DNA of 64,000 nt from Caldilineaceae bacterium (GCA_018003515.1 JAGNDO010000020.1:6742-70741), one strand, 5' to 3'; numbered from the stretch's first letter, positions 1 through 64,000 are shown. The notes: generated by a model not told the origin, from the letters alone. Numbers and translations are program-made.

Positions 1-1
1 G

Positions 2-364
2 GTCATCCCCACGCAGAAACGAGACTTTGGTGGTCAACGGTCCCACCCCCACGGGCTGTCCCATCCCCGCGGCCAGAGAGATCTTGGCCATCCCATCCCC
101 CACTGGGGTGTAGATGGCGTCTTGGGCCAGCCAGAGGGGTTGGGTGCCTCCCCACAGCACAAAGTCGATGCCGGGTGGGAATTGGCCCACGTTCTCGATG
201 ATCAACCCTGGGGTGGGGACGCGCAGAGGGGCTATTGTCGCGACCCGGCTGTCTGCGCCCCATGCGGCAGTGGGCAAGAGAGCCACCCCAATTAAAATCA
301 AAAGAAAAGGCAGGAATGCGCGTTTGTTGGGGCGTAGCGATGAAACAACGGCGACAAATGGCAT
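2..364 (-). CDS. N-terminal part of an exported hypothetical protein (continues beyond window start)
   Basis: My own minus-strand translation from ATG 364 gives MPFVAVVSSLRPNKRAFLPFLLILIGVALLPTAAWGADSRV... This is a basic n-region, a hydrophobic core and an AWG-A cleavage-like site. The frame stays open to base 2 and has G/C-rich third positions. It is not in the supplied ORF track. Confidence 0.4.
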   Translation of the reverse strand, partial: MPFVAVVSSLRPNKRAFLPFLLILIGVALLPTAAWGADSRVATIAPLRVPTPGLIIENVGQFPPGIDFVLWGGTQPLWLAQDAIYTPVGDGMAKISLAAGMGQPVGVGPLTTKVSFLRGDD

Positions 365-402
365 GTTGGGCTCCTGGTGAGATAGGGTTGGCTTGATGTT
401 TG

Positions 403-506
403 GCAAGCGTTCACCCCCGCCCCCCTGACCCCCCAACTTTGGGGGGAACTGTCCACGACCTCCCCCAGCATTGGGGGCCGGGGGGCGGAAGGGGGTGAAC
501 GCTTGC
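403..506 (+). repeat. Dispersed ~95-bp G/C-rich repeat, copy 1 (core CCCCAACTTTGGGGGGAACTGTCCACGACCTCCCCCAG, ends form inverted repeat GCGTTCACCCCC/GGGGGTGAACGC)
   Basis: The same core recurs at 14711-14804 (reverse orientation) and 62081-62146 (same orientation). Confidence 0.8.
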
Positions 507-517
507 GCGGTTTGGGG

Positions 518-1147
518 TTATCCTTCCACCACTACGGCTTGCTCCCGCACGGTGACCAGGCGCACGTCCAGACCGCCGAAGGCTTCGTCGTGGCCATAGA
601 CCAGGTAAAATGGCGCGGAGGCGTCCGCGCCCAGGGTGGCAAGCAGGGCCGGTTTCCCCTCATCCTCGGCCTGGAAGTGGGCGAAGAGACCGGGGCGGAC
701 TTCTTCGAAGGGGATGTGGGCGGTCAATTGGGCTAGTTGGGCATCGTCCAATTCCAGAAAGCGGGGCACCATGCGAAAGGCGCGCACCACGGGGGCATGG
801 TCAAATTCCAGAGAGCAGATAAAGTAGGTGCTGTCGGGATAGTAGGCGTTCCAGGCATCCGTGCCAGAAGGGTAGGCCACGGAGATGGGGTGGGAGTGGT
901 AGATGCCCATCATCTCGTCGCCCTGGTCTTCGAAGTGAAATTGAAGCAGCAGGGCCTTGGGGTCCACGGTGTAGTTGTTAACCTTGTCCTCGGCCAGGTT
1001 TTCGGCCCGGAAGAGTTCGGCGGCCCGGTTGTCCCGTCCCCGCAACAGGCCACAGATCTCCTCGGGCTTGCCGGCTTGGCTGTGGGCGATGATTTCGGCA
1101 TGGATGGCTTGGGGCAGATAGACGGATGACGGGTTGGCGGATGGCAT
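518..1147 (-). CDS. JAMM/MPN+ family metalloprotease (Mov34/Mec-like) with ~70-aa C-terminal extension
   Basis: Shows the JAMM signature: upstream Glu (PEEICGLL) and the motif HSHPISVAYPSGTD. The ORF is 209 aa. Confidence 0.8.
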   Translation of the reverse strand: MPSANPSSVYLPQAIHAEIIAHSQAGKPEEICGLLRGRDNRAAELFRAENLAEDKVNNYTVDPKALLLQFHFEDQGDEMMGIYHSHPISVAYPSGTDAWNAYYPDSTYFICSLEFDHAPVVRAFRMVPRFLELDDAQLAQLTAHIPFEEVRPGLFAHFQAEDEGKPALLATLGADASAPFYLVYGHDEAFGGLDVRLVTVREQAVVVEG

Positions 1148-1245
1148 GGTTTGCTCCTGGGTGAGGTTTGGGCTGGGTGGGCACGTAAGCAGGCCCCCCC
1201 TTTTCTACATCCTACCACCGAGCGTACGCAGGGCGAAAATGAGAC

Positions 1246-1296
1246 GCGGATGGCGCGGATTGGGCGGGTTTGACCTGCCCAATCCGCGCCATCCGC
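1246..1296. repeat. Perfect 20-bp-stem hairpin (GCGGATGGCGCGGATTGGGC / GCCCAATCCGCGCCATCCGC)
   Basis: Read directly; lies in the divergent intergenic region between the JAMM gene and dctQ. Confidence 0.7.
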
Positions 1297-1554
1297 ATGT
1301 CTATTTCTAAAAACAGCGCCTACCGTAAAGACGATTTGATTTTATGGCCGGATCTGGTATGATTGGCCCAGCCACTCCGTAGACTCTTGATAGATCCCTG
1401 CTCCACCCCAAGAAAAACACAAATTCAACCCAACCCGCTCGATTTTGCAGGCCAAGCTGCCGCTTACCCCTGGTGATCCCCTGGTCAACCTGTCATTGGG
1501 CAAAGCCCCGTTGCCACAAAACACCACACCCGTTAACGCGAAAGGAGCTCTACT

Positions 1555-2157
1555 GTGAGCAAATTTCTTGTAGGCTACGTCAAAGCCATCGATGGCCTAA
1601 CCGAATTTATGGGGGCGATCTCCATGCACCTGGTCTGGATCACCGTGGCGATCGGCTTCTACAATGTCGTCGTCCGCTACTTTGGCCGCTTTGTGGGATT
1701 GCAGTTGTCTTCGAATGTCTTTATCGAAACCCAATGGTATCTCTATTCCCTGGTCTTTCTGTTTGGCTTTGCCTACATTCTCAAGAACGGCATCAACGTG
1801 CGGGTGGACTTTTTCTACGCCAACTTCACGAAAAAACGCCGGGCACTGATCGATTTTATCGGCCACCTGCTCTTTTTGATCCCCTTTTCCCTGATGGGCA
1901 TCTGGGTCACCATCAACCCGGTGTTGCAATCTTGGGGACGGTCGCCCAATGGCAACTGGGGCACCTGGGAACAGTCGCCGGATCCCAACGGGCTGCCTCG
2001 TGCCCCTATCAAGACCATGATCATTGTGGCCTTTGTCATGCTTTTTCTACAGACCGTTGCCGAGCTGATCAAACTCTATGGCACGTTGGCCGAAAAGCAA
2101 GAATTTGTCATCCTGTCTACAGATGTCGAGGTCACTGCCCCCTTGCGGCTGGAATAG
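1555..2157 (+). CDS. dctQ: TRAP transporter small permease subunit (DctQ family)
   Basis: 200-aa membrane protein with DctQ-like sequence. A GTG start follows AAAGGAG, and the gene sits directly upstream of dctM. Confidence 0.85.
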   Translation: MSKFLVGYVKAIDGLTEFMGAISMHLVWITVAIGFYNVVVRYFGRFVGLQLSSNVFIETQWYLYSLVFLFGFAYILKNGINVRVDFFYANFTKKRRALIDFIGHLLFLIPFSLMGIWVTINPVLQSWGRSPNGNWGTWEQSPDPNGLPRAPIKTMIIVAFVMLFLQTVAELIKLYGTLAEKQEFVILSTDVEVTAPLRLE

Positions 2158-2276
2158 CCCGGTCCTGGGCGGTGCGGATTCCCCCCAACCCACTCTGAAT
2201 ACACCCACCCAATCTTTACCCGATCCCAATCCTGATCCTGATCCTAATCCCACGCCACCACACGAGGAGCAACTGA

Positions 2277-3611
2277 ATGGGCTTTGAATGGCTCGCTCTT
2301 GTCATGTTTGTCTTTTTCTTTGTCCTGATTCTATACGGATATCCGGTTGCCTTCTCCTTTGCCGGGACCGCCGTGGCGTTCATGGTCCTGGGCGTGGGCC
2401 TGGGGGCGTTTGATTGGAGGCTGCTGCGCCTGCTCCCCAATCGCTGGTTTGGCACCATGTCCGATTTTACCCTGTTGGCCATTATTTTCTTTGTCTTTAT
2501 GGGGGCAGTCTTCGAAAAATCCGGTTTGGCCGAAGAGCTATTGGAGACCGTGGGCGTGTTGATGGGGCCTCTGCGGGGCGGGCTGGCCCTGGCCGTGGTG
2601 ATTGTGGGCACCCTGCTGGCCGCGGCCACGGGGGTGGTGGCGGCAACGGTGATCGTCATGGGGTTGATCTCCTTGCCCGTGATGATACGCTACGGCTATG
2701 ACCACAAGTTGGCCACGGGGGTAATTGTGGCCTCCGGCACCCTGGCCCAGTTGGTGCCGCCCAGTTTGGTGCTGGTGGTGCTGAGTGACCAGATCGGCGT
2801 CAGCGTGGGGGATCTCTTTCTGGGCGCACTGATTCCCGGACTCATACTGGCCGGACTCTATGCCGTCTATGTGCTGGTCATCGCCTACCTCAAGCCGAAC
2901 CTGGCCCCCGCCTTGCCCCCGGAAGCCCGCATCACCGTGGGGACGACCCTGCTGCGGCGCACCATGGTGGCCGTGGTGCCTCCCCTCTTTTTGATCTTTG
3001 CCGTGCTGGGCAGCATCTTCTTTGGCCTGGCCAGCCCCACGGAGGCCGGTGCCGTGGGTGCATTTGGGGCCTGTTTGCTGGCCTTGGCCAACCGCAACAT
3101 GAATTGGACGTTGATCAAAAACGCCGCTCGCTCCACCTCCAACATCACCGCCCTGGTGATCATGATCCTCTTCTGTTCCACCATGTTTGGTCTGGTCTTT
3201 GATGGTTTGGGCGGACAGGGTTATGTCAAGAATATGCTCACCGGGCTGCCCGGCGGCTTCTGGGGCTTTGTGATCGTGGCCAATATCGCCATCTTCTTGC
3301 TGGGCATCAACCTGGAGTTTATCGAGATCAGCTTTATCGCCATGCCCCTCTTTGTCCCTGCGGCCATCGTTCTGGGTGTGGATCTGGTCTGGTTTGGCGT
3401 GATGATGGCCATCAACCTGAACATGGCCTTTATCTCCCCGCCCGTGGGCTTCTCCCTCTTCTATCTGCAAAGCATCGCCCCGCCAGAGGTGGACACCATC
3501 GACATCCACAAGGGGGCCTTGCCCTTCATGGTCCTGCAAGGCGTGGCCCTGATCCTGGTCATCATCTTCCCCCAGACTGTGACCTGGTTGGTGGCCGCCG
3601 CGGCGGGATAA
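2277..3611 (+). CDS. dctM: TRAP transporter large permease subunit (DctM family)
   Basis: 444-aa polytopic membrane protein typical of the DctM family; follows dctQ. Confidence 0.9.
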
Positions 3612-3614
3612 GAC

Positions 3615-3680
3615 GTGAAGCGTGAAACAAAAAGAGCGGGGATCCCTGGGGATCCCCGCTCTTTTTGTTTCACGCTTCAC
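3615..3680. terminator. Bidirectional hairpin (31-bp arms GTGAAGCGTGAAACAAAAAGAGCGGGGATCC, 3-nt loop) between convergent dctM and dctP
   Basis: Perfect inverted repeat read in the sequence. It starts 4 nt after the dctM stop and ends 5 nt before the dctP stop. Confidence 0.75.
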
Positions 3681-3684
3681 GCTT

Positions 3685-4827
3685 TTAGTAGTCGTTGTTG
3701 TAGGCGTACTGGGCGAAGGCGTACTCGTTCACCTTGTTCCAGGCGAAGATGCGTTTGCGGAAGGCATTCCATTGCTCGAAGATGCGGGCAAAGTCGGCAT
3801 CAGCGGCGGAATTCTCGGCGTAGAGGGCAAAGGAGGCAGCCTGGGCCGCGGCCATGATCTCATCGCTGTAGGTGCGCAACTGGGTGCCACCGGCCACCAG
3901 ACGCTCCAAAGCCTCGTTGTTGCGGGCATCATAGCGGGCCAGCATGGTCAAATTGGCTTCGAAAGCAGCCGTCTTGATGATCTCCTGGTAGATGACGGGC
4001 AATTTGTTCCATTCGTCCAGGTTGATCTCCACTTCCAAGCTCGGACCGGGCTCCCACCAACCGGGATTGTAGTAGAAGTCGGCCACTTGGTGCAGGCCCA
4101 ACTTCTCGTCGTCATAGGGACCGACCCACTCAGCGGCATCAATGGCACCGGTCTGCAAGGCCTGGAAGATTTCGCCGCCGGGCAGCACCTGAACCGTGGC
4201 CCCCAGTTTGGCCATCACCTGGCCACCCAGACCGGGGATGCGGAACTTGAGGCCCTGTAGGTCGGCCACGGTGTTGATCTCCTTGCGATACCAGCCGCCC
4301 ATCTGCACGCCTGTGTTGCCGGCGGGGAACTGGATCACGTTGAACTTGCTGGCATAGAACTCCTGCATCAACTCAAGACCGCCGCCCTCGTAGAGCCAAG
4401 AGTTCTGCTGCTGGGCGTTGAGGCCGAAGGGCAAGGAGGTGCCAAAGGCCGTCACCGGGCTTTTGCCCACATAGTAATAGGAAGCCGTGTGGCCGATGGG
4501 CACCGCGCCCTGGGAAACCACATCCAACACCTGGGTGCCAGGGGCCAATTCGCCGGCGGCCCGGGGTTCGATCTTGAACTTGCCACCGGTCATGGCGCTG
4601 ACCCGCTCGGCAAAGACCACGGCCCCACCGAAGATGGTGTCCAGGGCCACGGGCCAGCTTGTGGCCATCTGCCAACTGATCTCCGGCAAGCCAGTGTCCT
4701 GGGCCACAACTTGGGAGCTATCCTGGGCGATGGGGGCAGCAGCCATCCCACACCCGGCAGCCAAACCGACAACGGCACCGCCGGCGGCTTTGGTGGCAAG
4801 TCCCTTCAAAAATGTGCGACGATTCAT
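3685..4827 (-). CDS. dctP: TRAP transporter substrate-binding protein (DctP-type solute receptor) with twin-arginine signal
   Basis: ORF 3685..4938 trimmed to ATG 4827, which is preceded by GGAGAA. The N-terminus [26 protein letters not shown] is Tat-like, and the mature part is typical of TRAP periplasmic receptors. Confidence 0.85.
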
Positions 4828-5227
4828 GGGCAACTTCTCCTTTTGGTGAAAAAAACTGATTGGGTAGGTCTTCAGAACGAATCGGGGGCGGAGCGGGATG
4901 CATGAAAGAACGCAAAATTGCAGCAAGGGACCGGACATCCACTTGGGCTATCAAGATGCAACTATTGCTGAAATCTGTTTGGGATCTGTCATGCGAGGTG
5001 GCGACATTGTAAAGGAGAGTAGGGCGGATGTCAAACAGCATTCACGGTTACGGAGAGTTTGCCACGCTTGATGCTCTATGATAGGATTTTTGGACATCCT
5101 CAGGTCAAACCGCCGAGGTGCGGAGGAGTTGCAGAACAGAAAACAAAAGAATCCTCTCTGGTTCTCGGCGCTCTCGGCGCTCAATTTGCTTTTTGTAGTC
5201 GAGCCATAATTCAACTAGGAAAAACTG

Positions 5228-5434
5228 ATGGACTGTCCAAATTGCGGCCAATGGAACCCAGACGATAAGCAGGTTTGCTGGCGTTGCCAGACTGCCCTGC
5301 CCACCCCACCCGTAAAAAAAGCCAAACGGCCTACCCAACTTCTTCTGGGTCTGCCAGTCTGGGCCTGGTTGGCGGTCATTGCCTTTGTGGCCATATCGGC
5401 CATTGGACAATGTTCCTTCCTGCCCGCAGGCTGA
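5228..5434 (+). CDS. Small zinc-ribbon membrane protein
   Basis: CxxC...CxxC (MDCPNCGQW...CWRC) followed by one hydrophobic helix. The stop lies 3 nt before the LCP gene start. Confidence 0.55.
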   Translation: MDCPNCGQWNPDDKQVCWRCQTALPTPPVKKAKRPTQLLLGLPVWAWLAVIAFVAISAIGQCSFLPAG

Positions 5435-5440
5435 TCGATC

Positions 5441-6454
5441 ATGGCCCGTCCCCATCCCCTGCGCAAGAACAAGAAGTCGAGCCCCCGTTCCCCGATCTCT
5501 TCGCTGGTCCCTGGCGCGGCATCATCCGCCTCACCCATCAGGAAGTCAGCTTCAAAAAAACAAGCTCCTGGTCGATCCGCGGCCTGGGGACGGCGGCTTT
5601 GGGTCTGGCTGCTAATCCTCCTGCTGATCCCAGCGGTGGGGATCGGGCTTTTGTGGCTGGCTGCACCGTCCACGCCATCCACCTTTTTGATTCTGGGTGT
5701 GGATCAGCGCTCGGATGAGTCCGGCCCCACCCGCACGGATGTGATTGTGGTGGCCCATCTGGACCCAGGCCAGGGCCAGGCGGTGCTGATGAGCCTGCCC
5801 AGGGATCTCTGGTTGGAGCAGCCCAGCGGCACTCCCAACCGCATCAACACCGCGGCCTTTGTGGGCTACGACGCCAATGATCCCCATGCCGGTCCCCGCT
5901 ATCTGGCCCAAACCCTTCAGCTCAACTTCGATCTCTTGACCCAGGGGTATGTCCAAGTTAACTTTGACGGCTTCACCCGCATTGTGGACGCGGCCGGCGG
6001 GGTGGACGTGGATGTGCCCGTCCCCATTGTGGACACCCAATACCCCACCGCCGACTTCGGCGTCACCACCATCGGTTTTGACGCCGGTCCCCAGCACTTG
6101 GACGGGGCGCAGGCGCTGATCTACGTGCGCACCCGGCATCAGGACAGCGATTTTGGCCGGGCGGCCCGGCAGCAGCAGGTGATCCAGGGGCTGGCCCGGT
6201 CGTTGCTCTTGCCCACGGGCTGGCTGCGCATCCCTGGTGTGATGGGCGCGGTGCTGTCGGCCACCCAAAGCGACCTCACCCCGGCGGACTATCCCGCCCT
6301 GGCCCAGCTTGCCCTCTTCTTGGCCACAGACCGGGCGGAAACCCTGGTCCTGGGCCAGGATTACACGATCCCGTGGACCACACCCAACGGGGGTTATGTA
6401 CTGTTGCCCAATTGGGAGACGATCCTGCCCCAGATGGATCGATTGCTGAGGTAG
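5441..6454 (+). CDS. LytR-CpsA-Psr (LCP) family cell-envelope phosphotransferase
   Basis: N-terminal TM helix followed by LCP-domain motifs (LILGVDQR...RTDVIVVAHL...SLPRDLW...RTRH.DSDFGRA.RQQ). Confidence 0.85.
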   Translation: MARPHPLRKNKKSSPRSPISSLVPGAASSASPIRKSASKKQAPGRSAAWGRRLWVWLLILLLIPAVGIGLLWLAAPSTPSTFLILGVDQRSDESGPTRTDVIVVAHLDPGQGQAVLMSLPRDLWLEQPSGTPNRINTAAFVGYDANDPHAGPRYLAQTLQLNFDLLTQGYVQVNFDGFTRIVDAAGGVDVDVPVPIVDTQYPTADFGVTTIGFDAGPQHLDGAQALIYVRTRHQDSDFGRAARQQQVIQGLARSLLLPTGWLRIPGVMGAVLSATQSDLTPADYPALAQLALFLATDRAETLVLGQDYTIPWTTPNGGYVLLPNWETILPQMDRLLR

Positions 6455-6511
6455 GGGGAATTGATATGGCATGGGTATGAGGTGTGACGGAAACTACGTT
6501 CTATTGTTTGA

Positions 6512-6547
6512 AGAGACCCGGCGGATCCACACCGCCGGGTCTCTTTG
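6512..6547 (+). terminator. Rho-independent terminator-like hairpin after the LCP gene
   Basis: 13-bp stem AGAGACCCGGCGG / CCGCCGGGTCTCT with a 7-nt loop, followed by TTGTG. Confidence 0.6.
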
Positions 6548-6562
6548 TGGGGGGGGCACCAT

Positions 6563-6738
6563 GTAGGGGCACGGGTTGCGGCGGCAAAGATGATCTTGGG
6601 ACGACGAATCGACCATCCGCCGCAACCCGTGCCCGGAAGACAGTTCATTTTATTGCCAACCGGGCATGGGAGCGGACGGCGATGTCCATAGCTTGCCTGC
6701 GGATAGGAGCCGTGCGCCGTCCGCACCCATGCCCCTAC
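6563..6738. repeat. Compound REP-like element: two long hairpins nested in outer GTAGGGGCA/TGCCCCTAC arms
   Basis: The paired arms are GGCACGGGTTGCGGCGG...CCGCCGCAACCCGTGCC and GGGCATGGGAGCGGACGGCG...CGCCGTCCGCACCCATGCCC. Confidence 0.65.
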
Positions 6739-6867
6739 GCGGGGATCCGACAACCCTCGAAAAGCCCTGTTTCCCCCCTGGCTCAATGTTGCCAAATCTG
6801 TCGAAAGCCGTAAAATGAAAGGTTGATGTAACTTTATCGGTTTAGTTTATTGAATTGGTGTGATCTT

Positions 6868-8352
6868 ATGTTAAAAAAATTCTGGTTCTCGGCAGCCACC
6901 CGGGCCGAGATGGACGCTGCGGACGCAGCCGAGTTGGGCGACGACCGCCACGCCGAGCGGCCCGGCGGCTGGCGGCGCTTCTTGTTTCAACGCCGCTTGA
7001 TGGCCGGGGAGTATCACAACTATCCCCAGCGCTGGAACTGGAGCGCGGTGATGCGGCCCCTGGATCACCGCATCGAAGAGCAGGCCCGAACCGAGATCAG
7101 CCGTCGCACCCTGGTGGGGCTGCGCTTTTTCTGGCTGGATGGCCTCTTTGCCTCCATCAGCGAGAACTTCTATTTGGGCTTTGTGCCCCTCTTTGCCCTG
7201 GCCTATGGGGCCAGCGCCGGGGACATCGGCTGGCTGACTGCGGTGGGCAATCTGTTAGGGGCAATGGCCCTCTTCCCTGGGGCCAAGGTGCTGGAATGGT
7301 TGCCCCGGCGCAAGCCCGTGGTGTTGTGGGCCGGGGCCGGCGTGGGGCGGATCATGTTGCTGCTCCTGGCCCTGCTGCCCTTTGTGGGCACAGGTCCCCG
7401 CATAGCCATCGGGGCCATCATTGTCCTCAACGGTCTGCGGGCCTTTGCGTCCAACTTTGGCAACCCTGCCTGGACCGCCATCGTGGCCGATCTAGTACCG
7501 GCCCAGATGCGCGGCCGCTATTTTGGCAACCGCAACCTGGCCATGGGGTTGGCCGCCCTTTTGGTGACGCCCCTGGCCGGTTTTGTGATCCGCACGGTCA
7601 ATGTGCAGACCGGCTCCCCGGTCATCGGCTATCAGTGGATCTTTGGCCTGGCCTTTGTCTTCGGCATGATCAGCACCCTCTTCTTTGCCCGCATTCCAGA
7701 GCCAAAATCAACCACCGCCACTGATTATGCCCACAAAAAGGGCGATCTGCGCCGGGCCATGCGCCAGAGTACGGGCTTCTTGGGGTTGGTGATCTCCGCC
7801 TTTATTTGGAACATGGCCTTGCAAGTGGCCGGGCCTTTCTATAATGTCTTTCTGGTTACCGAATTTGACGCCAGCACCACCACCATCGGGCTGGTTTCCA
7901 GCGTCAGCAGCCTGACTGCCCTCTTTGGTCAGCGCTACTTTGGCCCCATCATGGATCGCAAGGGAGCCGTTTGGGTCGCCCTGGTTTCTGGCTTGGTCAT
8001 CCCCGTGCTGCCCCTGGCTTGGATGTTCATCACCGCCCCGTGGCAAGTGGGGGCCATCAATGTGCTGGGCGGCTTTGTGTGGGCGGGATACAACCTGGCC
8101 GGTTTCGCCCTGCTGCTAGATCTGACACCGGAGACCGAGCGCCCCCGGGCCGTGGCCCTCTATCAGACCGCGGTCTTTGCCAGCGCCGTGCTGGGGCCGA
8201 TTCTGGGCGGCTACGTGGCGGATACGGTGAGCTATCAGGCCATCTTCGGCATCAGCGCGGGGGGAAGGTTGCTGGGGATGCTGATCTTCATCTTCATGGT
8301 GGCCCGGCCCATCAGCCGCAAGCTGGCTGAATCCAGGGTCGTCCCAGCATGA
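6868..8352 (+). CDS. MFS transporter
   Basis: Has about 12 hydrophobic segments and MFS-like loops. The longest ORF starts at TTG 6850; I prefer ATG 6868. Confidence 0.8.
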   Translation: MLKKFWFSAATRAEMDAADAAELGDDRHAERPGGWRRFLFQRRLMAGEYHNYPQRWNWSAVMRPLDHRIEEQARTEISRRTLVGLRFFWLDGLFASISENFYLGFVPLFALAYGASAGDIGWLTAVGNLLGAMALFPGAKVLEWLPRRKPVVLWAGAGVGRIMLLLLALLPFVGTGPRIAIGAIIVLNGLRAFASNFGNPAWTAIVADLVPAQMRGRYFGNRNLAMGLAALLVTPLAGFVIRTVNVQTGSPVIGYQWIFGLAFVFGMISTLFFARIPEPKSTTATDYAHKKGDLRRAMRQSTGFLGLVISAFIWNMALQVAGPFYNVFLVTEFDASTTTIGLVSSVSSLTALFGQRYFGPIMDRKGAVWVALVSGLVIPVLPLAWMFITAPWQVGAINVLGGFVWAGYNLAGFALLLDLTPETERPRAVALYQTAVFASAVLGPILGGYVADTVSYQAIFGISAGGRLLGMLIFIFMVARPISRKLAESRVVPA

Positions 8353-9239
8353 CCAGGCCCACACCCGCCCATCCCCCCACTCAAACCATGCGGGCCACAT
8401 TCGTCGGCAGCACGGCGGTGATCATGTGGTCCACCCTGGCCCTGCTCACCGTGGGCAGCGGCGGGGTGCCCCCCTTTCAACTGGTGGCCATGGCCTTCAG
8501 CATGGCCACCCTGATCGGCGTGGGGTTGTGGATGCGGCAAGGCGGCCCGTGGCTGCGCCATCTGCGTCTGCCCTGGCCCGTGTGGGTCAACGGGGTAGTG
8601 GGTCTCTTTGGCTATCACTTCTTCTACTTTCTGGCCCTTGACCACGCCCCGGCAGTGGAAGCCAACCTGATCAACTATCTGTGGCCCCTGCTGATCGTCC
8701 TCTTCTCCGCCCTGCTGCCAGGGGAACGCTTGCGCTGGTATCACATGGCCGGCGCGCTGCTGGGACTGACCGGGGCGGTGCTGCTGATCCTGCGGGGCGG
8801 ACGGCTGGAACTGGATGCACAATATGTGGGCGGCTATGCGGCGGCCACAGCCGCCGCGCTGATCTGGGCGGCCTATTCGGTCATCAGCCGGCGTTTTGGC
8901 ACAATTCCGACCCAATCGGTTGGCGGCTTTTGTGCGGTCACAGCGATCCTGTCCGCATTGGCCCATGTGGCCTTTGAACCAACTGTGTGGCCCACGGGCT
9001 GGGCCTGGCTGGCCGTCCTGGGCTTGGGCCTCGGTCCCGTGGGCGCGGCCTTCTTCACCTGGGACGTGGGGGTGAAACAGGGCAACATCCGGGCCCTGGG
9101 GGCGATGGCCTATGCCACGCCCTTGCTTTCTACACTGTTGTTGATCGGCTTTGGGCTGGCCCAGCCTTCCTGGACGATTCTGGCCGCTTGTGGGCTGATC
9201 GTGGGTGGGGCCGTGCTGGCGGCGGGGGATCTTTTTTAA
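8349..9239 (+). CDS. EamA/DMT-superfamily transporter
   Basis: 10-TM protein with duplicated EamA-like halves. ATGA start/stop overlap with the MFS gene. Confidence 0.8.
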   Translation: MTRPTPAHPPTQTMRATFVGSTAVIMWSTLALLTVGSGGVPPFQLVAMAFSMATLIGVGLWMRQGGPWLRHLRLPWPVWVNGVVGLFGYHFFYFLALDHAPAVEANLINYLWPLLIVLFSALLPGERLRWYHMAGALLGLTGAVLLILRGGRLELDAQYVGGYAAATAAALIWAAYSVISRRFGTIPTQSVGGFCAVTAILSALAHVAFEPTVWPTGWAWLAVLGLGLGPVGAAFFTWDVGVKQGNIRALGAMAYATPLLSTLLLIGFGLAQPSWTILAACGLIVGGAVLAAGDLF

Positions 9240-9328
9240 GGCAAAAGGCAAAGTGCAAAAGGCAAAAGGATCGTGTCAAGCGGATGGTTTCGCCTGACAC
9301 GATCCTTTTGCACTTTGCCTTTTGCCTT
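9240..9328. repeat. Word-palindrome element (arms of GGCAAAAGG/GCAAAGTGCAAAAGG words, core GATCGTGTCAAGCG)
   Basis: Begins immediately after the eamA stop. It is the same element as 11111-11208 but with the loop in reverse orientation. Confidence 0.8.
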
Positions 9329-9460
9329 ACCACCCCCTATCCACAATTTGGCCGAAACGATGACCGTCGCCTAGAATCAGAAAGTTATTTCACCCGCATC
9401 CCAACACCAGCTTGCATTCATTAACTTCAACGCTATCGCACACGAAACACGCAAAAGCCA

Positions 9461-11107
9461 ATGATCGCTCTTCACCTGGACAATGTCTCCGTCACCTATA
9501 TTGCCGCCCCCATCTTCACGGGCCTCTCGTGGGAGATCCACGATGACCGCTGCGTGGGATTGGTGGGGCCAAATGGCGCGGGCAAGAGTACGCTCCTGCG
9601 TCTGATGGCCGGGCAACTCACCAGCGATTCCGGCTATATCAAACGCAAAAGCGGGCTGACCGTGGGCTATTTGCGCCAGGAGCCGGATTTTACCCCAGGC
9701 CATACGATCTGGGAAGAGGCCATGACCGCCTCTGCGCCCCTGGCCGCGGTGGAGGCAAAGCTGGATGCTTGCGAAGCCCGCCTGGGTGATCCAGCTGTCT
9801 ATGGCGATGAAGCAAGGCTGGCGGCTGTACTGGCCGAACAAGAGAAACTGTTGGCTCACTACACGCAATTAGGCGGTCCGGCCTATGAGGGCAAGGTGCG
9901 GGCTGTCCTGGCGCGGTTGGGCTTCGCCGATGAAGCGGCCCTCTCGCTTTCCACGGATGTGTTGAGCGGCGGCCAAAAGAAACTGCTGGGTCTGGCCAAG
10001 CTGCTGATTTTGGAGCCGGATCTGCTGCTGCTGGACGAGCCGGACAACCATCTGGATTTGGCGGGCAAGGGCTTTCTGGAGACGCTGATCCGGGGCTACA
10101 AAGGGGGCGTGGTGATCGTCTCCCATGACCGCTACCTGCTGGATGTGGTGGCGGATGAAATCGCCGATCTGGAAGATGGACGGATCACCGTCTACCCCGG
10201 CAACTACTCCGAGTTTGCTTTTGAGAAGCAAGTCCGTCTCCTGCGCCAACAGCAGATGTTCCAGATCCAGCAACGGGAGATCACCCGGCTGGAAGAAGCA
10301 TCCAAACGGCTGTTGATTTGGGGGCGCACCTATGACAACCCAAAGCTAATCATTCGCGGCAAGGCCATCCAGAAACGCATCGACCGTATTGAGCGCATAG
10401 ACAAGCCCGTGCTGGAGCGGCGGCGTATGGGATTGGATCTGGAGGGCTGGCGAGGCAGCAACAAAGTCCTGGAGTTGAAGGATTTGGACAAAGTCTTTCC
10501 GGCCAGCGCAGACATGGACGAGAAGATCGTCCTGGCCGGGTTGGATCTACTTGTCTGGCACGGGGAGCGGGTGGGGTTGGTCGGGCCTAACGGGGCGGGC
10601 AAATCCGTGCTTTTTCGCTTGCTGCTGGGCCAAGACGAGCCGACCGGCGGTGAGGTGGTCATCGGTCCCAGCGTGCGCACGGGGCATTACGCCCAGGAAC
10701 ACGAAACCCTGGAGTACAATTTGACCCTGCTGGAAAATCTGCGCCGGGCCGCGCCCCTCACTGAATCTACGGCGGTGAGCATTCTCACCAAATTCCTCTT
10801 CACCTACGAACAGATTCGCTCGAAAGTCTCCACCCTCTCCGGCGGGGAGCGCAGCCGACTACAAATGGCCCTCCTTACCCTGACCGGGGCCAACCTTCTG
10901 CTTCTGGACGAGCCGACCAACAACCTGGACATTGCCGCCGCCGAGGTGTTGGAGGCATCCCTCTCCGATTTCGAGGGCACGGTCTTTGTGATCTCCCACG
11001 ACCGCTACTTCCTGGACCAAGTGGTGAGCCGCATCGTCGAGCTGGACGACGGCAAGTTGACCGACTATCCGGGCAATTATAGCGACTATCAGGCGGTAAA
11101 AGGGTAG
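9461..11107 (+). CDS. ABC-F family ATPase (two ABC cassettes, no TM domain)
   Basis: Contains two Walker A motifs (GPNGAGKST, GPNGAGKSV) and two ABC signatures (LSGGQKK, LSGGERS) separated by a charged linker. Confidence 0.9.
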   Translation: MIALHLDNVSVTYIAAPIFTGLSWEIHDDRCVGLVGPNGAGKSTLLRLMAGQLTSDSGYIKRKSGLTVGYLRQEPDFTPGHTIWEEAMTASAPLAAVEAKLDACEARLGDPAVYGDEARLAAVLAEQEKLLAHYTQLGGPAYEGKVRAVLARLGFADEAALSLSTDVLSGGQKKLLGLAKLLILEPDLLLLDEPDNHLDLAGKGFLETLIRGYKGGVVIVSHDRYLLDVVADEIADLEDGRITVYPGNYSEFAFEKQVRLLRQQQMFQIQQREITRLEEASKRLLIWGRTYDNPKLIIRGKAIQKRIDRIERIDKPVLERRRMGLDLEGWRGSNKVLELKDLDKVFPASADMDEKIVLAGLDLLVWHGERVGLVGPNGAGKSVLFRLLLGQDEPTGGEVVIGPSVRTGHYAQEHETLEYNLTLLENLRRAAPLTESTAVSILTKFLFTYEQIRSKVSTLSGGERSRLQMALLTLTGANLLLLDEPTNNLDIAAAEVLEASLSDFEGTVFVISHDRYFLDQVVSRIVELDDGKLTDYPGNYSDYQAVKG

Positions 11108-11110
11108 GGG

Positions 11111-11208
11111 CAAGGCAAAGTGCAAAAGGCAAAAGGCAAAAGGATCGTGTCAAGCGAAACCATCCGCTTGACACGATCCTTTTGCCTTTTGCACTTTGCC
11201 TTTTGCCT
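11111..11208. repeat. Word-palindrome element, second copy of the GGCAAAAGG family (between convergent ABC-F and dps)
   Basis: Near-perfect long inverted repeat sharing its arms with 9240-9328. Confidence 0.8.
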
Positions 11209-11657
11209 TATTCCATATGGCTGCGCAGCATCCAGGCGTGCTTTTGATGCACTTCCATACGGCGCACGGCCAGATCCACGCTGGGTTGGTCGTTGTTAGC
11301 CTCGGCGGCCGCGATCACCTTTTGGGCCAAATCAGCGATGATCTCTTGGTCTGCGGCCAGGTTGGCCACCATCTCCATGGCCTTGGGACGACCGTTCTCC
11401 TCCTTGACAGAACTGAGGGCGGCGAAGGCGGTGAAGCTGCCGGGGGCAAAGGCACCCAGGGAGCGGATGCGCTCGGCGATCTCGTCCAAAGCCATGGCCA
11501 TCTCCGTGTATTGGAGTTCGAACATGGCGTGCAGGGCCGAGAACATGGGGCCAGTCACGTTCCAATGGTAGTTGTGGGTCTTGACGTAGAGGGTGTAGCT
11601 GCTGGCCAAAAGGGCGGAAAGGGCGTCAACAGTTGCTTGATTTGCTTTACTTGTCAT
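11208..11657 (-). CDS. dps: Dps family DNA-protection/ferritin-like protein
   Basis: 149 aa with typical Dps sequence (YTLYVKTHNYHWNVTGPMF..LH..F). Confidence 0.9.
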   Translation of the reverse strand: MTSKANQATVDALSALLASSYTLYVKTHNYHWNVTGPMFSALHAMFELQYTEMAMALDEIAERIRSLGAFAPGSFTAFAALSSVKEENGRPKAMEMVANLAADQEIIADLAQKVIAAAEANNDQPSVDLAVRRMEVHQKHAWMLRSHME

Positions 11658-11768
11658 TTTTGTCTCCTTTGACAGGTAGAATGGTGATAGATTCGTCGGT
11701 TGTTACTGAAACTTCACCCATTATACCATGAAAAACGACAAATCCCTACAAATTTTTAGTGAATACCC

Positions 11769-11835
11769 GTAGGTGCGGTTTTTAACCGCACAATTCACAT
11801 TTGCCGACGGATCGTGCGGGTAAAACCGCACCTAC
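11769..11835. repeat. Palindromic element GTAGGTGCGGTTTTTAACCGCAC...GTGCGGGTAAAACCGCACCTAC, copy 1
   Basis: Lies just downstream of the DsbA-like gene stop. A near-identical copy is at 57176-57242. Confidence 0.8.
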
Positions 11836-11871
11836 TTTCATCATCATTTTGATCCGTACAGAATTTTCGAT

Positions 11872-12504
11872 TTATGATTGGGCCTGATCCCGGATCTGCT
11901 CCACCGCCCGCACCAGAGCCGGATAGGGTTGAGCGCCGGGGATCAGGTATTTGTCGTTGAAGACCAGGGCGGGCACACCGGTCAAGCCAAAGGCCTGGGC
12001 CTGGGCGATGTCCTGGCTGACCGCTGCATCCAAGACAGGGTCGGTCAAAGCGGCGTCAAAAGCGTTGACCGCAAGCCCGATGCGCTTGGCCAACTCGCCC
12101 AGGACCGCCCGATCCTCGATGTTTCGGGCTTTGCGCCAATAGGCATCCATCAACGCGGTGTGATAGGCCGGTCCCAGCCCCTGGGCCTCGGCGAACTTGG
12201 CCCCGATCAGGGCCGGGCGGGTGTCGATGCCGAAGGGGCCAGCGTTCATCTCCTCACCATAGTCATTTTTTGCCCGTGCGTAGAGCTGGGGCCGAGCGGC
12301 TTGAATGCGGGCCAAATAGGCCGGATCAATGGGCGGCGCGCCCCGGGGACGCAGTTCAAACGAGCGCCACGCCACCGTCACCCCGTGGCTTGCTTGTAGC
12401 TTCTCCAAACTGGAGAAGACGAGGAAGCACCACGGTCAAGCATAGTCCGACCAGACGTCGATGTGGACGGGCTTGGTAAGAGGAACGGCTGTGGATTGGG
12501 TCAT
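11872..12504 (-). CDS. DsbA/FrnE-like thiol-disulfide oxidoreductase with in-frame TGA at the first position of the CxxC motif (candidate selenoprotein, U-P-W-C)
   Basis: ORFs 12436..12618 and 11872..12408 are in the same frame. Read through, the sequence is ...KPVHIDVWSDYA-[TGA]-PWCFLVFSSLEKL... This is the DsbA/FrnE active-site context with TGA (12436-12438) in place of Cys. ATG 12504 is preceded by AAAGGA. Confidence 0.65.
12383..12435 (-). promoter_or_regulatory. SECIS-like stem-loop immediately 3' of the in-frame UGA
   Basis: The mRNA folds as CCGUGG-UGCUU-(CCUCGU)-CUUCUCCA-GUU-UGGAGAAG-(CUAC)-AAGCA-(AG)-CCACGG. That is three stacked perfect helices (6+5+8 bp) with a GUU apical loop 26 nt after the UGA. 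Confidence 0.55.
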
Positions 12505-12655
12505 GGGAAGTCCTTTGATTTGGATGAGGTCGGGCCCAAAATAGCGCCGACATGCCCAGTGTATCATCATTCCCCAAGTTGATGACATTATTGTTAGCGC
12601 GGATAAGTCCTGGGTCAAGTTTGCAGGTCAAGGCGAGAATGGATAAGCTGAGAGA

Positions 12656-13373
12656 GTGATGTCTGAACAGCCACCCTATCGCGCAAGCCAAAGAACCTTG
12701 ACCATGAGCCAGATTCGGATTCTGATCTGCCGGGTAAATGAGAATAACCCGGACAATTTGACAGAGATCGCCAGCTACGACCTACCAGAAATGGACACCC
12801 TCAATCCAGAGATAGCGCTGGACGAAGCGGAGGCGATGCTACACAAGCAAGGGCAAAGCATATTGCAACGGGCCTTGCAAGCCCAATTTGAAGAGGTGGA
12901 TCGGGACTTGGCGGAAGCATATCGCCAAGATTTCCCCCCCTCAAGCGGTGACGAGCGATGGATTTGCGGCGGTAAAAGTCGTGAGCCGTTTCGGGCAACT
13001 GGAACTGAATCGGCAGGTGCTGAGTCACAAGCAAGGGCTTGAGACAAAGCATGTGATGCCGGGAAATCAGGCGTTGCCATCGCATAACGGGGTGATTATC
13101 ACCCGAGGATTGCAGGAATTGGTCTGTCTGTTCAGCTTGGATCTGCCCTTTGATACGGCTGAACGGCTGATGTCCTGGCATGTCCAGGATGAAACGCTCC
13201 TCTCTTCAAGCACCTATCGCTCTCTGGTCAAGACTCATGGTCAGATTATTCGACGGGCAGAAGCTGCCGAAGTCGAAGCATTATTGGCTCAGGATCGATG
13301 GTCAGAGTTAGAAGTTCAACTGGTTCCCTTGACGGAACCGCGTCGTCAGGCAAGTCGGACCGTGGTGCGCTGA
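12656..13373 (+). mobile_element. Frameshifted, truncated IS transposase fragment (ISKra4-like N-terminal region by memory of family sequences)
   Basis: Two overlapping ORFs in different frames (12656..13042 and 12888..13373) read as one protein after a frameshift near 12940. No DDE catalytic part follows, and the region is AT-richer than its surroundings. Confidence 0.45.
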
Positions 13374-14629
13374 TCCTGATGGGGATCGAAGGCGTTGACG
13401 GCACTTTGGGCCATCAGAGCCCGCTGCGAATTGGCTTCCACCTGTTGCTGATCCAGTTCCGCTGCCCGCACAGTCTGACCGCCCAAAAAGCGCGTCATGC
13501 GCAAGTTGCCCAGGATCGGCCCGCCCAGTAGCGTGATGACCAGGGTGACAGACAAAATTTGTTGCAACCGTCGCGTGCGGCGAAAGAGGATAAACAGGGC
13601 CAGCAGCCCCAGCAGGAATGCGGTCAACAGACTGCTGGCGATCTTCCCGGGGGTCAACTCAAAGGTGCCAAGAGCCGAGGGCAACCGCGTCCCAACACCA
13701 CCGGGTCCGCCGGGCCTGGTTGTCGATGCCCCATCACCTTGCCCAAACTGAGAAAAATTGACGGCAATGTGAGCGCTCACCAATTCGCTATTTTGCTCGG
13801 GAAAGTGCAGGGAGAGAATCTGGCGGATAGGCAGTCCATCTTCACCGACCCACAATTCACCGCTGCCGGTCATGTCGCGATAATAGGCCGGGGCCTCGAA
13901 GGTGACGCCGGGCGGCACATCACCCTTTTGGCGCATGGCTTCGTCGAGCTGCGCACGGACGGACAGGGCAAAGGTGGGGCCATCGATGCGAAAGGCATAG
14001 CGGGTATAGGTGAGGCCCGCACGCGTCTCCTGGCCCAGGTCGGTCACATCCCGCGCCGCCACCAGATAGCCCATCTAGTGTCCCGTCAACGTTCAAATGA
14101 TGGAATTGAGGAGTTCGCATCCTCAGATGCGAACGGCGGGCATCTGAGGATGCCCGACTCCACAATCCATCAAATCAGCGGTGACGGAACACTAGTCGCC
14201 GGCTGGCGCAATCGCCTGGGTAAAATCACCGGATTCCTGCCACTCGCCCGCGTTCTGCTGGGTGTAGGTCTTGCCATCGGCCACACGGACCGCCAGGCTG
14301 CTCTCATCTTGGAGCAGACTGCCGCCGCCGGACCAAAGACGAAACTCTTAAGTGGCCGCATCCACATCGGCATGACCTTCCAGATAGAGTTGATCGCTGC
14401 GGCTGGTCCGCCCGACGTTGCGAACCGATGCCGTAGGCGAGGTGGTCTGGGTGACTTCGCTGGTAAAACGATAGGCCCCTTCTGCACGGACACGTGCCCA
14501 GGCTGCCTCCAATAGCTGCCCAGAGTCAAACGATGGCTGACCCGCTGGCGAAAGAAACCCGATGACAAACAAGCTGACAAGCAGGGCGGCAATACCAGCA
14601 AAGAAACGATGGGTACGCGAATGTAGCAA
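13346..14629 (-). pseudogene. Disrupted gene for a membrane-anchored hypothetical protein (in-frame TAA plus MITE insertion)
   Basis: The N-terminal piece (14351..14629) has a TM helix. The same frame continues past TAA 14348-14350 (EFRLWSGGGSLLQDES...) to 14195. A 120-bp palindromic insert follows, and the frame resumes at 14074 (GYLVAARDVTDLGQ...). Confidence 0.6.
14075..14194. mobile_element. 120-bp MITE-like insertion (terminal inverted repeats CTAGTGTCCCGTCAACG / CGGTGACGGAACACTAG, whole element an imperfect palindrome)
   Basis: Read directly. It interrupts an otherwise continuous reading frame and introduces a TAG at its edge. Confidence 0.65.
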
Positions 14630-14710
14630 GGAGAACTCCTATGACCAATGCGAGAAGATGCCTCGTCGTTCAAAGAGCAGATCAAGCTATTTGTCAGGCA
14701 TAAAACCCCA

Positions 14711-14804
14711 GTAATCGTTCGCCCCCCGGCCCCCAATTCTGGGGGAGGTCGTGGAGAGTTCCCCCCAAAGTTGGGGGGTCAGGGGGGCAGGGGTGAACGA
14801 TTAC
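14711..14804 (-). repeat. Dispersed ~95-bp G/C-rich repeat, copy 2 (reverse orientation)
   Basis: Reverse complement of the 403-506 core, with a few substitutions. Confidence 0.8.
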
Positions 14805-15356
14805 AAAGCCCATGGGGCCAGGGCAGAATGCGTACGCGGCCACAACCTCCCGGATGAACATCCGTGGGACAGATGCCATCCACGGCGGCCAAACCAGCAC
14901 ACGAACCGTGTCCCCCCTGGGGGGAAGAGACGGTTTTTTAAGCCCAATAAATTGGTCATGTGGAAGGACGAGCGTAAGCGCTCAACTTTGGGGCGAAGTT
15001 GGGGTGAGGCGACCTGCTACATCCGCGCCAGGGTCGGCACGAAGCACAGGGTGAGGTGGGACAGAGGAGCAGCAATGGATCGCCATGCCCCAACTTGTGG
15101 GGAGTGCCTGTCTTGGCCCAGGCATAGCGAAGATCTTGACGGTGATCTTGAAGATAGCGGACAGCATAACAGACGCCAGGGCAATCTGCAAACGAGAATT
15201 ATGGCCCGCCCTCCACCGTCCCCGGCACGTACGAACTTCTTAATGGGCAGACTCGTCCGCCCTCGCTTGCCACCCACGTGCTGGGGACGGTGGACTTGAT
15301 CCCGTGGGAAAGAAGCGCAGGATGGACGAGGGTTGTACGAATAGTCGATATGGCTA

Positions 15357-15403
15357 GGATATAGCTATCATATAGTTATGATATAGTTACCTTATAGCTA
15401 GAT
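15357..15403. promoter_or_regulatory. Four helically phased copies of WTATAGYTA upstream of CDS 15450
   Basis: ATATAGCTA (15359), ATATAGTTA (15370), ATATAGTTA (15380) and TTATAGCTA (15392) are spaced 10-12 bp apart. They lie about 50 bp upstream of the AGGAGG-ATG of the next gene. Confidence 0.4.
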
Positions 15404-15449
15404 CGAAGGAGAGGTGAAGGCGAGACGCAGCCAGCAAGGAGGCCAACCG

Positions 15450-16031
15450 ATGGCAGAAGTCAAGGCGAATCCAATTGTGCAGGGGTTGAGCGGTGGGTTG
15501 AGCCGGGATCTGATGTTCCGGCGGCTGCGGGATGGGCGCACGATCTTGTGTGTGAAGCCGGACTTTTCCCGGCGGGTCTTTAGCGAGGGCCAGTTGAGCC
15601 ACCAAGAACGGTTCAAGCTGGCGGCGGCCTATGCCAAATGGGCGGCCAAAGCCCAGCCGATCTACGCCGAGCTGGCCGCGGGGACCCTAAAGTCGGCCTA
15701 CAACGTGGCGCTCTCGGACTGGTTCCACGCCGCGGAGATTCTGGCTGTGGATGTGGGCGGCTGGACCGGGGAAGCCGGGGCAACCCTGCGCATCCAGGCC
15801 CGGGATGATGTGATGGTGGCCGGGGTGTCGGTGCTGATCCGGGTGGGGGAGACGGTGGTGGAAGCGGGGGACGCCATCCAAACCGACGGTCTGTGGTGGG
15901 ATTACGTGACCCAGGCCGCGGTCAGCGGGGAGATCAGCGTGGGGGTGCGGGTGGTGGATTTGGCGGGGAATGGGGTGGAGGCAGGAGTGGGGGTCGATAA
16001 ATCAAGCGTCAGTTCACCGCAAGGCGGGTGA
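15450..16031 (+). CDS. Hypothetical protein with Ig-like (V.V.A.D.AGN) C-terminal segments
   Basis: ATG 15450 lies 7 nt after AGGAGG. No catalytic motif recognised. The last ~30 codons are duplicated downstream at 16874-16961. Confidence 0.6.
   Translation: MAEVKANPIVQGLSGGLSRDLMFRRLRDGRTILCVKPDFSRRVFSEGQLSHQERFKLAAAYAKWAAKAQPIYAELAAGTLKSAYNVALSDWFHAAEILAVDVGGWTGEAGATLRIQARDDVMVAGVSVLIRVGETVVEAGDAIQTDGLWWDYVTQAAVSGEISVGVRVVDLAGNGVEAGVGVDKSSVSSPQGG
15906..15993 (+). repeat. Direct repeat DR-left (3' end of CDS 15450..16031)
   Basis: An 88-bp match with about 10 mismatches to 16874-16961. Confidence 0.8.
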
Positions 16032-16167
16032 ACTGGCGACCGCCAAAATCGGTGCTTCCTCGCCCCGGCCTTTGGTGATATACTTCGGCCATGCGTGGGG
16101 TCAAGATTGTATGCGATATTGCCCCCAATTCTACTCACTGCCCCGACGAGATCGGAGACATGTTCTG

Positions 16168-16491
16168 ATGGCGATCGTTGAATCAACACAAATGCTTGAC
16201 AGTCTACAATCGCTATATGCGGCCGGTTTCCACGAACCGTTTATAGACAATGCCTTGCGCAAAATTGTGGACCGTCAGATCGATCGGGATGAAGCCGATC
16301 TGACCCGCATCACCGCCCAACTACAGGCGTTCGAACAGCGCTTCGGGCTTTCCTCGCTTGAATTCTGGCAACGTTTTCAGGCGGGAGAGATGGCCGACAG
16401 CGCCGATTTCATGGAGTGGAATGTCTTCTGCAAGATGCGCGAACGCATTCGCGCCCGGCTTCACATCCTGCGCGGCGGGAACGGCGCGTGA
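16168..16491 (+). CDS. Small helical protein, putative antitoxin partner of the downstream DUF6516-like gene
   Basis: 107 aa starting at ATG 16168. GTGA overlap with the next gene. The assignment rests on context only. Confidence 0.5.
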   Translation: MAIVESTQMLDSLQSLYAAGFHEPFIDNALRKIVDRQIDRDEADLTRITAQLQAFEQRFGLSSLEFWQRFQAGEMADSADFMEWNVFCKMRERIRARLHILRGGNGA

Positions 16492-16877
16492 ACGACCCCG
16501 CTGGCTATCTGGCCGAAATTGAACTGGCTTTGGTGAGCAGCCCCGTGCTGGCCGAAACCCATGTCACCCGTTCCTGGACCAACGCCGATGACGGCTACAT
16601 CCGCGTCCGCGCCACCCTGGTCAATGGCGATTTTCTGGAAGCCGCCGAGTATTTCGTCCTGGATGAAGGAGAGATCAAGCCCGTGGATTATCGCCACCAA
16701 TGGATGGACGGCGCAAAAAGCACGCTACGTCGTCGCTGGGACAGCACACCGGATCATCCAGGCCTGGCCAATTTTCCCCATCATGTTCACGTGGGCGATG
16801 AGCACACGGTGCAACCCAGCCACCCCACGGGCATTCTCGACCTGTTGCGCACCCTGGAAGCCGAACTCGATCTGTAA
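16488..16877 (+). CDS. DUF6516 / TumE-like putative toxin
   Basis: The motif RRRWDSTPDHPGLANFPHHVHVGDE matches the R.DN..HH....T.PHHKH pattern that I recall for this family. 129 aa with a GTG start. Confidence 0.5.
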   Translation: MNDPAGYLAEIELALVSSPVLAETHVTRSWTNADDGYIRVRATLVNGDFLEAAEYFVLDEGEIKPVDYRHQWMDGAKSTLRRRWDSTPDHPGLANFPHHVHVGDEHTVQPSHPTGILDLLRTLEAELDL

Positions 16878-16961
16878 CCCAGGCCACGGTTAGTGGGGAG
16901 GTCAGCGTGGTGGTGCGGGTGGTGGATTTGGCAGGGAATGGGGTTGAGGCGGGGGTGGCAG
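16874..16961 (+). repeat. Direct repeat DR-right (orphan copy of the 3' end of CDS 15450..16031)
   Basis: It translates in frame to TQATVSGEVSVVVRVVDLAGNGVEAGVAVVAEAG-stop and begins at the stop codon of the TumE-like gene. Confidence 0.8.
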
Positions 16962-17363
16962 TAGTGGCGGAAGCGGGCTGATAGCCCCCACTAATCGCCT
17001 CAACTGCCATTGCGTGAAAACCAAATTCACGGTATGATTCGGTTGCCCAAATGACCTCTCACCCGACACAATAGGCGGCTTCCTAGACCTCATGGATTCA
17101 ATCCGCAAACCTAGCAAACTCAAAAAAACAACCCATCACCCATATGCCAGAGTACCTATTTTCAGCGATGCCTTATTGAGAATGGGTGGCGTTTTCGTTT
17201 GCCAAAAGGCTTTTTCAAGCCGAAAGACGGTCTGCTCTTTTTCATGCTCGGTCCCACCATCAACCGATGAATCAAAGGAAGCTTTTTCTAAACCTCTGCG
17301 TTCAAAAACGCCCTTGTCATTGCTGGCTTAACCACATCAAACAAAACCCAGGACTTCTTCAAA

Positions 17364-18758
17364 ATGGCCAACTACATCCTGTTTTCTCGACATGTCGATT
17401 CAAACGATGGATCAAGCTCACGGACAGCACCCAGCTTTGAATTTATCCTATCCGCCGAACTGAGAAATGGGGCAGATCTCCGAATCGACGACAGACTCCT
17501 TCTGCTCTCAAAACAACATGGAACTACCCAGATTTTACCCCAGACCTTACACGTCCAATTGATTCAAGGAACCACTATCACGACTCAGTCTTTGGCTCGG
17601 TATCGAAACCCTGTCGTGGTTGATGAAGCTCGTACAATTTTGCAGCGTGGTCTTGTCCCCGGATTGAACGCTGTTACCGAAGATGAATTTCAGGCAATCA
17701 TTGATCGGATGGGAGGCGTTCGTTTGAGCGAAATTGAGATGTTGTCTCATATCAAACGTTACATCGCCGCTCGTGGATACTACTTCGATGATGAAACCCT
17801 ATACAACTACCATATCTGCCTAAAGACCCGGCCCTTCGTAATTCTGGCCGGACTGTCGGGGACGGGAAAATCCAAGCTCTCACAACTCTACGCAGAGGCA
17901 ATTGGTCACACAGTCAGTGAAGGACGTTATCTTCGATTAGCCGTCCGTCCAAGCTGGAATGACGATCGCTACTTACTGGGTTATTTCAATACTATCTCAA
18001 ATGACTACGTGACAGAACCTGCTCTGGATTTCATTCTAGATGCTGAAGCAGATCGGCGAAATCTCTACTTCTTCTGCCTGGACGAGATGAACTTGGCCCA
18101 TGTCGAGTATTATTTCTCTCAGTTTCTTAGCGCTATGGAGGAAGAAAATCCAGCAGATCGACGAATTATCCTTTATGGACGTTCGTTGGAAAAGCGCTTG
18201 GCCAACCAGAGTTCCCGACCGGGGATTGATCGGACCGTTTTCTTGCCCACTAACCTACTCTTCACGGGGACAATAAACGTGGACGAGACTACCCAACCGA
18301 TCAGCGACAAGGTAATAGACCGCGCCAATACCATTGAATTTTTTCAAGTCGCATTGGATAGAATTCCCGATAAACAGCCACCTCCGGAACCTTTGGATAT
18401 ATCGGCAGATCTCTGGCATAGCTATACCAACCCGAAGCCAGACACTTCCTATCGAGAGCATGTGATTCAAATCAGCCAGATTCTGAACGATGGACAATTG
18501 GGCTTGGGCTACCGGGTCGTGCGAGAAATTGAGCGCTATCTAGCTAACAGTCATGGATTACTTGAACCAGACGTCGCCTTTGATCTCCAAGTGAAGCAGC
18601 GGGTGCTGCCCCGAATTCGTGGGGCAATGCCGATTCGGGATATGCTGCGACGACTCCAGGCATATGTAGAGCAAAATGGCTGGAGCCGCTCTGGAGAACG
18701 CCTCAAAGAAATGGAAAGCAGGTTGAAACGGGATGGCTACACCAGCTTCTGGCGTTAA
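17364..18758 (+). CDS. McrB-like AAA+ GTPase (type IV restriction B-subunit family) with unassigned ~135-aa N-terminal domain
   Basis: Walker A is FVILAGLSGTGKSKL (17850-17873) and Walker B is FFCLDEMNLA. The LAVRPSWNDDRYLLGYF segment and TGTINVDETTQPISDKVIDRANTIEF correspond to the McrB QFHPSYSYEDF and GTMNTADRS regions. Confidence 0.8.
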   Translation: MANYILFSRHVDSNDGSSSRTAPSFEFILSAELRNGADLRIDDRLLLLSKQHGTTQILPQTLHVQLIQGTTITTQSLARYRNPVVVDEARTILQRGLVPGLNAVTEDEFQAIIDRMGGVRLSEIEMLSHIKRYIAARGYYFDDETLYNYHICLKTRPFVILAGLSGTGKSKLSQLYAEAIGHTVSEGRYLRLAVRPSWNDDRYLLGYFNTISNDYVTEPALDFILDAEADRRNLYFFCLDEMNLAHVEYYFSQFLSAMEEENPADRRIILYGRSLEKRLANQSSRPGIDRTVFLPTNLLFTGTINVDETTQPISDKVIDRANTIEFFQVALDRIPDKQPPPEPLDISADLWHSYTNPKPDTSYREHVIQISQILNDGQLGLGYRVVREIERYLANSHGLLEPDVAFDLQVKQRVLPRIRGAMPIRDMLRRLQAYVEQNGWSRSGERLKEMESRLKRDGYTSFWR

Positions 18759-20427
18759 TAGTTGGCTCTTGCTGAACGATCAACCGGTCTCCTTTCACCT
18801 GGGGGATCATAATCTAGACGCAAAAACTCAGGAGTACGCTGCCAACCACTTCCGAGTGACACCGGGCGCGCCTGAACGGATTGAACTTTGGATTGATGGG
18901 AAATTGCTAGAGACAGAGATCTATGGACGTTGGCTTTGGTGGCCAAAAGGATTTGCGGGTCTTTATCAACTCCAGATACGGCGGGGAACGAAACTATTGG
19001 GTGTGGCACAGATTCGTGTCTATCCTAGTAAACTCTCGTACGAACGATATCAGGTCATGCTCACTGATATAAGTAAGGTTGCCACGGATCTGCTTTTTCA
19101 GATCAACGCACCAGCTAGTGAACAGTTAAGCGTAAAATACAAAGGTGACAAGCCTGCCGCCATCCGGGAATACGAACAGATCAAGCGAATCATCTTTGAA
19201 ATGAGCCGTATCTTTCCACAAATTCGCCGGCAGCCTCACAAGCAGTTGTCAACTCTAGCCGAAGAGCGACTAATCCATGAGATACCCTACTTCACGCCAG
19301 ATATTGAACCCATCTCAGGCAATTATGTGACAATCAATAGGCATCAGGACCCAGATAGTCTGGAACCGATATGGGTGCCCGAACGATGGCAGGTCAATCG
19401 AGCGGTGCCGACCTACGATGTCTACGAAAACCAATTGCTCAAGTATTTTCTTTGGCGACAGTTGATTCCACGTATTACACACATTCAAGATCGAGCCAAA
19501 CAAGAAATTCGTCGTCGTCAACAAGATCTGGCTATCAAGATCGCCCGAGATTGGGAGGATGACGAAACGCCGTTAATTGCACATCTAACCGAAGTCGTTC
19601 GGACATGTGAGAAGCTACAGCGCGTTTGCACCCGTTGGGGCAGCGAGCCGTTTCTGACTGAGGTCAAACCTTTGGGCACAGGCGGGAAGCCGACACAGGT
19701 ACTCCAGAAACACCCCTATTACAATCAGTTCTACCGGCTCTACTTGCGCTTTCAGCAACATCTGCGCTTCAGCTTTGATCCAGATCCCTATCTTCACCGT
19801 TTGGCTCTACGTAAATTATCAACCCTTTATGAGATCTGGAGCGTTTTTCAAGTGACCCACATCCTGCTTGGCTGGTTGAACCAAGCAGGTTATCAGATAA
19901 TTTCCACAAATCGCTTTTATACCCTGGTGGATGATCAGTTCCATCTGGATCTGGATCGAAATGGGAGCATTGTCCTGCAGAAAGGACCGACCGAGATACG
20001 ATTACGCTATGAGCCAGCCTATCCTTCGGATCGGGAAGTAGCCTCTGGCCTTGTCTCAGTTCGCTCCCGCTATCCACTGACACCGGATTTGAGCGTAGAG
20101 GTATGGTCCAATCGTGAGGCCAAACGCCTCATTATTTTTGATGCCAAGTATAGAACCCAAGAGGAACATGGACGCAGTTACTTCTTACAAAAGGATCTGG
20201 AGAAGATCGCCTTTTATCGAGAGGCGGTGCGCTGGAAGAGCGGCGTAGCGCGTCAGCGCCCCAAGTCTATTGTTGCCAGTGCCTACATTCTATATCCAGG
20301 AGATGTTTTGGAGCATGATCCTCATTACCCAGAAGTTGGCGCCTTGCCATTGGTACCAAAGTTAAAAAACGCCAAGTCAACCCTGCGTGCGCTATTGGAC
20401 ATCATGCGCAACGCCCAAATTTTGTAG
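18733..20427 (+). CDS. DUF2357/McrC-like PD-(D/E)xK nuclease subunit
   Basis: The C-terminal nuclease motif is PDLSVEV...LIIFDAKYR (20131-20154). It overlaps the McrB-like gene by 26 nt if ATG 18733 is the start. Confidence 0.7.
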   Translation: MATPASGVNSWLLLNDQPVSFHLGDHNLDAKTQEYAANHFRVTPGAPERIELWIDGKLLETEIYGRWLWWPKGFAGLYQLQIRRGTKLLGVAQIRVYPSKLSYERYQVMLTDISKVATDLLFQINAPASEQLSVKYKGDKPAAIREYEQIKRIIFEMSRIFPQIRRQPHKQLSTLAEERLIHEIPYFTPDIEPISGNYVTINRHQDPDSLEPIWVPERWQVNRAVPTYDVYENQLLKYFLWRQLIPRITHIQDRAKQEIRRRQQDLAIKIARDWEDDETPLIAHLTEVVRTCEKLQRVCTRWGSEPFLTEVKPLGTGGKPTQVLQKHPYYNQFYRLYLRFQQHLRFSFDPDPYLHRLALRKLSTLYEIWSVFQVTHILLGWLNQAGYQIISTNRFYTLVDDQFHLDLDRNGSIVLQKGPTEIRLRYEPAYPSDREVASGLVSVRSRYPLTPDLSVEVWSNREAKRLIIFDAKYRTQEEHGRSYFLQKDLEKIAFYREAVRWKSGVARQRPKSIVASAYILYPGDVLEHDPHYPEVGALPLVPKLKNAKSTLRALLDIMRNAQIL

Positions 20428-20446
20428 ATCATCTAGAGAGTTTATT

Positions 20447-21379
20447 ATGCCGTCAGTCGCTGAACCAACTTTTCTATTCCGTAACGAAATATCACCGTCA
20501 TACATCGAACCTCTTTTCTTGCAGATGAAACCAGACATCTGGTTGGACACCCATGACATGAAAAGGATGCTCCATGACAGCGGCCTGGACATCGGGGGAA
20601 AGGACATAGTTACCAACAGCAAACTTGTCTGGTCACTCCTAAGAATTGTTGACTCTAGATTGGAACAACAAGGACGGAGCACTGTTAGATTTGTCCGATT
20701 AGCACCTTTGGGCGAGTATCTTCACGATACCCACAGCACCAATCCAGATCTCTTCTATGATCTCTTTCACTACCTCTTCTACTCAGCTTGGCGACGTACC
20801 CAACAGGATAGGTTCACTCGCTTTTGGCTATATGCGGCCTGTTGTGATTTGGCTTGGCAGCAGGCTCCCACCGAACTAGCCACATCCAAACTAACTCGCC
20901 AGTTGCAGAGAGAATGTGACGCCGCTTTTCCTAAATCCCACCCTTCCTTTTCAGGCCGATCTGTTGGCGGCATTCTTCCATGGCTTCAGGTGCTTTCCCC
21001 TCCATTTCTTCGACAAAGTGAGAAACGCAATCTGTTGGTCTCAGAGCGCCGCCGGCATTGTACCCCTCAACTTTTTCATTTAGCTTTGGATTTAGTTTAT
21101 GCTGCCGAAGGCCTCCAGTATGGCACGGCTATGGCTATCGGTCCACAGAATCAAGAAGCCATTTGCAAAGTTTGTCTGCTCGATCCAGACCGATTTTGGG
21201 CCATGGCCGAATTGACCGAAATGACTATTCGCGGTGTGGAACTCCAGCGCGGCCAATGGGGAAGTAGTCTCGTACTCAAGAGCAAACCCAAATGGATCGA
21301 CCTGCCCGACTATATGGAGAGCGATGCAGATAACGACACGGCAGATGATGAGTCAGACGAAGATGAGGAGGACGTCTGA
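20447..21379 (+). CDS. Hypothetical protein with poly-acidic C-terminal tail (DSDADNDTADDESDEDEEDV)
   Basis: 310 aa from ATG 20447. No motif recognised. The stop overlaps the next start (TGATG). Confidence 0.6.
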   Translation: MPSVAEPTFLFRNEISPSYIEPLFLQMKPDIWLDTHDMKRMLHDSGLDIGGKDIVTNSKLVWSLLRIVDSRLEQQGRSTVRFVRLAPLGEYLHDTHSTNPDLFYDLFHYLFYSAWRRTQQDRFTRFWLYAACCDLAWQQAPTELATSKLTRQLQRECDAAFPKSHPSFSGRSVGGILPWLQVLSPPFLRQSEKRNLLVSERRRHCTPQLFHLALDLVYAAEGLQYGTAMAIGPQNQEAICKVCLLDPDRFWAMAELTEMTIRGVELQRGQWGSSLVLKSKPKWIDLPDYMESDADNDTADDESDEDEEDV

Positions 21380-21867
21380 TGGATCAGCATACTTTAGAGG
21401 CACGTATCCGAGATCGGATTGAAGACGATTGGCTGACGCCCTCTCAGCTTCAGGCCTGGCAATTCTTGCAGCGCTTTGACGGCACACCCAATCGGGTTGT
21501 CAATATCTATGGTACAGAAGGCAGCGGCAAAAGTTTTCTAGCTTGGTTTCTTGAGCGCAAGGGCCACGCCATCCATAGTGACTGGGATCGACGTACCCCA
21601 CCTACTCTTCCTCGAATGGTCCTGGACAATGCACCCACGGATCGCTCATCGGCCCGGTCTATCCGCCCCCTAGTGGACGCGCTGGGACTGCAACAGATCA
21701 TTCTAATAAGTCGCCGGCGTGTTGATGAGGCAGCCATGCCAGCCTTCGAACTAGAGGTTACGAACGATGATATTGAACACTTTGCGGCCAACCTCTACCG
21801 CCATTTTGGAATTGTGATGCCAGAAATAATCTACCCCAACTTCAAACTCATTCTGTCCGAGTTATAG
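21379..21867 (+). CDS. Mini P-loop NTPase (162 aa)
   Basis: Walker A is NIYGTEGSGKSF (21511-21534), with a Walker-B-like RMVLDNA. No lid or other domain is present. Confidence 0.6.
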   Translation: MDQHTLEARIRDRIEDDWLTPSQLQAWQFLQRFDGTPNRVVNIYGTEGSGKSFLAWFLERKGHAIHSDWDRRTPPTLPRMVLDNAPTDRSSARSIRPLVDALGLQQIILISRRRVDEAAMPAFELEVTNDDIEHFAANLYRHFGIVMPEIIYPNFKLILSEL

Positions 21868-21879
21868 CAGGAGTTTTTC

Positions 21880-24800
21880 ATGGAACTAAAAAAGCTAAAC
21901 CCTATTTTGAAAAAAGAGTCTATCCTCAAGACTGCAAATGCTGCGGAATTGGAGATAGCGCCTAACGATGTACTCGAACGTTATCAGAGTTATGCCATGA
22001 CCCATGTACCCCTTGGGGATACCAAAGAGCAAATGGCAAAACTCGAGCGGGTTATTACCCAGAATAAACGGTGTGCCATCGGCAATATTGTGGGGCCGTA
22101 TGGCTATGGAAAGACCAGCACAGCAGTCCATCTCTGGAATGAACTGAGAAAGAAGCAAATCCTTGCAGTACCACCCTTTCAGTGGAGCGACCTGGAAGAA
22201 CTGCTTAACGCTGTCTATCACTGGACTCGCTTTGAGTTCTCGCTTGGTCCCAAACAGTTCATTCCCCAACTTGATGTCATTTTCAAGCAGTACAGCCAAC
22301 AACGATTGGAAGAGGTTTCCGATAAATTCGGCGCTGACACCATTAGGAAATTGGCTGAAGGCGGATACCTGCGGCTAAAAATTCAAGCCAGTGATATAGT
22401 TGGTTTTTACTCAGATGTGTCCAATCTTGGTATCGAGGCTGGCTTCCAAGGTTTGGCTGTTTTTACGGACGAACTTCAGGCCACCATCGCCGCATACCAA
22501 CCTTCCAGAGATCAATTTTATGCAGATCTTTTTCAAATTGTAAAAGATGTACTGGGGCTAACCGGCCAATGGGCAATCGTACTGACGATGGATGATGGCA
22601 CGGAAGGTATTATCGCCAGAGATCGGTCCGACATGTTGCAACGTATGCAGCAAAGCGCTCTCTACTTCCGGGTGAAGGATGTTTACAATCGACGGGAATA
22701 TCCGGCTGAACTCTGGGCTGCATTTGAACAACGTTTTGCCTTTGATGGCAGGGAGATCCTGCCTCAACTGACTCTCGACTCAATCGGCCAAATTGCAGCT
22801 CGGCCCGACTTAGGGGCTGGGCCGCGCATGGTGACTCATGCCTTCACCCTGGCTATTCAACACTACGATCGTCGCCAGACCGCTTACCAACCGCTCCAAC
22901 TTGTCAATGACTTTTTGGACGGACAAATGGTTTTTGACCAACGAGGTAAGTTTCGCACCGATGTCAATCGTGCCTTACAACATGCCGATGTGAACAAGTC
23001 GGAGGATCATCAGAAATTAATCAAGCTGCTGGCCGCCTATCCCATGGGTTGTGATGAGGATATCTTATCCCATTTTGGCTTACTTGACGTCTTTCGTGAA
23101 TTCCCAGCCTTGGCACGCCGGGAACTCATTGCCCAGCAATCAGGTGGATACATTCTGCGCTATCTCGCCGCAGAAGAGATCGCCCCGGAACAAATTGAGC
23201 AACGACTAACCAAAGAATTTGTCAATCGCTTTTCCCCCCAGAAAAACTATGCGGATAAAGCGGTCGAAGGCTTCATGAACCAACTGCTCTTAGGCTCGAC
23301 ATTTCCCAGTAAACAATGGAAAGTAAAGTCAGAAACTGAGGTTAATCACCGAGATATCCGCTATCGACTGGCACTGCTTGAAGGCACCTTCAGTGATGCT
23401 TACCCAGACCGCCTAGTTGCACTAACCGTTGCGGCCGTACCTCAAGGCAAACCACCAGAATGGCGAAAATTGCATCCTGATGCTGATATCGAACTGCGCT
23501 TTGAATTAACCTATCGGACACTATCGGGAGAGCCAAACGGCCTTTTGATTCGACCAGATCGGCCAGACATAGGGGTCTTTCACATTAACCTCAACGTCTT
23601 TGAGCAGGAACTCGCTGAAAAGCAGATGCCTGATTTCCTGTTCGACTACTATACAGCACCACAGATGAATTCTCTACTCGCTTTAGCATTCATAAATCAC
23701 CTAGATAGTAATCGTGGCGAGATACCTGACGATCAATACCGTATCAATGCAGTCTTGAACCCGATCCGGCAGTATGCTCTTTCAATTCTGCTGAACGATC
23801 GACTCAAGTGCTATACCGAAGATTTCGTTAGCGAATCCATTGGCACGCGAGTTATTGAAGATTTGTTCAACACCCTCTGCCAGAGGCTCTATCCGAACTA
23901 TCAGACGCTCAACACAGGTCGTAAGTGGCAGGATAATCTACAACAGTATGGTTATGCTCTTGAGACGGTCATCAACGAAGAGGGGATCTCCATCGCTCGG
24001 GGACGACGCATGTGGCAAGCTACCAAAGAGGATGTCGCTGATGCATTCCACATTCCTGGACGACGTCTTAACAATCTAGACAGTCTGCTCGACACCTTGG
24101 ACAACATGATCGAAAAGGTAGACTACTCAGGGCGCACGCCCAACAGTATGGTGAAACTCAAATTTCAGCTTCACCCCTTGGAAAAAGATTGGCTAGAGCG
24201 CATTGACGCGTCAAATGAGACGGTTCGGATGGGAAACGGGGACAAAGCCCCAGCTGTTCCCGCAGAATATCTCTTCGATTCAGCAAGAGAGCAGGGTTAT
24301 CGGCAAGAAGAAATCGGTGAAGTCTTGCGGTTGCTACAAGCCCGCAAATACATTGACCATGAGCCACGAAAGAACATGCTGGTACGCACGGTTGATAACG
24401 TAGACGATCTAAAAGAAGCGGTTGCAGCGCAGATCGAACGTATGACCGAACAAGTCAATCTTCTCACTAGTAATCTTCCTGATTTTGAGGGTGGTCGATA
24501 CCCCATGTCAACCCTTCGTACGACTCTAGAGTCATCTCAAGATCGAGATGAAGTAGAGGGGCTAAGGGTTGATGTCAGAGAAGTTGAAAGCAGACTCCGC
24601 ACATTTCTCTCTGGTCGCATAACTGATGTACGTCAGAAAGTAAAATCGTCGATTGTATTTCTATATGAGCGTGTCCGCCAAGGAATTCCAGATTGGTTGA
24701 GTGAAAGTCTGCCAGAAAGCCCTCTTACTGACATCTTGGAACGCCAACGTTCATCTTTAGCAACTATCTATCAAACTAACATTGATGAGCTAGAAACTCT

Positions 24801-25800
24801 GCGCAAGGATGTGCTGAGGGAATTTCAGTCAATCCAAAGCGGCAATCCTGCAGAGGAAATGGTTGGCCTATACCATCTTCTGCGCAAAATCACTGATGAG
24901 CGAGGGCCAATCATCCGAAAGCTGGAGGGGAGAGATGAACTAAAAAACGATCTGCATTTGTGGCGAAAGGTTCTCGAAAATTCGGCGAAGTTACAACTTC
25001 ATGCCAGCCGAACTGCCCAACAAGACCACGGCACGTCACAATTCGCCAAGCAGGCTGAAGATCTTTGGAAAAGATTACAGGAAGAGCTTGAGACTCAACC
25101 TAATGCCGTGCTGGAACTTCATAGAAAAGTATACGCTCAAATCGCTGAGCTATTTCAAAGCATGAAATCCTGGATGGATAATAGACGCGAAGATTTCCTG
25201 AAGCGATGCCGCTTATTTGAATCTCTGTTTGCTAGTGCTGAAATCACCCTATCCCTTTCCATCCCATTTGATTCTGAACGCCCCTCAGAATCATACGCTG
25301 TCTTCAAGGAAAATGTACGAGCCAAACTTTCCCAGACGTTGGATGATCTGGATGTACAGCTCAGCCGAGCCAGCCAGTCGATTCAATACGCCATCCAAGT
25401 GCAGAACCTTGATCTTCGCTCGGCTGAAAAGGGAATTCAAGCCTGCAAGCAGAAAATCCCTGAGTTAATGGAACTGCAGCGATCTATCACATTGGACGAT
25501 CTGGATAAATTTTCAACGCAAATCATTCATCCCCTCGCCGCTTTACAAAGAGAACGCCAAGCCATTAACGGTCAAGTGCAGCGTTCCTTGAGCCGGCGTG
25601 AACCAGAGGGTTCAGAGATCCAACTCATGGAAATGTTACGCACTCACGCTTCAAGTGGTCGAGTAGATCTTCGCAGCTTGATCCTGCAATTACTTAACCA
25701 GCGGCAAGAGGATGTTGTACTCAAAGACCTGATGGACACGCTTCAGTCCCTCTTTCAGAAGAATCAGATTACTATCCATATCAATCTGATGGGGGACTAG
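21880..25800 (+). CDS. Large (1306 aa) P-loop NTPase with long C-terminal helical/coiled-coil-like region
   Basis: GCAGGAG lies 7 nt upstream of the ATG. Walker A is GPYGYGKTS (22093-22116) and Walker B is LAVFTDELQ. The C-terminal ~500 aa are rich in E/L/Q/R/K heptad-like sequence. Confidence 0.7.
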
Positions 25801-25876
25801 CCAAAGTAGCCAAGGAAATTTTTTGGTGAACGACATTGCTTGGGAGGATTACCCCAACCTCGCCGTCACCACATCA

Positions 25877-25924
25877 GGGGAAGGGGTTTTCTGCAACCCG
25901 CGGGTTGCAGAAAACCCCTTCCCC
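25877..25924. terminator. 48-nt palindrome, two perfect 22-bp arms with a central CGCG (GGGGAAGGGGTTTTCTGCAACC CGCG GGTTGCAGAAAACCCCTTCCCC)
   Basis: Read directly. It lies between the end of the five-gene block and the pbpC start. Confidence 0.6.
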
Positions 25925-25972
25925 GTCCCTCTCCAGCGGAACCAGCCGTCCCTCCTTTCCGTCTTAATTCAC

Positions 25973-28561
25973 ATGACCACACCGCACCGCACCTCCCCAA
26001 AACCCCACCGCCTCAGACGCCTCCTGCGCTGGACATTCGCCGCGCTCGCCGCCCTAACCGCGCTCACCTTCGCCATCATTTATGTCACCCTCCTCCACGA
26101 TCTCCCCCCTGTCGCCCAGGCGGAGACGCGGTTGGTGCGGCCTACGTCCAAGATTTTGGATCGCAATGGGCGGCTGTTGTACGAGATGGTGGACCCGGAG
26201 GCGGGGAAGCAGGTGAATCTGGATCTGTCCGCCATCCCTGCGGCCTGTGTGGAGGCGACACTCTCCACCGAGGACAGCCGCTTTTACGTCCACCCCGGCG
26301 TGGACCCCATCGCCATTGGCCGGGCGTTTTGGCAGAATGTGCGGGCGGAGCGGGGGATCGCCAGCGGGGCCAGCACCCTGACCCAGCAGTTGGCCCGCAG
26401 TCTGCTCCTGCCCCAGGATGAGCGCTATGTGCAGTCATACAGCCGCAAGATCCGGGAGGCGTGGTTGGCTTTCCAGCTTGAGCGGCGCTACTCCAAGGAT
26501 CAACTCCTGGCCCTCTATCTCAACCAGACTTATTTTGGCAATTTCGCCTTTGGGCTGGAGGCGGCGGGACAGAACTTCTTTGGCAAACCGGCGGCCCAAC
26601 TCAGCCAGGGGGAGTGCGCCCTATTGGTGGGGTTGATCCAGTATCCCACGGGCTACAACCCCTTGCTGGACCCGGACGCGGCCAAGGGGCGGCAGCTCAC
26701 CGTCCTGCGCTTGATGCAGGAGTCGGGCTATCTGAACGCGGACGAGGCCAAATTGGTGGCTGAGGAGCCTTTGCGCTATCGCTCCAATCTCTTCGAGATC
26801 CAGGCCCCCCACTTTGTGATCTATGTGCAGGATCTGTTGGCCCGCCGCCTGGGGCCGGACCGCTTGCGGGATGGCGGGTTGACCGTCACGACGACGTTGG
26901 ACCTGGCCTTGCAGGAAGAGGCCGAGGCGTCGGTGCGCTACCGGCTGGACCTGCTCAACTGCCGCATCCCCGGTGCGTGTGAGGCGACGGTGGACCCCAA
27001 CCGGCGGGTGGATAATGCGGCCGCAGTGGTGCTGGACGCCCAGAGCGGTCAAATCTTGGCGATGGTGGGCAGCCCGGACTACTTTGACGCCACAATCCAA
27101 GGCAATGTGAACGCCGCCCTCAGCCTGCGCCAGCCGGGCAGCGCTATCAAGCCCTTCACCTATGCGGCGGCAATGGACCCGGCCCTCAGCGCCCAGCACG
27201 GGCTGGATCCCCTGACCCCGGCCAGCATCATCGCCGACCTGCCTACGACGTTTCAGGTCAAGGACGAGGCCGGGGGCAATGTGCCCTATGTGCCCATGAA
27301 CTACGACATGCGCTATCACGGCCCGGTCAGCGTGCGCACGGCCTTGGCCAACAGCTATAACATCCCCGCGGTGAAGGTGCTGGACCGCATCGGCGTGGAG
27401 AGCCTGCGCACCCTGGCCGCCCAGGCTGGCATCAGCAGCTTCACCGGCGACTACGGTCTGGCCCTCACCCTAGGCGGCGGCGAGGTGCGCTTGCTGGAAC
27501 TGACCGCGGCCTTCGGCGTCTTCGCCCGGGCCGGCGTGCCGGTGGAGCCCGTGGCGATTTTGGATTTGGGATTGTCGATTTTGGATTCCGGTATCGATGG
27601 GTCTTCTGCGCCAATCCAAAATCGAAAATCGAAAATCCTAAATCCAGAGACCGCCTACCTGATCACCGACATCCTCGCCGACAACACGGCGCGCATTCCG
27701 GCGTATGGGGCGGAGTCCGTGCTGCATTTGCCCTTCTCCGCGGCGGCGAAGACGGGGACGACGACGGATTGGCGGGACAACTGGACCGTGGGCTACTCCA
27801 CCCGGCGGCTGGTGGGGGTCTGGGTGGGCAATGCGGACAATACGCCCATGCTGGACATCAGCGGGGTGGACGGGGCGGGGCCGATCTGGAACGACCTAAT
27901 GCGGGCCGCCCACCCCACGCCCCCCCCGGCCTTTGCCCGTCCGGCCACAATCGTCGACGAAATGGTCTGCGCGCCCAGCGGGTTGTTGCCCACGTCCGAA
28001 TGTCCTCGGGTGAAAAGGGAGCTTTTTATTGAAGGTACACAGCCTTCTCGGCTCGACGACCAGTTTGTCCCCTTTGCCATCGATCGGGAGACTGGCCAGC
28101 GGGCGGCCCCAGACACTCCGCCCGCTCGCATCCAAAACCGGGTCTACTGGCTCCTCGGCCCGGAATACCGGGATTGGATGATCGGGCAGGGGATGCCAAT
28201 TCTGAATGGCGAATGGCAAATGGCAAATGGCGAAACGAGCGCGGGCGACAACGCCATTCGCCATTCGCCATCCGCCATTCGCTTGACGGGCCCGATCCCC
28301 AACACGGCTTTCCGCATCCATCCTGGGGTGCCGAGGGAGAATCAGCGGATTCCCGTGGGGGGATATGTGACCGATGGGCGGACGTGGGCCGAGCTGCGGC
28401 TGGTGGTGGATGGGGTGTCCCTGCTCTCCGCCACGGATAGTGTCCGGCTGGATGGGTGGTGGACGTTGGAGCCGGGGCAGCATACGTTTTGGATGGAGGG
28501 GCGGGTTGCGCCGGGGGGTGAAATTGTCAGGTCTGAAACGGCCTTGGTCGTGGTAGAATAG
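25973..28561 (+). CDS. pbpC: Class A penicillin-binding protein (glycosyltransferase 51 + transpeptidase), PBP1C-like
   Basis: GT51 motifs are [12 protein letters not shown] and GASTLTQQL. Transpeptidase motifs are SAIKP, SYN and KTGTT. It has a C-terminal beta-domain and sits next to an alpha-2-macroglobulin gene. The start was trimmed to ATG 25973 because the upstream ORF part consists of palindrome sequence. Confidence 0.85.
27556..27645. repeat. Word-palindrome (GATTTTGGATTTGGGATT... / ...AATCCAAAATCGAAAATC) embedded in-frame in pbpC
   Basis: A 90-bp imperfect inverted repeat, translated as [30 protein letters not shown]. Confidence 0.7.
28204..28280. repeat. Word-palindrome (GAATGGCGAATGGCAAATGGCAAATGGCG / CGCCATTCGCCATTCGCCATCCGCCATTC) embedded in-frame in pbpC
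   Basis: Inverted repeat translated as [26 protein letters not shown]. Confidence 0.7.
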
Positions 28562-28750
28562 GGCTGGACTTCGACAAGCTCAGTCAGCGTGGTCGACACC
28601 GTCCCTTTCGCACAACACCCAAAAGACTGTTTGCCTTTGGTCTGAATTGCGTCTATCTTTGGCCCCGCGATTGCAGATATACTGAACGAAACTTCGCAGC
28701 TCTCCATCATCCACGCAACATTTGATGCAGCTCGCACGTCTAATCCACAC

Positions 28751-28783
28751 AGAAGTCCGACTTTTTTCAAAAGTCGGACTTCT
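28751..28783 (+). terminator. Hairpin AGAAGTCCGACTTTT-TTC-AAAAGTCGGACTTCT downstream of pbpC
   Basis: Perfect 15-bp stem with A/T-rich flanks. Confidence 0.6.
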
Positions 28784-28831
28784 CCGCACGATGGTGTTAC
28801 CCAACGAAAACCAAAACGGAGAACCCAAGCC

Positions 28832-31800
28832 ATGTCCCCAAAGAAGAATTTTCCAAAAAGCAACTACCAACCCCACCCTAACCCTCCCCAGGGTTCGATA
28901 CGGCCCTTGGGCCGACTCAACCCAAGGATTGGGGAGGGGACAGATCGTGCGTACCGGATTCCCGAATGCGGCGATCCGGCTCCTCCCCCAATCTGGGGGA
29001 GGCTGGGAGGGGGTGGCTGGGCTGTTACCCCAAAAACAATCTTTGTCATCCTCCTGTTGATGGTGGCGCTGACCGTCCTCGCTGCCTGCGGCGGCGATGA
29101 CCCGACGCCCACGCCCGCACCCACGGCCACGGCGGTGGCAATTTTGCCCACGTCCACGCCCGTGCAGGTGGCGGCGGCAGCGGTCGAAGTCCAGGCTGTT
29201 GCGGCCACGGACACGCCGGCCCCGGTGGTCCCGGCGGCGACGGATACGCCCTCCGCGCCGACGAACACGCCGGAACCCCTGCCCCCTCTGCTCTTGGAGA
29301 GCAACCCGGCCCAGGGCAGCAACTGGGACGGCGGCCCCGTGCGCTTCACCTTTGACCAGCCCCTGGCCCCGGACAGCGCCTTGGCGGTGACGGTCAAACC
29401 GGACCTGGGGGGCAGTGCCGTGGTGGACGGGGACGCCCTTGTCTTCACCCCGGCCCAGGCCGCCCAGGAAGGGGTAAGCTACACCTTCCGCCTGGGCGCG
29501 GAGATCGCCTCGGCTCAGGGTATCCCCATGCCCGGTGCGGAGGAAGTGAGCCTGGCCTTGCGCACGCCGCTGATGGTGACAAACATCACCCCCGGCGATG
29601 GCAACCGAGATGTGGCGACCGATGCCCAGATCACCCTGGTCTTCAACCGGCCCGTGGTGGAATTGGTGGGGGTGGCGGATCAGGCCAATTTGCCTCAACC
29701 CTTGGCCTTTTCCCCGGACGTGGCGGGGACCGGGCAGTGGGTGAGTACCAGCGTCTATGTCTTTAGCCCGGAAACCGGGCTGGCGGGCAGCACAGATTAC
29801 GCAGGTGTCATCGCCGATCTGACTGCGGTGGATGGGGGTGTCATGGCCGGGCCGGTCAGCTTCGGCTTCCGCACCGCGGCCCCGGTTGTGGCCGGGATCG
29901 ATGTGAGCGGGAACATGGTGCGCCCGGATACGGCCATCACGGTGCTGTTCAGCCAACCTATGGACCGAGCCAGCACAGAGGCGGCGTTCAGCCTGACGTT
30001 GAACGAGGGGGGCGTGCTGCCCCCCTATCCTGCGCCGGGGACATCGGCCCCCATCGCCCCGCCGGGCACCACGGTGGCCGGTGCATTTGTCTGGACCCCA
30101 ACCGACACGGGCTTTGTCTTCACGCCCGATGAATGGTTGACCTTTGGCAAAAACTATCTGCTGACCGTAAACGCGGATGCCCAACCGGCCAGCCGCCAGG
30201 GTACCCTGCGCCACGGCTTCCGCAGCCAGTTCCAGGTTGTCTCCCTGCCGTCCGTGATCCGCACGGACCCGTCCGACCGCAGAACCAACGTGGCCACGGA
30301 CGCTGGGGTGACGGTCTACTTCAACGCCCCCCTCAGCCAGACCCTGGTCATGGAGAACATCCACATCCGCCCGGAGGTGACCAGCACCCAGGTCTATAGC
30401 TGGTATTCGGACTATGACCAGCGCCTCTTCCTCAACTGGGGCATGGAGGCCCAGACCCAATACACGATTACGTTGGGCCGGGCTATGGGCGACGAGTATG
30501 GCAACACCTTGGGCGAAGACTATGTTTTCGGCTACACGACCGGGGATCTGCCCCAATTTGCCAGCCTGAATGTGGACCGCTTTACCCACTTCAGCGCCTA
30601 TACCATGCCCGTGGTGGCGGTCTCGTATCGCAATGTGGAGAAGGTCGATGTGGAGTTGTATCGGCTGCCTCTGGCCGAATTCTACAAGCTGACCGGCGAA
30701 AATCAGTGGCAAATTTGGGAGAATTACCGGGTGCCCAGCCGAGACGCCAACCTGATCTGGGCCCGCAGCCTGGAATCGAGCACGGATCGCAACAAGATCG
30801 GCTATCAGCCGGTGAAGATCAGCGACGCCGACGGCGACCTGCTGCCCCCTGGCCTCTACTTCTTGGATGTGCGCACGCCGGGGGATGCCAGCCGCAGCGA
30901 TGCCATGCAGGCGATCTTTGTGCTCAGTCATCACAACCTGTTGATCAAAAAGACGATCTCTAGCCCCAGTTTGGTTTGGCTGACGGATCTGCGCACGGGT
31001 CAACCCTTGGCCGACCAGACGGTCAACTTCGTCAGCTACGGCCAAGCCCTGGGCAGCGGCATCACAGACGCCGATGGCATCGCCCAGGCCCAGCTCGACA
31101 TCAACCCGGAGCAGCCCTGGGTGGAAGTTCTGGCCGTGACCGGGGAGCCGGGCGCGGAGGGCTTCGCCGTGGCCTCGTCGGCGTGGAGCCAAGGCATCGG
31201 CTCCTGGGAATATGGCATCGGCCAGGGCTATGAGACCGACCCCTATCGCTCGGTTTTCTACACCGAGCGGCCCATCTATCGACCGGGGCAGACTGTGCAT
31301 TGGAAGGGCATTGTGCGCCAACTGGCGGGCGAGGACTATGTGCTGCCCGCCCAAGAACTGCCCATCCACATCACCATCCGGGACGACCGGGGCAACACGG
31401 TGCAGGAGTTGGACGTGACCCCCAACGCCCACGGCACGGTGGATGGCCTGTTGGAACTGGCCCCGGAGGCCACCACGGGCTATTACTATCTGGAGGCCCG
31501 TATCCTGACGGGGACCGACCGTTACAGTTATGGCGGCGCGGGTTTCCAAGTGGCCAGCTATCGCAAGCCGGAGTTCCAGATCAGCGTCACCCCGGCGCTG
31601 GACGAGGTGACCCAGGGCCAGATGGTCACGGTCACCATGCAGGCCGACTACTTCAGCGGCGGGCCGTTGGCCAATGCTCCGGTGGACTGGCGCATCCTGG
31701 CCGAACCCTTCACCTTCTCCTGGCCAGACGCGCCCAAGGGCCGCTGGTTCAGCTTTGACACCTTTGACCCCAACCAGGACAGCTATGACCCCTACGCAGG

Positions 31801-34800
31801 CTTCTTCTACGGTCTGATCAAGGAAGGCACGGACAAGACCGATGCCCAGGGTCGCTTTGATCTAAGCGTCCCGGCGGATCTGGCCGACTCCCTCGCCAGC
31901 CAGCGCTGGTCCTTTGATCTGACCGTGCAAAGCCCGACCAACCAGTTTGTCAGCGGCAACACGGCTGTGGTCGTCCACAAGGGCGACTTCTACATCGGCC
32001 TCAGCCCCCGCAGCTATGTGATCAGCGCCGGGTCTGCGGCGGAGATCGACGTGGTGACCCTGCAACCCGACTACGCCCCCTATCCCGACGCCGCTTTGCA
32101 GGCCGTGGTCTATCAGTTCAACTGGAACAGCGTCTTCGAAAAGGGACCGGACGGCGTCATGCGTTGGACCACCAACGTGGAGCGCATCCCCGTCTACACG
32201 GACACCCTGACCACGGACACGGCTGGCCAGGGGCTGTTGACCTGGACGCCGGAGACCGGCGGCCAATATCAGATCGCCCTCACCGGCCAGGATGAGCGGG
32301 GCAATGGCATCAGCGCGGCCACCTTTGTGTGGGTCAGCGACCGCAGGGCCACGGACTTTGTGCCCTGGCCCCGAGACAACAACGACCGCATCGAGTTGGT
32401 GGCGGACAAGAAACTCTACGAACCGGGCGACGTGGCCAAAGTCCTGGTCCCCAGCCCCTTTGTCAGCACAGAAAGCGCGCCGGTGATGGCCCTGATCAGC
32501 GTCGAGCGGGCGGGGATTCTGGAACACTCGGTGATCCAGCTTGACGGCAACAGCCAGACCCTGGAATTCCCCATCACTGTGGAGAGCATCCCCAACATCT
32601 ACATCAGCGTGGTGCTGGTGAAGGGGGTGGACGAGACCAACGACGTGCCCGCCATGCGGGTGGGTTATGTGCAGTTGAACGTGGACCTGGCCCAAAAGGA
32701 ACTCACCCTCGACATTCAGCCCTCGGCCACCCAAGTGCGGCCTGGGGAGACGGTCAGCTACACGGTCAATGTGGCCGACGCCGCCGGCAACCCGGTCCCC
32801 AACGCCGAGTTGAGCGCCGTGCTGGTGGACAAAGCCATCCTCACCCTGGCCCAAGGCCAGATGCCCGACCTGCTCAACGTCTTCTACTATCAGCGCCCCC
32901 TGGGCGTGGAGACCGGCGCCCTCCTGGTGATCAACCGGGACCGCATCAGCCAGCAGGTGGCGGCAGGCGGCAAGGGTGGCGGCGGCGGCGGAGACATGGG
33001 CGGCCTTGAAGTGCGCCAGGATTTCCCGGACATCGCCTTCTGGCAAGCCGACCTGGTCACAGATGAAGAAGGACGGACCACTTTTAGTGTAGACCTTCCT
33101 GACAATTTGACTACCTGGGTGCTACAGATCGTGGCGGCCAGTGACGAAACTTTGGTGGGCAGCGCCTCCAATGAAGTGGTGGCCAGCAAAGAACTCCTGA
33201 TCCGCCCAGCCCTACCCCGCTTCCTCACCGCGGGAGACCGAGCCGTGATCGGGGCGTTGGTGCAGAACAACAGCAACACCGATCTGGCCGGGGGCAGCCT
33301 GGCCTTGGATCTACAGGGAGCCTCCCTGACCCAGGGCAATGCTGACGGCAATCTGGCCTTGGCTGCGGGTGAAACCCTACGCCAGAGCTGGACCATCCAG
33401 GTCGATCCGGGTGCCGCCGAGGTGGTGGTCACGATGATCGCCCAGGGCGGATCTCTCAACGACGCCGTCAAGGTCGTCCTGCCCGTGGTGCGCTACGAGA
33501 CCCCGGAAGTGGTCGGCTCCTCCGGCACGGTCCCGGCCAGCGGGCGGCTGGAAGCCATCCGCGTGCCCACGGCCGCCACGGACCAGGGCGAGCTTTTGGT
33601 CACCCTGGATCCGAGCTTGGCCGATGGCTTGCTGGATGGCCTGGCCTATCTCCAGCACTATCCCTACGAATGCAACGAGCAGACGGTCAGCCGCTTCCTG
33701 CCCAACCTCTTCACCGTGCGTGCTTTTGCGGAGTTGGGGCTGGACAACAAGGAACTGGAAAAAGATCTGGCCTATCAACTGGGCATCGGCTTGCAGCGGT
33801 TGGTCAACCGTCAAAACGGAGACGGTGGGTGGGGCTATTGGAATCGGGAAGAAAGCCGACCCTTTATCAGCGCGTATGTGCTGTGGGGCTTGTGGAATGC
33901 CGACCAAATGGGGTATAGCGTGCCCCCGGCTACCCTGCTCAACGGCATGCGCTTCCTCGACCGCAACTTCGTGGCCCCGTCAGATTTGGCCAACAACTGG
34001 CAATACAACGAAATGGCCTTTGTTCACTTCGTCCTAGCCGAGATGGGCCAGGGGGACGCCGGGCGCATGACCACCCTCTTCGCCGTGCGGGAGCGGATGG
34101 ACCTCTATGGCAAGGCCTATCTGGCCATGGCAATGGCCGACGTAGGGCTGACCGAACAGGCCAACACCCTGCTGGATGATCTGGCCGGCCGGGTGGAGAT
34201 CAGCGCCGCCGGGGCCATGTGGGCCGAGGGCTCCGTGGACTGGTGGAACATGAACACGGACACCCGATCCACGGCCATCGCCCTGGCCGCCTTCACCCGT
34301 CTGCGCCCGGATTGGGAGGTTCTGCCCCAAGCCGTGCGCTGGCTGATGAGCGCCCGCCAGGCCCGCAGTTGGACCACCACCCAAGAGACCGCCTGGGCCT
34401 TGATCGGCCTGACCGACTGGATGGTGCAGACCGGCGAGTTGCAACCGGACTACAACTGGACGGCTCAACTCAACGGCGCGCCCTTGGGCAACGGCAGCTT
34501 CACCGCCGAGACGGCCCGGGAGCAAACCACCCTGCGCACGGCCATCACCGACCTGCTGCGGGATCAGGCCAACGCCCTGCGCCTGGGCCGGGTCAATAAT
34601 GGAGACGGGGACACGGGCCAGCTCTACTACACCACCCAACTGCGCTACTTCCTGGACGCCACCGCCGTCCCCGCCCTGGATCGGGGCTTCGTGGTCGAGC
34701 GTTCCTTCGCCGCCGCGGACGGGGCGAAGATCGGCCAGACCGTCAACAGCGCCGCCGTGGGGGACGTGATCAGCGTCACCGTGCGCATGGTGGTGCCCAG

Positions 34801-35149
34801 CCCCCGCTACCACGTGCTGGTCGAAGTGCCCATCCCCGCGGGGACAGAACCCATCGACACCAGCCTGGCCACCACCAGCGACGCCTTCGGCGATCCCCAG
34901 TTCGAGCAAGAGGGGCAATCCGCCAACCCCTACTGGTGGTCCTACTGGACGCCCACGGCCACGGACATCCGAGACGACAAGGTTGCTCTCTTCGCCACCA
35001 ACTTACAACCCGGCACCTATGCCTACACCTTCCTGGTCCAAGCCACCACCCCCGGCGAGTTCCGGGTCCTCCCCGCCCAGGCGGCGCAAATGTACTTCCC
35101 GGACGTGTGGGGGCGCAGCGCCGGTGCGCTGTTCAGTGTGACGGAGTAG
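28832..35149 (+). CDS. Bacterial alpha-2-macroglobulin family protein (thioester-containing, lipobox-anchored)
   Basis: About 2100 aa. The thioester motif is YPYECNEQ (CNEQ at 33671-33682). A lipobox-like ALTVLAAC-GGD lies near codon 85, followed by MG-domain-like repeats. The start is uncertain: ATG 28832 has a GGAGA upstream, but codons 20-65 overlap repeat-like sequence. Confidence 0.85.
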   Translation: MSPKKNFPKSNYQPHPNPPQGSIRPLGRLNPRIGEGTDRAYRIPECGDPAPPPIWGRLGGGGWAVTPKTIFVILLLMVALTVLAACGGDDPTPTPAPTATAVAILPTSTPVQVAAAAVEVQAVAATDTPAPVVPAATDTPSAPTNTPEPLPPLLLESNPAQGSNWDGGPVRFTFDQPLAPDSALAVTVKPDLGGSAVVDGDALVFTPAQAAQEGVSYTFRLGAEIASAQGIPMPGAEEVSLALRTPLMVTNITPGDGNRDVATDAQITLVFNRPVVELVGVADQANLPQPLAFSPDVAGTGQWVSTSVYVFSPETGLAGSTDYAGVIADLTAVDGGVMAGPVSFGFRTAAPVVAGIDVSGNMVRPDTAITVLFSQPMDRASTEAAFSLTLNEGGVLPPYPAPGTSAPIAPPGTTVAGAFVWTPTDTGFVFTPDEWLTFGKNYLLTVNADAQPASRQGTLRHGFRSQFQVVSLPSVIRTDPSDRRTNVATDAGVTVYFNAPLSQTLVMENIHIRPEVTSTQVYSWYSDYDQRLFLNWGMEAQTQYTITLGRAMGDEYGNTLGEDYVFGYTTGDLPQFASLNVDRFTHFSAYTMPVVAVSYRNVEKVDVELYRLPLAEFYKLTGENQWQIWENYRVPSRDANLIWARSLESSTDRNKIGYQPVKISDADGDLLPPGLYFLDVRTPGDASRSDAMQAIFVLSHHNLLIKKTISSPSLVWLTDLRTGQPLADQTVNFVSYGQALGSGITDADGIAQAQLDINPEQPWVEVLAVTGEPGAEGFAVASSAWSQGIGSWEYGIGQGYETDPYRSVFYTERPIYRPGQTVHWKGIVRQLAGEDYVLPAQELPIHITIRDDRGNTVQELDVTPNAHGTVDGLLELAPEATTGYYYLEARILTGTDRYSYGGAGFQVASYRKPEFQISVTPALDEVTQGQMVTVTMQADYFSGGPLANAPVDWRILAEPFTFSWPDAPKGRWFSFDTFDPNQDSYDPYAGFFYGLIKEGTDKTDAQGRFDLSVPADLADSLASQRWSFDLTVQSPTNQFVSGNTAVVVHKGDFYIGLSPRSYVISAGSAAEIDVVTLQPDYAPYPDAALQAVVYQFNWNSVFEKGPDGVMRWTTNVERIPVYTDTLTTDTAGQGLLTWTPETGGQYQIALTGQDERGNGISAATFVWVSDRRATDFVPWPRDNNDRIELVADKKLYEPGDVAKVLVPSPFVSTESAPVMALISVERAGILEHSVIQLDGNSQTLEFPITVESIPNIYISVVLVKGVDETNDVPAMRVGYVQLNVDLAQKELTLDIQPSATQVRPGETVSYTVNVADAAGNPVPNAELSAVLVDKAILTLAQGQMPDLLNVFYYQRPLGVETGALLVINRDRISQQVAAGGKGGGGGGDMGGLEVRQDFPDIAFWQADLVTDEEGRTTFSVDLPDNLTTWVLQIVAASDETLVGSASNEVVASKELLIRPALPRFLTAGDRAVIGALVQNNSNTDLAGGSLALDLQGASLTQGNADGNLALAAGETLRQSWTIQVDPGAAEVVVTMIAQGGSLNDAVKVVLPVVRYETPEVVGSSGTVPASGRLEAIRVPTAATDQGELLVTLDPSLADGLLDGLAYLQHYPYECNEQTVSRFLPNLFTVRAFAELGLDNKELEKDLAYQLGIGLQRLVNRQNGDGGWGYWNREESRPFISAYVLWGLWNADQMGYSVPPATLLNGMRFLDRNFVAPSDLANNWQYNEMAFVHFVLAEMGQGDAGRMTTLFAVRERMDLYGKAYLAMAMADVGLTEQANTLLDDLAGRVEISAAGAMWAEGSVDWWNMNTDTRSTAIALAAFTRLRPDWEVLPQAVRWLMSARQARSWTTTQETAWALIGLTDWMVQTGELQPDYNWTAQLNGAPLGNGSFTAETAREQTTLRTAITDLLRDQANALRLGRVNNGDGDTGQLYYTTQLRYFLDATAVPALDRGFVVERSFAAADGAKIGQTVNSAAVGDVISVTVRMVVPSPRYHVLVEVPIPAGTEPIDTSLATTSDAFGDPQFEQEGQSANPYWWSYWTPTATDIRDDKVALFATNLQPGTYAYTFLVQATTPGEFRVLPAQAAQMYFPDVWGRSAGALFSVTE

Positions 35150-35275
35150 AGGCACGAAAGCCAACGCCGGTTGAGTAGGCCGAGTCGACCACGCGAATCC
35201 GCTGACCCAGGATCGAGGCCGTATCGAAACCAAGTGGGTTAACCGGCAGGTGCTAGCTTGATGGGATCGTTGCAC

Positions 35276-35316
35276 AAAAAAGGGAGGGTGATCCAATTGG
35301 ATCACCCTCCCTTTTT
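35276..35316. terminator. Bidirectional rho-independent terminator (AAAAAAGGGAGGGTGATCC-AATT-GGATCACCCTCCCTTTTT)
   Basis: G/C-rich stem flanked by an A-run and a T-run. It lies between the convergent A2M and kinase-like genes. Confidence 0.8.
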
Positions 35317-35326
35317 CGTGCCTATT

Positions 35327-35399
35327 TTAACCACGGAATACACAGAATACACGGAAGTCTCTCAGATCTTTCCGTGTATTCCGTGTATTCCGTGGTTAA
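35327..35399. repeat. Word-palindrome (GGAATACACAGAATACACGGAA / TTCCGTGTATTCCGTGTATTCC)
   Basis: Read directly. It ends 4 nt before the stop of CDS 35403..36023. Confidence 0.75.
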
Positions 35400-35402
35400 A
35401 TC

Positions 35403-36023
35403 CTAACCGCGCAGATGGTCCAACAACATCTCCACCCCCACATCCGCCCCACCGTGGACCGCGTACGGAATCGTCACATGACTGTATCGCCGATAGAGAC
35501 AATCCCGCCCCTTGAGCAGTTGGGGATAGCAGCGCTCGAAGGCGTGGATAGGGGCTTCGTCCGCCCCTTGCTGATAAACCCCATTCCAGATCACAGGCCG
35601 GGGATTTTGCAGATAGTTGGCCAGCATGGTCTGGAACGCATCCACGGGCGGGGCCAAATAGACCACCTGGGCCACCCGGCGCAGGTCCAGGATCGTGGCT
35701 TCCGGCACATAGATCACACTGCCCGTGGTATCGATGACCACGTCCGACGTCGGCCCGTCCGCTGTGAGGTCGGCGACGATCTCCTGCATGACGGCAACCT
35801 CGTGGGCCAGATAGCGCTCGGCCCGTTGGGGATAGTGGGCTTCGTAGGGCATGCCCATCCACCGGGCCATGTGGAAAAACTCCCCCGACGGTGCCCCCAC
35901 TTCCTGAGCCAAGCGGGCCGCAATGCGGTCGTCACAGCCGATACGGGCAAACCCGGCCTCGGCCAATTTGTAGGACCAGTGGCTCTTGCCCGTGCCGGAC
36001 ATGCCGATCAGTGCGATGTGCAT
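35403..36023 (-). CDS. P-loop kinase-like protein (shikimate kinase/AAA-family fold)
   Basis: The N-terminal Walker A is MHIALIGMSGTGKSHW. The size and layout resemble small nucleotide/shikimate kinases. The substrate is not inferable. Confidence 0.55.
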   Translation of the reverse strand: MHIALIGMSGTGKSHWSYKLAEAGFARIGCDDRIAARLAQEVGAPSGEFFHMARWMGMPYEAHYPQRAERYLAHEVAVMQEIVADLTADGPTSDVVIDTTGSVIYVPEATILDLRRVAQVVYLAPPVDAFQTMLANYLQNPRPVIWNGVYQQGADEAPIHAFERCYPQLLKGRDCLYRRYSHVTIPYAVHGGADVGVEMLLDHLRG

Positions 36024-36049
36024 AAGCGTTCCTTACCTGCTGAAAATAA

Positions 36050-36120
36050 AACCGCAGAGGGCGCAGAGAACCGCAGAGGAATAACGAAACACTCTGCGGT
36101 TCTCTGCGCCCTCTGCGGTT
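36050..36120. repeat. Word-palindrome (AACCGCAGAGGGCGCAGAGAACCGCAGAGG / mirror)
   Basis: Read directly; lies downstream of the DUF1761 gene stop. Confidence 0.75.
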
Positions 36121-36162
36121 AAATTCCTTCATTTATGACAACTCAATATACTCCGTGACAGA

Positions 36163-36588
36163 TCAATGCCACGCCCCCAAAATCGCGCCGAAGAGCACGA
36201 AGTTGACCAGATGATTGCCCGCCTCAATCGCCCACACCTGGAGAGGAAAGCCGGCAAAGAGCTTGTTGACCAGATTGGTGGGGGCCACAAAGCCCAACCA
36301 GAGCAGGAAGCCCGCCGTCGCCCCGGAAGCCAGGGTCGCGCCTCCGTTCATGCTGCCCATTGCGTTGACAAACAAGGCCATAAAGATCACCTGCACCAGG
36401 GAACTGAGAATCGTCAGCCCCCAGGTCATGGCCATGTTGTCGCCCATGCCCGGTTGGGCATCCCCCTTGCCGATACCCTTCCACCAAGTGGGGAAGAAGG
36501 TCTTCGGGTTATACCAGATCGTGCCGCTGATCATGCTGACCACGACACACGCCACCACCGCCAACCAGTTGATCGAACCGAAATCCAT
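36163..36588 (-). CDS. DUF1761-family small membrane protein
   Basis: ORF trimmed to ATG 36588, which is preceded by AGGGAGG. MDFGSINWLAVVACVVVSMISGTIWYNPKTFF is typical of DUF1761. Confidence 0.6.
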   Translation of the reverse strand: MDFGSINWLAVVACVVVSMISGTIWYNPKTFFPTWWKGIGKGDAQPGMGDNMAMTWGLTILSSLVQVIFMALFVNAMGSMNGGATLASGATAGFLLWLGFVAPTNLVNKLFAGFPLQVWAIEAGNHLVNFVLFGAILGAWH

Positions 36589-36848
36589 TGGTGCCTCCCT
36601 TGGCTTGTGGGATTGGCCTTCGCCAATCCAGAAAAAATGCTCAACCTTCCAAAAACAGAACTGACCGGCGGACAACCGGTCAGATTCAGTATACAGCATC
36701 GACGGGTGGGACAAAAACCCGGAGAATTCGTTCGTCCCTGCCTCATCGCGTGGTTCCCCCGGCGGGGGTTTGATGGCATTTGGGTATGGGGGCGCATAAG
36801 TCAAGGGGCTTCCTTTGGGAGGATGGGGAAGCGTTTGATCTATCCCGT

Positions 36849-37367
36849 CTACGGCTTGCGATCCGCCGGAATATAGGGGATAAACCCCTGATCGAATGCC
36901 TGTTCCTGGACCTCACGGGGCATAGAGCGGATGTCCCGGATCAAGCCATTGACCTCCAGCATCCACACCAGGGGGTTGCTGTCCAGCTTGCTGGGCAGGG
37001 TCCAATCCGGGTCTAGCTGGGACATGCCGAACAGGTCACGGATCTGCTTGGACCTGCTGACCCCGGTACTCTTCTTGAAGCCAAAGGCGGCGCACAGATC
37101 CTCTGCCTTCATGAAGGGCTTGCTGTTTTTATCAAACAGGAAATTGACCGTGCCCAGGACATAGACGATGCCACAAGCCCAACTCCCCGGCTTCCCGCTC
37201 AGGAGGGGGGACGGGCGCTTGCGTCCCAAGGCCGCGGCCAGTTGGCGGGCCAGGGTAGCGTACTCATCGTTCAGGTGTTGACGGCAGACGGCGTCGGTCA
37301 GGTCGATGATGGCCTGATAGGCTGGTTCTACAGCCCTGGGGACGGATTCGGATTTATTGGTGGGCAT
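36849..37367 (-). CDS. Conserved hypothetical protein (DUF6398-like)
   Basis: 172-aa ORF with good coding look. The family assignment is from memory of similar sequences only. Confidence 0.5.
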   Translation of the reverse strand: MPTNKSESVPRAVEPAYQAIIDLTDAVCRQHLNDEYATLARQLAAALGRKRPSPLLSGKPGSWACGIVYVLGTVNFLFDKNSKPFMKAEDLCAAFGFKKSTGVSRSKQIRDLFGMSQLDPDWTLPSKLDSNPLVWMLEVNGLIRDIRSMPREVQEQAFDQGFIPYIPADRKP

Positions 37368-37422
37368 GGGGTGGGGTCCTTGGGTTGGGTGGGGTGGTTG
37401 TGAATAGGCCTGTTAGAATCAT

Positions 37423-38148
37423 TTACGGGAGATGTTTTTCGATGATTTCCTTGATGTATGCGGGTACGTCTTTTTGAAGCTCCAACGTCCGCCTCTTAAG
37501 TCGATCATAGACGTCAACTTCATCTCCTGACCAAATAAGATCGACCCGTCTAACTTCTCGCATTGCAACATGATCGTAGTCTTCAGGATAGGCCCAATAG
37601 CACTTGAGGCAGACGTTCGGATTCCTCAGTTCCAGCCAATTGGCACAATGTTCACACGACCACGATTTGGCCCGGTTTGCACTTCCCGAAAGCAGCATGT
37701 ACATGGCCGGATTCTCGGTGACATCGAGATCGTCGCCAATCACCTCAAAGGGAATCCGATGATCAATTTGAAGATCTTGCTCATCAAAGTCCTCCAGGTA
37801 AATTGCACAGCGGCTACCATCTCGCTCAATTAATTGTTGCTTCAGTTTTCGGGTGAAGGCTGTTCGACCACTCAATTTGCTGAAACGGGCCTTCTTGAAA
37901 TCACCGAATCTATAGGCTCCAATACTTCGACCATCTGTTCCAGTGACACGAAATGTCTCCAAAGGAATACCCTGTTCCCGGACATCACGGGCAGCACGTG
38001 GCGGATGATTATAGCCGTAGGTATCGCGTAGTTCTTCGGTAGTGACGTATCCGTGTTCCAGAATGTGCTCGATCACGGTACGAGGGCGTTTGGCCGTCAC
38101 AGCCTTACACCTTTTCAAAAACTCCTCAGGCAAATCCTGTTCACTCAT
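37423..38148 (-). CDS. HNH endonuclease with N-terminal wHTH-like domain (putative restriction endonuclease)
   Basis: HNH-type motif LQIDHRIPFEV...SGSANRAKSWSCEHC...CLKC. ATGA overlap with the stop of the upstream methyltransferase gene. Confidence 0.7.
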   Translation of the reverse strand: MSEQDLPEEFLKRCKAVTAKRPRTVIEHILEHGYVTTEELRDTYGYNHPPRAARDVREQGIPLETFRVTGTDGRSIGAYRFGDFKKARFSKLSGRTAFTRKLKQQLIERDGSRCAIYLEDFDEQDLQIDHRIPFEVIGDDLDVTENPAMYMLLSGSANRAKSWSCEHCANWLELRNPNVCLKCYWAYPEDYDHVAMREVRRVDLIWSGDEVDVYDRLKRRTLELQKDVPAYIKEIIEKHLP

Positions 38149-39071
38149 ATACGTCTCTCCAGAAGGCAAAGCTGTTCCCCGCGTGTATATCGATAAACAA
38201 ACGGAATGCTCGAAAGTTGATCCGCTAAGGCTGGCGACAGATATAATGACTCAATCGTCACATCATTGCGACCTAGCAATGTGGCTTGGGAAGATCTGCC
38301 AGCATCAAGCTCGATCAGCGTAAGGTTGAGTTCGTCAGGAAGAGCCTCACCATAGACTTTGTCACCTGTTCGCCCGTCGTAGCTCACTAAGTACCGAATT
38401 CCTCTATGATTTAGTTCGTCAAGAGCCTCAATAAACTCAGATACATCAACCGACTCCAAATACCGGGAATCTCGATTTCCACAGACCCCCTGGTAAGGTG
38501 GATCCATATACACCAAATCATCAGGTTGCGCTTCTTTGAGCATCACGCGGTAGTCCACCGAAGAGACTGATGTTCTTCCCTTCAGAAGACGTGAGGCGCC
38601 AAGCAATTGAAGTCGCATAGTTTCTGGCTTCATACCTTTACGGCGATTATCTGCGCTCTGATTGAACTGCCCTTGAGAGTTGTACCGTACAGAAGCTTTC
38701 ACACATCGCGCCAAAAGATAGAGAAAGAGAGCAGGATTGCCTGTGCTGTTGAACTCCTCTCGGACACGCGTATAGTACGCTTTTGGATCATCGAGTTGCT
38801 CCAGCCAGAGCCGTTTGTACTCGGCATATACATAATCTGGATTATCAATGATTTGCCGCCACAGAGCCATCAATGGCCCATTCAGATCATTGACCCGATA
38901 CTTTTTGGCTATATTATTTGCTGCTGAGGCGATAGTAATTGCCAAAGATCCCCCGAATGGTTCGTAAAGAACCCTCACATTCGAGGGAAAGTATCTAAAG
39001 ATCTCCCCAGCCAAATTTCTCTTGCTTCCCTGGTATGGGATTGGATGTGGCAGTGTTGTCTTCTGCTTCAT
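38145..39071 (-). CDS. Dam-family (D12 class) N6-adenine DNA methyltransferase
   Basis: The N-terminus is IPYQGSKRNLAGEI. Motif I is EPFGGS and motif IV is DPPY (VYMDPPYQG). Confidence 0.85.
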   Translation of the reverse strand: MKQKTTLPHPIPYQGSKRNLAGEIFRYFPSNVRVLYEPFGGSLAITIASAANNIAKKYRVNDLNGPLMALWRQIIDNPDYVYAEYKRLWLEQLDDPKAYYTRVREEFNSTGNPALFLYLLARCVKASVRYNSQGQFNQSADNRRKGMKPETMRLQLLGASRLLKGRTSVSSVDYRVMLKEAQPDDLVYMDPPYQGVCGNRDSRYLESVDVSEFIEALDELNHRGIRYLVSYDGRTGDKVYGEALPDELNLTLIELDAGRSSQATLLGRNDVTIESLYLSPALADQLSSIPFVYRYTRGEQLCLLERRI

Positions 39072-39174
39072 ACGTTTTCACTTTCTGTTCCGAACGGCGG
39101 ATAAATGCTCATCCGTCAATACCATAACTCACGGAGGGGTGGGCAATCTGCATCACACGACGCAGAGTCTCATA

Positions 39175-39624
39175 TTAGGTCTTGCGAAACCATATTGGAT
39201 GTGCGACGACGACTCCCGCATCTCTGTCAAGATAAACCGTGTAGCCTGACAACACCTTAAGATCACCAGAGAGTTTCAGCACAAGATTGCCAGCGACAAA
39301 ACCATTGGAAACCGGCTCCTCAAAGGATAAAAGTAGCTGACCGTCTCGGACACGACCCACATACTTAAAAGTGCGTGAGAGCGTTTTTCCACTTCGGCTC
39401 GTTGTTCGTGTGACATCGGCAACAATTCGGTTCCCTCGTTGTCTCAATATAGCGGCACCGACTGCCACTACTTTATCCTCGGAATCGAAAAAGGACCATT
39501 GACCACTCAATTTTGGTGCATGATACCACCATGCAGAGAAAAATGGTGTTAGTAAGCGGAAAAGAAGCCAAGAAGTTACTGACAGAAAAATACCAGCACC
39601 AACACTGATTAGGAAGTCGTTCAT
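39175..39624 (-). CDS. Membrane-anchored hypothetical protein
   Basis: ATG 39624 lies 4 nt after the stop of the MNT gene. It has an N-terminal hydrophobic helix followed by a beta-rich soluble part. No motif recognised. Confidence 0.5.
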   Translation of the reverse strand: MNDFLISVGAGIFLSVTSWLLFRLLTPFFSAWWYHAPKLSGQWSFFDSEDKVVAVGAAILRQRGNRIVADVTRTTSRSGKTLSRTFKYVGRVRDGQLLLSFEEPVSNGFVAGNLVLKLSGDLKVLSGYTVYLDRDAGVVVAHPIWFRKT

Positions 39625-39628
39625 GGGT

Positions 39629-39982
39629 TCAATACCTAATTTTGACTGGCTTTGAATTGACATTCTTCTCGGCTGTCCAGATAATCTGAGCCGAGTTCAA
39701 AATCCCCCTACGCCGAATCCAGTTATGACTTCCCTCAACGGCGCGCTGGCTGACCAGATCGACGTCACGCCCAAATATCTCGCTTAACTCGTTCTCGATC
39801 TGGATATGGTCCAGCAATCCCGGACGGGCCTGAACATTGAACATGACCAAAAGGTCAATGTCGCTGGAATCGGTGAAATCTTCCCCCAGGGCTGAACCGA
39901 ACAGCGCAAGTTGACGGATATTCCACCGTCGGCAAAGTTCTGAAATGGCTGTGTGGGGAATACTTTCGACAAATGCGCCCAT
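39629..39982 (-). CDS. MNT-type minimal nucleotidyltransferase (antitoxin-like, Pol-beta superfamily)
   Basis: ATG 39982 is preceded by GAAGGAGG. It carries the GSALGEDFTDSSDIDLLV motif. Confidence 0.75.
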   Translation of the reverse strand: MGAFVESIPHTAISELCRRWNIRQLALFGSALGEDFTDSSDIDLLVMFNVQARPGLLDHIQIENELSEIFGRDVDLVSQRAVEGSHNWIRRRGILNSAQIIWTAEKNVNSKPVKIRY

Positions 39983-40079
39983 TGATACCTCCTTCGACTC
40001 AACGATAGGGGTTTGGGTGGTCCGGCACGAATCTCGCCTTTCCGGCGAGATTTGTGCCAGGCCACCCAAACCCCTACTA

Positions 40080-41786
<1,707 letters not shown>

Positions 41787-41891
41787 AATTATGTCTCCTG
41801 GAAATGGGGCTAAACGGTGGTTAATGAGGTTGACTTGCGAGGAAATTATACCAGTGTACAGCAAAAATGGGGAACAGACCGGACACCTGCT

Positions 41892-41984
41892 CGTTCCCAC
41901 GCTCCGCGTGGGAATGCCCAGTCGGCGCTCTGCGCCGAGGACGCAGGAGCGTCCGCTTTCATTCCCACGCGGAGCATGGGAACG
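41892..41984. repeat. REP-like compound palindrome (CGTTCCCACGCTCCGCGTGGGAATG ... CATTCCCACGCGGAGCATGGGAACG)
   Basis: Read directly; lies between the sortase stop and the ilvD start. Confidence 0.7.
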
Positions 41985-41996
41985 AGGATGGCGCTG

Positions 41997-42599
41997 CTAC
42001 CGCATCTGCGAGGCTGAGGAGGGGACACGAGTGGGCGCTGGCACCACCTCCGGCACGACGGGATGGGCCACCAAAATCAAGCGGTGGGTGTTGGCCCAAC
42101 TGGGCCAACACGTCACCAAGGTAATCCGTTCATCGGGGAAGGGACCGATCCAGCGGGCGTTTTCCCGGCGGGTTTCCTGGCCGACGCCAATCTCACGCAA
42201 GAGCATCCGTTCGCTGACTTCATAGTCCAGGGTCTGCTTGCCCACGGTGACGGTCAGGCGATCCCCCACGGCCACATCTTTGAGATTGCGGAAGACCTTG
42301 CCTTCGATGTTGTGATGGCCGATCAGCACGGCGTTGCCCATGCGGCTCGGCGGCGTGGACGTGGTCAGCCAGCCCGCGGCCTCCTGCGGCACATCCCAAG
42401 TCGTGCCCTCTTTTGTTGAAATCCACCCCACGGCAAGGATAGACGTATCGAGGTCAATCGATGGGATCTGCAAGCGACTGGGGGGCGGTGGGGGCGCATC
42501 AGCGGGCCGAGATTGGGCCAACGCAGAAGGGCCACCCATCAACAAGAGGGCAGCCACGATTAAGATCAGGCTAAATTTGCGAAAGAAACGAGCCATCAT
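41997..42599 (-). CDS. Sortase family transpeptidase
   Basis: Has an N-terminal membrane anchor, the catalytic-His context AVLIGHHN, the TLVTCWP Cys motif and a downstream Arg. Confidence 0.8.
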   Translation of the reverse strand: MMARFFRKFSLILIVAALLLMGGPSALAQSRPADAPPPPPSRLQIPSIDLDTSILAVGWISTKEGTTWDVPQEAAGWLTTSTPPSRMGNAVLIGHHNIEGKVFRNLKDVAVGDRLTVTVGKQTLDYEVSERMLLREIGVGQETRRENARWIGPFPDERITLVTCWPSWANTHRLILVAHPVVPEVVPAPTRVPSSASQMR

Positions 42600-42773
42600 C
42601 GACACCTGGTTTACGACCTTCCCGGAATGGGCCACAAACTCTCGCTTGACGAAAGATCTGCTGGCCCATTCCGGGAAGATGCCTCCGTCCCCGACGCCGC
42701 CTGCACCAAGCAGCGTGCGCTCTCCCGATCCCTGCTGGCCAGGAACATGAAGCGCCGGAGACAGGGATCTCAG

Positions 42774-43679
42774 CTATGAAACGTTGACACCCTCACGGCG
42801 GCGACGCACCACCCACACGATGGAGAGGACCACCAGCCCGGACGCTACGGTCATCCACAAAACGCCGACCACCATCAACCCACCGGTGACGGGCAAGCCT
42901 TCCGGCGCGCCGCCCAGATAGAAGGAGCGGGCGTTCATGGCCTGGACCGGGCGGTAGTTGTCCGCGTGCAGGGCGGTGTAAGCCGCCTGTTGGCCCGCGG
43001 AAATCGTGACCGCATTGGCCATCACAAACCACTTCACCCCCTCGGTGCAGGGAGGGGTGGTCAGGGAGCCATCATAGCGATAGTAGGAGCGGTCCACGGG
43101 CAGAACATCCCCGGCGCTGACGGTCGCACCGGCCACAGCGACCGGATCACCCTTTTCGGCGGGCATGTTGGCGAAGACCGGCTCAAGAGCCACGTTGGCA
43201 TCGCCTTCTTTCAGCATCACACCCACCACGGCCAATTGGCCAGCGGCGTTGCCATGCACAAAATGGGCTTCCATGGGCGAATGCTGACCAGCGACCGTGT
43301 GTTCGCTGTCACCGTGGAAGTGGAACTGGAGCAGTTGGTAGTCCATGCCGTCAATGGTGATGGTGCTGCCAGCATCATAGTTGGCCTGAATGGTATGGCC
43401 GTTGTTGACGACAGTCAGCGCGCTGGGGCTATAGTTGAAGACAATGTCCGCCGGGTTGACCGGTGCGCCGGCCGGAATATCAATCGGCGACTGCTGGAGA
43501 CCCGCGGAACAGGCGGCAAAATCAGGGCTCAATTCGCCCCAATGGGCGGGGCCTTCTTCGCCTTCATAGGTCCAATGGATCGTGGAGGCGAGGGCAACAA
43601 ACGTAATGGACAGAGTGAGCAAGAGGACAAGTCCCGCAATAGCGAGTTTTCTCACGGTGTTTTCCTTTCTAAAAAGCAT
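42774..43679 (-). CDS. Alpha-class carbonic anhydrase with signal peptide and C-terminal LPVTG cell-wall sorting signal
   Basis: Alpha-CA motifs are HWTYEG..GP.HW, QSPIDI, NNGHT, LQFHFH, EAHFVH and SLTTPPCTEGVKW. The C-terminus has LPVTG (42882-42896), a hydrophobic stretch and then RRRRE. Confidence 0.88.
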   Translation of the reverse strand: MLFRKENTVRKLAIAGLVLLLTLSITFVALASTIHWTYEGEEGPAHWGELSPDFAACSAGLQQSPIDIPAGAPVNPADIVFNYSPSALTVVNNGHTIQANYDAGSTITIDGMDYQLLQFHFHGDSEHTVAGQHSPMEAHFVHGNAAGQLAVVGVMLKEGDANVALEPVFANMPAEKGDPVAVAGATVSAGDVLPVDRSYYRYDGSLTTPPCTEGVKWFVMANAVTISAGQQAAYTALHADNYRPVQAMNARSFYLGGAPEGLPVTGGLMVVGVLWMTVASGLVVLSIVWVVRRRREGVNVS

Positions 43680-43882
43680 AGGCTGGAGGGTAGATAAGTA
43701 GCCACCTAAAGAGGAGAACAGATCGTCCTCATTAGGTGGCTACAGAGGTGGGACATGGAGAGCAACACAAGCGCATATTTTATCCCATCGCTTTATGGTT
43801 TGCAAACAAGAATTCTGCCCGACAGCAATACCCAATTGGGTCAGCATAGGGTAGAGACGCAAGATTTTGCGTCTCTACCCGT

Positions 43883-44221
43883 TCACCGCCTATCCCCGTC
43901 CCCCTGAATGGCTCCCCGCTCCAAGCGGTCAAAGAGCTTGACGAGGTTGGCCTCGGCCACTTCGGCCAGGGTCAGGTCCAGGTCCGTGCAGATCTGGGTC
44001 AGATACCAGAGGACGTCCCCCAGCTCCTGCTTGAGGGCCTCCCGCTCGCTCTCGCCGATGACGCCGCCCTTGTCCCGGAAGATCTTCTTGACCTTCCCCG
44101 CCACCTCCCCGGCCTCGTTGACCAGGCCCAGGGTGGGGTAGACGATGGCATGGTCGGTCTTGATCAGGCTCCAGGTCTTGCGGGATTCGGTTTGATAGGT
44201 GTTGAAGTCGGTGATATCCAT
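43883..44221 (-). CDS. MazG-like nucleotide pyrophosphohydrolase
   Basis: Shows the EAGEVAGKVKK...ELGDVLWYL pattern. 112 aa from ATG 44221. Confidence 0.75.
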   Translation of the reverse strand: MDITDFNTYQTESRKTWSLIKTDHAIVYPTLGLVNEAGEVAGKVKKIFRDKGGVIGESEREALKQELGDVLWYLTQICTDLDLTLAEVAEANLVKLFDRLERGAIQGDGDRR

Positions 44222-44222
44222 A

Positions 44223-44753
44223 TTACTTGCGGTCGAACCAGGGCAACCCCATGCGGCCCAGGGCATTGCCCGCTTCCCGCTGGTGCATGATCACCCCGCC
44301 CAGGTGGGTGACGAAGAGCAGCATGAAGAGTTTGGATACAATGCCGTGGGTGGTGCGGGGTAGCACATCCTTGATCATGTCCGGGGACAGATTCTGAACG
44401 GGCAGGCTGAGGCCGCTGGCCAGGAGCATGGCCGGGCCGCTGGCCAACATCACCACCAGCACCCCATAGAGCAGAATGTGGTTCCACTTGAAGAGCTGTC
44501 TGCGTCCGCCGGTCAACTCCTTGGGGGCCGGGGGCCAGGGATCGACAAACCGCCAGACCAGCCGGGCCGCGGTCAAGACCAGCACAAGTACCCCGATGGT
44601 GGTGTGTATCTGATACATCTGATCCTGGGTGGCTCCGGCACCGATCCGGGTCATGACGAGGCCAAAGGCGGCCAGACCCAGAATCAGCAAGGCGCTGATC
44701 CAGTGCAGCCAAATGCTGACACGTCCATAAACTGCGCTTGTGTTTTTTGCCAT
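44223..44753 (-). CDS. Cytochrome b561-family membrane protein
   Basis: Four TM helices with conserved His positions (HWISALL..., H..IGV, H...Y, THLGGV..H). ATG 44753. Confidence 0.7.
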   Translation of the reverse strand: MAKNTSAVYGRVSIWLHWISALLILGLAAFGLVMTRIGAGATQDQMYQIHTTIGVLVLVLTAARLVWRFVDPWPPAPKELTGGRRQLFKWNHILLYGVLVVMLASGPAMLLASGLSLPVQNLSPDMIKDVLPRTTHGIVSKLFMLLFVTHLGGVIMHQREAGNALGRMGLPWFDRK

Positions 44754-44783
44754 GATGGGTTCCTTTCGGGTGGGTGAATGGAT

Positions 44784-44867
44784 GGGGTTTGGGATTGGGG
44801 ATTTGGGATTGGGGATTGGGGACAATACGCCGAATCCCCAATCCCAAATCCCAAACCCCCAATCCCC
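44784..44867. repeat. Word-palindrome (GGGGTTTGGGATTGGGGATTTGGGATTGGGGATTGGGG / mirror)
   Basis: Read directly. It abuts the rho stop codon. Confidence 0.8.
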
Positions 44868-45967
44868 TACTTCTTCGGATTCAGTCGCAGCAACAATTCC
44901 TCGTTGGTATCGGTCATGTCGATCAGCTTGAGCAGGCCGCGCAGGGCCGCGGCGGGATCGCCACCGGCCAGCCAGTTGCGCAGGGTGGCCAGGCGGCGCA
45001 TTTCGTCATCGGAATAGAGCAACTCTTCCCGGCGGGTGCCGCTGGCCAGGATGTTGAGGGCCGGGTAGATGCGGGCTTCGGCCAGTTCTCGGTCCAACAC
45101 GATCTCGCTGTTGCCCGTGGCCTTGAACTCCTCGAAGATGAAGTCATCCATGCGGGAGCCGGTCTCCACCAAAACCGTGGCGATCACCGTGACCGAGCCG
45201 CCATGTTCGATGTTCCGGGCCAGGCCAAAGAAGCGCCGGGGGATCTCCATGGCCTTGGCGTCGATACCCCCGGACATGGTGCGGTTGACCCCGGTGGTAC
45301 TCAGGTTGAAGGCCCGCACCAGCCGGGTCAGGCTGTCCACCAGCACCACCACATCCCGGCCACATTCCAACTCACAGCGGATGTGGGCCAAGGTCAGCTC
45401 GGCCAGACGCACATGCTCTTGCATGGGCTGGTCGCTGGAACTGGCCAACACTTCGGCGGGGACGTTGCGCCGGAAGTCTGTGACCTCCTCGGGCCGCTCG
45501 TCCACCAGCAGGACGATGATGCGGGTCTCCGGCTCTGTGGCGTGGATGGCTTGGGCCAATTCCTGCAAGATGCGGGTCTTGCCGGCCTTGGGTGGGGCCA
45601 CGATCAGCCCCCGGGTGCCTTTGCCCATGGGGGCCATCAACTCCACCATGCGCATGGTGGTGTTGCCCCCCTCCCCCAGGCGGAAACGCTCGGTCGGGCT
45701 GATGGCGATCAGCCGCTCGAAGCGGGTGCGGGCGTTGAATTTCTCCGGCGTCAGGCCGCAGATGCTCTCCACGGAGGCCAACTCCGGTCCCTTTTTGCCC
45801 GACTTCACACTGCCCGTCACCTCAACACCGTCCACCAGGCCAAACTCTTTGATCAGCTTGGGCGGCACAAGGACATCATCGGACAAGGGCTGGAACGAAA
45901 AGGCCGCATCCCGCAGATAGCCGCCGCTGCGACCGATGGTTTCGAGAATGCCGGTGGTTTGGGTCAT
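44867..45967 (-). CDS. rho: Transcription termination factor Rho (short form lacking the N-terminal helix bundle)
   Basis: It aligns by eye to E. coli Rho from about residue 52 onward (GILE..GYLR, PKAGKT, DERPEEVT, SLTR, GGS.T). Upstream in-frame codons are palindrome sequence. Confidence 0.9.
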   Translation of the reverse strand: MTQTTGILETIGRSGGYLRDAAFSFQPLSDDVLVPPKLIKEFGLVDGVEVTGSVKSGKKGPELASVESICGLTPEKFNARTRFERLIAISPTERFRLGEGGNTTMRMVELMAPMGKGTRGLIVAPPKAGKTRILQELAQAIHATEPETRIIVLLVDERPEEVTDFRRNVPAEVLASSSDQPMQEHVRLAELTLAHIRCELECGRDVVVLVDSLTRLVRAFNLSTTGVNRTMSGGIDAKAMEIPRRFFGLARNIEHGGSVTVIATVLVETGSRMDDFIFEEFKATGNSEIVLDRELAEARIYPALNILASGTRREELLYSDDEMRRLATLRNWLAGGDPAAALRGLLKLIDMTDTNEELLLRLNPKK

Positions 45968-45990
45968 GGTTGGTTGGGTTTCATTGAGAA

Positions 45991-46106
45991 TCGTGTATCG
46001 TGTATCGAGTATTTTAGCGTGGTTCAGTTCTTCGTGACGGTCGAAGGAACTGAATTGATCACGAAACGCCACAGCCACGCTAAAATACTCGATACACGAT
46101 ACTCGA
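45991..46106. repeat. Word-palindrome (TCGTGTATCGTGTATCGAGTATTTTAGCGTGG / mirror) with nested inner hairpin
   Basis: Read directly; lies between the rho start and the cimA stop. Its arms are shared with 51334-51403. Confidence 0.8.
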
Positions 46107-46111
46107 TAGAA

Positions 46112-47749
46112 TTATGCCAAAACCGGTTCCGCCGCCGCCGCGACCAACTTGGCCTGGGCTTCTCGGTCGGTGATGATGAAGTATTCCACCGAGTCAGAGA
46201 GGGCGATCCAACTGGCTTCGATGATGTTGGTGCTGGCCCCGACCGTGGTCCAGGTGCGCTCGCCGTCGGCGAAGTCGATCAGGACACGGGTCATGGCCGC
46301 GGTGCCGCTGGCGCTGTCCAGGATGCGCACTTTGTAGTCGGTGAGATGCACAGCCCGCAGTCGGGGATAGTATTTGGCCAGGGCCTTGCGCAAGGCCCGG
46401 TTGAGGGCGTTGACCGGGCCGTTGCCCTCGGCCACCTCGTGCAGGATCTGATCCCCCACCTGCACTTTGACCGTGCCTTCGGAGAACATGCCCCGGCCCC
46501 GGCGGTGTTCCACGGCGGCCGTGTAGTCGATCATCTCAAAGGGCGAGACATAGCCGGGCCGCACCCGGCGCAGCATGAGATCCACGCTGGCCTCGGCGCT
46601 CTCGAAGGCGAAACCGGCGTTTTCCAGCTCTTTGATCTGCTGCAAAACCTCCCGCTCTTCGGCTAGGCTCAGCCCTTTCAGGCCGAACTCCTTGCGCTTG
46701 ACCGCGATGTTGTCCTTGCCGCTCAGTTCGCTGAGCAGGACGCGGGTCTCGTTGCCCACCAGCCCTGGCTCGATGTGCTGATAGCTCATCACATTCTTGA
46801 CCACGGCGTTGACGTGGGTGCCGCCCTTGTGGGCAAAGGCGCTCTGGCCCACAAAGGGCTGATGGCCCTCCGGGCTGAGGTTGGCTAGTTCGCTGACATA
46901 GCGGCTGATCTCGGTCAGATGGGAGAGCTTTTCCGGGGGCACACAGTTATACCCCATTTTGAGTTGCAGATCCGGGATCACGCTGATCAGGTTGGCATTG
47001 CCGCAGCGCTCGCCATAGCCGTTGATGGTGCCTTGCACCTGCACAGCCCCCCGGCGCACGGCCTCCAAGGTGTTGGCCACCCCGGTCTCGCTGTCGTTGT
47101 GGGCGTGGATGCCCAAGGTCACCCGGTCGGAGATGGGGGACGATCCGTCCAGCCCCAACTCCCGGCGCACATCGTCGATGGCCTCGCCCACTTGCCAGGG
47201 CAGGCCGCCGCCGTTGGTGTCGCACAGCACCACACTGTCCGCGCCGCCCAACATGGCGGCTTGCAGGGTGGAGAGGGCATATTCCGGGTTGGCTTTGTAG
47301 CCGTCAAAAAAGTGTTCGGCGTCGTAGACCACCTCTTTGCCCTGGGCCTTGAGATAGGCCACCGAGGCCCGGATCATACGCAGGTTTTCGGGCAGGGTGG
47401 TGCGCAACACCTCGGTGACATGCATGTCCCAGGTCTTGCCGAAGAGGGTGACCACGGGCGTGTTGGCCTGGATCAGCAGTTGAATTTGGGGGTCATCCGC
47501 CGGGTCCGTGTCGGCCCGACAGGTGGAGCCGAAGGCCGTCACCTTGGCATGGCGCAGGGAAAGTTCCCGCTGGGCCCGGTCAAAAAACTCCATGTCCTTG
47601 GGGTTAGAGCCGGGCCAGCCGCCCTCGATATAGTCCACGCCGAAGTCGTCGAGTCGGCGGGCGATTTTTAGTTTATCCTCCGCGCTCAGGTTCACCCCTT
47701 CCCCCTGGGTGCCGTCGCGTAGGGTTGTGTCGTAGATTTGGATGTGCAT
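46112..47749 (-). CDS. cimA: (R)-citramalate synthase / 2-isopropylmalate synthase family (CimA-type length and N-terminus)
   Basis: The N-terminus is IYDTTLRDGTQGEGV. It has an HMGL-like barrel plus a LeuA-type C-terminal regulatory domain. 545 aa. Confidence 0.8.
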   Translation of the reverse strand: MHIQIYDTTLRDGTQGEGVNLSAEDKLKIARRLDDFGVDYIEGGWPGSNPKDMEFFDRAQRELSLRHAKVTAFGSTCRADTDPADDPQIQLLIQANTPVVTLFGKTWDMHVTEVLRTTLPENLRMIRASVAYLKAQGKEVVYDAEHFFDGYKANPEYALSTLQAAMLGGADSVVLCDTNGGGLPWQVGEAIDDVRRELGLDGSSPISDRVTLGIHAHNDSETGVANTLEAVRRGAVQVQGTINGYGERCGNANLISVIPDLQLKMGYNCVPPEKLSHLTEISRYVSELANLSPEGHQPFVGQSAFAHKGGTHVNAVVKNVMSYQHIEPGLVGNETRVLLSELSGKDNIAVKRKEFGLKGLSLAEEREVLQQIKELENAGFAFESAEASVDLMLRRVRPGYVSPFEMIDYTAAVEHRRGRGMFSEGTVKVQVGDQILHEVAEGNGPVNALNRALRKALAKYYPRLRAVHLTDYKVRILDSASGTAAMTRVLIDFADGERTWTTVGASTNIIEASWIALSDSVEYFIITDREAQAKLVAAAAEPVLA

Positions 47750-47762
47750 GATCGTGTACTTT

Positions 47763-48536
47763 CTATTCTCTTAAATCATCAATACTCTCAAAAATCTTGT
47801 CCGGCCAGATGCCGTGGCTGAGGTCTTCCCGGCGGAAGCGGCCGGTCTTGACCAGCCAGCCCTGCATCCCCATCTGTTGGCTGCCCCGCACATCGATCTC
47901 GATGTCGTCGCCGATCATGGCCACCCGATCCGGGGCCAGGCCCAGATCGTCCAGCACCCGGCGGAAGTAGGCGGCGCTGGGCTTGCCCATCACCACCGCG
48001 CCCACGCCGGCCGCGTATTCCAGGGCCATCACAAAGGGACCGGCGTCCAAAAAGAGACCGTCCTCCGTGCGCCAGAAGCGTTTTTTGTGCAGGGCCACCA
48101 ACTGCGCCCCGTTGAGCAAGGCCCGAAAAGCCTTGTTCAGCCGGGAAAAGTTGAAGCCCGACCCAATATCCCCCACCACCACAAACTCCGGCGTCTCCTC
48201 GTCCACGTCCAGACCGACAAACTCCGCCTGGGCGTCGGGCAGGATCAGGGGATAGTAGCGGGTAGCTCCCTGGCTGCGCAGATATTCTGCGGCCACGAAG
48301 GTTGGGGTAATCAGGTGATCCATCTGCATGGAAAAGCCCAGGGCCTGCATGCGCTCTTGCAAAGTATAGCGGCAGTAGATGGTGGAGTTAGTCAGGTAGC
48401 GCACCTGAATCCCCCGGGCGCGAACAGAGGCCAAAGCCTCCACAGCGCCCGGAATCACCTCATTGCCGATGGTCAGTACCCCATCAATATCGACCAGGAG
48501 TGCGTCGATTGTGTCGAGAACGTTCATGTTTGTCAT
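47763..48536 (-). CDS. HAD-IIA family hydrolase
   Basis: Carries the DIDGVL motif I and the later GD..D motif. ATGA overlap with the ppc stop. Confidence 0.75.
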
Positions 48537-51310
48537 CCTGTATTCTGTAAACCCGCGGCGATACCGTTGACCGAGAGCAGGACTACCTGGCGCAGATTTG
48601 GATCTTCGGAAAGTTCCGGCTCCCGCTGAATGCGTTTGAGCAGGGCGACCTGAATGTAATTCATCGGATCCACATAAGGGTTGCGCAGGTTGATGCTGCG
48701 CTGCAACCACTTTTCGTTGTCCAACAACTTCTCCTGGCCGGTGATGGAGAGGATCACCGCCTCCGTGCGATTGTACTCGTCCTCGATGGTGCCGAAGATC
48801 ACCTGGCGGATGTCGACGTCGGCCAGTTCGGCATAAAGGGGGGCGATCACCATGTCCGCCCGGCGCATGCTGACCTGGGCCCGATCGATCACCGTGCGGA
48901 AGAAGGGCCAGGCCGCGTACATCTCCTGAAGCTGGGCCAAGCGTGCGTCCGCATCACCGGCGGCGATCCACTCGGCAATGCCCGACCCCAAGCCGTACCA
49001 GCCCGGCAGGTTGACCCGGCTCTGGGTCCACGAGAAGACCCAGGGGATGGCCCGCAGGTCGCCGATCCCCTTGCTGCTGCTACGCTTGGAGGGGCGGGAG
49101 CCGATGTTGAGCTGGCCAATCGGGGTGATGGGGGTGGCCTGATGGAAGTAGCGCAAAAAGGCCGGGTCCGTCACCAAGGCCCGATATTTGTGCTCCGAAA
49201 AGCGGCTCATCTCACTCACCACCCCGGACCACACCTCCTCCTGGGCCACGGCGGGGCGTTTGCCGCTGGACAACAGCACCGCGTTGACCAACTGTTCCAA
49301 ATGACGGTGGCCGATGGCCTTGTTGTCATAGCGGGCGCTGATCACCTCGCCCTGCTCCGTGAGCTTGATGCGGCCCCGGATGGACTCCGGCGGCTGGGCC
49401 AAAATGGCCCGGTTGGCCGGTCCGCCCCCGCGGCCAATGGATCCGCCCCGCCCGTGGAAGAGGGTGAAGCGCACACCGTGGGCGTCGCAGGTGCGGGCCA
49501 GGGCGCGCTGGGCTTGGTAGAGCATCCACGTGGCCCGCAGATAGCCGCCATCTTTGTTTGAATCGCTGTAGCCGATCATGATCTGCTGCTGATTGGCCCG
49601 CTGCACCAGATGGGCCTGATAGACCGGGTTCTCAAAAATGGCCGTCATGGTGGCCGGGGCATCTTCCAGATCCTCGATGGTCTCGAAGAGGGGCACCACG
49701 TCGATCTGGCCGAAGAGGCCGGCATCCTTGGCAAAGAGCAGCACCTCCAGCATGTTGCTGACCTCCGTGGTCATGCTGATGATGTAGGTCTGGATGGCCT
49801 CCGGGCCGATCTCCTCGTGGGCCAGTCGGATCAGGCGGAAGAGGCCCAGGATCTCGTTGGTTTCCTCGCTAAAGTCCAGCCGGGCGGTGAGGGGGCGGGG
49901 GCTTGCGATCTCTCGGGAGAGCAGGGCCACCCTCTCGGCTTCGGGCAGGTCGGCATAGGAGAGGCCGGGGTTGTATCGCTCCAACACCTCGGTCATGGCC
50001 GCCCGGTGTTTGCCGGAATGTTGGCGGATGTCCATGGTGGCCAGGTGAAAGCCAAAGACCCTGGCCTGGCAGACCAGCGAGGCGAGCCGTCCGGCGGCCA
50101 GCCGCTCGCCCTGGTTGGCCCGCAGACTTTCTTGGATCAACTTGAGGTCGGTCAAGAATTCGGAGGCATGATGATAGGCCCTGGGGTTGTGGACCCGGTC
50201 CTTCCAGGCCTGCTCGGTCTCGGCCACGGTGGCCATCAACCGCCGGAAGACCAGGATCAGCTTTTGGCGGTACGGCTCCAGGCTGAATCGCTCCAATACG
50301 TCCAACTCAGCCGCCGGAACCCTGGCTAGATCCCGTTCCAAGCTATCCAAAAAGGGCCGGGAAAAGCCCTGGTGGGTTTGAGCCACGGAAAGATGCTCGT
50401 ACAACCCCTCCACGGCCTGGGCGTAGAGTTTAAGGATACGCCCCTTCTGTTCCCGCAGAGTGTCCTCGGTGACTTGCAGGGTGACATAGGGGTTGCCGTC
50501 CCGGTCCCCGCCCATCCACGTGCCGTATTGCAGGAAGACCGGCAGGTCAAAGCGCTCGCCGGGGAAGTAGCGGGCCAGGGCCGCGTCCACCTCTTGATAG
50601 ATGCGGGGAATCAGGTCGAAGAGGGTGGTTTCGATGAAATAAAGCCCGTGACGCACTTCGTCCAGCACCGTGGGGCGGCGGTCCCTGGTTTCGTCGGACT
50701 GCCAGAGCGTGACCACAATCTCCCGGATGCTGTCCAGCAGTTCGGTCTCCTCCACGGGCAGCAGATCGTGGAGATCCAGGTCATAGAGCATGGCGGCGAT
50801 GGCCCGCAACTTGAGCAGGATGGTGCGCCGGGTGGCCTCCGTGGGGTGGGCGGTGAAGACGGGCAGGATATACAATTCGGCCAGAAGGTGGCGGATCTCG
50901 TCCGCGGTCAGCCCCTCTTCGGCCAAGCGGGCCACGGCCTCGGCGATGGTCTCCCGATAGGGCACGTCCTGCTCCTGGGCGATCTGGGAGCGCTGGCGCA
51001 GCACCCGCACCCGCTGCTGCTCCTCGGCCAGGTTGATCAGCAAAAAGTAGGTCGTGAACGCTTTCAGCACGGCGCGCGTACGCTCGAAGTCCTGAACCAA
51101 CTCCCCGGTCAGGGCCTGGATGCGCTCACCGGCCCCGGCGTCCCCTTGGCGCTGAGCCTTGGTCAACGCCCGCAGCTCCTCTTCCAGCGCGAAGACCTGC
51201 GCGCCTTCCTGCTCTACAATCGTTTCGCCCAGCAAATTGCCCAAAAGCCGGATCGTCTCCCGCAGTTGGGCCTGGGTTGCTTCGGCGGAGCCGTTGGTTG
51301 GTTCAGTCAT
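48533..51310 (-). CDS. ppc: Phosphoenolpyruvate carboxylase
   Basis: 925 aa with [18 protein letters not shown] and a C-terminal ...[11 protein letters not shown]. Confidence 0.93.
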
Positions 51311-51333
51311 CTATTGAGTCCTATCGTGTTGAA

Positions 51334-51403
51334 TATCGAGTATCGTGTATCGAGTATTTTTCTGTGCGCCGAGACAAAAACACTCGATACACGATACTCG
51401 ATA
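51334..51403. repeat. Word-palindrome (TATCGAGTATCGTGTATCGAGTAT / mirror)
   Basis: Read directly; lies between the ppc start and the leuB stop. Confidence 0.8.
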
Positions 51404-51406
51404 GCT

Positions 51407-52495
51407 CTATTTCGTCAGCGCCGCTACCACCAGATCCCCCATCACCACCGTCCCCACCACTTCCGTGCCCGTGTGGGCGATGTCCCCCGTGCGCACGCCG
51501 TCGTTGAGGACCGTGTCCACGGCGGCTTCGATGGCGACGGCCTCGGCTTCCAGCCCCAGGCTGTGGCGCAGGAGCATGGCGCAGCTCAAAATCGTGCCCA
51601 GGGGGTTGGCGATGCCCTGGCCGGCGATGTCCGGCGCGCTGCCGTGGATGGGCTCGTAGAGGCCCAGAGGCAGATTGTGGCTGTTCATGATGTCCCCGAT
51701 GCTGGCCGAAGGCAACATGCCCATGGAACCGGCCAACATGGAGGCTTCGTCGGTCAAAATATCGCCGAAGAGATTTTCCGAGACTACCACGTCAAAGTCA
51801 GCCGGACGCCGGATCAAATACATGGCCATCGCGTCCACCAGCACATGCTCCACGGCCACGTCGGGATAGTCGGCCATCACCTCCACCGTCACCCGCCGCC
51901 ACAATCGACTGGAGGCCAGGACGTTGGCCTTGTCCACGCTGGTCAGCTTGCCGCTGCGGCCTTTGGCTGCGATGGCGGCCAACCGCACCACCCGCTCGAT
52001 CTCCGGGCGGGTGTAGAGCATGGTGTCGAACGCCTCGAAGCCCTCCGGTCCGGCCTCTTGGCGGGGACCGAAATAGGCACCGCCGGTCAGTTCCCGCACG
52101 ACCAGCAGATCGACCCCGGCCAGGGTCTCCTCTTTGATGGTAGACGCGCTGATCAGTTGCGGGTGCAGCTTGACCGGGCGCAAATTGGCAAAGAGGTTGA
52201 GGGCCTTGCGGATGGCCAGCAGCCCCCGCTCCGGGCGGTCCACGGCGTTGGGGTTGTCCCACTTCGGCCCGCCCACCGCGCCCAGCAGGACAGCGTCCGC
52301 GGCTTTGGCCGCGGCCACGGTCTCGTCGGGCAGGCTGGTGCCCAGGGCGTCGATGGCACAGCCGCCCATCAGGTGATCTGCATAGTCAAAGGTGTGGCCG
52401 AAGCGGCTGCCCACGGCGTCCAGCACCTTCTTGGCTTCGTTGGTCACTTCCGGACCGATGCCGTCACCGGCTAGAACTACGATTTTGGCGTTCAA
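51407..52495 (-). CDS. leuB: 3-isopropylmalate dehydrogenase
   Basis: Contains [24 protein letters not shown]-like ([10 protein letters not shown]) and GSAPDIAG. Confidence 0.92.
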
Positions 52496-52630
52496 GGGAC
52501 GGGCCTTTCTAATTGAGAATTGAGATTTGAGAATTAGGAATTTTTAATTTGTGGGGGGATGCAAGTGGTTTGGAGATTGCAATCCCGGTCTCCGCCACAA
52601 TTTTTGCCTTTTGCACTTTGCCTTTTGCCT

Positions 52631-53377
52631 TCACCCGACCGGAAGCCGTTCGGATTCCCATTCAAAGAAACCTTGGGTGTCGAGAATATGGTCGGCCAGG
52701 TCGGCGGCTAGGCGATAGCGGTCGGCGATGTCACCGGTTTGGGTGAATTGGCGGACCAGCCGATCGGCCACGGGATCCAGGGCAGCGAGACGGGTCAGTC
52801 GATCCTTGGGCCGGGGCAGGTAGACGTTAGCGGCCAGAAAGCGATAGTCCACCATGCGCTGGATGGCGTCACCCAGGATCAGCAGGCCCGTACTTGGATC
52901 GGCGTGCTGCATGTCCACGGCGTTTTCGTACAGATCAGCGGCCAGATAGCGCAGAAACAACAGATCTGCCGGCGATTTGTCCGGCGGCTGGGCCAAAGCT
53001 ACCTCGGCCTCGGCCACCAACCCCTGCACCACAGGATCCCGGTCCAAAACCACAAAGCCCGTGCTAAGCATGTGGGCGGTGACGGGTCGCCCGGCCTGTC
53101 GTTCGCTCTCGAAATAACCCCGAATGGCCGTGGGTGGGTTGATAAAGATCTCCGCCGGGACCGTCCCAAAGCGGCGCTGAATGCGCTGCCGCCACCCCGC
53201 TTCGTGGATCACATAGATGTCTAGATCGCTGTTCGGGCTAGGCGTGCCCCGGAGCACGCTGCCGCAGGCCACGATGCCCACGGGGTCCACCCGATCCAGC
53301 ACAAAGGCCACAGCCTCCCGCAAGGCCGATGCGTAGGGTTCGGCCAGATCCGGCCACTTTACGTCAAGGGTGCTCAA
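52631..53377 (-). CDS. Nucleotidyltransferase-domain protein (KNTase/ANT-like two-domain layout)
   Basis: Carries the GSVLRGTPSPNSDLDIYV motif followed by a helical C-terminal domain. ATGA-type overlap with fdhD. Confidence 0.6.
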   Translation of the reverse strand: MSTLDVKWPDLAEPYASALREAVAFVLDRVDPVGIVACGSVLRGTPSPNSDLDIYVIHEAGWRQRIQRRFGTVPAEIFINPPTAIRGYFESERQAGRPVTAHMLSTGFVVLDRDPVVQGLVAEAEVALAQPPDKSPADLLFLRYLAADLYENAVDMQHADPSTGLLILGDAIQRMVDYRFLAANVYLPRPKDRLTRLAALDPVADRLVRQFTQTGDIADRYRLAADLADHILDTQGFFEWESERLPVG

Positions 53378-54237
53378 GCGACCATCCCCGCAATGCGTTC
53401 GCGCCCGGCGTAGATATTGAAGCGTTCGCCCCGCAGAAAGCCGACCAAGCTCATGCCAAATTCTTGGGCCACCTCAACCGACAGACTGCTGGGGGCCGAC
53501 ACAGCGCAAACCATGGGCACCCCGGCCACCAAACATTTCTGCATAATTTCATAGCTGGCCCGCCCGCTGACCATGATGGCGTAGCGGTTGAGGGGCAGTT
53601 TGTTGGCCATCAACGCCCAGCCCACCAATTTATCCACCGCGTTATGTCGCCCCACATCTTCTCGGCAAACGAGCATCGTGCCGGTTTCATCAAAGAGCGC
53701 CGCGGCGTGCAGCCCGCCGGTGAGGGTAAAGAGGCGCTGGTTTGCCTCAAGCTGTCGGGGCAGATCGACGATCAGCTTCGGATCAAAGATCGGGCCGGCG
53801 GGGATGACCGGGCAACCTCGGATTTGCAGGGTCTCCAGCCCGGCCTTGCCGCACACCCCGCAGGCGCTGGAGGTGAAGAAATGGCGGTCCAGGCTGGGCA
53901 GATCCGGGATGGTGTCGGCCCGCAGGCTGACGTTGACGATGTTGTATTGCTGCTCGGCTTCCACGTCCACGCAGTAGGCGATGGTCGAGATTTCGTCCCG
54001 ATGGCCGATCACCCCCTCGGAGAAGAGGAAACCGGCAGCCAGTTCGAAGTCCGCGCCGGGGGTGCGCATGGTGACGGCCACGGTCTTGGTCTCGCCCCCG
54101 GCCAGCAGGCGGATCTCCAGAGGCTCCTCCGTGGCGATCTCGTCCGTGCGCAGGCGCTTGCTGGCCCCGTCCACGGACCAGACCCTGGCCTTGACTTTGC
54201 TCCCTGGCCGCGTGGTCATGTTGACCTTTAGGCCCAA
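53374..54237 (-). CDS. fdhD: Formate dehydrogenase accessory sulfurtransferase FdhD
   Basis: Contains SSACGVCGK, GGLHAAALF and EDVGRHNAVDK. Confidence 0.88.
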   Translation of the reverse strand: MGLKVNMTTRPGSKVKARVWSVDGASKRLRTDEIATEEPLEIRLLAGGETKTVAVTMRTPGADFELAAGFLFSEGVIGHRDEISTIAYCVDVEAEQQYNIVNVSLRADTIPDLPSLDRHFFTSSACGVCGKAGLETLQIRGCPVIPAGPIFDPKLIVDLPRQLEANQRLFTLTGGLHAAALFDETGTMLVCREDVGRHNAVDKLVGWALMANKLPLNRYAIMVSGRASYEIMQKCLVAGVPMVCAVSAPSSLSVEVAQEFGMSLVGFLRGERFNIYAGRERIAGMVA

Positions 54238-54823
54238 GCCGGTTGGCGGGCTTCGTGGGCGGCGACCGCGTCTTCCACGGCCTGAATGTAGCCCAGATCG
54301 TCCAGCCCCCGCAGCAGACAGGTCTTGCGGAAGGGGTCGATGTCGAAGCCCATCACCTGGCCGTCGGGCAGGGTGACGGTCTGGGAGGCCAGGTCGATGG
54401 CGATACGGGTCTCCGGGGCTTCTTCGATCAGATCCAGCAACATGCCCACGGTCTCCTCGGGCAACGTGACCGGAAGCAGCCCATTCTTGAGGCTATTGTT
54501 GTAAAAGATGTCGGCAAAACCCGGCGTGATCACCGCCCGAAAGCCGTACTCGGTCAGTGCCCATACCGCATGTTCCCGGCTGGAGCCGCTGCCAAAGTTG
54601 CGTCCGGCCAGCAGGATCTCGCTACCATTGTACTCGTCGTGGTTGAGTACAAAATCTGGCTTCGGGCTGCCGTCCGGGTTATAGCGCCAACTGGAGAAGA
54701 GGCCATCGCCCATGCCCTCTTTGGTCACCGCGGTCAAATAGCGGGCGGGGATGATCTGGTCCGTGTCCACGTTCTCCGCCCGCAGGGGGGCGGCGGTGGC
54801 GTTAAGCGTTGTGAATTGTTGCA

Positions 54824-54824
<1 letters not shown>
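54228..54824 (-). CDS. leuD: 3-isopropylmalate dehydratase small subunit
   Basis: Typical LeuD sequence (NVDTDQIIPARYL, GRNFGSGSSREHA). Confidence 0.92.
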
Positions 54825-56230
<1,406 letters not shown>

Positions 56231-56261
56231 AAATTCCTCCGTCATTTTAGGTGTGTTCAAC

Positions 56262-56597
56262 TCAAATATATTCAACGTGGTTTGCCATGTCTTCTGGCGT
56301 GTATACGGCACATAACAGGTCTAAAGCACTTACCCAGTCACCGATTCTATGTCTTTCCTGCACCCCAAACACAATCCCAGCATGAGATTTTCCCGAAGCG
56401 GCCAACACAAGGAAATCCGTGTCGGACGTAACCAAAACACGCCCCAATCGAATGGCCTGCTCAAAATGATCCTCATCCGAATCGCCTGCCATGCCAAGAT
56501 CGTGGACCGTGACAATATCGACACCCCGTCTGCGCAACTGGTCTGCAATCCTTGGGGATAGGTTCTCATCCAAATAGAGACGAATGGCGGCTGCCAA
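56262..56597 (-). CDS. DUF5615-family PIN-like protein (putative toxin)
   Basis: [11 protein letters not shown]...VLVTSDTDF is typical of the Mut7-C/DUF5615 PIN-like fold. It overlaps the upstream DUF433 gene. Confidence 0.65.
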
Positions 56598-57129
56598 CGC
56601 GATTCTCCTTCATTTCATCGGCCAAGCGGCGGCGGTCTTCAATACTCTGGTCGATCTCGGCCTTGTGATCGTAGTAGAATGCAAGAGCAGAATAGACCTG
56701 TGGCAATGTCAACCGATAATGGTCAGCGATTTCTTCCGCCTCCATCATCGTAAAGACTTTGGCTACAGCAATATCTGCGACCGTAATCGTCGTTCCGACG
56801 ATGAATGGCCGCCCGTTACGAACTTGCGAGTTGATTGCAATCTGATCCAGTGCTTGAATTGTATTCGTAATCAAATGTCTCCTTCCCCGATCCGTTCGAT
56901 ACAGTTCTTTTAGATCGTGAAGCGAATTGATCGGGGCATCCTCCCCCTCTTCTTCATCCATCCGTTGCATGGTGTAGACCAAGGCGGCGTTTGCCCACTC
57001 GATTTCTTCCTGCCGTGCCGCGTCTTGCTCTGCCTTGGCAAGCAAGAACTCGACGAAATCAAGTACCTCCCGTTGGCGATCTCCAGGAAGTTTTTCTACC
57101 TCAGATTGAAGTTTCTCGATCACAAGCAT
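56566..57129 (-). CDS. DUF433-domain antitoxin-like protein fused to an N-terminal DUF2281-like segment
   Basis: The N-terminus is LP..RQREVLDFVEFLL. The C-terminus has VRNGRPFIVGTTITVADI...EEIADHY.LTLPQVYSALAFY (DUF433). Confidence 0.6.
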   Translation of the reverse strand: MLVIEKLQSEVEKLPGDRQREVLDFVEFLLAKAEQDAARQEEIEWANAALVYTMQRMDEEEGEDAPINSLHDLKELYRTDRGRRHLITNTIQALDQIAINSQVRNGRPFIVGTTITVADIAVAKVFTMMEAEEIADHYRLTLPQVYSALAFYYDHKAEIDQSIEDRRRLADEMKENRVGSRHSSLFG

Positions 57130-57175
57130 GGCTTTTACCCCACTTTCTGAATGAATCAACATGATGGCGAAGACC

Positions 57176-57242
57176 GTAGGTGCGGTTTTTAACCGCACAA
57201 CTCACTTTGCAGCGGGATCGTGCGGTTAAAAACCGCACCTAC
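57176..57242. repeat. Palindromic element GTAGGTGCGGTTTTTAACCGCAC..., copy 2
   Basis: About 90 percent identical to 11769-11835, in the same orientation. It lies 10 nt downstream of the gltB stop. Confidence 0.8.
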
Positions 57243-57251
57243 GTTTCCTCA

Positions 57252-61961
<4,710 letters not shown>

Positions 61962-62080
61962 AATAACGCCTCCTGGATTCGATAAATAGATGCTGAAGAT
62001 GCGTCCCGTCAAAGTGGAAACGCATTTTCAATTCAGGACGACGTCGTTGTCGGATTTCCGTCTGTGGGAACTGCCCCTTG

Positions 62081-62146
62081 GCCCCCAACTTTGGGGGAAC
62101 TGTCCACGACCTTCCCCAGACACTTGGGGGGTCCGGGGGCCGAACG
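62081..62146 (+). repeat. Dispersed G/C-rich repeat, copy 3 (partial)
   Basis: GCCCCCAACTTTGGGGGAACTGTCCACGACCTTCCCCAG... matches 403-506. Confidence 0.75.
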
Positions 62147-62331
62147 GGTCAGTGGGTACGGTCGGTGGATTCAAACCCGCAGCGGGGATCCTGCCTGTCG
62201 CTGTGGATAAGTCTTGACTATACCTTGATTTCCCAACTTGCGCAAAGGGGGAAGCTGAGGGGGTGAGCGGGTGAAGGGGTGAAGGGGTGAAGGGGTGATC
62301 TTCACTGCAACGATTCACCCGCTCACCCTTT

Positions 62332-62544
62332 GATACCGCTGTCCTATCTTACGAATCACTTACAATAACTGATTTTTCGATGCCGATTTGCTGTCTTTAC
62401 TCAAAAAAGACTGTTATGTTTACTGAAATCCACTCAAATCACCTAAAAATCGAGTGTTTTTGAGTAGATTTCGGAGGATTCGAGTGTTGCAAGCAGTTTT
62501 TTCGAGAGTTTAATCACAGTTTCGTAAGATAGGACAGCGGTATC
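62332..62544. mobile_element. MITE-like AT-rich element bounded by perfect 24-bp inverted repeats (GATACCGCTGTCCTATCTTACGAA)
   Basis: The TIRs are at 62332-62355 and 62521-62544, enclosing 165 bp of AT-rich sequence. It is embedded between GGGTGAGCGGGTGAA-word palindrome arms (62261-62328 and 62545-62582). Confidence 0.5.
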
Positions 62545-62574
62545 ACCCTTTCACCCGCTCACCCTTTCACCCGC

Positions 62575-62883
62575 TCACCCCTTCAACTTATACCCGTTCC
62601 CGTACACAATCACCTCAACGCCCCCGTCCACCAGGGAGGGGTGGCTGATCTTGACGCCCAGGACGCCGTCGTAGCCTTTGTCCTTGGCTTTGGCGTCCAG
62701 ATCCGCCAGGGCCTGATCTAGCGCGGTCTGGATCAACCCTTCGTAGTGAACCATGCGCCCGCCCACCAGGTTGCGCAGGTTCTCGCGCACATCCTTTACG
62801 ATGTTAGCGGCATAGACCGTCACCACGACAAGCAATTCGCCGATCTCCACGTCTTCATGAGGCACATCTAAAGCGACTAACAT
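62575..62883 (-). CDS. ybjQ: YbjQ/UPF0145 family protein
   Basis: 102 aa with typical YbjQ sequence ([12 protein letters not shown]...A...L...A...G.DGV.GV). Confidence 0.8.
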
Positions 62884-62928
62884 TTTTCGTCAAGGATGAT
62901 TGACCAATTGGAAACGACGGCAAGTTGA

Positions 62929-63723
62929 CTACATTCTTGAAAGAATTTCTGTCTTTTTCGTTTGGAATTCTTGTTCACTGATCGCTCCTGCATCCTTGAG
63001 GTTACATAAGTCTCTCAAGATTTGGGCCAATTCTGAATGATACTGATGCGAGACTGTGGCTGCAACTTGAGTTACCTCCTCAGGGATCGCCGTTAATCCT
63101 TGCTCAACGCGAAAAAGACGGTTGTGCCACTTGTTAAACTCGCCTATTACCGTCGATGCGGGGCTAGAACCGGGACCATCACCAAACATCATAATATCAC
63201 CTGCACAAACTTCAACTACAAGGTGCATTCGTGCAGCTGCGTACTCATAAAGCCTCTCTAAAGTGAGGCTGTTGATATCTTTTTCGCTGAAATCCCAGAA
63301 TTCCTTTTCGTATTTATCTACACTGGAGTACTGCATTGCTGATCTAAGCTTATTCTCCACATCAGCCAATGTTTTTGCTTGCATCGAAACATATTTTGGC
63401 TGCCCATACGCTGGCTGCTTAATTTGGAGTACAAGAGTTCCATCTTCAAGTGTTTTTATTCCTGTTTCGGTTTGCTTTCCTGATGATGCATCCCAATCTC
63501 TTATCATCAACCAAGAAATCGTGCTTCCAACAAGAATAATTACAAGCGGAACCGGATTGGCACTGTCGAGAAACAAAACTATAGGAGCAATCAGCATTGA
63601 TACTGGAACTAGGATTGCACCAATGACACCTGTCAAGCCCCAAAAATGATATGCAACCAAGATTGTTATCACAAGGTCATACCCGCCTACGACAAAAGCG
63701 ATTATTTTTCCAAGAGTCTTCAT
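62929..63723 (-). CDS. Membrane protein with C-terminal SHOCT domain
   Basis: Three N-terminal TM helices. The C-terminus NLKDAGAISEQEFQTKKTEIL fits the SHOCT pattern. The gene is AT-rich. Confidence 0.6.
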   Translation of the reverse strand: MKTLGKIIAFVVGGYDLVITILVAYHFWGLTGVIGAILVPVSMLIAPIVLFLDSANPVPLVIILVGSTISWLMIRDWDASSGKQTETGIKTLEDGTLVLQIKQPAYGQPKYVSMQAKTLADVENKLRSAMQYSSVDKYEKEFWDFSEKDINSLTLERLYEYAAARMHLVVEVCAGDIMMFGDGPGSSPASTVIGEFNKWHNRLFRVEQGLTAIPEEVTQVAATVSHQYHSELAQILRDLCNLKDAGAISEQEFQTKKTEILSRM

Positions 63724-63785
63724 TATGGATCCTTGAGTTATAGGAAGACATTTGCAAGAATCAACATGGAAATCAACTGCGGGAT

Positions 63786-64000
63786 TTAGGGGTTCATATC
63801 CAATATGACATCTAGCTCTTTGATTGCCTTCCTACAGAGCTGTTGGATAGAAATACAAACATGTTCGAGATAATCATTGTGCTCACGATTCAATCCTTCT
63901 GAGTCAGTCAGTTTGATCGCCGCCGTTGACAGAAAACCATGAATTGCATTGTTTGCTACTCTGGTTTTGATACGGAGGGCGCTTAACGACTCAAGAAGGT
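63786..64000 (-). CDS. C-terminal fragment of a hypothetical helical protein (continues beyond window end); contains an R-x6-H string
   Basis: My own translation of the minus strand gives ...LRIKTRVANNAIHGFLSTAAIKLTDSEGLNREHNDYLEHVCISIQQLCRKAIKELDVILDMNP-stop (TAA 63786-63788). It is not in the ORF track. Confidence 0.3.
   Translation of the reverse strand, partial: LLESLSALRIKTRVANNAIHGFLSTAAIKLTDSEGLNREHNDYLEHVCISIQQLCRKAIKELDVILDMNP

Follow-up and report, generated by a model that had tools for sequence, protein, structure and literature searches.

A BREX-Related Capture core joined to an McrBC-type gene pair in a Caldilineaceae island: an apparently undescribed effector variant

Introduction

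Do three genes that share an operon with an McrBC-type pair act with it as one defence system, and to which known family, if any, do they belong? The question is raised by five genes (called A to E) at positions 17364-25800 of a 64,000-nt stretch of DNA from a Caldilineaceae bacterium (this whole analysed stretch is called the window). According to the original prediction, made from the sequence alone, they are a candidate undescribed defence system in which C, D and E, unplaceable in any named system, would license or target the McrBC-type nuclease encoded by A and B.

Results

Five co-directional genes in a low-GC island

An open reading frame check showed that all five genes lie on the plus strand and that each abuts or overlaps the next: A (17364..18758, 464 aa), B (18733..20427, 564 aa), C (20447..21379, 310 aa counted from ATG), D (21379..21867, 162 aa) and E (21880..25800, 1306 aa). 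A and B overlap by 26 nt, B and C are separated by a 19-nt gap, C and D overlap by 1 nt (TGATG) and a 12-nt gap separates D from E. Reading frames and junctions were re-derived from the sequence and all agree with the original prediction, and its motif coordinates translate correctly into GLSGTGKS (17850-17873), IIFDAKYR (20131-20154), GTEGSGKS (21511-21534) and GPYGYGKT (22093-22116). For gene C, a GTG at 20387 gives an alternative open reading of 330 aa; the NCBI call for an identical protein (P0121) is 310 aa.

The genes occupy an 8.8 kb island of 48% GC in a genome of 60-65% GC. The GC profile (0.47-0.50 over 17-26 kb versus 0.60-0.65 in the flanks, with a step down at ~17000 and a step up at ~25850) bears out the AT-rich block described earlier. 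The left border is marked by a low-GC leader (17000..17363, plus strand), where GC falls from ~0.6 to 0.45 at ~17000 and which we presume to be the promoter region of the operon; a simple scan gave no promoter-like match on its plus strand and no Rfam family matched it. At the right border, 77 nt past the stop codon of E, lies a perfect 48-nt palindrome (25877..25924, no strand assigned) whose arms of 24 + 24 nt are 100% complementary and joined without a loop. It is unique within the window (chance expectation 0), GC is back to the host level at this point, and the palindrome is possibly a terminator or an insertion boundary. In the window we found no integrase, transposase or tRNA gene and no direct repeats flanking the island. 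A TumE toxin gene sits immediately upstream of the cassette, and a Dam-like methyltransferase is encoded 12 kb off in a separate island.

Genes A and B are an McrB/McrC-type pair

Gene A encodes an McrB-like AAA+ NTPase from the branch that bears the NxD signature (PADLOC PDC-M26A, 8e-44); its top PDB profile matches, E. coli McrB 6HZ4/6UT6, were weak (E = 0.16-0.36). Its Walker A (GLSGTGKS), Walker B (LDEMN) and NxD-E motif (INVDETT) are invariant in 17 homologues. Gene B is McrC-like and combines the McrB-activating domain DUF2357 (Pfam 1e-21, residues 72-337) with a PD-(D/E)xK nuclease (PDDEXK_7, 5e-16, residues 364-524), in which P451, D452, E456, D470, A471 and K472 are invariant, again among 17 homologues. 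Sequence comparison of A and B with solved McrB/McrC structures gave at best weak matches; the two Pfam domains, the PADLOC match and the invariant NxD signature identify them as the McrB/McrC-type pair that had been predicted. An A/B overlap of 26-29 nt is preserved among homologous loci.

A small N-terminal domain of A (about residues 1-95) is hypervariable, with 25% identity across the clade as compared to 79% in the AAA+ domain, and residues 1-123, taken from 26 diverse homologues, yielded no assignment to Pfam or PDB. Among standalone McrB relatives the closest, from Ca. Chlorohelix, is 55% identical to A over its C-terminal 420 aa and bears EVE and HARE-HTH reader domains upstream of the segment that aligns with A. 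A appears to have lost both of these readers, so that target choice has probably passed to C-D-E, perhaps with the small hypervariable N-terminal domain of A sharing in this role.

Genes C, D and E form a BREX-like core

The AlphaFold2 model of C (pLDDT 92) contains winged-helix-like modules, and its best Foldseek match over the whole length was SspB (6JUF/6LB9, E = 7e-5, probability 1.0, TM 0.55/0.50). We take SspB to be a solved DUF4007 protein, a link that the literature consulted makes via BrxA-like folds only. The Pfam DUF4007 model gave no match to C; by sequence C is homologous to the C proteins of HerA/PglZ/TGT-type loci, and it is the DUF4007-type BrxA counterpart of the core. The acidic tail noted before is present (14 acidic residues among the last 25) and its composition is conserved in relatives, but the accompanying statement that C has no recognisable motif did not survive the fold comparison.

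D, a small P-loop protein, is 36% identical (BLASTP, E = 6e-24) to MBN1891044.1, a STAND-NTPase of the published BREX-Related Capture (BRC) family (PMC12839542 supplement). With Walker A (YG.EG(S/T)GK) and Walker B (hhhLD(D/N)) invariant in 15 homologues, D looks, judged from its motifs, like an enzymatically active STAND-NTPase in the position of BrxB.

E is a BrxC-like AAA+ ATPase of the ORC/Cdc6 clade. Its domain order is AAA+, wHTH, an alpha+beta domain, two wHTH and a coiled coil of ~465 aa, which matches the expected N-terminal P-loop NTPase followed by a long coiled-coil-like helix; the model of residues 1-1200 (pLDDT 88) is helical from residue 842 to its end. The best Foldseek matches were A. 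pernix ORC2, DnaA and ORC/Cdc6 (probability 1.0). All ATPase motifs and DNA-binding modules are retained, and full-length identity to the E proteins of HerA/PglZ/TGT loci is 24-31%. A Haloplanus homologue is named 'BREX system ATP-binding domain-containing protein' by NCBI. E homologues were also found on plasmids. Neither the NCBIfam BREX models nor Pfam DUF6079, DUF499 or DUF4007 matched C or E above threshold, and the only Pfam link of these proteins to BREX is a sub-threshold match of E to BrxC_BrxD (PF10923, 19.6 bits with a cut-off of 22.2), seen in 12 of 18 members of the E family (E < 0.1). An exhaustive phmmer search returned 310 relatives only and did not reach canonical BrxC, so that homology to true BrxC is based on the fold, the order of the domains and the assignment in the literature. 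The predicted resemblance of the size order to brxA-brxB-brxC was thus the correct lead.

The cassette is a probable effector variant of the BRC family

The C-D-E triplet, thought to fit no named system, is homologous in each of its genes to the core of the BRC family, which consists of a DUF4007 protein, a STAND-NTPase and a BrxC-like ATPase and was published in January 2026 (Rakesh & Krishnan, NAR 2026, PMC12839542). Each of the three proteins is homologous to its counterpart in loci with the published BRC architecture TGT-PglZ-HerA-GNAT (L024, L095, L101 and a Haloplanus plasmid), and the three core components of the family, the BrxC-like ORC/Cdc6 AAA+ ATPase, the STAND-NTPase and the tripartite DNA-binding protein of DUF4007 type, were all found. 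In that study, whose systems all have both HerA and PglZ, HerA is stated to be universal, PglZ served as the search anchor and TGT and/or GNAT modification genes occur in a subset only; neither the paper nor its supplements mention McrB, McrC or DUF2357 (PMC12839542).

No DUF87/HerA, TGT or GNAT gene was found in the island of the window or in any McrBC-linked locus, and the cassette contains neither a modification gene nor a PglZ-like gene; the PglZ-like genes recovered (X360, X364, X420) are confined to sister classes. The combination of McrBC with a BREX-like core was not found in the literature searched. Of the claim to an undescribed defence system, the novelty of the core has therefore to be given up and that of the effector part stands: the cassette appears to be a described family equipped with an effector not described for it so far, and not a wholly new kind of system.

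Linkage and co-divergence of the five genes

The same five genes recur in the same order in dozens of unrelated contigs with flanking genes that vary from locus to locus, an arrangement far beyond chance. Among the 27 distinct close-clade loci whose contig extends 2.4 kb or more beyond C on the upstream side, far enough for the pair to be seen, 26 have A and B; the P0086 context likewise has both. Where contexts were located from A instead, two out of three held the full cassette. Order, spacing and the 26-nt and 1-4-nt overlaps are preserved down to 36% identity of E. Pairwise distances of the proteins A to E are correlated (r = 0.80-0.97, Mantel p = 0.001), indicating co-inheritance, which is not proof of physical interaction. 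In a neighbor-joining tree every McrBC-linked E falls into one clade, with the sole locus without McrBC nested inside: the link to McrBC arose once, exactly in the clade without HerA and PglZ. Synteny, co-divergence and the single clade together confirm that C-D-E is a separate NTPase module truly linked to A-B.

Each half also occurs alone: the Chlorohelix plasmid and L107 have A-B, in L107 beside an integrase, and L046 has C-D-E, so that coupling is not obligatory in every genome. Secondary loss seems to account for L046 and L107, given the position of L046 inside the clade and of L107 next to the integrase. In other genomes the neighbours of the cassette include type I R-M, AbiE, GmrSD and a DUF499 BR-type system; on viral contigs no relatives were found.

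Discussion

We consider it somewhat probable that horizontal transfer brought in the five genes as a single defence cassette, in which an McrBC effector has taken the place of HerA and PglZ on a BRC core. Mechanistic precedent comes from the biochemistry of BrxC, BrxB, PglZ and BrxA, in which BrxB links BrxC with the nuclease PglZ, BrxA inhibits DNA binding by BrxC, and BrxB/BrxC assemblies are proposed idle/active switches (PMC13326643). By analogy, E would dimerise via its coiled-coil C-terminus and form ATP-controlled assemblies on DNA in the manner demonstrated for BrxC, and C would modulate or direct DNA binding via its winged-helix-like modules and acidic tail. D may contact the AAA+ domain of E and bridge to the effector, as BrxB does to PglZ. 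Recognition of foreign DNA by this complex would then recruit or release a complex of an A hexamer with B, which is predicted to translocate and to cut via the invariant PD...DAK site of B. McrBC would thus supply an NTP-driven motor and a PD-(D/E)xK nuclease in exchange for the hexameric translocase HerA and the metal nuclease PglZ. The idea that C-D-E licenses or targets McrBC, already put forward in the original prediction, is consistent with all findings.

It appears unlikely that two independent systems merely travel together, namely an autonomous type IV McrBC in which the N-terminal domain of A reads modified DNA, and a BRC-type core that lost its effectors or uses distant genes. The same-lineage A-B pairs without C-D-E and the C-D-E of L046 without A-B would agree with such independence, as would the hypervariability of the N-terminal domain of A, which resembles that of McrB specificity domains, and the gathering of defence genes in islands regardless of any coupling. 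However, L046 and L107 look like losses, and independence would leave unexplained why order, spacing and overlaps were kept between unrelated flanks while E diverged to 36% identity, why all five proteins co-diverged, and why the McrBC link has a single origin in exactly the clade devoid of HerA and PglZ; by analogy with every other class, a C-D-E core without effectors would moreover be expected to be non-functional.

We regard it as improbable that C-D-E, instead of sensing, regulates a toxic McrBC or acts as its safety catch, shielding host DNA as BrxA inhibits BrxC, or, in a variant, serves as a second line of defence that comes into play once a phage has inhibited McrBC. A reader-less McrBC in a cassette without a modification gene would need restraint, and the inhibition by BrxA, the proposed idle/active switching (PMC13326643) and the conserved composition of the acidic tail of C would all suit such a catch. 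It differs from the main model in the sign of regulation only, between which the sequence does not discriminate, but the ATPase motifs and DNA-binding modules retained in E fit an active, DNA-engaging role. There is very little chance that the cassette serves mobile-element maintenance, competition or DNA processing and not anti-phage defence. The low-GC island, the adjacent TumE toxin gene and the plasmid-borne E homologues could be read this way, but the window is devoid of the mobility features searched for, viral contigs gave no relative, the neighbours elsewhere are typical defence genes and the component families are all known from defence systems only.

The McrBC-BRC cassette could help to explain how a nuclease is set in motion by a BREX-type core. 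More tentatively, C-D-E may be a portable platform for sensing invader DNA that is not tied to one effector, as at least five or six effector sets were seen on the same homologous core: McrB + McrC; PglZ + HerA; TGT + PglZ + HerA + GNAT; HerA together with a D protein extended by an unknown 320-aa domain; a PglW-like NERD-kinase; and TGT with twin convergent C-E pairs. If this were true, the McrBC version would work without any DNA modification, i.e. a BREX-type core alone would recognise foreign DNA and license a well-understood, presumably GTP-driven type of nuclease that had given up the readers of its own.

Compared with the published BRC loci, the cassette has homologous C, D and E in the same order, and sister clades of E carry HerA and PglZ (± TGT, GNAT), whereas here these four are missing and the McrB/McrC pair stands upstream in their place. 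With type 1 BREX it shares a three-part set: a DNA binder of the HTH/wHTH kind, a small partner that is STAND/AAA-like, and an ORC/Cdc6 AAA+ protein of 1200-1300 aa with a wHTH, an alpha+beta domain, a wHTH and a C-terminal coiled coil; unlike BrxB, which is inactive, D keeps Walker A and B, and PglX, PglZ and BrxL are missing. In line with the original prediction, the search of the cassette for the hallmarks of canonical BREX (types 1-6) yielded no PglX-type methyltransferase or PglZ, and no PAPS reductase. The pairing of C with E is the same as that of a DUF4007 protein with a BrxC-type ATPase in type 4 BREX.

E. coli McrBC has the same arrangement of an AAA+ NTPase gene followed by an overlapping gene for DUF2357 and PD-(D/E)xK. 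The NxD-E signature puts A into the NxD branch of McrB GTPases, which is unusual and often associated with methyltransferases (Bell et al., eLife 2024, PMC11090510); standalone A relatives adjoin Eco57I-type N6 methylases and helicases. In contrast to both, A has no recognisable modified-base reader, the cassette has no methyltransferase and three extra conserved genes are joined to the operon. CoCoNuT systems likewise have an NxD-type McrB (the motif is INVDETT in A), are associated with coiled coils and reside in defence islands, but there the coiled coil is part of the McrB homologue (CnuB) and RNA-binding or HEPN parts are typical, whereas B keeps an intact DNA-type nuclease site. CoCoNuT identity was rejected, as originally predicted, since A (464 aa) has no coiled-coil region and the coiled coil resides on the separate BrxC-like ATPase E. 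SspB has been reported to nick DNA, and C has its fold over the whole length, but the SspA/SspD or PAPS-reductase sulfur machinery of SspABCD is missing here. MANTIS (DUF499 BR) uses methyltransferase self-marking and a helicase-nuclease where the present cassette has McrBC and no methyltransferase. In MANTIS, DNA recognition falls to an AAA+ ATPase with a co-regulator, which in turn set off a distinct motor-nuclease effector, and this is the best experimental precedent for the logic proposed here.

The five-gene cassette and its surroundings

The cassette consists of gene A (17364-18758, McrB-like), gene B (18733-20427, McrC-like with DUF2357 and PDDEXK_7 domains), gene C (20447-21379, encoding a 310-aa protein), gene D (21379-21867, encoding a small NTPase of the BREX-Related Capture (BRC) type) and gene E (21880-25800, encoding a BrxC-like AAA+ protein), all on the forward strand. 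Translation of the window reproduced the five open reading frames together with the junctions and motif coordinates of the original prediction, and the 310-aa start of C is the one called by NCBI for an identical protein from a Caldilineaceae MAG (P0121). The block had also been described as AT-richer than its flanks, and it indeed forms a sharp low-GC island (0.45-0.50 versus 0.60-0.65) from ~17000 to ~25850 which holds A-E and no other gene. Its neighbours are a TumE toxin gene at one end and genes for a class A penicillin-binding protein and an alpha-2-macroglobulin at the other. The TumE-family gene (16416-16877, forward strand) lies immediately upstream of the island in DNA that is still high in GC, and is overlapped by an open reading frame (15970-16491) without a Pfam match that may encode its partner. 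A search of the window revealed no tRNA, integrase or flanking direct repeats around the island, no Rfam family matched at the locus, and promoter and terminator scans returned no more matches than expected from shuffled sequence. A perfect 48-nt palindrome (25877-25924; 24 + 24 nt, no loop), unique in the window, is located 77 nt past the stop codon of E, exactly where the GC content returns to host level; it may act as a terminator or protein-binding site, or mark an insertion boundary.

Two further low-GC regions were observed in the window. The second island (36849-39663) encodes, all on the reverse strand, a Dam-like D12-class N6-adenine DNA methyltransferase (38145-39071), an adjoining 248-aa open reading frame (37423-38169), a DUF6398 protein (36849-37367) and a 162-aa open reading frame; it is probably a small restriction-modification system and is not conserved beside the cassette in other genomes. 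The third patch (62929-63723, reverse strand), at the window end, encodes a SHOCT-domain protein.

A and B form an McrBC-type pair

The assignment of A and B as an McrB/McrC-type pair was confirmed by profile searches. Pfam identifies B as a standard McrC (DUF2357, 1e-21; PDDEXK_7, 5e-16), and its PD...E...DAK residues are invariant among the 17 homologues compared. A matched the Pfam AAA models weakly and the PADLOC McrB-like model PDC-M26A with 8e-44; a literature search for PDC-M26 found no description. PDB sequence searches with A or B singly and with a B profile gave no match, and the best match of an A profile was E. coli McrB, with a weak E-value of 0.16. The signature INVDETT of A (NxD followed by E) is invariant among its homologues and assigns the protein to the NxD branch of McrB GTPases, an uncharacterised and often methyltransferase-associated branch that is home to the CoCoNuTs (Bell et al., PMC11090510). 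A itself is not a CoCoNuT because it carries no coiled coil, as originally proposed.

Residues ~1-95 of A are hypervariable, with 25% identity within the clade versus 79% for the AAA+ domain. Searches with this N-terminal domain from 26 members yielded no family assignment: one ASCH match (E = 0.067) and one weak PDB match (6N0S, E = 0.28), to a chain named only 'AAA_5 ATPase', are insufficient to identify an EVE/ASCH/PUA-like reader. Outside the cassette, A is most closely related to a 1293-aa protein encoded on a plasmid of Ca. Chlorohelix allophototropha, which contains an EVE domain (39-171) and a HARE-HTH domain (757-817). Its residues 873-1293 share 55% identity with residues 46-464 of A, and the aligned stretch of the A N-terminal domain falls after both of these domains. 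Upstream of the Chlorohelix gene lie genes for a helicase and an Eco57I-type N6 methylase, and downstream of it one for a DUF2357 McrC; its locus does not contain C-D-E. From this sequence comparison, A therefore looks like an McrB stripped of its former reader and DNA-binding domains. This picture fits the idea of a transfer of target recognition from A to C-D-E, several wHTH modules being present among the three proteins; the loss of the EVE and HARE-HTH domains from the McrB partner turns such a shift in targeting into a testable prediction.

C-D-E is the core of a BREX-related system

Sequence libraries were nearly silent on the remaining three proteins. With Pfam, NCBIfam and PADLOC, C had no match, D weak generic AAA matches only and E one sub-threshold BrxC_BrxD match; the canonical haloarchaeal triplet likewise did not match the DUF4007 and DUF6079 models, and a profile of E found nothing meaningful among PDB sequences. 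The key to their identity was the genomic context of the E homologues, which are ~1300 aa long and occur mainly in Chloroflexota. In distant homologues (full-length identity 24-31%) C, and in most cases D, is still encoded immediately upstream, and the loci continue with a HerA-like DUF87 ATPase and a PglZ-like protein, joined in some by a TGT/DpdA-like gene and a GNAT. BRC systems comprise seven components, namely PglZ, a BrxC-like ORC/Cdc6 ATPase, an active STAND-NTPase (the BrxB counterpart), a DUF4007 protein (the BrxA counterpart), HerA, GNAT and TGT (Rakesh & Krishnan, NAR 2026, PMC12839542). C-D-E is thus a core of the BRC kind, and direct tests on all three proteins agree. The original claim that the triplet belongs to no named system is refuted by this homology, which extends over context, the identity of D and the folds of C and E.

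The AlphaFold2 model of C (pLDDT 92) matched over its whole length to SspB (6JUF; E = 7e-5, TM 0.55/0.50), which we take to be the solved DUF4007 protein. SspB is listed among the structural homologues of BrxA, and DUF4007 is described as BrxA-like, in the BRC study (PMC12839542). D shares 36% identity (E = 6e-24) with a BRC STAND-NTPase from the supplement of that study. For E, the structure model covers residues 1-1200 (pLDDT 88); its AAA+ domain matches archaeal ORC2, DnaA and ORC/Cdc6 and is followed by a lid, a wHTH, a two-helix connector with a six-stranded alpha+beta domain, two further wHTH and a coiled coil of ~465 aa, which is the domain order reported for BrxC (PMC12839542). The single N-terminal ORC/Cdc6-type AAA+ head, as opposed to a split ABC head, rules against an SMC/Wadjet-like reading of C-D-E. 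Pfam BrxC_BrxD matched 12 of 18 members of the E family, below threshold, and the NCBI name of the Haloplanus homologue is BREX ATP-binding protein. This is a small, distinct family: 1.84 billion representative proteins, searched exhaustively with phmmer, yielded 310 relatives, none of them a canonical BrxC. No relatives were found on viral contigs.

The linkage of McrBC to the core is conserved

Linkage was counted over distinct loci with an E at least 36% identical to that of the window and at least 2.4 kb of sequence upstream of C. A and B were present in the same order in 26 of the 27 loci, and the context of a further homologue (P0086) provided one additional case. Overlaps are kept across the linked loci (26-29 nt for A/B, 1-4 nt for C/D). 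The flanks change from one locus to the next, for instance phosphatase with PPK2, type I restriction-modification with AbiE, GmrSD with a PLD-like gene, or a BR-type system of DUF499, DUF1156 and helicase; it is therefore the set of five genes that constitutes the mobile unit. Pairwise distances of A-E over 15 distinct cassettes were correlated (r = 0.80-0.97, Mantel p = 0.001). A neighbor-joining tree of 69 E proteins united the McrBC-linked members in a single clade, sister to HerA/PglZ-linked and PglW-linked clades. The sole exception (L046), where C is preceded by genes for a LuxR regulator and an oxygenase, is nested within the McrBC-linked clade, which indicates a secondary loss of A-B. 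Searching from A, the full cassette was found in two of three contexts looked up, the third (L107) consisting of A-B followed by an integrase. Clustering of the close clade gives ~90 groups at 90% identity and 3-4 groups at 50%. The cassette is thus real and conserved, and confined mainly to Chloroflexota.

Three individual loci deserve mention. At L108 (1-18408) the cassette follows immediately after a cluster of DUF499 ATPase, DUF1156 and SNF2/NOV_C helicase genes (BR-type BREX-related), and therefore two different kinds of BREX-related system are adjacent. At L040 (4081-6411) a PglZ-domain protein of 776 aa is encoded after a close-clade E (47% identical); the upstream part, where any McrBC genes would lie, is cut off. 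L010 (155-7255, a Chloroflexia MAG) contains frameshifted fragments of E homologues on both strands, which suggests two copies that have decayed or been misassembled.

Other putative effector sets on the same core

Six loci, L015 (9092-19830, Ktedonobacter robiniae), L069, L070, L076, L090 and L111 (B. thuringiensis plasmid pKK1), carry C-E without D; next come a PglW-like protein of 1350-1430 aa (NERD nuclease, two kinase domains and a STAND-like P-loop) and a protein of ~530-550 aa. The arrangement resembles a type 2 BREX-like effector set attached to the same core, and it reaches Bacillota. Chloroflexus and relatives (L020, L021, L097, L098, L100, L102) possess two divergent C-E pairs in convergent orientation, with a TGT/DpdA-like gene beside one pair and without D, HerA or PglZ; the two E copies fall in different deep branches of the tree. 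Elsewhere (L011-L014, L016, L071, L088, L094) D forms the C-terminus of 477-524-aa proteins with an extra domain of ~320 aa. HerA is present at these loci and a PglZ-like gene is not, so the extra domain may be the effector. A reading of the long proteins as D fused to PglZ was rejected: the additional 320 aa, N-terminal to D, show no similarity to PglZ-like proteins or Pfam. Finally, the Haloplanus sp. HW8-1 plasmid NZ_CP098519.1 carries a canonical TGT-C-D-E-PglZ-like-HerA-GNAT locus (L112, 2529-14936) adjoining the preQ0 pathway genes QueC, QueE and 6-pyruvoyl-tetrahydropterin synthase, which supports 7-deazaguanine DNA modification in this class.

Proposed mechanism

In type 1 BREX, BrxC dimerises via its C-terminal domain, its self-association and DNA binding are under ATP control, its AAA+ domain binds BrxB, the bridge to the nuclease PglZ, and BrxA binds BrxC and inhibits its DNA binding (PMC13326643). 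MANTIS relies on an AAA+ ATPase and a co-regulator for DNA recognition, after which these trigger a motor-nuclease. By analogy, the DNA-sensing assembly would consist of E, D and C, with D as the bridge to A-B, and the exchange of HerA and PglZ for McrB and McrC would amount to replacing one ring translocase-nuclease by another. McrBC cleaves once its translocation is blocked; speculatively, the DNA-bound E/D/C assembly could be the block that triggers cleavage. The cassette contains no modification enzyme. Candidates for telling self from foreign DNA are its fastest-evolving parts: in A the N-terminal domain, in C the first wHTH, and in E the coiled coil, AAA+ insert (105-186), beta domain and last wHTH. 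That C-D-E licenses or targets the McrBC-type nuclease, as originally suggested, is a reasonable hypothesis; we infer the mechanism as a whole, from sensing through bridging to triggering, by analogy with these systems.

Comparison with known systems

A decade of work on BREX-type cores (BrxA, BrxB, BrxC) has yet to settle how they detect foreign DNA and activate a nuclease. In this cassette a core of that kind is combined with McrBC, among the best-characterised motor-nucleases, whose assembly, NTP hydrolysis and cleavage are easily assayed, and a cassette without methyltransferase leaves the read-out unconfounded. The natural swap of HerA and PglZ for McrB and McrC is a ready-made experiment on the contribution of the core.

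HerA is universal in the published BRC set, which was anchored on PglZ (PMC12839542), whereas the McrBC-linked cassette has neither; the family, defined through these two proteins, is now extended to members without either. HerA with PglZ in the sister clade and McrB with McrC in the cassette each combine a ring translocase with a nuclease. McrB, McrC and DUF2357 are never named in the BRC paper or its supplements (PMC12839542), DUF6079 and DUF4007 go unmentioned in the CoCoNuT census, which refers to BREX only as a neighbour in the same predicted superoperons (PMC11090510), and literature searches found no description of McrBC combined with a BRC core. The cassette is an apparently undescribed effector variant of the BREX-related/BRC kind and, equally, an accessory-module variant of NxD-type McrBC.
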